Made by a program: the position numbers and the translations under genes. From NCBI RefSeq assembly GCF_006345805.1, contig NC_043005.1, positions 71,052,001-71,116,000 on the forward strand: a DNA stretch of 64,000 bases, given 5' to 3'. Source of the stretch: Octopus sinensis (taxonomy: Eukaryota). Below are positions 1-64,000 of this stretch, piece by piece (positions within the stretch are counted from its first letter, which is position 1; each line of letters begins with the position of its first letter). The notes under the pieces are model-generated. The model was given only the letters and a program-made list of their open reading frames with translations. It searched no databases and was not told the DNA's origin.

Positions 1-2397
1 GGACAACGGTCAGGCGGTAAGTGATTACAGATGCAATGAACATCTGTACCACCTCCGCCCTTCCTTTCAAGGACAGAGACCTTCCGGACCAGGTCCGTAC
101 TATGGCCTCCACCTTGCTCGTCACCTCACTCCAGTTCCTCTCCGTTTGGGAGTCTGGCCCAAACCAGACTCCTAGCAACTTAACAGGGCCATCCGTCCAG
201 TGTCCCACGACGCTGGACGATATCGACTTGCTCCTCCAGGTGCCGAGGCGCAAGCCAACCGACTTGTCCTTGTTAACCTTTGCTCCTGCCACCGCCTCGT
301 ATCCTCTGATAGCCTCTTCCACACAAGGTAGCTGGGCCTCATTGGACACGATGAGGGTGACGTCATCCGCATAAGCAGTAACCGTCCTCCCACCTCCGAT
401 CTCATCCGAGTTGCTTCCCAGCCTCTCCAACTTTCGCAGCAATGGCTCAAGAGCCAACACGTACAAAAGTGGTGACAAGGGGCACCCTTGACGAACTGAA
501 CATTCAATCGAAAACGGTTCCGTTAGGTAACCGTTTATCTGGACGGTGGACTTGATGCCGCTATACATAGCGGAGATCCACCCGCGAAATTCAGGGCCCA
601 GTCCAGCCGCTTCGAGGACCGTCGCCAGGTACTCATGGTCTACCCTATCGAACGCTTTACTTTGGTCTAAATGGACCATTACCCCGCCCTTGCCGGTTAA
701 TTTACCCACCCTGTCTAAGGTGTAGCGTATTAGGTGAAGATTGTCCTGGATCGACCTGCCTGGAATTGCACATGTCTGTGCTCTCCCTACAAGTTTCTCT
801 ACGACAACCGTCAACCTTTTTGCCAACACCTTGGCCAAAATCTTTAACTCTACATTAAGTAGGGTTATGGGCCTGTAGTTACTAATGTTATCCCCCTTGC
901 TCGGGTCTTTCTGGATTAGCGTCACCACTCCCCGGCTTACAGAGCTGGGAATTCTCCCATTCTGCTGCCAGTTCGTGTAGACGCCTGCCAATATTCCCCC
1001 GAACAAGTCCGGCATACTTTGGTAAAACTCGTAGGGCAGACCATCCAACCCCGGCGCATCCGGCCAGTATCCCCTCTATCTCCGCGGGAGTGATCGCTTC
1101 TTCACAGCACTCCACCTCACGCCCCGAGAGCCGCGGTCCGCCGGCCAGGAAGTCCTTTAAGGTCCTCCCCCGCTCCGGCGTCACACCACCCCCGAACACG
1201 GGCGAAATGCTGGTGAAGAAACTTTTGCATCTCCTCCTGTCCATAGATCTTTTGTCCCTGTTCGTCAGTTAAAGATTTGATTGAGGCTTTGTTGCCTCTC
1301 TGACTCTCCACTCGACGGGCCCATCCGGCAACGTTAATACCTTCTCGTTTCCCAGCGCGTAGCTTAGCTCTGACTCTGCAACCTTCGTGTTTGGAGTTAA
1401 GGTGACGGTACAATACCGTCCTTGCCGCCAACACTCCGGATGCAGAGCCAGCTTCCATTGCCTCGTTTAGATTCTTAACTAGATCGTCCTCTATCCTAGA
1501 CCTATCTAACCTTAGCTGATTGCTAAATCTGATGGACTCTGAACGAATGGCTCTTTTGAGGGAGTGCCACCATCTATTGTTAATGATGGTGCCACACAAT
1601 GCCCTCTGTACTAACACCTTAATCCGGGTACGGAAGTCTTCACAATTCAAAATAGCCTTGTTCAGCTTCCAGTACCCGGGTCCCTGTCTATGACACTTGT
1701 CCAATTGCATCCCACACGTCACAAATTTGTGATCCGTGTAAGGCACAATGTGGAACTGTGGACAACTAAACGTGTCCTTATCTCTTTTCTTAATAAATAT
1801 CCTATCTAAATACGATCTGCGTGAGCCGTCGTTGTTACTCCACGTCCACTGTGGAACGCTCGGCTCATCCAGTCGGTAACGGTCTACTAGATCAAAGCTC
1901 TCTAGTAGACCCTTGAGGCTAGGGTTCCCCTTCCTATTGGTTGAGCCAACACTGTCGACCCGCGCTTCAAGGACAGTGTTAAAGTCCCCTACTAGGATTA
2001 CCGTTTTCGACGTCGCTAAAAAGGGCTCCAGGTTCCGAAAAAAACCCGCCTGTCTACTCTCGTTCGGAGCGTAGACAGCTACCAACCTGAAGGACTGTTT
2101 ACTTACGTGGGTCACATCCAGAACAACCAGCCTGCCTTCTGGGTCCAGAAAGACAGTACTTACCTGCAAGTCCAAGCTCTTCCTGATAAGGACTGCCACG
2201 CCTCTGCCTCTTCCTCGGCTAGGAGAAATAAATTTCTCGAACCCATTTAGAAGAGGCGAGAACGCTTGGGCCCCGTTCATCTTGGACTCGGTTGCAATAG
2301 CTATGTCTACTCCATGTGTCGTGAGGTCGTGCAGGAAGCAAATTTGCTTCCATTTCGACCCCATTCCACGTACATTTATACAACCCAGCTTAGCCAT
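1..2397 (-). pseudogene. Tx1 ORF2 (APE endonuclease + reverse transcriptase), frameshifted, element A
   Basis: APE motifs INVRG, VYAPN, GDFN, SYLDRIF, YTDH and PGYWKLN in 1117..2397. RT motifs QGCPLSPL and AYAD appear in shifted frames (172..507 and nearby). Confidence 0.9.
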
Positions 2398-2425
2398 TGT
2401 AGGTGAGAGAGAAAAATAAATGAAC

Positions 2426-3859
2426 TCACGGTTGGGAAAGGGAGCATGACAGTTTAAATCTGCCCGCTTCCCCTTCTTCCTCCCTTGTAGTCGTAGCTGC
2501 AGGGCTCTTGACCGGCGTTGCCACCGGGCTCTGGGTGGGTGTGGTTGCCGGGGTTATCACAAGTTTGCCCTCCATTACTTCTTTAGTCACATCTCTAATC
2601 AGTCTGTTCTTTAGATGCTCTTGAAGAACTTCTTCCTTCCACTCGTCTTCCTTTATTTTCGCGAAGCGAGTGGTTGATTTTATGTCTGTAGCCTTACTAT
2701 ATAACTTAAATTTTGAAAATTTATAGTATTTATATACTCTTTCGTTTTTTTCATCGAAAGCAATGATCTTATCATTTTTTTTAAGGACTTTTTCACATCT
2801 TGTTTTATGGGGAGGGGCTTGGCAAACTGTTTCCCAATGAAAACAGTGCCATGGGGGTAGGGCTGGGGGATTTGCTTGGTGTGTATGTCTGCTGTGCTTG
2901 CTGATTTTTTTTGTTTGGGGAGGGGAGTCCGGGGTGTTGTCTTTTTTTCTTTTATGTGTGACTTGAGTGTAGTCCATTTGTTCGGTACAATCCGTTTCTG
3001 TTTCAATACTTGTCTTCGTCTTGTTATTATCCTTTTCTGTCTTCTCCCCTTCAGTGTTGGGAACACTTTGAGGAGGAGCTTCATTTGTTTTCTTCTTTTT
3101 TATGCAGTTCGAGCGGACGTGACCCTTCTCTCCACACTTAAAACATCTGGGTCTACGTCCCTCCACTGATACTCTCATTGATGTTCCGTCTTCGTTGAAT
3201 ATCCTATCGGGTAGGTTCTCCAATATTTTGTTTTCCGCCTGCACGAGGAGTTCCAGCGTCTGTCCCTTCCAGCGTACCTCCTCTTTCTTTCTCATCTGCA
3301 GAATCGAGATTTCCCGCTCAATATTGTGCAGGACCGCCGCTGCTACCCACATTATCTCATACCCTCTCGGTATGTCCTCAACCAGCAGTTTCGCTGTTCG
3401 TTTTCCCATGTACGAGGGTAGCAGCATGATGTCATCGTTTTTCAGGGTCAACGATGATACCTCTCTAGCTACCTCAGCTGAGTCAAAATGTGCCTCAACA
3501 GTAGCACTACGCGCACCTCGGACGACATGGCGAATTTTGTCCCACACCGGGGACAGGCACTTTTCGACCATTTCATTTCTTACGTCCATGATTTTCTTGT
3601 CTTTGTAGCTATACACTTCATATATGACTGTTTTCTCCTTTATTTCTTGTACCTTTGCCTGCGGCGGTACAAGCCTGATTTCGCCTCCTTCCACCTTCAC
3701 CAGGTTCCTAAATTCGAACTGTTGTTCGATCTTGAACTCAACGTCCATCATGGCACCGCCCACCGCGGCCGAAAAAGACTGTTTTGGTACTTCTGTTTCC
3801 TTTATTTCACTTGTTCCCATCACGGGAAAATCATCCTTCGACGTCAAGTCGAAATCCAT
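2426..3859 (-). CDS. Tx1 ORF1 (gag-like nucleic-acid-binding protein), element A
   Basis: Uninterrupted ORF from MDFDLTSK, containing SFSAAVG and the zinc knuckle EGRRPRCFKCGEKGHVRSNC. Homologous to ORF1 of B, C and D. Confidence 0.85.
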   Translation of the reverse strand: MDFDLTSKDDFPVMGTSEIKETEVPKQSFSAAVGGAMMDVEFKIEQQFEFRNLVKVEGGEIRLVPPQAKVQEIKEKTVIYEVYSYKDKKIMDVRNEMVEKCLSPVWDKIRHVVRGARSATVEAHFDSAEVAREVSSLTLKNDDIMLLPSYMGKRTAKLLVEDIPRGYEIMWVAAAVLHNIEREISILQMRKKEEVRWKGQTLELLVQAENKILENLPDRIFNEDGTSMRVSVEGRRPRCFKCGEKGHVRSNCIKKKKTNEAPPQSVPNTEGEKTEKDNNKTKTSIETETDCTEQMDYTQVTHKRKKDNTPDSPPQTKKISKHSRHTHQANPPALPPWHCFHWETVCQAPPHKTRCEKVLKKNDKIIAFDEKNERVYKYYKFSKFKLYSKATDIKSTTRFAKIKEDEWKEEVLQEHLKNRLIRDVTKEVMEGKLVITPATTPTQSPVATPVKSPAATTTREEEGEAGRFKLSCSLSQP

Positions 3860-4065
3860 TTCAAAAATTACCTCGAAGGTAATAACAATACAGGTAATAA
3901 CAATACAGAATTTTCTGCCCCGTAGGGCGAAAATTACCGTTATACAACGGGCACTGTTCAATAACAATCAACACAAACAACAATAAGCAAAAATACGAAC
4001 TCTCTCAACTAAAGGCAGCTAATTCCTCAGAACGCAGATGAAAAGTAGCTAGAGAATAGAATCGA

Positions 4066-6078
4066 GATAGTGGCACATTTTAAGACATTCGTTTAAACCC
4101 TTGGAAAAAATCAGCACACACTCTGATTTTATTATTCTTTTTCTTAGTGTACACGGTTGGTGATACCCATTGACTATATTCCACTTTTTCTAGTTTCTCT
4201 AATTCTAAGTTCACCTGTTTTAATGCTGCGAACGATACAGTTTGTTTTTGTTTAGATACTGTTATGGTATTTTCTTTTATTTGAAAGTGCGCTTTCGTTT
4301 TGGTACACAGACCTAATTTATCAGACATATTTAGGTAAAATATTTAAAATTGTTTTTTTTTTTCAATTCGTAAGATGACTTATTTGTAGTGGATGGAAAA
4401 CTATTCACATTCCTACAGAAAAGATTTATGAGGTCCCATAAGTTAAATAATTCCATCCAGTCAGTTCCAAATAAATTTGTAATATTGTTGAACACAACAA
4501 CTTTGATATTCTAGATTTTTCCACGAAATGTAACATCACTTATTTTTCACGAAATGTATTGTTACTTATCAATTCGCCCTTAAAATATAATTCTTTTCCT
4601 GAAACACCATGAGCAATTTTCGAAGTTTCCTTTTTTCCATGTATCTGTATTAATTATTGAGTTGTCGCTGCCTGTATCCAATGGTAACTTTGCATTTGTG
4701 TTATTAATTTTTACATGCACAAATTTTCTTTAGGGCTCGTTTGTATTTTTTGTCACCAATAATCCGTTTACATGACTTTTTTTCTGTTAAACCATCTTTT
4801 AGGTTTTGTCCTACAGTACGACTTTTTATGGCCCATTTCACCACACATGAAATATTTTATATTTTTAAGCGGACAGTGACTTTCAAAATGTAGACCACCA
4901 CACTCATAACATGGATTCGGTCTTGACGTCTTTTTCTCTTTTGTCTTATTCGATATTGGTTGACAAACTTCAACATGAAAGCAATAATTTTCTTCAGTTT
5001 CTTTTGCATCGTGTCTTAGATTAATAATCCTCTGGCATTCTTCTGCTACTGTTTGCAGAGATAAATTTTGATCCTGTTCTAATTCTGTTAATATCAAGGA
5101 AATTATGACTGCATCTTTGCCGTAAGACCTTGAACAAAAATTAAATACTTGAACATGTCCGGGGTCAGCTCATTCAATTTGAATTTCTCACACTCTTTGT
5201 TAACCACTCCAGTATAGATGACGAAATCTTCATTATGTTTTTGACCAAATTCAAACATTGCCAACGAGTATTGAACAGGGAACTTCTTTCACTGAAAATT
5301 TTCTGACATATTGTTTCATCGAAACAAATCTCTCCTGGCTTCTTCGGTAGAATATAGTTACTATATTTTTCGTGTTCGGCAGGGGATTACTTTCTTAAAA
5401 GTAGTCGTACTTTTTCTCGTAGCACCAACTTTTACTCTCTTGTTTGAAGATTTTTCGTATCTACAAAAATAGGCAACGAAGGTAATCCCTTCTGGATTAT
5501 AACTGATTCATTTCTTCTGGATTATAGCTGAATTCTTCAACTGAGTTTGCTATGCTGTCTGGTGAGTACAAACCTCATTAATACAAGCAACAGCTGGTTT
5601 TGTTGTTGTTGCTGTTGTAGTTGTTACTGTAACTGCTGTTGTTATTTTTAAGCAACAAGACGGGTGATTAGGTGATGGTCTAGGGATTAGGGGCGGGAGG
5701 CCCCAGACCTTGGGGGGGAAAAACTTTGGTCGTTTTGTTGTAGTCGAGGACTCTTCGTTGACACCCGACACCACTGTGAGGTGGCCCTCGAAGTCACTGG
5801 AAATGGAGATCTCCAGGTCCAAATTCTTGAACGGCTGCTGTTGCAACAGCACCACGGAGACCAAAAGTCACCATGCTAAATGAGTTTTTCTTTGGTCTCG
5901 TTCCAAAAAGAAAAATTATACGTCCAACACAAGCTTCGAACAACTCACCACCACTTTCATATCCTTGCATGTTGGATGTATAATATAGTGAAGGTGGGGG
6001 GAAAGAAAGTATTTACACGACGCACTACTATTAATATTACACAAAACTCAATGCTCTGACACGGCTCACAGTGAATTA
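4066..6078 (-). mobile_element. Degenerate Gypsy/Ty3 LTR retrotransposon fragment (partial LTR, gag, start of RT)
   Basis: Gag-like EEFSYNPEEG and twin knuckles CYECGGLHFESHC / CGEMGHKKSYC, then RT start YSQWVSPTVYTKKKNNKIRVCADF. A possible LTR end (ACATCCAACA) lies near 5970. Confidence 0.75.
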
Positions 6079-6293
6079 ATTTCTTTATTACCCACTAGGG
6101 GCGACACAGTAAACATACAATCACGAATGATGAAACAATTATGAACTTTTGGGGTCAGTTAAAAATCGGAATGAACAATAAAAATCGAATGATTACACAA
6201 AGACAAATTTACAAAATTACAAAATGCAGTGGGGCGGGTCCGCGACCCCATGCTCCCCGCCACGACACTTAGCCTTGTGATTTCTTTTGCGTC

Positions 6294-9200
6294 CTATCTC
6301 GCATTTGTGAGGGACCTTTTACTCGCCACATTTTTCCATCTTTCATCAAACACTTTCTTACTCGGGCTCCTTCTCTCCAGTTCTATATGTCTTTTCAGGT
6401 GAAATTTAAAATATTCCACCAGACCTGAACCAGAGATGAAGTCGCCTGTTATTATCCCTTTCATCTTTGTCTTCCATACTGCCTGTTTCGCAGTTGAAAC
6501 CACAGAGAGAAAACAGTTCTTACCTTCTTTCGTTAAGAAATCAGGTGAGCTGATTTTTACAATGGATTCGGCTGATAGCTGTACTCTTCCTCCACTTGAC
6601 ATCAGTTGTTCGGCAAAAACCCACATGTCTGCCACCCCCGGGCACTGTACGATCGCGTGCGAGACGGTTTCCCTATCTCGCCCACATCTCGCACAGGTCG
6701 GGCTGACTGAGGCTCCTTCCCTTGCAAGTTTGTCTCGAACAGGTAAGGCTCCTCGGTAACACTGCCAAGCCAAAGACTTCTGGAAATTATCCAGTGCCTT
6801 CGGCCCGAATGTACGTCGGAACAGACTGGCCAGCTGATTATCGTCGAAACCTAGGGTTTCCCCTAGCGTATCATCGTTGCCGGCCTCTACCAACCCTCTA
6901 TAAAACACAGCGGTAGAACCACTGCCGCAGGCATTGCCCGAGCGACGGAATAGTCGGAGTGCCTTACGACACTCCGTGTACCATGTACACAACTTCGATC
7001 TACGATTGTACCAGTCTTCCCGTTCACCGAAACTGGTGAACCTGGGAAACATCTGCTTCGCCAGCGGAGACCACACCCGTTCACTACCCAGATGGAGTCA
7101 CAGGTGCCTTAGCCTCAGCGCATCTCTGCGCTTCATTAGCCACGGCATCCCTAGTCCACCCTTTAACGGTTTTTGACAACAAACAGAGCGTCTCACAAGT
7201 GGTTTCGAGCCCTTCCACAAGAAGCGAAAGAGCTGTCTTTCCAACCTGGTCAACCACGAATCCGGGCAAGGCAAGACGGTAAGTGATCACCGATGCGATA
7301 AACACATTGGCTACCTCCGCCCTACCTTTCAGGGATAGCCACCGCCAGGACCAGGTCCTGACTTCTGCGGCCACCCTGCTCGATACCTCGCTCCAGTTCT
7401 TCTCTAAAACCAGACCCCGAGTAACTTAATCGGGCCCTCCGTCCAACGTCCCACGACGCTGTCTGGAGGCATCGACTTGCCTCTCCAGGTGTCGAGTTGC
7501 AAGCCGACTGACTTTTCGCGATTAACTTTTGCTTCTGTCACCGTCTCGTACACCTCTATGGCCTTGCCTACTTTACGTAGGAGATCCATTTCGGTCACGA
7601 TGATAGTGATGTCATCCGCGTACGCCGAAACCGACATTCCACGACCTGGCTGCCTCGGGATGCCACTCAGTTTTCGCAGCAGCGGCTCCAGAGCCACTAC
7701 ATACAAAAGCGGGGAGAGCGGACATCCCTGACGGACCAAGCGTTTGACCTTGAACGGCTTAGAAAGAAAGCCGTTCACCCAAACTACCGAGTCGACGTTG
7801 TCGTACATTTCTATGATCCACCTGAGGAAGCCAAGACCCAGGCCGAGCTGCGCCAGAACGGACACCAGGTAATGATGGTCGACCCTATCGAAGGCTTTTG
7901 ACTGGTCTAAATGGACCACTGCCCCTCCCTTGCCGGGATCTTTATCCATTCCCTCTATCGTGTATCTGATCAGATGGAGATTATCCTGAATGGTTCTGCC
8001 CGGTACGGCGCACGTCTGCGCTTTCCCGATCAGTCCATTCGCGACACGCGCCAATCTGTTCGGTAACACTTTGGCCAGAATCTTCAACTCTGCGTTATGC
8101 AGAGATATGGGCCTAAAATGATCAATGACGTCCCCCTTGCTCTGGTCTTTCCTGATTAGTGTCACAACTCCCCGGCGCACAGATTTGGGTATAAACCCAT
8201 TCTGCTGCCAGTTTGCGTAGACGTTCGTCAGTAAGTCCCCGAACAAGTCCGGCATACTTTTATAAAGCTCGTAGGGCAGACCATCCAGTCCCGGTACCTT
8301 ACCCGCACCGCAGTCTGCCATGGCCTCTATTACCTCCTCAGGCGTGATCGGCTTCTCACTACACTCCGCGTCCCGCCCCGAGAGGCGCGGCAGACCGTCG
8401 AGGAGGTCCGTGAGGTCCCTCCTACTATCCCCCCCCTCAAAGAGCTGGGCGAAGTGGTCCTGAAAAGCTTGACACATCTCCTCGGGCTCGTCTGTCAACT
8501 TACCCTATTGGTTCGTCAGAGGTCGAATTGTGGCATTGTTGCCACGTTGGGTTTCCACCACTCAGGCCCATCTCGCGGCATTAATTCCTTCGCTCCCCGT
8601 TGTACGTTGTCTCGCCCTGACAATGCAACCCATGTGTTTGGCTTCGAGGTGCTGGTTTAAAACCAGTCTCTTGGCCTTCACCTGAGCCGCGTTGCCAGTT
8701 CGCATTGCTTCCTCTAAGTCCTTAATTAAAGTAGTTTCTTTTCTAGCCTCTCTAGCTACAAGATCTGTACTATACCTAATGGACTCATATTTTATGGCTC
8801 GCTTGAGGGCATACCACCACTTGTTGTTTATAATGGAGCCGGTCATGGCCTTCTGAATCATTAACCTAATCCTTTCACTGTACTCCTTAATCGCCAAAAG
8901 GGACGTATTAAGTTTCCAGTAACCAGGACCTCTATTTATCTTATCTACGTCTAGCCTACAGGTGACCATCTTGTGGTCACTGTAGCTGACTATGTGGAGT
9001 TGTGGACTCTTAACTAGATTCTTATTTACCTTCCTAATTAATATCCTGTCTATGTATGACCTTGACGATCCGTCGCTGTTTGACCATGTCCACGATGGAG
9101 CGTCCGGATATTCCAGTCTATATGGATCTACCAGCTCAAAACGTCTTAGTAGATCCAGGAAGCCAGCGTTTCCTTTCCTATTTGTTTGCGAGCCTTCACA

Positions 9201-9653
9201 GTCTACCCGCACATCGCAGATTGTGTTGAAGTCCCCTAACATTACTAAAGGGCACGATGTACGCAGGAACCTCTCCAGATTCCGAAAATAATCACTTGTC
9301 CCCTTCTTGCTGGGAGCGTAAACCGCAACCAGTCTGATTGTCTTACAACTACTGAACGTCAAATCGACGACGACCAGCATACCTTCTGGATCTGCAAAAA
9401 TCAACTTTTTCCCAGAAACCCGGTTCTTTTTAACCAGGACCAACACCCCGCTTCCGCCGCCCGCCGGGTTCGGAGAGATAATTCCCTCGTAGCCGTCGAA
9501 CAACGGGAGCAGATCTCTTGGCCCCTTTAACCGGGTTTCTGTGGCAACAACAACATCTAAATCCCGTGACCTGATGTCATTTAGGAGGCGCCCTTGCTTC
9601 CAGCTCATCATCAGGCCACGCACATTTAAACACCCTACACAAATGCGAGACAT
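6294..9653 (-). pseudogene. Tx1 ORF2 (APE-RT-CCHC), element B, interrupted
   Basis: ORF pieces 8562..9653 (APE), 7404..8498 (RT: LDQSKAFDRV, QGCPLSP, AYADD), 7084..7374, and 6294..7076 (CARCGRDRETVSHAIVQC). Confidence 0.9.
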
Positions 9654-9654
9654 T

Positions 9655-11188
9655 ACTTACCTTATCAGTTTTTTCCTGCTCTGGTGGTCGTGAGGATGAA
9701 GTCCGCTTTAAATAATGACTCGTGTAAGTCGAGTCGCGGACCCTTAATATCCCCCGGGAGTACCCTATGTGTGTTGATCTCGTGTGCCGTTGGGACATTG
9801 TCCAGTTATTTAGTTAGTCTGTCGTTTGCATTGTTTATAGAAATGTATACTGTCTCGAACTCTATTATTTTTTCCCCTTTTTGGGGGCTTTGTGGTGGTG
9901 ATGGGCAGGAGATCGGGGAGTATGATATGGGGGAAACTGGGGAGGAGTTTGGGAGGGGAGGGAGTTGCTCGGGACTGGGGGTGGCTTGGGTTGGGCTGGG
10001 GGGGGTCTTCTCTTTTTTCTCTTTTTGTGGGGGTGGGGTAGATTTTCCCCCCCTGTATGTTTGATTTCTTTTTGTGTGTGTCTGGCTTGGGTGGGTTAGT
10101 ATCAATGTTTTTCCTCTTTGGGTTTTTCTTTGGCCTCACCGTTGTGTAGGCATTTTCGTCCTCCTTTGGCTTTTCTTCCTCCATTTTCTCTTCTTCTGTC
10201 GTTTTTTCTTCTTCACTTTTCCCCACATTCGTAGCATCGAGGCTTTCGCCCTTCCACTACCACCCGCAAGTTGATTTCCTCGTCGAATTGGATGTTTTCT
10301 GGGACTTCTTCCATCGTTTCTGGGGTTGCCTGTATTATTACATGCAGAGTCTGGCCTCTCCAATTTTCTCTTTTTATCTTCGTGATATTAACCACTCTTA
10401 TCTTCTCCAGCCCCATTATTAATGCTGGGAGCAACCACTTCACCTCAATTTCTGGTGGTATGTCCTCGACCCTTATTTTGGCTGTTCTCCTCCCCAAATA
10501 AGAGGGTAGTAGAATTACCTCGCTTGTTTTGATTGGGGTCAAGGAATGTTTCTTTGCCATTTCCTCGTCTCTAAAGTACACCTCGATAGTGGCGTACTTT
10601 TTCCCCCAAGTTACATAATCTACGTCGTTCCATACCGACTGCAGACACTTCTCTGCTTAGTCCTTTGATATTTTCTAGATTTTTTTTCTCTTTTGTTAAG
10701 TAAGACTTGTAAATTACGACTCTTTTTAGCGTTTCTTCTCTTATTATTTGTGGGAGGGTTGCTTTCACATTGTTCCCCTCCTTTGTGAACATTTTCTTAC
10801 AGTTCTCATAATCTACTTCCTCCATCTTGATCTCTTCCATTTTCCTTCCTGCAGCAGCTGCGAAATTGTATGTCTTCTCTTTTCCTTTGGAAGACGAACC
10901 TTCAATTCCTTTGGTTGCTCCATCAGAAAATGAACTTTCAGCAACTTTACCTGTTTTTATACTTTTTTCCGCTTCAGCAACATTAGCTGTTTTTCCAGCA
11001 GGCGAACATTCGTCAGCTTCAGCTTTTCCCGCAGGCAAAACTTCGGCATCTTTAGTTTTTTCATCAGGCGAGCCTTCGACAATTTTCAATTTGGTAGACG
11101 AATCTACTACATTTTCTTTTGAGGGTAAACCTCCGTTGGACATTTTTCCATCGAACATTTTTTCAGCTGAAAAAATGTTTTTGTTCAT
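9655..11188 (-). pseudogene. Tx1 ORF1, element B, frameshifted
   Basis: NFAAAAG motif, LLPSYLGRRTAKI, knuckle EGRKPRCYECG and a proline-rich linker, spread over several frames. Confidence 0.8.
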
Positions 11189-11700
11189 TTTCCAGAATTG
11201 TGTTTTTTTTTTTTTTTTTAAATTGTGTTACAACACGCAGTATTTCCCCTCCTTATAGGAGGGGAATAACAAAATTTTCTGGTTCAAAACTAATTAGTTT
11301 TCAGTATATCGACAAACAATTCTTAAACAAAACGATATTAACAAAATTTAAAACAGTACTTTGACTCACGTACCATTCAAAAGTACAAAGAACGTAAACA
11401 AGCGGCGGTTCACAAAAAAACACGATGTATCCAGGTTTTATTTCTTTATTACCCACAAGGGGCTAACGAAGAGGGGGACAACACATCATGATTTGGGGTC
11501 ATGAAGCACGGATGAAATTTACATATAAATGATCTTTAAAAATATTACATGAAATCGAAGACAAAATCGAGGAAATTCGAATGATACACAAATTTTTACA
11601 GCACAACATAAAAACGACACATGAAGGGGGAACACCAGAATTGCCGACCCCACGAGTCCTGTTTTTCCCACCGAAACTCGGCAGCCAACTTACAGCGTGT

Positions 11701-14700
11701 TCATGTGGCCCCTTTCACTCGCAGCAATCGTGCCACACGTTTCCATCTTTTGTCAAACTCACATGCAGACAGACACTCCACCTTTCTTTTTAGGTGGAAC
11801 CTGAAAAAGGTCACCAAGGCGGAGCCAGAGATCATGGTGCCTGTCTTTACCGCTTTCATTCTAGTCTTCCATATACACTCTTTCGCTACTGCTACTGTAC
11901 TGAGAAAGCAATGCTTACCTTCACTTGTCAAAAAGCTAGGCGAGTCAATTTTTATAATTGTCTCAGCCGATAGCTGTACTCTTCTTCCGTCTGACAACAG
12001 GTGTTCGGCATATACCCACACGTCCGAGACTTCCGGACACTGAACAATAGCGTGCGAGACTGTTTCCAGATCCCGCTCGCATCTTGGACAGTTCGATGGT
12101 CCACTCCAACCATGCCTTGTGAGTTTATCCCGAACGGGTAAAGCTCCTCTGAAACATTGCCAGGTCAAAGACTTCTGGAAGTTATCCAATGTCTTCGGCC
12201 CGAACGTCCTTCGGAACAGGCTGTCCAACTGATTTCGATCGAGGCCCAAGGTCCTTCCTAAGGCATCGTCATTTTCGGCCTCTACCAACCTGCTATAGAA
12301 AGCTGCGGTGGTACCAAAGCCGCCGGCATTGCCCGACTTGCGGAAGTGACAGAGTGCCTTATGGCACTCCGAATACCACATGCTCCATCTAAGTCTACGA
12401 CGATACCAGGTTTCTCTGCCACCGAAACTGGCAAAGCTGGGGAACATCTGCCTCGCAAGCGGGGACCATCCAGGTAGAGCCAAAGATGCCTTAACCTCAG
12501 CGCATGTCTGCGCATCAACAGCCAAGGCATCCCTAAGCCACCCTTTAACGGTTTCTGACAGCAAATAGAACGTCTTACAAGAGGAGTGGTTCCCTTCAAC
12601 AAAAAGTGGAAGATCTGCCTCTCCAACTTGCTTAACCACGAATCCGGACAAGGGACGACGGTCAGGCGGTAGGTGATGACCGATGCTAAAAACACATTGG
12701 CCACCTCCGCCCTCCCTTTCAAGGATAGCCACCGTCCGGACCAAGTCCCGACCGCGTGAGCCACCTTGCTCGTCACCTCAGACCAGTTCTTTTCTATCTG
12801 GAGATCTGGACCAAACCAGATCCCTAGCAGCTTAACCGGGCCCTCCGTCCAGCATCCCACGATGCTATTCGAAGGCATCGACTTGCCCCTCCAGGTGCCG
12901 AGTTGCAAGCCGACCGATTTTTCCCGGTTAATCTTTGTTCCTGTCGTCGTCTCGTAAGCCTTGATGGCATCTCCCACATTACGTAGGAGTTCTACCTCGG
13001 TCACGATGATGGTGATGTCGTCCGCATACGATGTTACAGATCCTCCACCTCCTGGATTCATCGGGATGGCGCTCAGCTTTCGCAGCAATGACTCGAGAGC
13101 CATCACATACAAAATCGGGGAGAGCGGACACTCTTGACGAACAGACCGTCTGATGCGGAACGGCTTCGAAAAGAAGCCATTCACCCGAACGATCGAGTCG
13201 ATGTTATTGTACAATTGTATGATCCACATGAGGAAGCCAATGCCCAGACAGAACTGCGCCAGCACGGACACCAGGTACCGATGGTTCACCCTATCAAACG
13301 CTTTACTCTGGTCTAAATGGACCAGTGCCCCACCTTTGCCAGAGTCATTCCCAAACCCCTCTATGGTGTAGCGTACTAGGTGAAGATTGTCCTGGATGGT
13401 TCTTCCGGGGACCGCACAAGTTTGTGCCTCCCCGATCAGACCACCCGCGACACGCGTCAACCTTTTCGCTAGCACCTTGGCCAAAATCTTCACCTCTGTG
13501 TTTAGCAGTGTGATGGGCCGAAAGTTGTCTATGTTATCCCCCTTGCTCGGGTCCTTTCTGATCAGCGTCACCACTCCCCGACGTACAGATCTGGGAATGA
13601 ACCCATTCTGCCGCCAGTTCGCGAAAACGCCGGCCAGCACGTTCCCGAACAAGTCTGGCATTCTTTTATATAGCTCGTAAGGTAAGCCATCAATTCCCGG
13701 CGCCTTACCTTCACCGCAGTCGACCAAGGCCTCAGCTAACTCTTCAGGCGAGATCGACGCTTCACAGCTCTCCGCGTCCTGCCCCGAGAGGCGCGGCAAC
13801 CCGGCGAGGATGTCCGTAAGGTCCACCCTCTCCTCCGGCCCGCCGTCGCCCCCGAAAAGCCGAGCGAAGTGCTCCTGAAACGTCCGACACATCTCCTCTG
13901 GTTCGGTAATCACATCGCCTTGCCCGTTCGTCACAGACTTAATTGTGGAATCGTTTCCACGTCGAGCCTCCACAACTCGTGCCCATCCGGCAGCCCTAAT
14001 ACCCTCGCACCCCATTGCGCGGATTCTAGCTCTGACGATACAACCCATATGTTTGGCTTCGAGGTGCTGGTTTAACTCCAGTCTCTTCAGCCTAACTTGG
14101 GCTCCATCGCCAGATCTCATGGCTTCCTCTAAGGCCTTAACTAGCCCCATCTCTTTCCTACGCCCACTAGTTACTAGACCTATGCTGTATCTAACGGACT
14201 CGTACTTGATGGCTCTTTTGAGGGCGTACCACCATTTGTTATTAATAATGGAACCGGTTAACGCCCTCTGCACTAATAACTCGATCCGGTTTCTGTACTC
14301 CTCAATAGCCAGAAGGAACTTATTGAGTTTCCAATAGCCGAATCCCTTACTACATAACTTATCTAGGTTCAGTTCGCCAGTGACCATCTTGTGGTCGCTA
14401 TAACTGACCAGGTGAAACTGTGGACACTTAACTAGTCCTTTATCTATTTTTCTAATAAAAATTCTGTCTATGTAGGACCTGACAGACCCGTCGCTATTTA
14501 ACCACGTCCACTGTGGAGCGTTCGGGACTTCAAGTCTGTAGGGATCTACCAGCTGAAAGCGACTCAGTAGATCCCGGAAGCCAGGGTTTGGTTTTCTATC
14601 TTTTGAGACAACGCCATCGACGCGCGCATCGACTATGGCGTTAAAGTCCCCTAGCATGACTATGGATTTTGACGTGCCAAGAAACTTCTCCAGGTCTCGA

Positions 14701-15051
14701 TAAAAATCAGTCTGACTCGAATTAGGTGCGTATACTGCTACCAGCCTGATTTCTTTACCACAACTGAACGTCAGATCTAAGACGACCAGCCTACCTTCTG
14801 AATCAGAAAAAATCAACTTTTTCTCTGAGACTATCTTTTTTAAGCAGGACCAACACCCCACTCCGCCGGCCAGGAGAAATAAATTTCTTGTAGCCATCCA
14901 GGAGCGGGAGTAGATCTCTTGGCCCTTCGATTCGTGTCTCAGTAGCTACAATTACATCTAAATTCTGCGACCTGACATCATTTAGTAAACGGCCTTGTTT
15001 CCAGTTCGATGTCAGGCCGCGCACATTTATACAGCCAACGTGAACAGCCAT
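11701..15051 (-). pseudogene. Tx1 ORF2 (APE-RT-CCHC), element C, frameshifted
   Basis: Starts MAVHVGCINVRG at 15051. The long piece 12282..14897 has APE and RT (SYADD). The C-terminal piece has CPRCERDLETVSHAIVQC. Confidence 0.9.
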
Positions 15052-15058
15052 AGTTCGC

Positions 15059-16493
15059 TTACCTTGTTTCGTCTGGGTCCGGCAGACGGGGGGAACCCGT
15101 CTCTTCTGCCTCTTGGGTCCGTGGAATCGGCGTGCTGATGCTCCTCCTTTCCACATCTTTCAGGGCATCTTCTTTGCTCATTCTGGATGGGCACACATCT
15201 TTTCGGAAGTCGTTCGCCAGCGTGTTGAACACTCTCTGTCCCATCACGTAGCACTTCCATTCTCCTTGTTTTTCTTCGGTTTCTGTCTCTTCAATGTGTT
15301 GGGTCTCTACTCTGCGCATCACTTCTCTGTTTGAAGTGTTCATTGCCGCGTAGATTTTATTCTCTTTATCGGGTTTCTTGGCTTTTTTCACCTCCCTTTT
15401 CTCTCTACTTTTGTTTTTCTCCGGGGAGGGGTTGTTATGTTTACGTTTTGTAGCTGCAACTTGTGACGAACCCTCCCCTTCTTCTGGTGCAGGTGTTGTC
15501 TCGTTACCGCTACTTGAGAGCTTGGTTTTATGGGCTCATCTTTTTTCTCCTTCTCTGCCGGCCTACAGTCTTTTTTGATGTGTTCTTTTTTGCCACAGGT
15601 GAAACACCTGGGCTTCCGGCCCTCCACCATTACGGCCATCCGGCTGTCTCCAATTTCAATTACTTCACCTATTTCTTCTAAGACGTCCGGCTCAGCTTGT
15701 ATTGTTATCCTCACCTTCTGCCCCTGCCACTTTTTGGCATCTTCGACAGTGGCGTCTCGTATTTCCAATTTCTCCTCTAGTCCTGCGGTGACTCCTGTCA
15801 CTATTTGCTCGGGTTCGACTTCTGGCGGAATGTTTGTTATCGTTATTCTGGAGACGCGTCTCCCTCTATAGATAGGGAGAAGGGTTATCGCCTCTGTTCT
15901 TAGGGGAATCATAGACTGCTCCCTTGCCTCCTCCTCTGTTCCAAATCTGGTTTCTACAGTTCCATATCTTTTCCCCTGGTTAAGAATTTAATCTTTTCCC
16001 AGGTGGGTTTCATACACAGCTCTACTTCCTTTTCCGAAGAAAAGTCTATCTTTCTCTCTTTGTTTCGGTACGTTTTATACACGATTGTCTTCCTTTCTAT
16101 CTCTTCCCGAGATTCTTGGGTCTGGTGTAATTTTATTTCGTACCCGCTTCTAGATATGGTTTTCTTAACCTCTTCCAGTTTGGACAAATCTATCTTCCTT
16201 CCTTTGGGACTTGCCGCTTCGGCGAAGTTCAACATCTTCTTTGCCACGCTTGGCACATCTATATTCCTGCGTACTTTTAATGCTTTTTTGGTTCCCCTAC
16301 TTTCTTCTTCGTCGGCATCCGAGGAAAAAACGGGTATACCCACTTTTTCGGGGCTAGACATCCTGCTAACTGGTATTCCTTCTGGGCTGGACATCTCGTC
16401 AGCTGGACTCTTGTTCAGGACCTGGGTTCGGTCCTCAGTTCTGTCCGCCTTCGGGCTGGCCATTATTGGCCTACCCCTCCTTAGCGGCTTCAA
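15059..16493 (-). pseudogene. Tx1 ORF1, element C, frameshifted
   Basis: NFAEAAS, LLPIYRGRRVSRI and knuckle EGRKPRCFTCGKKEHIKKDC across frames 15954..16493, 15388..15912 and 15059..15391. Confidence 0.8.
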
Positions 16494-16642
16494 TAAATAT
16501 CAGTCAAATATACTTCGACTAACAATTTGAAAAAAAAATTTTTTCTTTTTTTTCCTTTTCAACAACCAACAGGTGGTAACAAAACACACCGACAAAAATA
16601 TTTTCGATCAATAAGTAAACGGCACTACATGGATTCAGTTGA

Positions 16643-16679
16643 TTTTATTACTACCCACAAGGGGCGAACATAGAGGGGA
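16643..16679 (-). mobile_element. Distal 3' tail of element E, displaced by insertion of D
   Basis: Sense TCCCCTCTATGTTCGCCCCTTGTGGGTAGTAATAAAA. Its first 18 nt duplicate the current end of E at 18468-18485. Confidence 0.85.
16662..16679. repeat. 18-bp target site duplication, left copy (GGGCGAACATAGAGGGGA)
   Basis: Identical to 18468-18485. Confidence 0.9.
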
Positions 16680-18467
16680 TTTTTTTATTACCCACAAAGG
16701 GGCCACGAAGAGGGGGACATTACAAGACGGGACATGGGGTACATAAAGTAAAAATAAAATATGAAGTAAAAGATGAATTATATGTAATGAGATGGAACGG
16801 CTTACGAACCCCCAACTCGCAGTTCCGTTTAAAATACAATTGTACATTTCATATATTCCAGTTCAAAATACAATTTTACAGTTACATATATTCCAGTTCA
16901 AAGTACAATAATTTTACAATTTACATGTTAACATTACATATATTCCTGTTCAAAATACAACTTTACATCATACAATTTTACAATTAACAATTCTAATTCT
17001 TTTATATTGGACGTTCGTCCGTCATATAATCTAATAGGTCCATTTGGTCTATTACATCTGGTAATTTGTCATACCGTACATAATGCGTTATATGAATAGC
17101 ATTAAATATCTTTTTTAATTTTGTGTATGTTTCTTTTTCTATAATGACGCCTTTTACATCGTCACTATACAGTTTTGGGTTCACCTTCACCCTGATCAAC
17201 CCTTTCCTACCTGCCAGTCTCTTTTCCACTTCTGTATTCTTGATATACATCACAACCGCTTTCAGGTTTTTTCCTGTAGGCCTTCTTCCATATTTACACG
17301 ATTCCAGCTGTTCGTTCACTCTTGTCTCCCATTCTTGTTCAAACTCTGTCCTTGGCCGCTCTCTCGCCTTCTCTTTTACTTCCTGTTCTTTGCATGTTCT
17401 CTCTTCTCTCTCTTCTGCTATCTTGCTTTTGATTTTTTTTCTTTTTTAGATCTTTCGGTGGCGATTCCACCCTTGATCTCTTCCTATCTTCTGTTTTTTC
17501 CTCTTCTGCACTTGCTCGTTCTTCTCCCGTATCCTCATTTAACTGCTCCTCCATTCGTGCTTCCTCCGCTTTCGCTTCCTCCACACACGCATCTTTACAC
17601 TCCTCTGTCACAACCTCCGGTGCTTTTGTTTTTTCCCGCGGGCACACATCCTTCATGTGGCCCCTCGATTTACAATTATAGCAGATTGGGGGTCTTCCCT
17701 CTACCACAACTCGGAGCCGTGTCTCGTCAGGGTAGACCAACTCCTCCGGGATGTTGTACAGGTCTCGCACGGTTATGTGTGCCAGAACCTGCACCGTATA
17801 TCCCCACCACTTAACCTCTGCTGACTTCTCCACCTTCAATACCTCCACGTTATCCTTGCAGTTGAACAGCACTGCCGCCAGCAACCTCTCCATATTAAAT
17901 TCGGGTGAGATTCTATTGATTCTCATCCTCACTGCCCTCCTTCCGCAGTAACTTGGTAGCAAAGTCCACTTATCCGATTTCAAAATTCGTGTTGCATTCT
18001 TTTTTGCCTCATTTTCTGTTTCAAAATATACCACCACCGTGGCATATTTCCTCCCTCTTTTAAAAAATGTGGGTTCACCCTCAATTTCCTTCAGACACTT
18101 TTCTACTTCTTCCATTTCCGCTACTTCAATTTTTTTCGACTCCACACACCACGTCCTGTACGTTATCGTACGCCTCTCCGCACTGCTTTCCTCCTCCTCG
18201 GACGGTGTGACTCTCACGCAGTCACCCTCCCTCTTTAAACTGTCGAAATACTTTTGTAAAGTCTTCTGCTCGACCACCACCTCCTCCATCTCCAGCTCAC
18301 CGGCAACCAGGCCTCTGCCTGCCGCTCGCGCGTAAGTCTGCTCTTGCATTTTCAAGAAAAAAATTATTCCACGTCCTCCAACGAACTCGAACTCACAACC
18401 TCCTCACTCGAAATAAACACACCAGAACAACTCCAAATAACTTACTCAAAGACTGGAAGCCTAAGAC
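16680..18467 (-). mobile_element. ORF1-only non-autonomous Tx1-type element D (HAL1-like)
   Basis: 118-nt 5' UTR, ORF1, no ORF2 remnant, ~320-nt 3' UTR ending GTGGGTAATAAAAAAA. Flanked by a perfect 18-bp TSD. Confidence 0.85.
17002..18349 (-). CDS. ORF1 of element D (about 450 aa, one frameshift in an A-run at ~17433-17447)
   Basis: TYARAAG, LLPSYCGRRAVRM and knuckle EGRPPICYNCKSRGHMKDVC. The 105-aa ORF 17002..17319 is in frame with an open reading frame reaching back to the A-run. Confidence 0.75.
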
Positions 18468-18485
18468 GGGCGAACATAGAGGGGA
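18468..18485. repeat. 18-bp target site duplication, right copy
   Basis: Identical to 16662-16679. Confidence 0.9.
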
Positions 18486-18604
18486 CAATACAATCTGATG
18501 TGGGGTCAGACATGCGGATGGTTTTTACAAAAAATCGGATTTAAAAATAACATGAAATTACAAGAATATACACAAAATCGAATGATGGAATAGACCGGAA
18601 GACA

Positions 18605-20947
18605 TTACAGGTGGAGTGGGTGCGGGTTTAGCTCGGACCCCACGAGCCCCGCCTCCCCACTGATACTTTTGGTTGCGCTTGGTATTACATTTGTTGTATC
18701 TTTCACTCGCAACTTTCTTGCTACATCTTTCCATCGTTCTTCATACACTTTCCTAGTCAGGCATATTCTCTCCAGCCCTATCTTCCTTTTCAGGTGAAAG
18801 ATGAAATAATTCATCAAACCAGGGCCAGAGATGAACTTGCCTGACTGTAAACCTTTCACTCTCGTCTTCCATATCACCTCTTTCGCAATTGCTACTACAA
18901 CGAGAAAACGAAACTTACCTTCATTCACGAGGAAATCCGGTGGGTCAATTTTTGTAATCGACTCAGTCGACAGCTGTACTCTTCGTGTACCTGACAACAG
19001 CTGTTCGGCATAAACCCACACCTCAGACACGTCCGGACAATGAACAATAGCGTGCGGGACGGTTTCCCTATCCCGCCCGCATCTTGGACATATCGGACTG
19101 TCTTGGCCACCGTGCCTTGCGAGTTTATCCCGAACAGGTAGAGCTCCTCTGTAGCATTGCCATGCCAGAGACTTCTGGAAGTTGTCCAGTGTCCTCGGCT
19201 TGAACGTACGTCGGAACAGACTGGCCAGCTGATTATCGTCGAGACCTAGGGTTTCCCCCAAGGTATCTTCACATTCCGCCTCTACCAACCCTCTATAGAA
19301 GAATGTGGTGGAACCCCCACCGCAGGCGTTGCCCGAGCGACGGAATAGCAGGAGAGCCCTACGACACTCCGTGTACCAAGTACCGAGTTTCGATCTACGA
19401 TTCAGCCAGGTTTCCCGTCCACCGAAACTAGTGAACTTGGAAAACATCAGTTTTGCTAACGGAGACCACACCCGTTCACCATCCAGGTAGAGCCACAGAT
19501 GTCTTAACCTCAGCGCATGTCTGCGCATCATCAGCCAAGGCATCCCTAGCCCACCCTTTAACGGTTGTTGACAGCAAGTAGAGCGTTTCACAAGTGGTTT
19601 CCTACCCTTCCACAAGAAGTAGAAGAGCTGTCTTTCCAACTTGGTCAACCAAGAATCGGGGCAAGGAACGACGGAAAGGCGGTAGGTGATCACCGATGCG
19701 ATAAACACATTGGCCACCTCCGCCCTCCCTTTCAAGGATAGCCACCGCCAAGACCAGGTCATGGCTACTGCAGCCACCTTGCTCGTTACCTCGCCCCAAT
19801 TCTTCTCTATTTGGAGGTCTGGACCGAACCAGACCCCTAGCAGTTTAATCGGACCCTCCGTCCAACGTCCCACGACGCTGTCAGGAGGCATCGACTTGCC
19901 TCTCCAGGTGCCGAGTTGCAAGCCGACTAACTTTTCGCGATTAACTTTTGCTCCTGTCACCGTCTCGTAAGCCTCTATGGCCTTGCCTACTTTACATAGG
20001 TGGTCCATTTCGGTTACGATGATGGTGATGTCATCCGCGTACGCTGACACTGATTTTCCATTACCTGGCTGTCTCGGGATGCCGCTCAGTTTTCGCAGTA
20101 ATGGCTCAAGAGCCATCACGTACAAAAGCGAGGAGAGCGGACACCCTTGACGAACCGAGCGTTTGATTTTGAACGGCTTCGACAAGAAGCCGTTCACCCG
20201 AACTACCGAGTCGATGTTATCATAAATTTGGATAATCCACCTGAGGAAGCCAAGGCTCAGCCCGAACTGTGCCAGGGCAGATACCAGGTAACGATGGTCG
20301 ACCCTATCAAAAGCTTTCGATTGGTCTAAATGGACCAGTGCCCCACCCTTGCCAGAATCACTATTAAACCCCTCTATAGTGTACCGCATTAGATGGAGAT
20401 TATCCTGAATGGATCTGCCCGGAACGGCACATGTCTGTGCCTCCCCGATCAGACCATCCGCGACACGCGCCAATCTTTTCGATAACACTTTGGCCAAAAT
20501 CTTCAACTCTGTGTTTAGCAGAGTGATGGGCCTGAAATTATCAATACACTCCCCCTTGCTCGGGTCCTTTCTGACGAGGGTCACCACTCCCCGGCGCACA
20601 GATCTGGGTATAAGCCCGTTCTGCTGCCAGTTCGCATAGACCTCCGCCAGTAGGTGCCCGAACAAGTCTGGCATACTCTTATATAACTCATAGGGTAGAC
20701 CATCCAAACCCGGCGCCTTGCCCGCGCCGCAGTCTGCCATTGCCTCAACCACCTCCTCAGGCGTGATTGGCCCTTCACAGCCCTCCGCATCTCGCCCCGA
20801 TAAGCGCGGCAGCCCGTCGAGTAGGTCCGTAAAGGCCCTCCTCCTATCCAGTCCGCCGCACTCACCGAAAAGCTGAGCGAAGTGCTCCTGAAAGGCCTCA
20901 CACATCTCCTCGGGTTCGTTTATCAACTCACCTTGTTGGTTCGTCAA
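18605..20947 (-). CDS. Tx1 ORF2, RT and C-terminal zinc knuckle, element E (5'-partial, 780 aa open)
   Basis: KAPGLDG, FRPITLLN, LDQSKAFDRV, QGCPLS, AYADD and CPRCGRDRETVPHAIVHC, with no stops. Confidence 0.9.
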   Translation of the reverse strand: MTNQQGELINEPEEMCEAFQEHFAQLFGECGGLDRRRAFTDLLDGLPRLSGRDAEGCEGPITPEEVVEAMADCGAGKAPGLDGLPYELYKSMPDLFGHLLAEVYANWQQNGLIPRSVRRGVVTLVRKDPSKGECIDNFRPITLLNTELKILAKVLSKRLARVADGLIGEAQTCAVPGRSIQDNLHLMRYTIEGFNSDSGKGGALVHLDQSKAFDRVDHRYLVSALAQFGLSLGFLRWIIQIYDNIDSVVRVNGFLSKPFKIKRSVRQGCPLSSLLYVMALEPLLRKLSGIPRQPGNGKSVSAYADDITIIVTEMDHLCKVGKAIEAYETVTGAKVNREKLVGLQLGTWRGKSMPPDSVVGRWTEGPIKLLGVWFGPDLQIEKNWGEVTSKVAAVAMTWSWRWLSLKGRAEVANVFIASVITYRLSVVPCPDSWLTKLERQLFYFLWKGRKPLVKRSTCCQQPLKGGLGMPWLMMRRHALRLRHLWLYLDGERVWSPLAKLMFSKFTSFGGRETWLNRRSKLGTWYTECRRALLLFRRSGNACGGGSTTFFYRGLVEAECEDTLGETLGLDDNQLASLFRRTFKPRTLDNFQKSLAWQCYRGALPVRDKLARHGGQDSPICPRCGRDRETVPHAIVHCPDVSEVWVYAEQLLSGTRRVQLSTESITKIDPPDFLVNEGKFRFLVVVAIAKEVIWKTRVKGLQSGKFISGPGLMNYFIFHLKRKIGLERICLTRKVYEERWKDVARKLRVKDTTNVIPSATKSISGEAGLVGSELNPHPLHL

Positions 20948-20977
20948 AGATCGAATCGTGGCACCGTTACCATGCTG

Positions 20978-21077
20978 NNNNNNNNNNNNNNNNNNNNNNN
21001 NNNNNNNNNNNNNNNNNNNNNNNNNNNNNNNNNNNNNNNNNNNNNNNNNNNNNNNNNNNNNNNNNNNNNNNNNNNNN
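20978..21077. other. Assembly gap (100 N)
   Basis: Run of n. Confidence 1.
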
Positions 21078-21657
21078 GTCGTTTCATGCAGGAATATTTT
21101 ATATGTGATCGTTCAACGATATAAAAAAGTCGAAGATATCTTGGCAATAGGCCAGCTAGGCCTTTTCCATTTATTTATCAAGAAAGGTTACCTAATTGCG
21201 TTTCCAGCTAAGGTCACATTGTTTTCACTAGCTCTTGACCGAATGAGATTAGATGCTGGAATTCATATTTTTTTTTATATGTTCACAATGAGATCAGTGC
21301 ACTTCCTTTCGTTGTCATCCGAGATGTTATTGGAAGTATATATATAACACTGTACATCAAATATATGTTTTTCTACAGACATAATCTCCATCGTATGCAA
21401 GAAGACAGAGTTTCTGAATCATAGTTTGTCCATTTAACGACTCACTAACCAAAAGTGGTTTCAGAGGGAGGATAAGTCTATTAGACCTAACAAACTCAAA
21501 AGCAGAAACCAGAACGATCAATACACCTCGATATATGACACGATTCAGATTGGACGTTTGCTACAAGTATATTCAAAAAATTTGAAACTCAAGTAAGATA
21601 TTTTCCACCAACATACAATAAGCATTTCATCCCTCGTAATTTCAGTATTAACCTAGT

Positions 21658-22041
21658 GGAAGCACTCCGTCGGTTACGACGACGAGGGTTCCGGTTGATC
21701 CGAATCAACGGAACAGCCTGCTCGTGAAATTAACGTGTAAGTGACTGAGCACTCCACAGACGCGTGTACCCTTAACGTAGTTCTCGGGGATATTCAGCGT
21801 GACACAGAGAGTGACAAGGCCGGCCCTTTGAAATACAGGTACAACAGAAACAGGAAGTAAGAGTGAGAGAAAGTTGTGGTGAAAGAGTACAGCAGGGATC
21901 ACCACCATCCCCTGCCGGAGCCGCGTGGAGCTTTAGGTGTTTTCGCTTAATAAACACTCACAACGCCAGGTCTGGGAATCGAAACCGCGATCCTATGACC
22001 GCGAGTCCGCTGCCCTAACCACTGGGCCATTGCGCCTCCAC
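21658..22041 (-). mobile_element. tRNA-derived SINE with Nin/Deu-like central domain
   Basis: A box TGGCCCAGTGG, B box GTTTCGATTCC, core CCTTGTCACTCTCTGTGTCACGCTG, and 11-bp TSD ATTAACCTAGT (21647-21657 / 22042-22052). Confidence 0.85.
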
Positions 22042-22947
22042 ATTAACCTAGTATTAACATTCTCAGTGAAAAGCTACATTGAAACATAGTCCTACGTAAC
22101 CAACGTAACATACTAGCCAACTTGTTATTTACTGAAATAAATAACAAGTTGCCAACTCAAATGCTCATGTCTTTGAAAAACACTGATATATAGAGCATCT
22201 ATGACAGCTCTGGGCGTCATGTTCATGTTGATGTACAGTTCTCCAAGTGAGCGCATTTAATACGTTTTTATTAACATCTGCAATCACTCAAGCCAAAGAT
22301 CAAGGAAGTATCTCGTTATCACCGTTCATTTACAAACTCAGGGAACAAAAACAGGACCACCTCCGAATAACATAAAATAACGTCTATAAAATAATCCTAT
22401 ACATCAATGAATCATGAAACTGTAGGTTTTTCGTTAATTAGTATTTCTGAATAATAAATCTGCCAGCGAACTCTCGTAACCAAAAATCAGAGACATCAAA
22501 TGCCGACATCGGGGAAAGGTTTTTTTTTTTTTTTTCACAACCTTCACGAGACTGAAGAAAAACATCCCATCGAATGAAACCTGCAACCATCAGATAGAAA
22601 TTGAATCGTTGTTCCTAGAGGACTACAGATATTTTCTGGGTAGATGTTTCTAATTTGGAACATATTCAGCTCCACAAAACAAAAACATACGTAGCTAGTT
22701 GACTGAGAACAAAATTCAATAAACATGTTTAATTTATTATACGCTTAATTAAGGAAGTAAAACTTCAAATAACATTAGAGAGAATCATCAAGCCATTCCC
22801 CGAATATACTAACGTTTTGAACAATCTGCTCTTATTCAGGACAGACAGGCACGGAAGAAATATTCTAGAACCTGCTAGACCTTATATCTTTCTGGAGCAC
22901 TCCATTTTAAATTCCTTATTTATTATTGAGATTCCGTCTCAATAATT

Positions 22948-23052
22948 TCAATCGCATGTGAGAGTAGGAAACATTGTGTATATATATATTGAGTATATAT
23001 ATATTGAGTTATATATTGAGTATATATTGAGTAGTATATTGAGTGTATATCG

Positions 23053-23092
<40 letters not shown>

Positions 23093-23725
23093 TCAATGTT
23101 CCTACTCTCACTTGCGATTCGATTCGATCGTTTCGTTTCTTCTTCTTCTCTAAGCTGGTTTTTATATATAATTATGACGCGAAACTCCATAACTCCTTCT
23201 ACTTCTTCACCCTCTTTTGCTTCCTTCCTCTCTATCTCTCTCTCTCTTCACTCTCCTCATCTCTTCACAGCCGGGTCTACGACTTCCTTTCACCGGCGGC
23301 CTTATTCAAGTAAACATGTTTCTTCCTGCGCTCGTGAAAAAAATTTTCCTCGTCTAGGCTTATAGGCCCTCTTTATTTGTTTTCCTGTCCTGTTTCTATT
23401 CCTTCTTGTACTCTATTTCTTGTAATTGTATTTTTTTTTTATTTGTTTTTAATTGTATTGTTGTTTACGTCCTGTTTTTGTCACATATTTTTTCTTGTTT
23501 TTCCCCTCTGCCAAAGGAATGTTATTTAATTTTTAGCAGGAAGGACTAGTTCGACGAGACGTGTTCTGTCCTCACCTTCGAAACACGCTGGAGTTGAACT
23601 AGGGACGGCTGATGAAGGGGATTTTTTCTTGTGTAGTTGTCTTGTACTCTGTTTTTTCGTTGTTAAAGGAATGGTCCGTTCCATGCTGTTTTTACGTTTT
23701 CGTTTCTCGTTGAGTTCTACGTCTA
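22948..23725. mobile_element. Probable Penelope-like terminal-repeat-derived element embedded in (TA)n
   Basis: Short inverted repeat 22948-22985 / 23087-23122 around a TA tract, a CTGATGA remnant at ~23607, and (TA)n flanks. Confidence 0.4.
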
Positions 23726-23930
23726 TTTGTGGTGTCCTGTACACACGTATATATATTTATATATGCATGTATATATACATTTAGATGTAGGTACATACAT
23801 ATATCTTTGTATGTATGGATATATTTTATTTATTACACTATATATATATATATATGTGTGTGTGTGCGTGTATGTGTGTGTGCACATATATGTACGTGTG
23901 TGTATAAACATATCTATCTATATATATATC

Positions 23931-23984
<54 letters not shown>

Positions 23985-24094
23985 TAGATAGATAGATAGA
24001 TAAGATAGATACATATGACCACACATTTACATACATATATACAAAACATATGCACACAGATATTTTATATGTGTGTGTGTGAGTGTGTATAGAT

Positions 24095-24126
<32 letters not shown>

Positions 24127-24476
24127 ATAAACATAGTCATGATGGTATTAAATTCGACACATTTCATTTGGAACACTGATATAAAAAAGATAATATAGGT
24201 TAAGACGAAAACAATAACAAGCAAAATATTGAGGAGATTTATTCTTTCGACAAAATTTATAATAATTCTAGTAAGCGATATCTCAAGGAATTCTAATATG
24301 ACAACTGATATTACGTAAAATAAAAAGTAATGACCTATACATTGGTGACAAGTAAAAACGTTTTCATGACTGACATGAAAAAAGACTCAGAAAATTTGTC
24401 TGGTATATATATATATACATATACATACAAACATACATACATACCAAACATACATACATATATATATACACACACA

Positions 24477-24516
<40 letters not shown>

Positions 24517-24530
24517 ATATATATATATAC

Positions 24531-24760
24531 TTTATTTTAAGCAGCAGAAAATTCAACAAAAATCTGTTACTCTGAATTTCTCGTGCCGTTCATCAGACGG
24601 TTTTTGCTAGAATGGAACTGATATATCAATTCAATCTATACTCTTACAAACGCTACAACTTTAAAAATTGATATATCAGTTCCATTCTAGCAAAAACTGT
24701 CTGATGAACGGCAACGAGAAACTCAGAGTAACAGATTTTGCTGCCTGCTTAAAATAAAGC
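24531..24760. repeat. Fold-back inverted repeat (74-bp core arms, 34-nt spacer) with a hammerhead-like motif in each arm
   Basis: 24558-24631 is the reverse complement of 24666-24739 apart from 2 substitutions and 1 indel. Confidence 0.85.
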
Positions 24761-24825
24761 ATATTACTCTACAACTGGTATTTGAGTACTCTTTTTCCAC
24801 CTTGTTTCACATTATGTGTACTCCG

Positions 24826-24883
<58 letters not shown>

Positions 24884-24969
24884 ATCCAAACATGAAAAAC
24901 ACAACAACGCGAGGACGTGGAACAAGTATAGTGTTATGGGACGCTCAGGAAAGGAAAGAAAGAAGGAAG

Positions 24970-25004
24970 ATTTAACGTTTCGAGCGGAGCTCTTCGTCAG
25001 AAAC
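24970..25004 (-). ncRNA. Minimal type I hammerhead ribozyme motif (Penelope-type) in a ~180-bp repeat (24880-25060)
   Basis: Sense GTTT CTGACGA A GAGC TCC GCTC GAAAC GTT AAAT: intact core, 4-bp stem II, palindromic AACGTT stem III, stem I. Confidence 0.65.
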
Positions 25005-25058
25005 ATAGAAAAAGGAAAGATCCAAGGAAGGGAAGACGGAGGAAAAAAATCGCCAACG

Positions 25059-25117
<59 letters not shown>

Positions 25118-25197
25118 GGGAGTGGGCATATGGTTGTGTAATGGTTAAGAGCACGGGCTACTAACCCCAAGATTCCGAGTTAGATTCCAAGCAGTGA

Positions 25198-25242
<45 letters not shown>

Positions 25243-25455
25243 AACAACAACAACAACAACAATAAATAATAACCTCGAAATTACCTTAGGAATGAGAATC
25301 CAGGTTCGAATTTCCCCAAGACACCCGATGAAGGCTGGAGGGTAAATAAGCCAAAACGTTGTGTTAACAGCAAATAAGATGAGGACAAATATCCATCAAA
25401 TGTAAACAATGTAAATAATGTACATAATTCCTCATCTCATAAATATAGAAGAGTA
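25118..25455 (+). mobile_element. tRNA-headed SINE with (AAT/AAC)n middle and a hammerhead-bearing 3' part
   Basis: A box GTGTAATGG, B box GAGTTAGATTCC, then a degenerate hammerhead ACAC CCGATGA A GGCT..AGCC AAAAC GTT GTGT at 25321-25364. Confidence 0.7.
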
Positions 25456-25549
25456 ACGCCTGAGACTTATTTTTGCCATTCATGGGTCAAAGCTGATTAG
25501 TTTGTGCAAAGAGACAAGTTCACTAAAACTTCAGTGCTTGTCTGTTACT

Positions 25550-25765
25550 CTTACACTTTTACTCTTTTACTTGTTTCAGTCATTTGACTGTGGCCAAGCT
25601 GGAGCATTGCCTTTAGTCGAGCAAATCGACCCCAGGACTTATTCTTTGTACGCTTAGTACTTATTCTATCGGTCCCTTTTGCCGAACCGCTAAGTTACGG
25701 GGACGTAAACATACTACCATCGGTTTTCAAGCGATGTTGGGGGACAAACACAGACACACAAACAT

Positions 25766-25816
<51 letters not shown>

Positions 25817-25985
25817 CATATATACGACGGGCTTCTTTCAGTTTCCATCTACCAAATCCACTCACAAGGCTTTGGTCGGCCCGAGGCTATAGTAGAAGAC
25901 AATTGCCCAAGGTACCACGAAGTGGAATGAACCGGGAACCGTATGGTTGGTAAGCAAGCTACTTACCACACAGCCACTCCTGACA
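25550..25985 (-). mobile_element. High-copy tRNA-derived SINE with internal (CA/TA)n microsatellite
   Basis: Head GTGGCTGTGTGGTAAG..GGTTCA and body CCTTGGGCAAGTGTC. Near-identical copies occur elsewhere in the window. Confidence 0.85.
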
Positions 25986-26569
25986 ACAGAACAAGAAAAG
26001 CTGACTTCCATGGAGTTTGAAATCAGAATATTGTGAACCAACACAAATGCTGCAAGGATTTTGTCTGCTAATTTAATAATTCTGACAATCATTTCTAACA
26101 TGGTCCTAGGTTATGAACGTGAAGGGTATAACCATTATTCAATAATATTCAAAAAGATAAAAGTCTTTCCCAAGCCATAAGCTCATAAAACCAGTTTCAC
26201 AATGTCTGCCCAACCCTGGATAGAACGCTAGTCCCTCACAAGATTTCTCACTTTTGCTATCTCAGTGAACTGGAGCAACATGTAATGAAGTGTTTTGGTC
26301 AAGAATACAATGCATTAGTCTATCCTGAAATCGAAATCACACCTTGCAGTCATGAGTGTAACACCCTAGCCACTAAGCCACGTGCTTCTACAGTCAATAA
26401 TCCTATCCCCAATAAATGACTGGGACCTTGTTGTATAGAGGCAGGAAGAATAAAAGGTAACGTTGACCTTCGTAAGATATGAACATAGACTGTAAAAGCT
26501 GTAACAGAACACTACAAATCAGTTTGTCCTGTTGTAACAAATACTAACACTTCTACAGATAATGAGAAG

Positions 26570-26681
26570 GTGGTGGTGGTGGTGGCGGTTGCAGTGGTGG
26601 TGGTGGGATGGAGCGGGGGTGGCATGATGTTGGTGACGACAACGTTGAGGATGATGATAATGGCGACAATCGCAACAATGG

Positions 26682-26757
<76 letters not shown>

Positions 26758-26960
26758 GGTGATGATGATGATGATGATGATGATGATGGTGATGACGAGG
26801 TTGATGATTACAGCGACGACGATGGCGACAATAACATTGCTGTTGTTGCTGTTTTTGTTGTTGTTGTTGTTGCTGCTGGGGAGTGGGGAAATAATGATGA
26901 TGATAAAAACAACAATGATGGTGATGAGGATGATAATGATGATGACAAAAGAAGCAAAAA
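26570..26960. repeat. (GGT)n/(GAT)n/(GTT)n trinucleotide microsatellite complex
   Basis: Direct reading. It produces the poly-H, poly-D and poly-M pseudo-ORFs. Confidence 0.95.
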
Positions 26961-27459
26961 CTGAGAGGAAGGGGAAGCAATCAAGCCTTTTACGCCAAAG
27001 AGAGATTATGATAATTTCTGAGATTTTACCATTAAATTATTTTACAATTGTTTATATTTAATTCATTATTTTATTTTGTGAATTAAAAAAACTTTTTAAT
27101 CAGATTTTATTTTAAATATTTTTTTTAAAAAATTTCTTTTTCAATTTTCTATTGTGAGATTGAGTTGATAATGAAGACGATTTTTTTTCGTCTTTTTCTA
27201 TTAAAACCTTAAATTTTACAAACAGTGTGACATAACAGACTAGGATTAAATGTCCACTAGAAAACAAACCTGAAGAAATCTCATGAGGATACTGTAAAAC
27301 AAATCCATTTTCTATTATCTTCTCAGAAAATTTTTTTTTTATATTATCTAGATTTTCAATGAATTCTTTTAATCAAAGACGTCATGCGGGAAATAGCAAT
27401 CGCAAGCAGTGGAGAAGAGAGTACAGACAAGAAAAAAAAAAGATGTATACAAATACAAA

Positions 27460-27519
27460 TACACACATTATATATATATATATATATATATTATATATTT
27501 GTATGTATATATTATATAT

Positions 27520-27594
<75 letters not shown>

Positions 27595-27964
27595 AGGATG
27601 CAAGACAGCAAAAAATAACTCGATAGATATCTTGGAGAAAAAAAAAAACACCTAAAGTATATTCGTATATTTGATAAAATGAACAGACAGATAAGTAGAT
27701 GAGAAGACATGTAAGGAAGGAAAAGAAGCAGAGAAGTAAAATAAAATCCAAGTAAGTTCCTTATAAATCGATATCTTTTCAAATCAAAGCTTTCTTTACC
27801 TTTTCCTTTTAACTCAAATTGATATTTCAGCTACATAATATTGACACTTGTATATACAAATATCTCTTAATATATACCTATATATTTATATGTAGTTGTG
27901 TACGTGGTGTATTTATATGGGATATATATGAGTATTATATATATATATATATTATATATATATG

Positions 27965-27996
<32 letters not shown>

Positions 27997-28140
27997 TTAT
28001 TTATTTATATATATTTATTTATTTATATATATTTATTTATTTATATATATTTATTTATTTATATATATATTCATATATTCATGCATTCATACATGAATAA
28101 TTGTGTATAATAATGTGTATAAATATATATATATATAGAT
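27460..28140. repeat. (TA)n-rich microsatellite region
   Basis: Direct reading. Confidence 0.9.
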
Positions 28141-28160
28141 AGACAGATAAATAGATAGAC

Positions 28161-28191
<31 letters not shown>

Positions 28192-28539
28192 CTGATAAAA
28201 TGATAGATTGATAGACAAATGGACAGAAGGAGTAATAAACAGGCAAAAAATAGATAGATGTATAGATAGATATGAACACACACATATGTATATATGTAAA
28301 TTATTATATTTAAAGAATATTTTCAATTGTATAAAAATATGGATTTCTAAATTTTTTCTTAAATCAACACATTTCTGGATAAGAATATAAATGATTCCAT
28401 CAAACCGGAACGTATCTGGTGCTGATATTATCAAAATATAAAATCCTACAGAACAGAAAGGGATATAATTAGGTACAGAAAGATAAATTACTGTGAAACC
28501 CTTCTTTTTCTTCATACATGCATATTATATAACATCTAT

Positions 28540-29110
28540 ACCTTCATTCATACATGAAAGCTGCAACTTGATTTCAAGTAATGCCATTACTTTGTTGCCC
28601 CCTTACTAGTGCTGATTCGTAGTCCTGCACAGATGTGGTAATGATGACCACCTCTTGTTGAAGGTGTTCAGAGTAATATCCACCCATGTTGATATATATG
28701 CCTTCATTCCGGCACAGAATTATTCATTGCGTATGTTGCCTTTCTCAGTTACAGCTAGCCATAATTTAAACGTTGAAAATTGGGCAATGTCTGTGCTCGA
28801 AACTTTTTAAAGTGTTGAGAGCCTTGCACATGATAAATTCCATTAGCTAAGCAACGTATGCATTTGCTGAAGAGAACTGGTCTACAGGATTAGATACAAA
28901 CGAAGTCACAGGTGTAATACCAGAGATTTCCTTCTATTTCAAAGGATATGTAAACAAAGACTAGGGTTCTTCTCACTACTAAATCTTTGACAACCATTGA
29001 CTGTACTGAGTTCATCCACCCTTTAGCGGATTTTATTTTTGTCTTGCAGGATTTCCAACGAAGACCACCTTCATTTCGACAGGTTGAACTGTACTATATG
29101 ATAGCAATAG
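28540..29110 (+). mobile_element. Possible highly decayed mariner relic
   Basis: HPPFS..DHLHFDRL resembles HPPYSPDLAPSDYHLF, across frameshifts. Confidence 0.3.
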
Positions 29111-29269
29111 GAGTAAGAGATACCTACTTACGTGTATACATGCAAGCTTAAAAATTGAGACTTGCTCCAGACAGGTTGATACTAGAACTGGATACTAGAA
29201 CTTGCTCCAGAATGAATGGATACTAGAACTGGTAAATCTCTTACAAAACATTTTATGATATTTGATATA

Positions 29270-29690
29270 CTCTTTTGCTCTTTTACTTGTTTCAGTCAAT
29301 TGATTGCGGCCATGCTGGAGAATCGCCTGTAGTCGAGCAAATAAAACCCAGGACTTATTCTTTGTAAGCCTAGTACTTATTCTATCGGTCTCTTTTGCCG
29401 AACCGCTAGATACGGAGACATAAACACACCAGCATCGGTTGTCAAGCGATGTTGGTGGTGGGGGGGGGGGACAAACACAGACACACAAACATACACACAC
29501 GCATATATACATATACATATATACGACGGGCTTCTTTCAGTTTCAGTCTACCAAATCCACCCACAAGGCTTTGGTCGACCCGAGGCTATGGTAGAAGACA
29601 CTTGCCCAAGGTGCCACGCAGTGGGACTGAACCCGGAACCTTATGGCTGGTAAGCAAGCTACCTACCACACAGCCACTCCTGCGCCCAAA
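29270..29690 (-). mobile_element. High-copy SINE (same family as 25550-25985)
   Basis: Colinear similarity. Confidence 0.85.
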
Positions 29691-29849
29691 GCATCCTCTT
29701 TGTGTTTCGCCATATTGAGAGCAATGATATAAGTGCAGCAATTAATATAATCAGCTAAATCAAGGCGGTATGCTCCTGTATTGCCTCTCTCAGACATATC
29801 ATTGAGCGAAAGAAGATATTCCAACATTATCTTACTGAAATATATTATA

Positions 29850-30247
29850 CTAGCAGTATCGCCCGGCGTTGCTCGGGTTTGTAAGGGAAATAACTATATA
29901 AGCATTTTTAGAGATGTAAAGTATAATAGCCATCTCAATATGGCTAACCACAAAGGGGGGGGGGTGTTACAGTAGCTTTTTACGTTCTGAGATTTAATAA
30001 TAAATTTTTAGAGCGTTACTTCCTTATATATGCCAAAAATGCATTAAAAATGGGAAAAATTGATGGTAATTTTTTTTTTAAATCGTAGACTCATCGTAGA
30101 CGCGCGCTAATACCCAGAAGGGCTCGATATGAATCACGACTATACGATACCCGGTTTTGGTTAAACTGCACTGCAAAATGTGGGAGTAGTTAGAAATCTA
30201 AATCGTAGGAGACAGACAACACACAACCTCACTTTTATATATAAAGA
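29850..30247 (-). mobile_element. Non-autonomous Helitron
   Basis: Sense 5' TCTTTATATATAA to 3' CCCGAGCAACGCCGGGCGATACTGCTAG (GC hairpin plus CTAG), inserted between A and T. Confidence 0.75.
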
Positions 30248-30374
30248 TATGAGGTGAGATATTCCAAAATTGCTCCAGTCAGATATATTGAGTGAGGTGA
30301 GCTGGTTGTGAAATGCTAATGGGGAACAAACATAGACACAAAGACACACACACATAGATATGCACACATACATA

Positions 30375-30700
30375 TACATCACATCACATCACACATGATC
30401 ACCGTGACCGACCAGGCTATCAGATGTTGCTACACATCGCTGGTCACAATGCGCTTCGCATTGTTTTAGCCTTCAAATGACGCCACCTCGCTGGCTACGC
30501 GAGCAGGCCAACAGAAGAAATAGTGAAAGAAGGTTGCGGCGAAAGAGTACAGCAGGGATCGCCACCACCCCCTGCCAGAGCCTCGTGGAGCTTTAGGTGT
30601 TTTCGCTCAAAAAACACAACGCCCAGTCTGGAAATCAAAACCGCAATCCTACGCCCATGAGTCCGCTGCTCTAACCACTGATCCATTGCACCTCAACATA
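30375..30700 (-). mobile_element. tRNA-derived SINE (head shared with 21658 family, different 3' tail)
   Basis: Head similar to 21860-22041, then a different tail ending in short GTGAT repeats. Confidence 0.65.
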
Positions 30701-31582
30701 TTCATACACACACACACTAACACACATATATATTTGCACACGCACACACACACACACACACATACATATATTTATATATATACATATATCGGTTGAGTAC
30801 TCACAAGGTTTCGGCTGGCCCGACACTACAGTAAAAGACACTTACCCAGATTGCCACGCACAATGAGGTTGAGAAGCAAGCTTCGATGTGTGCGTGTGTG
30901 TGTGTGCGCGCGCGTGTGTGCGTGCATATGTGTGTGTGTATGTTCAATGTGTTCATAGTAGAAACGTGATCACAATACATGTATAGATATTTGCTGTGGT
31001 AGTAAGATAGTCTGTATGTGTTCCTGTGTTTATAACCAAAATATAATATACCAATTATTCACAGTTGTGTAACCAGATATCCTTCCAATATGCCATTAAT
31101 TCAAATCAGTGTCTCATCGTTTCCCGATGTGTGAATATTTTCAACATCTGGAGTTAATAGACCATGGTTAGTATTGGATATTATTTCATCATTAATCTGT
31201 TACTCTCATTGGTTTTTAGCCCCAAGACAGTTCAAGTGTAACAGACATATGGTCAGATTGGAAAATGTAAAGAGCATTCCATAGCATATCTAGACTAGAC
31301 ATTACCCAATGTGGTCTTCTGTGTTTTAAATGCGGTAGGGTGAATTGCAAGGAATATATAGCTGCTACTTGTGTAGAGTCTACTTGTCGTCGTTGTCGTC
31401 GTCATCATCGTCGTTGTCATCATCACCACCAATATAACCTTTAATTATTTTTTCCATTATTATTTGACTTTGTCTTCATTTTTTTGTGGTCGATAAATTA
31501 AGTATCGGTTGAGTACTGGGGTTGATGTTATCGACTTAACCTCTGCGCCAAAATTTCAGGCCATGTGCTTATAGTAGAAAGG

Positions 31583-31629
<47 letters not shown>

Positions 31630-31659
31630 CATCATCGTCATTATTATTATTGTTATTAC

Positions 31660-32100
31660 TGAGTGATAGAGCAGTATATCCCATCAAAGTGACACTGGGG
31701 TAAAATATACGAAGCCCAGTATACCCATCATGTTTACCTATCTGATAAGGGTACACCAGGCACTTGCATCACAACCATATGTGCACGATACAGTGATCTC
31801 ATATCAAGATAAACAGCACATGACCTTGCAGGTGGGGCCCAGTTAGAATTTTCTTCTGGTCGAGTAACCCTGAATAAGGGCTGTTTAAGGATGTTGAACA
31901 AAATACCCATGTTTCCACAGGTGAATTATCCAAACCTTTAAGAATTCCTTTCAACACACGGCTATGATGCTCCCCCACTACTTCTGCTCATGATCAGAGA
32001 TGCACATATCGTCAGCTACTAAGAGACATGCTCAACAGGTTAAGGTCAAACAAGTGAGAAGCAAATCTGTGGTATTGAGCAGAATATTTGCTGTCGACCC
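31660..32100. repeat. Unclassified interspersed repeat
   Basis: AAAGTGACACTGGGGTAAAATATA..AAGCCCAGTATACCC recurs at ~32245-32290. Confidence 0.4.
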
Positions 32101-32616
32101 TCTTTTATACCAAGACAAACTGATTGGGAGTATTGTTGTTGTTGTTGTTATTATTATTATTATCATTATTATTATTATTATTATCATTATTATTGTTGTT
32201 GTTGTTGTTGTTGTTGTTCAACCAATAACATATCTCGCAATCGAAAGTGACACTGGGGTAAAATATATTAAGCCCAGTATACCCTCTTCGTCTCCACTGT
32301 TTACCTTTGTGAAGAGTTACGTCAATCCTTTTTAAAATATTATTATTATTATTGTTGTTGTTGTTGTTGTTTTGCTGTTGTTGTCATTGTTGCTATTGTT
32401 TTTGCTGTTGTTATTGTTGTCGTCAGAAACCTTCGTCTTGAAGAAATCCCTCATCAACTTTTTCATGTTCCACTCGGGAAGGACGGAGAGGATGGAGAGG
32501 ATAGCGGTTTCTTTCCCAACTAATTTGTCAAGAGGTGCATGATGATTGTAAAAACGGTTTTAGTGAATGAAACTACTCTTATCATGCACCTGTAGATTAG
32601 TGGACAATAATTCGTC

Positions 32617-32792
32617 AGTGGCTGTGTGGTAAGTAGCTTGCCTACCAACTACATGGTTCTGGGTTCAGTACCACTGTGTAGCCCTTTCGGCAAGTGTCTT
32701 CTACTATAGCCTCGGGTCGACCAAAGATTTGTAGAGTGGATTTGGTAGACGGAAACTGAAAGAAGCCCATCGCATATATGTATATGTATATT

Positions 32793-32823
<31 letters not shown>

Positions 32824-33057
32824 GTCTGTGTGTGTTTGTGTGTCTGTGTTTGTCCCCCAACATCGCTTGACAACCGATGCTGGTGTGTTTACGTACCCGG
32901 TTTACGTACCCGTAACTTAGCGGTTTGGCAAAAGAGACCAATAGAATAAGTACTAGGCTTGCAAAGAATAAGTCCTGGGGTCGATTTGCCAAACTAAAGG
33001 CGGTGCTCCAGCATGGCCGCAGTCAAATGACTGAAACAAGTAAAAGAGAGTAAAAGA
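32617..33057 (+). mobile_element. High-copy SINE (same family as 25550-25985)
   Basis: Colinear similarity. Confidence 0.85.
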
Positions 33058-33289
33058 ATGCAATCTGTACTTTTGGTGGTGAGGGTGCCCCTAGATGTAT
33101 GGGGGTTCCTTGATTGGCCCTAGTTGGGGTTTCTCTCCTCTATCAGACAGATTGCATGTGTTCACGTATTTTGTATACCCTGCATACGTTCTAGCTTATC
33201 ATCCCCTCCTCTCTCGTCTTTTCCCCCTCATCTTTTTATGCAACCTTTTTTATGCATCCTTCTACAAATTATATGGAGTTCTCTGACGA

Positions 33290-33960
<671 letters not shown>

Positions 33961-34325
33961 CCGAAGTTTTTACATGCTAATTTGATTAGAATGGATGTTT
34001 CCTTTAGGTTTGGTGACAACAAGTCTCCTCAGATCTTCAGAATCATTCTCAGGATTCTTTACGGAATACAGAATTGCACTTTTCTGTAAGTTGACAATGC
34101 AAGTCTTACTTTCCGTATCCTTCAACCTCTGAAGTGGCAGATTGGATGTTATGCCAAGTACAGAGAATTATTCTCTTTTTAGTCTTCCATAATCTCTTCA
34201 ACCTTCTGGCTAGGTCCTGATATTTCTCAATTTTTGTATTTTCCTTTGGTATCATATTATTGTATGAAATAGCAAAATCGGCGATCTTACACTGTGTGTT
34301 TATTCTGTTTGCTATTGTCATATCT

Positions 34326-34707
34326 GTGGAGGCGCAATGGCCCAGTGGTTAGGGCAGCTGACTCACGGTCTTAGGATCGCAGTTTCGATACCCAGACCGA
34401 GCGTTGTGAGTGTTTATTGAGCGAAAGCACCTAAAATTCCACAAGACTCAGGCGTGGGTTGGTGGTGAACCCTGCTGTACTCTTTCACCACAACTTTCTC
34501 TTACTCTTTCTTCCTGTTTCTGTTGTACCTGTATTTCAAAGGGCCAGCCTTGTCACACTCTGTGTCACGCTGAGTCTCCCCGAGAACTACGTTAAGGGTA
34601 CACCTGTCTGTGAAATGCTCAGCCACTTGCATGTTAATTCCACGAGCAGGCTGTTCTGTTGATCGGATCAAGTGGAACACTCGTCGTCATAACCGACGGA
34701 GTACCAG
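34326..34707 (+). mobile_element. tRNA-derived SINE, same family as 21658-22041
   Basis: Colinear similarity. Confidence 0.85.
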
Positions 34708-34865
34708 CACTTATCATATCTGATCTTCATGCTTCAAGAATATGGTCAGTCCTTATGGGGGAGTCCCAGAAAATCTTGTACTTCTTATTCTGTATCAAAA
34801 TTTTTGATTTGTGTTCCTACTACTTCTCCGTTATTTCAAAGCCACACACACTCAGTTGACATACC

Positions 34866-35272
34866 TATTTACTACCCACAAGGACCTAAACACAGAGAGA
34901 GCAAAGAAGGACAGACAAACGTATTAAGTCGATTACGTCGACTCCAGTGTGTAACTGGTACTTATTTAATCGTCCCCGAAAGGATGAAAGGCAAAGTCGA
35001 CCTCGGCGGAATTTGAACTCAGAACGTAGCGGCAGGTGAAATACCTATTACTTTACTACCCACAAGGGGCTAAACACAGAGAGGACAAACAAGGACAGTC
35101 AAACGGATTAAGTCGATTACATCGACCCCAGTGCGTAACTGGTACTTATTTAATCGAATCCGAAAGGATGAAAGGCAAAGTTGACCTCGGTGGAATTTGA
35201 ACTCAGAACGTAATGGCAGACGAAATACACAGTTCGCCCGGCGTGCTAACGTTTCTGCTAGCTCGCCACCTT
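34866..35272 (-). mobile_element. Dimer of the tRNA-derived SINE carrying the Tx1-type tail
   Basis: Head, body and tail followed by a headless body and tail. The whole dimer is flanked by a 15-bp TSD CTCAGTTG(A/G)CATACC (34851-34865 / 35273-35287). Confidence 0.85.
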
Positions 35273-36142
35273 CTCAGTTGGCATACCAATGCACCCTTTT
35301 ACCTACAAAGTCATGCATGCTTTTATACTCTGCTAATGCATTCACTCAAAAGATGGCTAATACTTTCGTTTCCTTTCCTGCAGATTCCACATTCGATTTC
35401 TGATTTAGTCAGTCATTGCTTTTAACAGATTCATCATAATGGCTTGTTTCTGAGTGGTTACAATTAGCACTTCAGTCTCTGGTTTCTAGCTCCCGTTGTC
35501 AGCTATAACCAGCATTTATTACTTTCAACATCCTTGGTTTCTTGCACGAATTGATCATGTAATTCCATCTCTTTCCACCTACTTGTTCTACTGTCCTTCC
35601 TTCTGTTCTTGAATTCTCCTACTGTTTCAGTATTATTTTGGACATATCTAACCACCGACATTATCAATATTTTCACTGAGTACAACATAATTTTTAAACC
35701 CCGGTATCACAGCACTAACGGTGTCTTCTATATTTTAGTAATCCCCAGCCTCCTTCTTTCCATGGTTGTTATAGTCTGTCGGTAATATTTAAGGGTGATG
35801 TGCATTGTCAGCAGCTTTTGGGTTCTGTCTATGTTCTGTAGCTCGATCTCTGTCCGTTCAGTAAGAAAGCATGGTAACTTAATACTGGCATAATCCATGT
35901 ATTTATCGCATTATTGATGTTCAATCCATTTAACTTTGTTTCGAGCACTTTTCTGATTCTTCTATTGAACACTTGGGAGATTTTCTCTCTAATTTCTCTT
36001 TCTGTTATCCTTTCGTCTTGCCATATCTATAGGTATATATAGCCCAACATTATTCCTCAATGATTGTCGTCGTCACCGCCACCACCACCACCACTACCAT
36101 CATCATCATCATCATCATCATCATTATCATCATCATTATCAT

Positions 36143-36184
<42 letters not shown>

Positions 36185-36542
36185 TATTGATTGCTGACAA
36201 ATTCGAGCATGTTTTCAGATTATTCTTCAAAGAAATGGATTTTGTCAGAGAATAAATTGTATAGAATAATTTTTTCTTTTTCAATTTATACTCATACAGA
36301 CAGTTTCAAAGGAATTTGACAATCTACTAATACAGGACCCAGACGAAAAATAGTGTGATTGAAATATTTCCTTATTGTCTACAGATATGTACAAAATGGA
36401 TAAAAGAAATAGCAGAAACACTGCTCTCAAAGAAAAAGTAGGAAACGAAGACAACTACACATAACACGTATATTGTACAAGACACATATTTTTCTGCAAA
36501 GTTTCATGACAATCATAATATATACCCAATCATATTTTCAAG

Positions 36543-36782
36543 ATAAATCTTGCAGACGTTCTGGGAATCATCGCCAGTAACATTTTGGAGATTTCAAGGT
36601 GTTTCGGGTCTATAAAATCTCATTTGCAGACTCATGAAAAACGAACCTCTGGCCTCAAAAGACATTTTAGGATCCTCAAAGATAAGAACTTAACTGCAGC
36701 TCTTGGTGGCTCAAATCAGATATGCAATACATTGTCTGGTTTTAAAAACTACATCAGAAGCCATGGTGGAACTAAGGTGTAA
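36543..36782 (+). other. Degenerate C2H2-like segment (likely LINE C-terminus relic; possible exon)
   Basis: IKSHLQTH, GLKRHFRI and GFKNYIRSH resemble zinc-finger helices. The frame is open between an AG and GT/GTAAGT. Confidence 0.3.
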
Positions 36783-36959
36783 GTACACGACGCAGTCAGA
36801 CTCGGTATAAGGAGTATACAACCACCATATATATATGTATATATACTTTTTATACTTATTTTCCTGGTCAAAATTAAGATAAAAAAAGTTCCTTTTAATC
36901 TAAAATATACTCCTTCATTTTCTACAAATCCGTGTAGGATTTGATTGAGGACCATCTGA

Positions 36960-37930
36960 AGGACACAATCTTCTATTGTGAAATACTTTCAAATATAGAC
37001 CACCACATTATGAAGTTCCCAAAACAACTGAAACAAATTCATTTCCACTTAGTCTTGAGGTCGTAATCCTTTATACCAATATTCCATACGATTTATGAAT
37101 AAAGGCGATTATATACTGGCTTGAGGAACATAGAGAAGTGATCCCCAACAGATTTACAGTGCCATTTGTATTAGACACAGTCAGATTTATTCTGGAAAAT
37201 AAGATATTTTTCTTTAATGGAAATAATTACATCCAAATTAAAGGCACAGCGATGGGAACGAAGTTTGCTCCCGTTTACACGAATTCTGTAATGGTATATT
37301 TAGAACAACTCTATCAAGAAGTAGAGGAAAGCTAAAACACTAAATTTAGATAGTATATTGAAAAGGCATGGAAGAGATACCTTGATGAGTGCTTCATAAT
37401 TTGGACAGAATCTCTACTCTTGAAGAGTTCAATATCTTCCTGAGCAACCTACACCCACATCTTCAACTTACAAAGGAGAAGAGTAGTACCAAATGACCAT
37501 TCTTAGATGTAATGTTGATTAAAAAAGACACCACCATTACCACAGATATATATTATAAACACACAGACACACATCACTACCAGAATTTTAATTCGTGCCA
37601 TCCACCACATACAAATGCAACATCCCATACTGCCTAGCCAAAAGAATTTGTAGCATTGTAGAAGATGCAAATATCAGGAACAAGCGCCTAACAGAGCTAA
37701 GAGAATTTTGCTCAAACAAAAATACTCGTCTCTACTTATAGAAAACGGCATACACCGGACTATAAAAATACTTATACAACTGAAGACAATTCAAAGAAGA
37801 GGAAACAAGGATAAGTCATACCATTTATAATGACACACAACCAATGTCACCAGAATATCTTCAACATTGCCAAAGCAAATCTACCAATCATTGCTCAAAG
37901 TAATGACTTAAATGATATAATCATGGATCG
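36960..37930 (+). pseudogene. Penelope-like element reverse transcriptase relic
   Basis: LYTNIP, YIQIKGTAMGTKFAPVY, WKRYLDECFIIW, PFLDV and TDIYYKHTD..SCHP, with stops and frameshifts. Confidence 0.85.
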
Positions 37931-38041
37931 AATGTTGGTTCTTAGTAAAACGTGAAAATCATAATTGGAATTCCTTTGTTTAATATATTCTTCTATACAC
38001 AAGCATACACACCCATGTGTGTATATACATATATATAAATA

Positions 38042-38372
38042 TACCCCATTCGGTCATTAAGATCCATGGGATTGCACCTAGAAAGTTTCTCTCCGAGGTA
38101 CAAGTCCGGCAAGGTTGTTTATGGAAGACCAGCAGTCGCCCATGCATACCAGCCTCCTCTCTCCACGCCACCAGTGTTATCAAAGGGCAAGGCAACAGCC
38201 GGTACACCTCGGCACCAGCGATGTCGCAACTCATTTCTACAGCTGAGTGAACTGGAGCAACGTGAAAAAATGTGTCTTGCTCAAGAACACAACACGCAGC
38301 CCGGTCCGGGATTTGAACTCACAACCTCACGGTCGTAAGATCGACGCTCTAACCACTGAGCCATGCGCCTTC
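38042..38372 (-). mobile_element. tRNA-derived SINE with CTTGAGCAAGACAC central domain
   Basis: A box TGGCTCAGTGG and B box GTTCAAATCC. Homologous to 43350-43635. Confidence 0.8.
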
Positions 38373-38727
38373 ACACACAGACACACACACACACACACAA
38401 ACGAAACCATGAACGTACCAATGCATGAAGAATTGATGAAAGATTTCATAGAACATTCAAGAGATAAACACCAAATGGGAATCTAATGAATAGTCTATTT
38501 GTAGATGTCCCTGATCTTTTAGAAGGAAGTGGGTTCCTTCCTAGTCACTTCTGCACACGAACTTCTCACAGGCTTGTTTGTCGTGATGAAACAATTTCTG
38601 TAGCAGGAAGGCAAAATTGACATTATACTCAGATCCAACACCAACTGGTGGATCCTCACCCTGTTTGTATAAGATTACTCTAAATGCCTTGCATATATTT
38701 TCTAAGGTTATATCTTTTATCAATGAA

Positions 38728-39108
38728 CTAGCAGTATCGCCCGGCGTTGCTCGGGTTTGTAAGGGAAATAACTATAAAGCATTTTTAGAGAGTGATAGCC
38801 AAAAAATAGCAAAAAAATGGAAAAAAAAAGATGGTAAATTTTTTTGAGTTAAAAAGGTCGAGTTGCGTCCCCTAGACAGTCTGTGGTTTGTGTTTCTGAC
38901 TCTCGACCCCATGTCGAATTTATCGATTTTTTTCAGAACTGGGGGAACTTTTCAAAATTTTCGCTGCGTTAGATTTGAATTATGACATTGGGCTATGTGT
39001 GTGTCAAGTTTCATCAGAATCGGTTGAAAGCCGTGGTCATGGTGAGGGTACAACCTAACAGACACACAGAAACACACACAGACAAACTGCCGTTTATATA
39101 TAGAGAGA
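38728..39108 (-). mobile_element. Non-autonomous Helitron
   Basis: Same 3' hairpin and CTAG as 29850; 5' TCTCTCTATATATAA. Confidence 0.75.
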
Positions 39109-39587
39109 TGTATGTTTTTAAGTAATTATTCATTTATTGGCTTATATTGTGTCTCTATGTATTATGTATTACCTATATTGCATCCGACGTTTTTATAAAA
39201 CATTTTGGCACACCTCTACTCTTCGTAACTCCTATGTGTATCATTTTTTATTCTGTGTAAGTAAAAAGTCCCTGGTGGCAATAATAAAAGGAAAGAAAAT
39301 CATTCTACTACTGCTACTACTACTACTGTAGAGGTGTGTATAGCTAAATGGTTAGGGTTTTGCAATTATGATCGTAAATTTGTGCTTTCAGTTCATGGAC
39401 AGAGTGATGTTTTGTGCTCTTGAGCAAAACACTTCACTTTACGTTGCTCCAGTCTATTCCTCTGGTAAATGTGAGTAATCCTGTGACTAACCAGCGTTCC
39501 GTTCTGAGAGGAATAAAATAACGCCACAGTATATGGGAAACCAACCTTATGAGCCTGAAGGCTCAGAAAGAACCGTTGATACTTTTT

Positions 39588-39651
<64 letters not shown>

Positions 39652-40182
39652 ACTACTACTATTACTTTCGTGTCTGCATTAATCGTGCACAACGTCGATT
39701 CGTAACTTTAGCCCTGATTTATTTTTTCAAAGCTTTCCGATGGAATTCTAAAAAAATTAAGTTTGTTAACATTTTGTAACAATCTAAGAAAAACAAAATC
39801 AAGCAAAAAAAGAGACGGATTTTAATTAGAAAAGACAGTTATTTTCCACCGTCGTCTATTGTTCTCCGAAAATCTCCTCGTATAAAAATATCAGTAATTG
39901 TATTGGCATTTAAAGAAAGAAGGCCAGTAGGAGACAGAGCCAGAACGGACATGGTCGACGTTGATCCGAGGATGTCGCTTCTTCTTAAAAATGTTACTAA
40001 TCAAAGTGAAAATATGATTCGAATGAAAATTTTTCCAGAGAAATTTTGCTACAACGTCATCCTTATCAAATACAATGCTTGCATAACAATGTCACGCTCA
40101 ACTACAACCAAACTTTACTAACAGCAACATACCAGGCTTCTGATACGTTCAAATTTCAGATCTTTAAGGCTTGTGACTATTT

Positions 40183-40519
40183 TATTATTACCTCCGCCTT
40201 GGCAAAGGCAGAGGTACTGTTTCCAGTCGTGTTTCTCGGTGGACATGATATCTCAAGAACCAATGGATGGATTCGGGATGAAACTTTCAGGGATGTTTGG
40301 CCTTGTGACTGGTACGAACTGATTAGATTTTGGGATTGATCTGGTACCGGATAAGGATTCTGGATTATTTTTCCTTTCTTTGAGAGCGGTCAGATTCATT
40401 TTTAGTACCGTCGAGATTATTTAAAATATTTTCATTTTAAAAATCGTTTCTGGCTATTCGTTGAAAGAACATTGATGTTGCCTTGGTGGAGATTTGCACT
40501 CTCTGAGTGCTCTTGTTAG
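40183..40519 (+). mobile_element. Helentron-associated (DINE-1/HINE-like) non-autonomous element
   Basis: Subterminal inverted repeat CCTCCGCC / GGTGGAGA and 3' hairpin GCACTC..GAGTGC. Second copy at 62953-63324. Confidence 0.6.
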
Positions 40520-40985
40520 CAATAATTTCTTGAGAAGACGATGAGTTGACAGAATCGTCAGTACGCCGGACAAAATGTTTAGCTGCATTTCGTCCGTCTT
40601 TATGTTCTGAGTTCAAATTCCACCAAGGTCGACTTTATCTTTCATCCTTTCATGGTCAATAAAATAAGTACCAGTTGAACACTGGGGTAGGCGTAATCGA
40701 CGTACTCCTACCCCTGAACTGTCTGGCCTTGTGCCAAATTTTGAAACAATGATTAATTTCTTGAGAAAGCCGAGCGCTGGCAGGATCGTTAGCACGCCTG
40801 GCAAAATGCTTAGCGGCATCTCGTCCGTCTTTATGTTCTGAGTTCAAATTCCGACGAGGAGGACTATACACCTTTCATCCTTTTAGAGTAGATACAATAT
40901 GTACCAGTTAAGCGCTGGGGTCGATATAATCAGCTTACCCCCTCTCCAATAATAGCAGGCTTTTGTACCTATAACAGAAAAGATT
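40520..40985 (+). mobile_element. Two tandem tRNA-derived SINEs (same head and body as the tailed SINE, lacking the Tx1 tail)
   Basis: GAGTTCAAATTCC B box and a GGCCTTGTGCC / GGCTTTTGTACC-type end. Confidence 0.75.
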
Positions 40986-41286
40986 ATTATTTTCTTGAGA
41001 AGCTAAGCATGATTTTTGTTATCTGCATGCAAAACCACATTTGTGTTGAAAATTTAATGAAAAGATGTGATGCGAGGATAGATTTTAAAAAGACCCCCAT
41101 GTGCCAGCAGCAATCACAAAAAATAGTGAGGGAAAAGGAAAGGGATAAAAACAATAGTATCATTAATATTTCACACGAAACAACGAGGGATACGTATATT
41201 ATTTCCTAACATACTGAATAAAACAGTCAAACTTCGTTACAAATGCACCCAACCGTGCAAAGCAGCAGCAGCAGCAGTAGCAGTAA

Positions 41287-41337
<51 letters not shown>

Positions 41338-41941
41338 CAGCAGTAGTAGTAGTAGTAGTAGTAGTGAGAGATCATATTTGATAATGTCGACATAGTTATG
41401 TAACTAACACATAGGTTGGCCGTAGCTGGAACTCCGTTCGTCAAACGTCAGGTCGACCAGAGCTGATCTGGACTAAACAAGGAAGAACATTCTGGATAAT
41501 GTAGTTTTTAGCTATATGTCTGGGGAAATAAAAGGCGCTGTAGTCTTAGCTACAATGCTTTTCATCGTAGCATCAACGTTGTGATTTGGAATAAACCAAC
41601 CTTAGGTTAGTTAAAATACGTTTGTGATATATTTTAACTTGTAAAACTTGTAAAAAAAAATTCACTGCAATTACTCCGAAGAAAAAAATGTTCTCTTATG
41701 GTTAAAGATGTAAAAACACCATATCTGCAGGGTGATCTCCTCTAGCGAATTTCCAGAGACGTGTTTCTGGCTATTTAGCTTCCTCAGTAGGAAATGCCGA
41801 AGAGCGACAGCCCTGAACGCAAGGTGGACATAGGCTATATCACATGGAAATGAAACATTGGTTGATATGTTCGTTGGTACAATATGTTTGGAGAAATTAC
41901 CAAATAGCCATAGATGGAACACTTTTGATTATATGATTCAT

Positions 41942-42468
41942 CACCTTAAATCCTCGAGTATAGTCCGCCCTTGAGTATAATACGCAGGGGATTTTTAGGG
42001 GGCTGTACCTCTGAAAAACCTAAATCTTGTGTATAATACGCACCCCTTCTCTAACTTGAGTCGTGCGTAATTAAGCCAGCAGCACCTAGTCGAACAAGCA
42101 CTTCCGCGCATGCGTAATACATTAATGGTGATGTTCTTAACTGTTATATGAGAATTTAGATATGTTTGCAAATTGGTTTTGTTACATGTTATTCTGTGTT
42201 CTGAATATTTTTATTTTAATAAATGTTGCTTACTGCAAGTTACGGATGATTCTTTTATGATTTCATTGCTTTCAAGCTTAGCTTAAGGTATTTTCGCGCC
42301 CGACATCGCAAAATGCGTCTGAATAAACATTGCCGGACAGCAAATAGAGACTCGGACATTGCTTAGAAAATAATTTTCATTTTTAACCTCGTATATAGTA
42401 CGCGCTAGGGATTTTGACCTTTAAATTTCAGGAAAAAATGTGCGGATTATACTCGAAGATTTACGGTA
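41942..42468. mobile_element. MITE with ~28-bp TIRs (pogo/Tigger-like)
   Basis: CACCTTAAATCCTCGAGTATAGTCCGC versus GCGGATTATACTCGAAGATTTACGGTA. Confidence 0.7.
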
Positions 42469-42969
42469 ATCAAATCTCATTTGAGCTAAACAAAGTGACT
42501 TAACACTAACGATACCAAGAACAAAACAAAAAAAAGACTAAAAACAACGACACAATCCCACAAAGACGATGCAATTCGTAAGTTCAGGAATACAGAGATA
42601 TACCTGATGTGACAACAAAATTTCAGTCGAAACTACTTAAAATCTAAAAATATTTAAGCTCGGTTATTTTTATAATAATTTCCATGCATTTGTGAGACAG
42701 GTTTTATGCAGTTTGAGATCGTTTTCACGCAATTTTTTACATTGAGAAACGGGAAATATTCTAAAAATGGCCAAGCTGCAGATGAGCTATGATGATGGTG
42801 ATATCGGTGATGAAGCTGACGAAAGCAATGATCCTGAAAGTGATGATGACATTGAGGAAACTATAAATAACGACGACAGCTATAGAATCATGAATATAGC
42901 ATCAACTTTTTATAAGGTTGCATTCAGCTCTATCATTTATGCAATGATTACACTAGCCTACACGCTGTG

Positions 42970-42977
42970 ATATGTGA

Positions 42978-43048
<71 letters not shown>

Positions 43049-43109
43049 GTGTGTGTATGTGTGTGTGTGTGTGTGTGTATGTGTGTGTGTGTGTATGTGT
43101 GTGTGTGTG

Positions 43110-43140
<31 letters not shown>
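42970..43140. repeat. (GT)n microsatellite
   Basis: Direct reading. Confidence 0.95.
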
Positions 43141-43142
<2 letters not shown>

Positions 43143-43349
43143 GGGTGTGAGAAGATAGAATGAATGGCGTTGAGAGGGAACCGAGGGTGTGTACAGGAAG
43201 TGAATGGCACGTAAATAATTTTCATAATCACAAAAAAAAAACAGTCATACATCCGTACATATACATGCAGATACATATATATATATATACTCACATACAT
43301 ATATATACATGTACGTACATGTGTGCGTGTGTGTGTGTGTATGTGTGTC

Positions 43350-43635
43350 GGGCTTGCAATCCTGATGTTGTGAGTCCGATTCCCGGACATGGCTGTGTCT
43401 TGTGTTCTTGAGCAAGACACGTTACTCCTGTTCACTCAGCTGTAAAAATGAGTTGTGACGTCACTGGTGCCAAGCAGTATCGGCATTTTACTTTCTTGGA
43501 ACAACATCGGTGGGGTGGAGAGGGGGAGACTAGTATGCACGGCCAACTGCTAGTCCTCCACAAACAATCTTGCACGGACTTATGCCTCGAAAGGGAACAT
43601 TCTAGATGCATTTCCATGGTCGTTCGTGACCGAAG
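43350..43635 (+). mobile_element. SINE, same family as 38042-38372
   Basis: Colinear similarity. Confidence 0.75.
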
Positions 43636-43917
43636 ATCTTTATCCTTACCCTTACACCCTTACACACGCACGCACACACACAAACACACAAACACACACA
43701 TATTCCATACATATACACATAATATGGCACGACTGAAACAGAGCAACTGCCGCTTCTGTTTATCACATTCTTCAAAAGTTTCTGTGGTAAGTAACTTGCT
43801 TACAAACTACACGGTTCCGGGTTCAGTCCCACTTAGGTATGTATCTTCTACTATAGCCTCGAGTCAACCAAATCCTTGTGATTGGATTTGGTAGACGGAA
43901 ACTGAAAGAAGCCCGTC

Positions 43918-43955
<38 letters not shown>

Positions 43956-44654
43956 CTGAAACAAATAAAAGAATAATTATTTTATGCCAAAAAATTATAC
44001 AAACTAGATTCTGATTCGTTAGTATTTATACTTTACATTATTGCGTGACCTTGGAAGTCTCCTTTGAACCCGTTTATTTAATTCGATCAACTTCCCAGTA
44101 TTTTTAACTGTGTGATCAGTATTCTGTGATGCGTTGATGGTCACCGGCATCTGGGGAATCAGAACAAGCTTTGGCGCCATTAATCTCCTCCCCATTGTTG
44201 GCTAATCCCATGATATTTCATATTATTTTAAGTCAGAAGTCACAGTCCCAGGTATATGTAAAATTTCATACATTATTGCATTTACTGAAACGTGAAATTA
44301 ATGATTATTGAATACAATGATATATATTATAGTGAATGAAATATTTCGCATTTATACACACGAGAAATGAACGTACATTAAGGCAACTCGTTTATTGATA
44401 AGCAAAAGTAAAGGATGAACAACGACTTTTGACTCCAATCAAATTATTATTGCATATCCTTGACACACACTTATAGCATCGCTTATGGCATATGCAAATA
44501 TGTAATTGCTTTATGAAATTCTGGTACAACACAAACATTTCATAAGATGCCTGCATAGAATTTATACCAAGTCTTAAGTTTATGAGTATTCTATATTGCA
44601 AAGGCATGTTATTCGCTTGTTTTATTACAAGGCTGTTATATTCTAGGTTTTTAG

Positions 44655-44814
44655 CCCAACAAATCGACCCAAAGACAAATTTTCTAAGCCTGGTATTTAT
44701 TCTATCGGTCTCTTTTGCCGAACCGCTAGGTTACGGGGACGTAAACACACTAGCATCGGTTATCAAGCGATGCTGGGGGAACAAACACAGAAACACAAGC
44801 ATACACACACACAC

Positions 44815-44863
<49 letters not shown>

Positions 44864-45020
44864 CGACGGGCTTCTTTCAGTTTCCGTCTACCAAATCCAC
44901 TCACAAGGCTTTGGTTGGCTCGAGGCTATAGTAGAAGACACTTGCCCAAGGTGCCACGCAGTGGGACTGAACCCGGAACCATGTGGTTGGTAAGCAAGCT
45001 ACTTACCACACAGCCACTCC
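44655..45020 (-). mobile_element. High-copy SINE (same family as 25550-25985)
   Basis: Colinear similarity. Confidence 0.85.
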
Positions 45021-46094
45021 TACTTGGCAATAATTATTAATTCAATTATTTATATTAACAGAACTGATCGACCGTTTTTGTGTGCAAGAAGATAACAGTA
45101 TACAGTGATGCAGATGAATGGTTTTTACAATTCATTGAATTACCTGGGACAAACGCGAAACCCTTCGTCAGGATTCTTCTTCCATTAATTAAGAACTAAT
45201 GGTTGTCATTGATTGTGTGGTATGGTCAGGCTTAACATGGAACACGTGCACTATTAAGTGTAATATCTAATCTCCAAATAAAGCTTAGATAAGTTGCTAC
45301 AGATGCACGCAATTTAGATTTGGTTTTAGTTGATACAGTAAGAGCCAATTTTCGCATCAATATTTCACATTATTTTTACAGAAACCTAGGCAGATATTAC
45401 ATTATTATTATTATCAGGCATAACTACGCGAGGTGGCAGAATCGTAAACACGTCAGGCAGCATCCTAAGCGTCATTTCTTCCGTCTTCATGATACAAGTT
45501 CAAATTCCGCCAAGGTCGACTTTGCCTTTAATATTTATGGGATCGATAAAATAAGCACCAGTTGAGCACTGAGGTCAATGAAATCGACTAGCATCCGCCC
45601 CCTGAATTTAAGGACTTGTGCATATAGTAGAAACGATTATTATTATCATTCCTTTTGTTCATCATGCACAAATACGTGTGTATCCACAATTATTTTATTA
45701 ATTTTATTCGATTTTAGAAAAATTGAAGCATGTCTTTGATAATTCCAGAGTGTTTTAACCTTCTTTTGTGCGTGACTTTTGGCTCACCCTCCATATTGAA
45801 GAGTAAATTACTAGATAAGTCATTCAGTTTCTCCATTTATTTACAGAAAAAGTATTTAGATCAGGTAATATTATCTGAATTATGTGAAATTATGAATCTT
45901 AATTCAAACAAGATTCAGAAGGAAGCAGTCGAGTTGGCTTGAACATATGACATTCGTGCGAAATACAAACAACACAGAGAATATAAAAGACAACCATTCC
46001 ATTATGAAGTTCTTTCAGGATGAAGGTATATATGACGTGCGACTGAAATACATACTTTATTCTATTACTTAGTTACTTTAGATTCTTAATATCT

Positions 46095-46760
46095 TTAGAT
46101 TTGCCTGGACCGGCGAGCTGGCAGAAACGATAGCATGCCGGGCAAGATGATTTGCGGCATTTCGTCCGTCTTTATGTTCTGGGTTCAAATTCAACCAGGG
46201 TCGATTTTTGGTTTTTGTACTTTCGCCGTCGGTAAAATAAATACCAATTGAGCACTGGGGGCAATTTAATCGACTTATCTCCTCCTTCGAAATTGTTAGC
46301 CTTCTGCCAAAATTTGAAACCAATATCTTTAGCTTTACATAGGGCAGCAAGCAATAAAGAAATAAGAAACGTTAGCAAATCGGGCGAAGTGCTTAGCCGT
46401 ATTTCGTCTGCCGCTACGTTGTGAGTTCAAATTCCACCGAGGTCGACTTTGCCTTTCATCCTTTCGGGGTCGATTAAATAAGTACAAGTTACGCACTGGG
46501 GTCGATATAATCGACTTAATCCGTTTGGCTGTCCTTGTATGACCTCTCTGTATGTAGCCCCTTGTGGGTAGTAAAGAAATAGGCATTTCATCCGTCTATA
46601 TCTTCTGAGTTCAAATTCCATCGAGCTCGGCTTCGCATTTCATCCTTTCGGGGTCAATTAAATAAGTACCAGTTGAACACTAGGGGGGTCGATGCAATCG
46701 TCTTATCCCCTCCCCCGACACTGCTGGCCTAGTGCCAAAATATGAAACCAATATCGCTAG
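46095..46760 (+). mobile_element. Nested SINE cluster including a Tx1-tailed unit (46366-46581)
   Basis: Tail TAGCCCCTTGTGGGTAGTAAAGAAATA is joined to GGCATTTC of a tail-less SINE body. Confidence 0.8.
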
Positions 46761-47134
46761 CTTTACAACTTTGGTCCGTTTAAAGTTCTAGTACTCATAA
46801 GGCCTGTCCTTAACCTAGTTTTTACGGCTTACAATTAACTAAGATGACGACCTCCCACTCTGAAACAGATATTGTTATATTTTGGGACGGTCATTTTTTT
46901 GGGTGGGGTAGGACAAATAAACACACACACTATATATTTTTCCTTCATTCGTTTATTACAGATATTATTTTATTATTTTAACTCATGTCTGGAAATCTTT
47001 CGTCACACAATAGACATGAGTTAAAATAACAAAAAAAAAACAAAATAAGAACAGTAATAAACGAGTGAAGAAAATATATATATTGCGTTTGTTTATTTGG
47101 CAAAAAAATGACCATCCCGAAATACAACAATATA

Positions 47135-47400
47135 TATATATATATATGGGGAGAATTCACAAAAATATAAACAAAATACGAAGACAGGTGGTGTAGACAA
47201 CAAACAGATGTATTAGTATAACGCTCGGGAATTGAAAAAGGCTTTAACGTTTCGAGCTTACGCACTTCCACAGAAAGAAACAAGGAGAGAAAATAAAGAA
47301 TGTGAAATGGCTAGCGATCTATCATGGCGAATGCCGGACAGAAGGGTCACACAGGAGAGCTAGGGAGAAGGGGAGATAATAAAGTAGTGGTGATCCCTAT
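47135..47400 (-). mobile_element. Penelope-derived repeat with degenerate hammerhead (47242-47277)
   Basis: Sense CTTT CTGTGGA A GTGC GTAA GCTC GAAAC GTT AAAG, adjacent to (TA)n. Confidence 0.5.
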
Positions 47401-48485
47401 ACATATTTTATCAAGTCTGAAAGGATGAAAAACAAAATTGGCCTCTATGGAGTTTGAACTCAGAATGTAAGTACGAATAAAATACCACCAAGAATTTCAT
47501 CTAGCATGCTAACAATTCTGTCAGCTCACCGGCTTCATGGAAACTATACTCAAGAAATATCATACAGTTTACATTCTATAGCATATACACATATTTGTAA
47601 CACAACACTATATAACTGAGCCTATTACTTTATATAACTGCTTTGCTCAGAAGCTCAGATGTTTTCTGATAGGAAATTATGATATATCCAATGTATTACT
47701 TTCTGTTACTGATAAGCTATATTGCCTACCAATGCTTCACTCTCGTTCTCCACCAGATTTCATAATATATAAGTCACTTATAATCTTCCTTTCATTCATT
47801 GAATGAAGCCCTTTATTGCTGTTATTTAGCCTCAATCAACTTTTCTGGATCAGAAAAGGCAAGACATCTCAAGTCATATAAGTTATTATTACTAAAACTT
47901 ATTAAGCAATTTTTAATAATAATAACATATTTGACTTGAGATGTCTTGCATTGGTGTTTGTTTCCCTTTTTAACAAAATTATATCCGCTGTATCGGCAAT
48001 CTACAATAGTTCCATAGTTCCATAACTCCTGTCTCGGTTACGAGCTTGGAACCCTAGTAATCCGTTACACCACTTACCCAGCATACCTATCCGTTTAGAT
48101 CACTTGTCGACTAAACCCATATACACTCACACACACACACTAATTTTGCCGATCCTGGTGAGGGCGTGTATTTTTGCCATTATCCTTTTTGAGAATTGAA
48201 GTAAGCGTGGGGTCGGGAAGAATGACTAAAAAACACTGCTCTAAATCAAACCAATATCTCATGCTGCTAGGTTCTTTTGATTAACATCAGTTTCCAGAGG
48301 CTGACCGTTATGAACGAATGCTGGGTCATCGCAGCCACTTTACCTCAAGGTTAGAAAAGTTAAACAAAAACGTGGAGAGCAAAGGAAATAGCTCAAAAGC
48401 GAACTTAAATGGAATTTGAACAAGGAGAGCAGTAACCTGTGTAACTGAGAATCTAGGATGATTACGTATGTACATTCATATATAT

Positions 48486-48531
<46 letters not shown>

Positions 48532-49559
48532 TACATATATATATATATAAAAGAAAATTTACTTTTAGACATATAAATGTGTATGTATATGTGTTCACGT
48601 CTGTCTTTTAATGTATGGCGGAATTCATCTATTTTGAGTTTGCTTCCGAGTGTTTACATATATGAGTGTGTATATACATATATAGTGTGTATATACATAT
48701 ACACACTATATATATATATATATATACATATATTGTATATATACATATATACACACAACATGCATACATACATTATATATATTACAAACATACATACATT
48801 ATATACATTACATACACAAACACACCCACAAATACACACACATACACACATATATATATGTATGTATATGTATGTGTTATTGGTGGAAAGAACATGATAC
48901 AAAATTTACATTGTGATCGATACATTGAAGGCACTTTGATGATTTTTTTAGGTGTACTGGTGCCAGGATTTTGTTGAAAGGCAATTCATTTAGAATTTCA
49001 CTCTCTTTATCCTATAGGGAAAGATAATATTAATGATGGCCATGTTTTAGACTGTTATACGTCTCTTTTATACTTGATTGCATTTCCGTCTGAACTTGGC
49101 TTCGTAGAATATTCTAAAGAGAGGTCACTTGCAGCTGTTGTTTATCTATAGGCTGTTTAAATAAAAAGTCATTCTCTTAAATGGCGACAAGTGAAAAAGA
49201 AAGAAAAAAAGATGGAACCGAAAAAAAATTTTGTAAACTACTATGTATGTGCGTGTGAGTGATTGTGAGTGTAGTCTATTTTCATTTTTATTCGACTTTA
49301 TATATCACCTCCATTTCTATTCCTAACTAAAGTATCTACTAATACCGTTCACCTTCCAGCACCACTCCTTACCATTCTACCATTGAAACATAAATTATTC
49401 TTTCAACGACTACCTTATTTTTGGCTTAATTTTATGACCACAAAATAAACTAGACCGGTGAGCAAATCCTTAAATATCTTCCAAAATTCTAGTTTTTCTA
49501 AACTAAAGTATATTTTAGTGCCTACCTACTGCATCCATCCTCAGTTTGCTAAACTGCAA

Positions 49560-49835
49560 TCTTGTTCCTTACTTACATTATTTACATTAGACGGATATTA
49601 ATCCTCATCTTGTTTCTTAACACGTTTCGGTTTATATACTTTCCAGCCTTCATCAGGTATCTTGGGGATATTTCGAACCTGGGTTCTCATTCCTAACGTA
49701 TTTTTCGATGTTGTTGTTGTTGTTATTATTATATTATTACTACTACTACTACTAGTATTATTATTGTTAAGGTCACTGTTTGGAATCGAACTCGGAATCT
49801 TGGGGTTAGTAGCCCACGCTCTTAGCCACTACACC
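49560..49835 (-). mobile_element. tRNA-headed hammerhead SINE (same family as 25118)
   Basis: A box TGGTGTAGTGG, B box GAGTTCGATTCC, and CTGATGA A GGCTG...GAAAC at 49617-49660. Confidence 0.7.
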
Positions 49836-49950
49836 ATATTCCCGTGGGCTATGTGGTTAAGAGCGCGGGCTACTAACTCTAATATTCCGAGTTCAATTCC
49901 AAGCAGTGACCTGAACAATAATAATAATAGTAATAATAATAACAATAATA

Positions 49951-52467
49951 GGATTTTTTCCTTTTGATAGCCAGGTTTCAACACAATTTCTAGTTAACTA
50001 AACACTTTAAAACTTCGTATACTGGTAGAATGTCTTTATAAAACATCATTTTTTCTTGGCTTTATTGAGAAAATTCTTTATGTTGTAAAATATTTCGTCT
50101 GAAAATCCGAGTATTTTGGCAATTTTAACCAATCGATTACCTCCATTTAGGTAAACAACATTTGCTGCGTCTAAAACTGAGACAACATCCTGTAACTAAC
50201 CCTAACCCTAATTTTTTTTTCTTAATTGTTAAATTAATTTAATTGTTACTCGTGTAAAAAAACCCGAAAGCAATGGAAAGTGATTTAAACAATTAACAAT
50301 CAAAATCTTTATATATATAAAACTGAGAACGTTGTTTTGTCTGTCTGCGTGTTTCATTTAAACTTGAGAACTACACAACCAATTTCATTCAAATTTTACA
50401 CCTGCCTTACTTAGGGTCCATGTAGTTTCATGAGCAAAACAAATGTTCAACTTCTTGCCTAGAGCGAGTCCGTAGCAATATCATATCTTCTCCACTATTT
50501 CAGTATAACGTGTTAAAAGTGAAACAAAAACATTTCTCTATTTTATGTCAGATACTTTCACTTTAACAATAAAAATAATAATAACAATTGAATTATATGT
50601 AGTAAGTAATAATTAAAATCAAACTAAAGTATAATATAATCGTAACATAACAAAAGTAAAAATAGCAATTGGTATAAAATTGCATCAATGATTTGAACTT
50701 GAATAAGTGGTTTCACATGAATGGGAATATATTAAAAATAAAATTAGCGTGCAGAAATGGAATAGTCCAGATGGATAATAAAAAATTAAATTAAAGAAAA
50801 GACTATTGTCTATAAGGTATCTTCCTCTCAGATCGCTCCTTCCAAGTCCAAGTTAATGGTTCGCGGTCCGACGTCTCCAGTGCGAGCAGTGGCGTGCCTC
50901 AAGGTTCAGTGCTTGGGCCCTTGTTGTTCTTAGTCTTCATAAATGACTTGCCCGGCGACCTCACGCATCACACCCTTTTATTTGCCGACGATATCAAACT
51001 GGTCGCTCCTCGCGGTGATATAGAGGATCTTCGTCGATGCCTCCACCAAATTTGGAAGTGGTCTAACGATTGGGACCTGTGTCTGAACGTGTCAAAGTGC
51101 TGTCATCTGCCTGTTGGCTCTCCTCCTGCAACTCAACTTGATTTCGAGCCGGGTCGTCTGCTGCTGGAGAGGACCGATCAGGTAAAGGACCTGGGTATCT
51201 TGGTGGATTCCTCCTTTTCGCCTTCGGCCCAGTGCGTCCATGCTGCCAACAAAGCACGCGGAATTCTGTTCTTGATTCGACGGTCATTCGGAATGCTCAC
51301 AGCAGCCATATTCCTACCACTCTATGTCACGCTGGTGAGACCCATATTGGAGTATGGGATTCAAGCCTCTTCTCCTTATCTCCTCAAAGACATACAGCAT
51401 CTCGAAAGAGTCCAGAAGCTGGCTACCCGCATGGTTCATGGTCTCAAAAATTTGTCCTACGAAGAAAGGCTGAGGACGCTCGACCTTTATTCTCTTGAAC
51501 GCCGCCGCCGTGGTGATCTCATTCTCGCCCACAAGATCATAAGCGGAAAGTGTAACCTCTCGAAAGAGCTGTTCTTCACTCCTGCTCCAGAGCGTCGGCT
51601 GCGGGGTCATTCCGAAAAGCTCTACCTGCGACGATTTCATCTTAATCGAAGGAGAGGAGCTTTCTCCGTCCGGGTTGCGGATCCGTGGAACAAGCTGCCA
51701 GACGAGATGGTGAAGATGCCGACGACCGCGTTGTTCAAAGCCTCCCTGGACCTCAAGTGGCTTGAACTCTTTACATGAACACCACCCTGTACTTAACTCC
51801 ATGTCCCCCTACATGGCCTTACTATTTGCTTTTGAGCCAAATTAACTAACTTACTAACTAACTAACATGTAGAGAAAAAAGAAGATTTGAACACATGGAG
51901 GAAAGCACCTTCGAAAAGTGTCTTGGTGCGACTATGAAAGATATCTAATCAGAGGCGGTAAATTCGCCACAATAGAAGCAAGGTTCGAGTCAACGGAGCG
52001 TGCAAGGGAGTACTTGAATCGAACTTGCAAAGTGGAAATATTTTATTTTTACCTTTATATCTGGGACGTGCCGGATAAAATTTAAAAAATTTTAAATGCC
52101 ACCCCACCCCCCAGAAGTTGAGGTAGGCTGCGTTGTAGCCACACTTCTCTACAAGAGGGAGGACAAGATACAATTGATCGAAATTGCAAGAGACGGGCTT
52201 ACAATTCCAGTCTGTTACATATTTTGAGTATTGTTATCACTAGCGATATCAAGATATAACTTTGTATTTTGTATTTTATATGTAGATGTATATATATAGA
52301 TGTACATGTAATATGTACACACATATATATATATATATATATATATGCACATATATACATGCACTAGCACTATACGGAACGCGTGTGTATAAAATTATAG
52401 AATTATTTTAAAGTGTTTAGTTAACTAGAAATTGTGTTGAAATCTGGCTATCAAAAAGAAAAGATCC
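49951..52467. mobile_element. Non-autonomous TIR DNA transposon (~61-bp TIRs, apparent 8-bp TSD CAATAATA) carrying nested insertions
   Basis: 49952-50012 is ~95% the reverse complement of 52407-52467. Confidence 0.7.
50820..51866 (+). mobile_element. 5'-truncated CR1-clade LINE (RT C-terminal half, open frame)
   Basis: GVPQGSVLGPLLFLVFINDL, LFADDIKL, RPILEYG, LERVQKLATRM and RLRGHS, then a short 3' UTR ending in (ACTA)n. Confidence 0.9.
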
Positions 52468-53176
52468 CAATAATAATAATGATAATAACAATAACAACAA
52501 CATTGGAAAAATACTTTAGGAATGAGAATCCAGGTTCGAAATTTCCCCAAGACACCTGATGAAGGCTGGAGACAAATATCCATCAAATGAAAATAATGTA
52601 AATAATGTACATAATATAGAACTGTATTATTCCTTACTTGTTTGTTTCTCAGTTCAAAATTCTCTTTCTCCTTTCCAGTTATTTTATTAATTTTGATCAA
52701 CTCAAAGCGGTGGATTAGCAGAATTGTAAGCCTGACAAAATAACTTGTAATATTTATTCGGGCTCTTAAGGTTCAGTGTTAAAAATCTTACCGAGGTCAG
52801 CTTTTGTTCATTATTCTTCAGAAGTCGATAAGATAAAGTATAAGTCATGTGCCATTTGTCCAATTAACCGACATCTCCCACCCAACAAATTTGTGATTTT
52901 GTACCGCTGTTACAAACAATCATTTACACTTCTAGCCCTTCTACTTCTCCGTATTTTTCTTAGCCCGACATTCTTCCTAACTATGTATCTGCCCTATCTA
53001 TCTAACTATTCTTGTTGGTTTACTTATCTGATAAACTTAAAAGTTTGCAATCACTTCTCTGTCATTTATCCATTTTCGTTTTCTCGTAGACTCTACGGAC
53101 GCCATGCAGGCAACATTTCCAGCGGATTTGGCCCACCCAAACTGCAAACAACCAATACAAAAAAGGAACGCCTTGG

Positions 53177-53216
53177 ATCTGTTTTTTTATTACCCATGCG
53201 GGCCAACGTAGAGGGA
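53177..53216 (-). mobile_element. 40-bp insertion consisting of only the shared Tx1/SINE tail
   Basis: Sense TCCCTCTACGTTGGCCCGCATGGGTAATAAAAAAAC, flanked by direct repeats AACGCCTTGG (53167-53176 / 53217-53226). Confidence 0.7.
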
Positions 53217-53689
53217 AACGCCTTGGGTCAAACAAGACAAACTGTGGTGTCATGTAAAAGCTCACAACTTCTTTCACTTGAAGAGAATGCCACCCAACTT
53301 AATACAACTTAGCTTGGCTCTTTAGTACACATTTAACAGGGGTTTCACTCTGTGGCAATTATTCGGACAAGTCTCTTAGTTGAAGATGATTTAGTCGCAA
53401 GATACGCCGCTTTCCTTTATGAAGCACTACTAAATACAAATAGCAAATGGAAGTATTTTGTTAAAACACTTTCAGGCTGAACGAAGTACAGCAGCCTGAG
53501 AGTGTTTAAAACCAGTGTTTCCTAACTTAATTTTCCCCGGTCCAGCTATAGCTTTCCGGGAAAATGGATGCGCCACAGGTGTTTGGAAATAAAACATCTT
53601 TAAAAATATTTCATCATTAAATACTTTCCTTAAAGAAATATCCACTCTAGGGCATTAGAATAGTGCTACATTATTTTCTACTCTAGGTA

Positions 53690-54104
53690 CAAGGTCCGAA
53701 ATTTTGAGGGAGCGGAGCCAGTCGATTAAATCGACTCCAGTACGCAACTGGTACTGAATTTATCGACTCCGAAAGGTTGAAAGGCAAAATCGACCCCGGC
53801 GGAATTTAAACTCAGAATATAAAGAAAAACGAAATACCGCTGAGTATTTCACCCGGCGTGCTAACGTTTCTTATTTATTTATTGCCCAAAAGGGGCTAAA
53901 CATAGAGGGGACAAACAAGGACAGACAAACGGATTAAGTCGATTACATCGACCCCAGTGCGTAACTGGTAATTATTTAATCGACTCCGAAAGGATGAAAG
54001 GCAAAGTCGACCTCGGCGGAATTTGAACTCAGAACGTAGCGGCTGTCAAAACACCGCTAAGTATTCCGCCCGGCGTGCTAACGATTCTGCCAGCTCGCCG
54101 CCTT
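53690..54104 (-). mobile_element. Tx1-tailed SINE (53871-54104) joined into the head of a tail-less SINE (53690-53870)
   Basis: Tail GTCCCCTCTATGTTTAGCCCCTTTTGGGCAATAAATAAATAA is followed by GAAACGTTAGCACGCCGGG. Confidence 0.8.
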
Positions 54105-54391
54105 AATAACAACAACAATAATGATAATAATGATAATAATTATTATAATAATTATAATAATGATAATGATCCTTTCTAATTTTGTGCACTAGGCCAGCAA
54201 TTTTGATGCTAGTGGAAAGTCATTATATCGACGCGGTGCTTATTTTATCGATCTCAATAATATGCAACGCAAAGTCGACTAATACTATAAAATATATAAT
54301 ACGAGCATAACCGCGTTACAGAAAGACAGTTTACAGAATTTACAGGATTCTGCACTCATGAAAATCTTAGTGCATCGCCACTAATTTTAAG

Positions 54392-54428
<37 letters not shown>

Positions 54429-55059
54429 CGTTTGTGTGTACCTGCGTTTATAAGCGTGTGTGTGTCTGTGCCTTCGTATGTACGTTTGTGTGCATGCGCC
54501 TGTCTTTGTTTATGTGTGAATGTCAGTCGTTAATAATCCCTAATGCACTTGTAAAAACGCCATAGCTAGTGACAAAATTTTCCTAGAAAATGTCAAATTC
54601 GTTATTATATTGATAACAAGTCATGGGGACATTCGAAAAAATTTTATAATAAATCCTAACTAATGCCAAACTTTTTTCGAGAAAGTGTCAAATTCGTTAT
54701 TTTAGTGATTCAAAAGTCATTTGGATGATCTGAAAACGATTTTGTTCGTGTGTTTGAGAATTTTATTTTTGGATGCATCTTACACAAATTTTGTCAAAGC
54801 CAAGTCTGTTTTGAATAATTTCTTTGACACAACCATAACTAATTTGTATTACTTGTCTCTTCGTCAAAGCGTAGAGCTAGCAGAACCACTGCAAGTCGAA
54901 TAAAATGCTTAACGGCATTTCTTCAGATTCTTTACGTCATGAATTCAAATTCCGCCGAGGACGACTTCGCCTTTCATTCTTTCGTAAAAGTACCAGTCAA
55001 GTTTTGAGGGTTAGGGTAACCAACGTTCCTCCACCTTCATAAAATTTCTGGCATTGTTC

Positions 55060-55286
55060 TTTTATTCTTTTATTTGTTTCAGTCATTTGACTGCGGCCAA
55101 GCTGGAGCACCACCTTTAGTCGAGCAAATTGACACCAGGACTTATTCTTGGTAAGCCTATTACTTATTCTATCGGTGTGTTTTGTCGAACCGCTAATTTA
55201 CTGGGACGTAAACACGCCAGCATCGGTTGTCAAGCGATGTTGGGGGGACAAACACAGACACACAAACACATACATACATACATACA

Positions 55287-55347
<61 letters not shown>

Positions 55348-55480
55348 GACAGGCTTCTTTCAGTTTCCTTCTACCATAGCCAAATCCACTCACAAAGCTT
55401 TGGTCGGCCCGAGGTTATAGTAGAAGACACTTTCCCAAGGTGCCACGCAGTGGGACTGAACCCGGAACCATGTGGTTGGC
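55060..55480 (-). mobile_element. High-copy SINE (same family as 25550-25985)
   Basis: Colinear similarity. Confidence 0.85.
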
Positions 55481-55599
55481 AAGTTTTCGCGCCGATAAGC
55501 TACATCAGTTCGCGGATGTTCCACTTAGAGTACCGACGTGTAGTGCATGTTCGTCAGATTTGCGTTTTTGCTCAGCGTATCGAGGAGAGATACTGCATT

Positions 55600-56200
55600 A
55601 AGATTTTGCCAAAAGCTTGTTGATACACAAGTTCAAACCATTCAGCAGACCTTTGGTGATAAAGCCATAAGTAAAACTCGGATCAAGGTGTAGTACAACC
55701 GCTTCAAGCATAGCCGTACCTCAGTGGAGAGCGAGGCATGCTCAGACAGACCACCCACAAGCCGAAACGAGGAGCCGGTTGAGAAGGTTCGACAAAGAGT
55801 TATGGAAGGCTGTCGTGTCACAATCCAGAAAATTGCTCACGAAGTGAGAATAAACAAATGATCAGTACATTCTACAATATTTGCATTTGACGGATATTTG
55901 TCCTGATCAAATGTAAATAAAGTAAACATTGTACATAATTCCTGATCTCTCAAATATAGAACTGTATCAGTACATTTCTATTTTCACTGAGAATTTGTGC
56001 ATGCAGATAGTGTCGGCGAAAGTCGTCCCCAATGTGCTGGCGGATAAGCAAAATCAGCTCTGCATGAAAATCGTTCAGGATATGTTGGACTGCGCAAACC
56101 ACGACCAAGACTTCATGGAGACCATCATCACTGTTGATGAGACTTCGGTTTATGGTCTCTGTATGATGCGTTCGGCCATCTTGCATGAAAACGAAAATTC
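55600..56200 (+). pseudogene. Mariner transposase relic
   Basis: RTSVESEACSDRP, RVTIQKIA, SAKVVPNVL and METIITVDETSVY. Confidence 0.75.
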
Positions 56201-56255
56201 GACGTGTGCACACTTCACGTTTGTACGATAGGCGTAACAGCCGGAAACTGAGATA

Positions 56256-56298
<43 letters not shown>

Positions 56299-56388
56299 TC
56301 TAAATCTCTCTAAAGGAGACTACGGCAGCAGTAATGGGTGTTAATATTTAGCGCCAACCTAACATGGCAGTCCAGAGAAATAGGACGA

Positions 56389-56420
<32 letters not shown>

Positions 56421-56438
56421 TATATATATATTATATAT

Positions 56439-56512
<74 letters not shown>

Positions 56513-56544
56513 ACAGATACATACATACATACATATATACTTAC

Positions 56545-56575
<31 letters not shown>

Positions 56576-56654
56576 CATACATACATACATACATACATAC
56601 ATACGTACGTACGTACATACATGCATACATACAAACATTTAAAAATCTAGCCAC

Positions 56655-56830
56655 ATGTGAATCGTTGGCGATTTTCTTTCTCCGTCTTCCCTTCTTTTGG
56701 ACTTTCTTCTGTTTCCGAAGAAGAGCATCTGCTCGAAAGGTTAAACTATCTTTCCTTTCCTAAACGTCTGTTAATAATTACACGTACCACGTCTTTGCGT
56801 TGTTGATGTTTTTGTTTGTTCTTTTGGGAA
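56655..56830 (+). mobile_element. Second copy of the 24880-25060 hammerhead repeat (core mutated)
   Basis: GTTT CCGAAGA A GAGC ATCT GCTC GAAAG GTT AAAC at 56711-56746. Confidence 0.6.
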
Positions 56831-56832
56831 TT

Positions 56833-56872
<40 letters not shown>

Positions 56873-57733
56873 TGACACACAGCTCGAAGTCGTATGGTCC
56901 GGTGGTCTCGTGGCTAGAAGATGGTAGGGGTTCACCCCCTTGCTTGTAATATAAATCGACTGTAGATCGTAGCGAACAACCAGCCGGAGTAGGCGTCCTC
57001 CTGAGGTTAAAATGGTAGTAATGCCAGTTCTTACGGAACAGCCATATCTAAGTGGCGATAAACATCACACACGCACGCACACACACACATGTGTATGTAT
57101 ATATATTTATATACCAATAGGCAGATAGATTGATAAATATGTATGTATCATGTACTAGATAGGTAATCTAGGTTGATAGTTATATCAATTATTATATATT
57201 AAGCGTAAATTTAATGCATGCATTTCATCGCATAATTCAGTAAAGGGTCAATATATTGTTATTGGACAGGCAGTTTTCTCGTACATTCCAACATCCATCT
57301 ATAATCTAATTGACAACGACATTAGATTTATTTGCCGTGAGTAATAGTTACATGAAGACGGAGTAATTGCTGCCTTCTTTTAATTCAGTATCATTATAGT
57401 GTGAACAGAGTGCGAGTGCCTCTATCGAGTGATCAGGCAATTTTTCAGACATATATTTTATTTCATATCAGTGCAAAAAAAAAAAAAAAAAAAAAAAAAA
57501 GTAATAATTATTTCCAATTTAGGTACAAGGCTAGTGATTTTGAGGGAGGAGAATAATGGATACCAGCAGCCCAAGACCTTCAATGCATTATATTTTATTG
57601 ATCCTGAAAGGATGAAGAAATTATACATTATATGTGTGTGTGTTAGAGTAAATGCAGCTGTATTAATAAAACGGACATATATATAGCTATTATGAGGTGT
57701 GCGTGAGCATATAAGGATGTATGTATGGATGGA

Positions 57734-57778
<45 letters not shown>

Positions 57779-57779
57779 T

Positions 57780-57814
<35 letters not shown>

Positions 57815-57949
57815 TATCATTATTGAAAACAGTTTGATTCGTACAGAAGCCTAGCTCATTCAGACTCGTTCGGTAATCTGAGCCCGAACGAGCCGAATCA
57901 AAATGCTTTCAGCAACATATGTGTGTGAATACGTGCATACATACATACA

Positions 57950-58270
57950 GTGAGGGCGCGTGGCTTAGTGGTTAGGGCATTCGGCTCATGATCGTAAGGT
58001 TGTGAGTTCGATTCCCGGCGACGCGTTGTGTCCTTGAGCAAGACACTTTATTTCACGTTGCTCCAGTCCACTCAGCTGGCAAAAATGAGTTGTACTTGTA
58101 CTTCAAAGGGTCAGCCTTGTCACTCTCTGTGTCACGCTGATTATCCCCGAGAACTACGTTAAGGGTACACGTGTCTGTGGAATGCTCAGCCATTTGCACG
58201 TTAATTTCACGAGCAAGCTGTTCCGTTGATCGTATCAGCTGGGACCCTCGTCGTCGTAACCGGCGGAGTC
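57950..58270 (+). mobile_element. tRNA-derived SINE combining the CTTGAGCAAGACAC domain with the Nin-like 3' domain
   Basis: 5' part resembles the 38042 family; 3' part resembles the 21658 family. Confidence 0.75.
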
Positions 58271-58362
58271 TTTAAAACATACATACATACATACATACAC
58301 TTCGCGCATACACATACCATTAATGCTACACCGTGTTGTGTAAATTGCTCCTTCAGAAATAT

Positions 58363-59190
58363 ATACGAAGGTTCCCGGGTTTGGGTAAAAGAAAATATAG
58401 GAGGAATACTTAATTATGATTTTATCCAACATGTTTTGCTCTCAGATTCACAAACCTGTAGCAGCGGTACTTCAGTTTTTCTAAACCCTGTAAAAACAGG
58501 ACACCACGGCTCAAATTTCCACTGCGTTTCTACTTCAATGTTTGATGCAGTTCTTCTAACAGAGGCCATGGAGTATTCTGCGTTGATGGTGCGACTCTTT
58601 AACAGGTATCGTATGAGAATTACTCCGTCTTTGTCCCAGAATCTTTCCAGCTGACTTCTGGATCTGAAATTTCTTGGGTCGCGCTGAACCACTGTGGCAC
58701 CACTCCATTGTCTGCTGCTTAGTTTGAGGATCATAATAATGAAACCAAGTTTCATCTATGGTGGCTCAACGATCCATGAAATCGGCCTCTTCTGCTGCAG
58801 CCAGGCCAAAATCGCTTTTGATGTCGTCGCTCTGCATTCAGGCATTGCGACACCCATTTCGCAGAAAGCTTTCTCATGTCCAGAATATTGGGAATTATGT
58901 AGCCAACTCTTTCGTGGAAAATCCTCAGTCTCACCTACGACCTTTAGCTGAAATCCAGTAGTCCTCGAGAATCACGATGTGCACAGCGTCGGCTTTGTCC
59001 TCTGTGGTCGCAGAAGCCAGTCGTTCTGGCCAGGTTCATCTGCAACATCGAAATGGCAAGTCCGAAACCTTGACACTCAAATTTTCACTATGGAGCATGA
59101 TGGATTTCTGCTGCTTCTTTACCTTGTAAAAAGAGGAACTTCATGATCGCTCGTGCTTCAATTTTACTAAAATTCACTGTACGAGGTGCC
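58363..59190 (-). pseudogene. Mariner transposase relic
   Basis: MRKLSAKWVSQCL and FWDKDGVILIRYL..RTINAEY. Confidence 0.75.
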
Positions 59191-59224
59191 AATATGCGTT
59201 AAATCTGCAAAAAAGAGAAAGATA

Positions 59225-59388
59225 TAGGTGCAGGAGTGACTGTGTGGTAAGTAGCTTGCTTACTAACCACATGGTTTCGGGTTCAGCCTCACTGCCTGGC
59301 ACCTTGGGCAAGTGTTTTCTACTATCGCCTCGGGCCGACCAAAGCCTTGTGAGTGGATTTGCTAGACGGAAACTGAAGGAAGCTTGTC

Positions 59389-59438
<50 letters not shown>

Positions 59439-59625
59439 GTCCCATCGCTGACAACCGATGTTGGTGTGTTTATGTCCCTGTAATTTACCGGTTCGGCAAA
59501 AGAGACCGATAGAATAAATACTAGGCTTACAGAGAATAAGTCCTGGGGGTCGATTTGTTCAACTAAAGGCGATGCTCCAGCATGGCCGCAATCAAATGAC
59601 TGAAACAAACAAAAGAATAAAAGAA
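59225..59625 (+). mobile_element. High-copy SINE (same family as 25550-25985)
   Basis: Colinear similarity. Confidence 0.85.
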
Positions 59626-59810
59626 CGTATTGTATACCGTCATGAGGTTTTGCATATCTTCTCCTGAATAGTTGTCCAGTCTCCCTCGTAAAGGCAGCTC
59701 TACCCTTTCGCGATAACTTTAAAGCACCCCGTCGAATATATCCGTGGAGTGACGGATTAAAACTGACTAAATGGTGATGCAATACTATAAATACTGAGTA
59801 AAAGTATGTT

Positions 59811-60036
59811 TGTTTCTTTATTACCCACAGAAGGGCTAAACACACAGAGGACAAACAAGGACAGACAAACGGATTAAGTCGATTACATAGACCCTAGTGC
59901 GTAACTGGTACTTAATTTATCGACCCCGAAAGGATGAAAGGCAAAATCGACCTCGGCGGAATTTGAACTCAGAACGTAACGGCAGACGAAATACGGCTAC
60001 GCATTTCGCCCGGCGTTTCTGCCAGCTCGCCGCCTT
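59811..60036 (-). mobile_element. Full-length Tx1-tailed SINE
   Basis: Head AAGGCGGCGAGCTGGCAG and tail TTTAGCCCTTCTGTGGGTAATAAAGAAAC. Confidence 0.85.
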
Positions 60037-60539
60037 ACACCGTCGTATATATCAGTGGAGTGATGGATCAAAAATGATTAAATTGTGATGCAATCCTATA
60101 AACACTGAGTGAAAGTATGTCGAGTACGAAAGTATTTATGTTGGCAAAAACGCTGACTAAATAACTTATACTTTTTCTACTTGAAGAAAGGCTGAAAAGA
60201 ACATTTCTTTCAAATTGCATTGTGCTATTGTCTTATTTGTTCTAATTCCGTATCGCCAAGAGATTTTACATTTTATTAAAAGTTGGTATTTGTGACTTTA
60301 TGGGGATAACATTTACGACAAGCAAACTTCTCCGCCATTTACTTAAAGTATCCTATGAGAGATTTTTCACAAATAAAACCAGATACTAATATCAGATAAA
60401 AATGTACGTTTATCAATCGACGAAATTAGCACAAATCACTCAGCATCCAATTTAAAAGAAATATTGTTTTCTGTCATTTTCAGCAGCAACAATATCAATT
60501 ATTTATTTACTCAGTACATTTGCCAACAGACATCATGGC

Positions 60540-63000
60540 GTATTTTGTTCGTTCAATATTTTTAGTATTGCTCTACTGTTTAGTCGCGTTTGACCCGTTG
60601 TATTCCTTAAATATGCCTTCATTTATCTGAGGTCGCTAAAAGAGCGTCATGCGGGACACAAAATTAAGGCTGGCAGTACGCCATGGATATCGTGCTTGTA
60701 AATAGATTGAACAATATCAGTTGAAGTTGTCAGAGAACTTAATGGATGCGAATGTTTCGTGACAAAATTTGCGTAAATTGCCTTTTTCTGCATTTAAGAA
60801 ATCCAAATCGGCACCGTAATGTGATGCGACAAGTTAATATAGCTCACTTGAGTTTATATGACGCGTCAGCATTTCGGATAATATAGCCGAAGTATGTGTT
60901 TGTAATTACCATTAAATATTGGTTCTTTTTCTACAATAACCTCATCCAAATTAATAAGTATGTAGATATACGATGGCAGTCTTTGAGTTCGAGCCAATGG
61001 TACTTATAGAAAGTCACTTGCCAGAGCTTGCACTCGTCGAGGTACTTTCTCTTTCGTTTTGTATTCTCTGTTAGTGTCTTGCTTCCTTGGAAGAGAATGA
61101 TGGCCCTTAAATGATTTCTCAGAAATTTTCACTAAACCTTTCAACACATTTCTAGACGCTTAAAGCTTTAATTTTCTAAATTAAGTAAGAATTTTCTTCA
61201 TTGCTTTAACTGTTCGAATATTTATACGATCTACAGTCTTTCCCTGTAAGTATTTCTTGGAGTTGTTTTTGTTTGGCACTTATTTTCAGCACAGCCAATT
61301 TAATTAAGTCAAAATTGCATATGACAATTATAAATGCTCTGCCATCAACCTATATTTTGGTGTCCTCATCAGCTGTCAATTCAACCAATGTCACTACGAC
61401 ATGAATTGTTCCGTCACAGCTATTAATTGATGCGTCATAACACTTCCTAATTTGTTCTCTGTCGATTGAAATGCTTTCCAAGAGCGCATGTTGTTTGGAC
61501 TCTAAAAATTTGCAGAGGTTCTTCATAGTTCCCATGGCTTTACGAAGTGTGTCAATTCCTGTCATTATATTTTGGATAACAAGATTTAGGATGGTGCCCA
61601 TTACACTAAATGTAGATGGTAAACGTAGAACAAACACTGCTTTATACTTGCAATGAAACCTCTATGAATCTCTCTATATATAAAGCTGAAGTTGTCTGTG
61701 CATGGCAGGTTTGGTAGCCTTCAACTAACACTAACTCCTCCGAGACCCTGCGGCGCAAGTTGACCAAAATTGAGAGTATGGATTGCTCTTCCTTCCGTAG
61801 AAGAAAAAATTCAAATCGGACCATGTTAAGACAAAAAATTATTTACATCAGATTTCTATGAAAATCCCTTTTTTTTACGATTTTTTGACTGCTGTGTCGC
61901 CATTTTTCAGTGTATTTCAACCAGAAAAGTCTTAACTTAAAGAGAATAACAAGCTACATAATGCAAAATTTTTACTTTTCAAAAATTTCAATTCTAAGGG
62001 GTCGAAACAAACCCGAGCAACGCCGGGCGATACTGCTAGTATCATTATATTTGCTGCGCCATCAAAACATTTTTAATATTTTGACCAGCATCAGCTAGAG
62101 TTTCCTGGTTACATTTTTACTTCCTCGTTGAGAACACCTCTTTTAGCTGAAGGCATTGCACGAAGTTTGATGAAAGTCTCTCTGATATCTTGACGTACTC
62201 AACCCTGTCAACGTCTGATGCTTCATTAACGATCATGGAATATCATGAGTCCTCTTCACGCCATTTGTTATGATGCCTAAACAAGAGCCTCTATATCATG
62301 ACTTTAATCTCCTCTGCATTCGTTCATCTAAATTTCTGTTCAGATTTCTACCTCATTAAGGAATATTCTTGAACTGAAGATAAAGAATATTCAAAAAGGA
62401 AATTACTACGAATAATACCCCCACTGATGCCCTCTGCATTATCTCATTGAGCAATATTTTGCTGTTCAGCAAAGTGGCGAGCTAGCAGAGTCGTAACCAC
62501 GCCGGAAAAATGCTTAGCGTTATTTCTGAGCTTCAATGCAGCCGGGGTCGACTTTACCTTTAATACTTTCGGGTTCGGTAAAATAAAATTCCAGTTGAAC
62601 ACTAGGGTCGATGTAATCGACTTATCCCCCCCACCCCCACCACGAAATTACCGGCCTTGTGCAAAAGTTTGGAATCGATATTTTATTGTTCAGGGGACAA
62701 CAGCTGTTCGATAATAATCCTCAAATACTCTTGACTCCGCTCTATTTGCTACTTTTGTATAGTATTTTGTTGGCCACGGAAGTTATGTTTATGTCTTCTA
62801 TGAACACAATAGACAACACGAAACGACATTTTACAATGTCACAGGCAAACAAACGATAAGACATTCACTGCTGATATCTGACTAACTAGATTCTTTACTA
62901 ATTCCTTTGTTGCTGCATCGAAATGCATCGAAATTGGCCGAGTTGATTCAGTAATTACTGCCGTCTTTGCGAAGGCAGAAGTATTATTTTTAGTCGTGTT
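60540..63000 (-). pseudogene. Decayed hAT transposase with nested Helitron, SINE and HINE insertions
   Basis: SMIVNEASDV, CFDGAANI, ILNLVIQN and the dimerisation-domain-like RSFSDLR.MKAYLRNTTGQTRLNS. Confidence 0.65.
61669..62039 (+). mobile_element. Non-autonomous Helitron
   Basis: 5' TC to 3' CCCGAGCAACGCCGGGCGATACTGCTAG, inserted between A and T. Confidence 0.75.
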
Positions 63001-63324
63001 TGTTTGTTTGTCCATGGACAAGATATCTCAAGAACCGCTGGATGGATTCGGATGAAAATTCCAGGGATGTTTGGCCTCGTGACTGGCACAAACTGATTAG
63101 ATTTTCGGATCAATCCGATACCGGACAAGGATTCTTGATTATTTTTCCTGTTTTTTTTTACTTAATTTTTGAAAGCGGTCGAGTTAATTTTTAGTATTCT
63201 CGTTTGTGAGAGCCGTCGAGTTTATATCGGATATTCTCATTTTAAAAATCATCTCCGGCTAATCGTTGAGAGGACGTTGGTGTTGCCTTGGCGGAGGTTT
63301 GCGCTCTTCGAGTGCTCTTCTATT
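62953..63324 (+). mobile_element. Helentron-associated (HINE-like) element
   Basis: Homologous to 40183-40519; ends CCTTGGCGGAGGTTTGCGCTCTTCGAGTGC. Confidence 0.6.
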
Positions 63325-64000
63325 ATATTGTGATGATAGAGAAACTAGTGGATATTCATGGGTTGCATTCACTTCATCATTATACATCTCACTTAAATAC
63401 TTTTAGATTCATAAGAACCAAATCCTGCAGAAACTCAAGGTTTTCCTAGCGATATTCAATCATTACCCTCAACAAAACAGTTTCAGACGTTGTGTGGGTT
63501 TTAGATACACCAGTTTTGTCTCTATCACTCCTTTTTTTATCAAAAAGATCAAGACCTGACTTATTTAGGCAATATCTGTTTCGACTTCTGGTAATTTATT
63601 TAAGAGTCACACACTTGGTGTTATCAACAGTTTTAACATATTTTGTATGTAATCAGAGAGTATTTGTCTGTAGCATTCTTCATATTTGTTTCATTGATGA
63701 TGAAACCACAAGGTTTTTGTGTTTTTTCTTTCTTTTTTTATGATGTGACTTAATGTACAAAATTCGAAATTAGTATGCGATGAAAACAAAATACGTATTG
63801 AGGAAAGCGATTCGTACTGTGCTGACCAACATTGGTATTGTTAAGTTTCAGAGTGAATGTGTTCAGGTTTCCATCCTGGAAGCCGTACAAATATTGTTAC
63901 ATCAAGCTAAAATTGAAAAGCTCAGCTCACAGATTTTTCTCTATTGGTTGAAAACTAGGGGAAAAAAAGAGGAAAAACACCAAAATAGATGCGGTTTTAT

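What the first reader, a model, noticed from the sequence alone, without database searches (positions are those of the whole stretch)
16662..18485. ORF1-only (half-LINE) Tx1 element that retrotransposed into the conserved tail of an autonomous Tx1, with a perfect 18-bp TSD
Seen in sequence: D (16680-18467) has its own 5' UTR, a gag-like ORF1 with CCHC knuckle, no endonuclease or RT remnant, its own 3' UTR, the shared tail and an oligo(A). It is flanked by GGGCGAACATAGAGGGGA on both sides, and removing D restores the tail of E. So D moved as a unit by target-primed reverse transcription (TPRT) using another element's ORF2, and the cut site lies inside the tail shared by the Tx1 families and the SINE. 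Established analogues are mammalian HAL1 and Drosophila HeT-A. Inference: a three-tier system of autonomous Tx1, ORF1-only parasite and tailed SINE, in which one ~40-nt motif acts both as mobilisation signal and as target. Insertion there could also disable the host element's 3' end.
Basis: partly seen in the sequence, partly recalled or inferred. Interest (0 to 1): 0.88.

Follow-up and report, generated by a model that had tools for sequence, protein, structure and literature searches.

The report
ORF1-only retrotransposon nested in octopus LINE
A 1.8-kb octopus retrotransposon that encodes only the RNA-binding ORF1 protein, and no enzymes of its own, has copied itself into the 3' tail of a full-size LINE; relatives in three octopus genomes show it belongs to an old ORF1-only lineage, a known kind of genomic parasite not found described for this LINE group in the papers searched.

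Summary
GGGCGAACATAGAGGGGA occurs exactly at 16662-16679 and 18468-18485, with none expected by chance. The 1788 bp between them (D, minus strand) interrupt the 3' tail of an autonomous Tx1-like LINE (E). Intact E-family copies from Octopus vulgaris and O. sinensis run straight through this site, and 18 bp of the reference match both flanks.

D has a 118-nt 5'UTR, a 336-codon ORF1 (predicted tandem RRM folds plus a CCHC knuckle), a frameshifted C-terminal domain, an AT-rich 3'UTR, the shared tail and A7. It has no endonuclease or reverse-transcriptase similarity.

D is not a one-off deletion. Gap-free elements with the same layout occur in O. bimaculoides, O. vulgaris and O. sinensis. D's ORF1 falls in a well-supported clade that holds no sampled autonomous element. 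Between subfamilies, synonymous sites are saturated while amino acids are conserved. It is a HAL1/HeT-A/Ag-Sponge-type element from a Tx1-like background.

The "tail is also the target" idea is only partly supported. 13 of 19 complete tails are followed at once by another tail-bearing element, but at the tail's A-rich end. Only E is split internally, and two other ORF1-only copies sit in unrelated DNA. The copy number of D's own subfamily is untested.

The parts
18468..18485 (-). Upstream copy (in element orientation) of the 18-bp target-site duplication; part of E's tail.
   Evidence: Exact repeat, 0 expected by chance. Matches E-family unit positions 5237-5254.
18350..18467 (-). D 5'UTR (118 nt). 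Its start GTCTTAGGCTTCCAGTCTTTGAGT resembles the 5' end of the O. vulgaris ORF1-only copy L004.
   Evidence: Read directly. No blastn similarity to the 5'UTRs of A, B or C.
17339..18349 (-). D ORF1, 336 codons plus stop. Two RRM-like folds at about residues 60-220; CCHC zinc knuckle at residues 224-239 (17633-17680).
   Evidence: 27-37% identical to ORF1 of A, B and C. zf-CCHC E 0.0012, below Pfam's cut-off. 399 relatives, every one with a source name is from Octopus. AlphaFold2 pLDDT about 90 in the core; Foldseek finds tandem-RRM proteins at E 2e-4.
17002..17445 (-). C-terminal domain of the ORF1 protein (147 codons open), out of frame with ORF1 in this copy. The shift most likely lies in the A-run 17433-17447.
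   Evidence: P0005 and P0003 carry the same domain fused in frame. The profile hits D and L001 c1, c2, c3 at E 1e-31 to 6e-46.
16728..17001 (-). D 3'UTR. AT-rich spacer with a 35-bp x2.5 repeat (16823-16909), then a conserved 3' block homologous to the 3' ends of autonomous and other ORF1-only elements.
16680..16727 (-). D tail: CCCCCTCT box, small hairpin GCCC-CTTTGT-GGGT and AATAAA, ending in A7 (16680-16686).
   Evidence: nhmmer E 1.5e-9. 87.5% over 40 nt to B's tail and 82% over 68 nt to the tail of L009 e0. Hairpin folds.
16662..16679 (-). Downstream copy of the 18-bp target-site duplication.
16643..16661 (-). Remainder of E's tail downstream of the insertion (CTTGTGGGTAGTAATAAAA). The 5' end of element B follows directly.
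18486..20977 (-). Host element E: autonomous Tx1-like LINE with ORF2 open for 780 codons, a 3'UTR and the first part of its tail. It is cut at the 100-N gap 20978-21077.
   Evidence: RVT_1 and zf-RVT. 95-98% amino-acid identity to E-family copies in O. vulgaris and O. sinensis..
11441..11485 (-). Tail of autonomous element B, the autonomous tail most like D's in the window, so B's family is a candidate source of the ORF2 protein.

Best explanation
D is a non-autonomous, ORF1-only retrotransposon derived from Tx1-like LINEs of the Octopus vulgaris/sinensis group.

It keeps a 5'UTR, a gene for an RNA-binding ORF1 protein (two RRM-like folds, a CCHC knuckle and a lineage-typical C-terminal domain), and the last ~170 nt of a LINE. 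That 3' end includes a conserved ~45-nt tail with a small hairpin. The whole of ORF2 (endonuclease and reverse transcriptase) is missing.

Proposed mechanism:
- D's transcript is copied into DNA by the ORF2 protein of a co-resident autonomous Tx1-like element that recognises the shared tail.
- The endonuclease nicked the bottom strand of E's tail at 5'-GAGGGGA|CAATAC-3', and reverse transcription began at D's A7 end.
- The top strand was cut 18 nt downstream, which gave the 18-bp duplication.

What is shown and what is inferred:
- Shown: the insertion, its exact borders, the lack of ORF2, the shared tail, the existence of the same layout in three species, and conservation of ORF1.
- Inferred: trans-mobilisation through the tail, and which autonomous family supplies ORF2 protein (B-like families have the closest tail).

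The ORF1-only condition is old and has probably arisen more than once, as with mammalian HAL1. D landing in a tail fits a general tendency of these elements to insert next to each other's 3' ends. The specific internal site is most simply a single event.
For: - Exact 18-bp duplication and restored E tail.
- ORF1 homology to autonomous ORF1s, the RRM-like model and the CCHC knuckle.
- No EN or RT similarity.
- The 3' ~170 nt and the tail are shared with autonomous elements and SINEs.
- The tail hairpin is kept by compensatory changes: CCC/GGG, GGC/GCC and GCC/GGC.
- Gap-free ORF1-only relatives: L001 c1/c2 in O. bimaculoides; L004 with an 11-bp duplication and L008 in O. vulgaris; L009 e0 in O. 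sinensis.
- ORF1 tree: D groups with L001 c1, P0001 and P0005 at 95-99% bootstrap, with none of nine autonomous ORF1s inside.
- Between ORF1-only subfamilies pS is 0.73-0.89 against pN 0.33-0.39.
- Kojima 2018 (PMC5786205) lists HeT-A, HAL1 and Ag-Sponge as ORF1-present non-autonomous LINEs.
Against: - Only one copy of D's own subfamily was seen. No protein more than 54% identical exists among 5.8 billion clusters, so this subfamily may be low-copy.
- D's ORF1 protein is split by a frameshift (which may be a homopolymer error), so this copy may be inactive.
- D's 5'UTR has no detectable similarity to the autonomous 5'UTRs in the window.
- The tree is neighbour-joining on 146 columns with a small sample, so unsampled autonomous members of D's clade are possible.
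- L009 e0 groups with autonomous ORF1s, so ORF1-only elements are not one lineage.
- The 'Tx1' clade label rests on domain content and on published repeat annotation of octopus, not on an RT phylogeny done here.
Confidence: 0.8

Rival explanations
1. The shared tail is itself a sequence-specific landing site. The Tx1 endonuclease or RNP recognises tail DNA, so autonomous, ORF1-only and SINE members insert into or next to each other's tails. This would be a self-targeting community that builds head-to-tail arrays. It is the reader's 'signal and target' idea.
For: - 13 of 19 complete tails in the window and nine loci are followed at once by another tail-class element in the same orientation.
- Arrays mix different families (window E->B->C; L009 e0->e1->e2->e3).
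- 4 of 7 ORF1-only copies with a known upstream flank lie in or right after a tail.
- Many Tx1-clade LINEs are target-specific, and tandem insertions are known for them (Kojima 2015, PMC4494074).
Against: - The junctions are at the A-rich end (AATAAAGAAA), not at D's internal site, and no other tail is split.
- L004 (11-bp duplication TGCTGGGTTCG) and L008 lie in unrelated DNA. L005 lies in (ATT)n.
- The nick sites of D and L004 share no motif.
- A preference for A/T-rich 3' ends, as with Alu A-tails for L1, or template jumping would give the same arrays.
- The loci were chosen through ORF1 proteins, so the sample is small and not random.
Confidence: 0.3
2. D's position inside E's tail is a chance or regional event. 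D inserted at a non-consensus site in a TE-dense nest. The arrays arise separately, from endonuclease preference for A-rich ends or from reverse-transcriptase template jumps.
For: - It is the only internal tail insertion among 20 tails.
- Tails make up under 1% of the window, so one hit in a finding picked out by eye is not strong statistics.
- Junctions in L003 differ in their A-runs, and one L009 junction has a 30-nt stuttered spacer, which suits either mechanism.
Against: The overall association of ORF1-only 5' ends with tails (4 of 7) is far above the roughly 1% expected. D's case could be the same preference acting 23-30 nt upstream.
Confidence: 0.5
3. D is a one-off, dead-on-arrival copy of an autonomous element that lost ORF2 by an internal deletion or by splicing of its RNA. 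It would not be a member of a propagating ORF1-only family.
For: - A single D copy in the window and no close protein relative in the databases.
- L009 e0 shows that ORF2 loss recurs.
Against: - The same ORF1 -> C-terminal domain -> short 3'UTR -> tail layout, with a homologous 3'UTR junction, occurs in O. bimaculoides copies only 46-54% identical in ORF1.
- D's clade holds no autonomous ORF1.
- ORF1 is conserved across saturated synonymous divergence.
Confidence: 0.06
4. The ORF1-like gene is a domesticated host gene, and D is its processed retrocopy; or the structure is an assembly artefact.
For: Several relatives are annotated as ordinary 'uncharacterized' octopus proteins. A 100-N gap lies 2.5 kb away.
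Against: - D ends in the LINE tail, not a poly(A) tail after a host 3'UTR.
- Relatives are multi-copy, carry their own duplications and sit in LINE arrays.
- The flanks join into a perfect E tail, which a misassembly would not produce.
Confidence: 0.03

Closest known systems
HAL1 (half-L1) of mammals
   Same: A non-autonomous LINE derivative that encodes only an ORF1 protein, keeps LINE ends, is spread by the partner's ORF2 protein, and arose independently several times (Kojima 2018, PMC5753468). Here too ORF2 loss looks recurrent.
   Different: HAL1 derives from the L1 clade, whose ORF1 protein is of the coiled-coil/RRM/CTD type and which uses poly(A) tails. D has an RRM-RRM-CCHC ORF1, no hit to the L1 ORF1 Pfam family, a specific structured tail rather than a long poly(A), and is found in cephalopods.
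HeT-A of Drosophila (Jockey clade)
   Same: A gag/ORF1-only element that depends on the reverse transcriptase of other elements and is found in head-to-tail arrays with autonomous relatives (PMC5786205; the array structure is from my own knowledge).
   Different: HeT-A adds to chromosome ends without a target-site duplication. D has an 18-bp duplication and lies inside another element. A telomeric location was not testable here.
Ag-Sponge of Anopheles (CR1 clade)
   Same: Listed with HAL1 and HeT-A as an ORF1-present bipartite non-autonomous LINE (PMC5786205).
   Different: It belongs to a different LINE clade and host.
Target-specific Tx1-clade LINEs and their SINEs (Tx1-Mar/SINEU, Keno, Kibi, Koshi)
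   Same: In the Tx1 clade, partners share target preference, and tandem insertions sandwich a duplication (Kojima 2015, PMC4494074). Octopus genomes carry recently active L1-Tx1 families (PMC13282606).
   Different: Those targets are other transposons, snRNA genes or microsatellites. Here the recurrent neighbour is the elements' own 3' end. No ORF1-only member is described in these papers.
Stringent-type LINE/SINE pairs with a shared 3' stem-loop (for example eel UnaL2/UnaSINE1; own knowledge, cited in PMC4494074 as Kajikawa and Okada 2002)
   Same: A short conserved 3' tail with a hairpin is shared by LINE and SINE. Here an ORF1-only element shares it too, and the stem shows compensatory changes.
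   Different: Recognition of the octopus tail by a reverse transcriptase has not been tested.

Membership tests
ORF1-only non-autonomous LINE (HAL1 / HeT-A / Ag-Sponge kind) | Encodes a homologue of the LINE ORF1 protein | tested here: met
   27-37% identity to ORF1 of four autonomous elements; 399 relatives; tandem RRM-like model plus CCHC.
ORF1-only non-autonomous LINE (HAL1 / HeT-A / Ag-Sponge kind) | Lacks endonuclease and reverse transcriptase | tested here: met
   tblastn with ORF2 of A, B, C and E finds only noise in D. There are 274 nt (16728-17001) between the ORF1-CTD stop codon and the tail.
ORF1-only non-autonomous LINE (HAL1 / HeT-A / Ag-Sponge kind) | 3' end shared with autonomous partner LINEs | tested here: met
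   Tail 87.5% identical to B's; 3' ~170 nt align with E, B, C and L003; the tail profile hits all of them.
ORF1-only non-autonomous LINE (HAL1 / HeT-A / Ag-Sponge kind) | 5' end shared with an autonomous partner | tested here: inconclusive
   No blastn match between D's 5'UTR and A, B or C. By eye it resembles only the 5' end of another ORF1-only copy, L004.
ORF1-only non-autonomous LINE (HAL1 / HeT-A / Ag-Sponge kind) | Moved as a unit by target-primed reverse transcription (target-site duplication, restorable empty site) | tested here: met
   18-bp exact duplication; empty site shown with paralogous E copies; L004 has an 11-bp duplication.
ORF1-only non-autonomous LINE (HAL1 / HeT-A / Ag-Sponge kind) | A propagating multi-copy lineage rather than a single deletion | tested here: inconclusive
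   Met at lineage level: L001 c1, c2, c3, L002 e1, L004, L008 and L009 e0 in three species, with a separate ORF1 clade. D's own subfamily could not be counted because no octopus genome can be searched by DNA here.
ORF1-only non-autonomous LINE (HAL1 / HeT-A / Ag-Sponge kind) | ORF1 kept by selection | tested here: met
   Between subfamilies pS is 0.73-0.89 and pN 0.33-0.39; D vs L001 c3 gives dN/dS about 0.19. Two adjacent copies differ neutrally, as expected after insertion.
HAL1 proper (L1 clade) | ORF1 of the L1 type (Transposase_22 / coiled-coil-RRM-CTD) and a poly(A) 3' end | tested here: not met
   Pfam gives only zf-CCHC. The tail is a specific sequence ending in A7.
Tx1 clade of LINEs (for the partner elements and D's origin) | APE-type endonuclease, RT and C-terminal zinc-binding domain in ORF2; RRM+CCHC ORF1 | tested here: met
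   Exo_endo_phos, RVT_1 and zf-RVT; ORF1 model.
Tx1 clade of LINEs (for the partner elements and D's origin) | RT groups with reference Tx1 elements in a phylogeny | not tested
No reference Tx1 sequences were at hand.
Tx1 clade of LINEs (for the partner elements and D's origin) | Sequence-specific target | tested here: inconclusive
   13 of 19 tails are followed by another element, but L004, L008 and L005 lie elsewhere.
Stringent LINE/SINE tail partnership | Conserved 3' stem-loop shared by LINE and non-autonomous elements | tested here: met
   Alignments and folds. Three compensatory stem versions.
Stringent LINE/SINE tail partnership | The reverse transcriptase needs the tail for initiation | not testable with these tools
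   Needs a retrotransposition or in vitro TPRT assay.
HeT-A-type telomeric element | Addition to chromosome ends, without a target-site duplication | tested here: not met
   D has an 18-bp duplication and lies inside E. The chromosomal position of the window is unknown.

The most novel reading that the evidence does not exclude
The ~45-nt structured tail serves the whole community both as the reverse-transcription start signal and as the preferred landing pad. The community comprises several autonomous Tx1-like families, at least two or three ORF1-only lineages, and a tRNA-headed SINE. New copies are therefore steered into or next to older copies and build mixed head-to-tail arrays, a self-targeting 'safe haven'. 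The ORF1-only lineages would persist for tens of millions of years because their protein, with its own C-terminal domain, contributes to the shared particle.
Probability: 0.25. Interest if true: 0.72.

Novelty: new member of a known kind. Interest (0 to 1): 0.52.

Why it matters
ORF1-only LINE derivatives are the rare parasites of parasites that still make a protein. The review read here lists them from only three LINE clades: L1, Jockey and CR1.

A fourth, Tx1-like case in octopuses, with several old and diverged lineages and a conserved extra domain, gives an independent system for two questions. The first is why a non-autonomous element keeps ORF1. The second is how a structured 3' tail is shared among three tiers of elements.

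It also matters for repeat annotation of cephalopod genomes. LINEs and SINEs each make up about 12% of the O. vulgaris genome, and such elements are currently annotated as uncharacterized host genes. The head-to-tail arrays give a direct handle on target choice in this group.

Tried and rejected
- Exact-protein look-ups of D ORF1, P0001 and P0005 found no contigs.
- The word-indexed protein search gave only one hit. The exhaustive search was needed to find more.
- Rfam found nothing in the window.
- Pfam found nothing for the C-terminal domain. Its profile gave no significant hit in autonomous ORF1s; a short motif in L005's ORF1 reached only E 0.05.
- Long database hits (P0004, P0027, P0040, P0136 and others) were checked for ORF1-RT fusions and none was found. 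Some are chimeric gene models with WD40 or astacin domains.
- dN/dS between the two adjacent O. bimaculoides copies was uninformative: 13 and 12 differences, ratios 0.8 and 3.1.
- A formal pair count on the hairpin was dropped because MAFFT put the 5' arms of the variants one column out of register. The stems are listed from the single-sequence folds instead.
- One literature search was wasted on 'half-line', which is a mathematics term. Bao and Jurka 2010 is not held.
- One fuzzy-regex script timed out.
- The idea that the bottom-strand primer annealed to D's own CCCCCTCT box was considered and rejected. That would have produced a copy lacking its own tail and duplication.
Full report
**1. 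What is in the sequence**

All features lie on the minus strand.

- GGGCGAACATAGAGGGGA is exact at 16662-16679 and 18468-18485. The only other matches in 64 kb have 3 mismatches, and none was expected in 100 shuffles.
- The neighbouring bases differ on both sides, so the repeat is exactly 18 bp.
- The 1788 bp between the copies (D, 16680-18467) read 5'->3' as follows:
  - a 118-nt leader;
  - an ATG at 18349 opening a 336-codon frame that ends at 17339;
  - a second frame, open for 147 codons (17445->17002);
  - an AT-rich stretch with a 35-bp x2.5 repeat;
  - a conserved 3' block;
  - the tail ...TGTCCCCCTCTTCGTGGCCCCTTTGTGGGTAATAAAAAAA.
- D occurs once in the window at the DNA level.

**2. 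The insertion is real**

- Upstream of D lies the ORF2 and 3'UTR of an autonomous LINE, called E. It has RVT_1 and zf-RVT domains and an ORF2 open for 780 codons.
- An independent E-family unit from O. vulgaris (L003) aligns to window 20973->18468 at 94.6% and then continues at 16679->16643. Its positions 5237-5254 match twice, which is the 18-bp duplication.
- An O. sinensis E-family copy (L009; ORF2 98% identical in protein) has the uninterrupted tail TTGTATTGTCCCCTCTATGTTCGCCCCTTGTGGGTAGTAATAAAA. This is identical to the two window flanks joined.
- So D plus one repeat copy is an insertion into E's tail, with the hallmarks of target-primed reverse transcription.
- From the geometry, the first nick was at 5'-GAGGGGA|CAATAC-3' on the bottom strand, and the second was 18 nt downstream, inside the tail hairpin. 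This is inference.

**3. What D encodes**

- D's ORF1 is 27-37% identical to the ORF1 regions of the four autonomous elements in the window.
- Pfam sees only a weak CCHC knuckle.
- An AlphaFold2 model built on 23 relatives is confident in the core (pLDDT about 90 for residues 60-220). Foldseek matches it to tandem-RRM proteins such as IMP3 RRM12 and hnRNP A1 UP1 (E 2e-4, probability 1.0).
- The protein is therefore an RRM-RRM-CCHC protein, as expected for an RNA-binding LINE ORF1 protein.
- The second frame is not junk. O. bimaculoides proteins P0005 and P0003 carry the same ~100-residue segment fused in frame to ORF1.
- A profile of that segment hits D and three O. bimaculoides copies at E 1e-31 to 6e-46.
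- In D the two frames are separated by a shift, most likely in the A-run 17433-17447. This could be a true mutation or a homopolymer error.
- No ORF2 similarity exists in D.

**4. Source organism and relatives**

- The word-indexed protein search gave one hit, from O. bimaculoides, at 54% identity.
- The exhaustive search gave 399 relatives. Every one that carries a source name is from Octopus bimaculoides, O. sinensis or O. vulgaris; the rest are unnamed Logan contigs.
- E is 95-98% identical in protein to copies in O. vulgaris and O. sinensis, so the window comes from that species group.
- Published repeat annotation reports 13 recently active L1-Tx1 families in O. vulgaris (PMC13282606).

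**5. D is not a one-off deletion**

Nine loci were fetched around related proteins. Elements with the same ORF1-only layout are:

- L001 c1 and c2 (O. bimaculoides): ORF1, the C-terminal domain, a ~170-nt 3'UTR homologous to D's, and a tail variant.
- L001 c3 joined to L002 e1 by an overlap.
- L004 (O. vulgaris): about 1735 bp, an intact 379-codon ORF1, 'tgtaaa' repeats like D's, a tail, and an 11-bp duplication TGCTGGGTTCG.
- L008 (O. vulgaris).
- L009 e0 (O. sinensis).

No ORF2 was found in L001, L002 or L004. In L008 the only RT similarity is a weak hit on the opposite strand, 5.5 kb away.

The last ~170 nt of all these elements also align with the 3' ends of the autonomous elements. The layout is therefore what an internal loss of ORF2 would leave.

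In neighbour-joining trees of the 146-residue ORF1 core:

- D groups with L001 c1, P0001 and P0005 at 95-99% bootstrap.
- L004, L008 and P0003 form a second clade at 100%.
- None of the nine autonomous ORF1s falls in either clade.
- L009 e0 sits among the autonomous ORF1s, so ORF2 loss probably happened more than once. This is also reported for HAL1 (PMC5753468).

Between ORF1-only subfamilies synonymous sites are saturated (pS 0.73-0.89) while pN is 0.33-0.39. ORF1 has thus been kept by selection over a long divergence. Two adjacent copies differ neutrally, as expected after insertion.

**6. The tail**

- A profile of the tail finds it on D, E, B and C, on five copies of a tRNA-headed ~260-bp SINE, on a short fragment at 53182-53217, and on the elements in the other loci.
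- It contains a pyrimidine box (TCCCCTCT), a 3-4-bp hairpin and AATAAAG.
- The hairpin stem occurs as CCC/GGG, GGC/GCC and GCC/GGC. These are compensatory changes, which argue for a structure that is read as RNA.
- Autonomous elements, ORF1-only elements and SINEs sharing such a tail is the classic signature of a stringent LINE partnership.
- That the ORF2 protein of a B-like family mobilises D is inferred from tail similarity: 87.5% to B and 82% to L009 e0, which sits next to a B-family element.

**7. Is the tail also the target?**

- Leaving D aside, 13 of 19 complete tails are followed immediately by the 5' end of another tail-class element in the same orientation. Examples are window E->B, B->C and three SINE junctions, L001, L002, L003 (two), L007 and L009 (three).
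- Arrays mix families of different decay states. In the window, B and C are broken while E's ORF2 is open. The three 99%-identical L003 units have different A-runs at their junctions. Simple DNA duplication therefore does not explain the arrays.
- A real preference for landing at tails is thus likely.
- However, the junction is at the A-rich end of the tail. Only E is split internally.
- L004 and L008 lie in unrelated DNA, and an autonomous O. sinensis copy lies in (ATT)n. The nick sites of D and L004 share no motif.
- Endonuclease preference for A/T-rich ends (as with Alu A-tails and L1; own knowledge), serial targeting with sandwiched duplications (described for Tx1-clade SINEU, PMC4494074) and template jumping all remain possible.
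I rate it at about 0.3.

**8. Comparison with known systems and verdict**

- Kojima (PMC5786205) lists the ORF1-present non-autonomous LINEs as HeT-A (Jockey clade), HAL1 (L1) and Ag-Sponge (CR1). No Tx1-derived case is listed.
- My searches found no description of one in octopus. Repbase could not be checked.
- D meets the defining features of this kind of element, apart from a demonstrable shared 5' end and a copy count for its own subfamily.
- It is not HAL1 proper. The ORF1 type and the 3' end are different.
- It is best called a new member of a known kind. Its extra points of interest are the age and plurality of the ORF1-only lineages, their conserved C-terminal domain, and the array-forming habit.

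Noticed in passing
window 1-20977 (minus strand); also L003, L009, L001, L002: The first 21 kb of the window is one head-to-tail array of four autonomous Tx1-like LINEs of different families (E, B, C, A). Each 5'UTR starts within a few bases of the previous tail. Similar arrays occur in O. sinensis (L009: ORF1-only e0 -> B-family -> E-family -> e3, mixed families), O. vulgaris (L003: three E-family units 99% alike, with different junction A-runs) and O. bimaculoides.
   Followed up: partly
window 46300-46640 (+); 53875-54130, 35048-35330, 34868-35047, 59813-60080 (-): A tRNA-headed SINE of about 260 bp carries the same tail as the LINEs. Two loci (35057->34873 and 46558->next) share one dimer junction, so a dimer seems to have been amplified as a unit.
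   Followed up: partly
tails in window (16687-16727, 11441-11485, 6080-6108) and in L001, L002, L004, L005: The small hairpin just before AATAAAG exists in three stem versions (CCC/GGG, GGC/GCC, GCC/GGC). These compensatory changes indicate a conserved RNA structure.
   Followed up: partly
L001 6799-6801 and 8307-8309; proteins P0001, P0006: All O. bimaculoides copies of the closest family have an in-frame TAA ('GKVDF*') directly before the C-terminal domain, which stays open behind it. D instead has a frameshift. This may mean readthrough or recoding, or a domain in the course of being lost.
   Followed up: no
window 17002-17445 (-); L001 6802-7065, 8310-8573, 9979-10509: The ~100-residue C-terminal domain of the ORF1 protein has no Pfam match. 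It was significant only in ORF1-only elements of D's clade, not in the autonomous ORF1s sampled. One weak motif was seen in L005's ORF1.
   Followed up: partly
L009 1-1183: An ORF1-only element (e0) has an ORF1 that groups with autonomous ORF1s and a different C-terminal extension, while its tail is 82% like D's. This suggests repeated, independent loss of ORF2.
   Followed up: partly
window about 4100-5950 (-): A fragment of an LTR-retrotransposon gag (two CCHC knuckles) and protease (LDTGSD) lies between C's tail and element A, probably inserted into A's 5'UTR. C's tail is followed by a 5'UTR-like start, ATTCACTGTGAGCC.
   Followed up: no
window 53182-53240 (-): A tail-only fragment of about 34 nt (CTCTACGTTGGCCCGCATGGGTAATAAAAAAA) is flanked by the imperfect repeat GAyCCAAGGCGTT(T)CC. 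It looks like an extremely 5'-truncated insertion.
   Followed up: no
L005 7700-7780 and 13343-13380: An autonomous O. sinensis Tx1-like element (ORF1 of 600 codons, then ORF2) sits in an (ATT)n microsatellite on both sides.
   Followed up: no
L008 6700-8790: An O. vulgaris ORF1-only copy lacks the last ~60 nt of the tail and is bracketed by imperfect direct repeats of about 70 bp. This is unlike an ordinary target-site duplication.
   Followed up: no
L006 (Logan SRR11869394 contig, 5956 nt) 4987-5745: A D-like ORF1 fragment lies downstream of an intron-less MMS22L reading frame on a single contig that looks like a transcript (intron-less ORF), so such elements may be carried in host mRNAs.
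   Followed up: no
window 20978-21077: A 100-N assembly gap cuts element E at about position 2739 of the family unit. No E-family 5' sequence follows the gap, so E is either 5'-truncated or part of it is missing from the assembly.
   Followed up: partly
window 59760-60200 (-): The SINE at 59817 is flanked by an imperfect repeat of about 40 bp (catacttt(c/t)actcagt...gcatcac). This is too long and too diverged for a normal duplication; it may be part of a larger local repeat.
   Followed up: no
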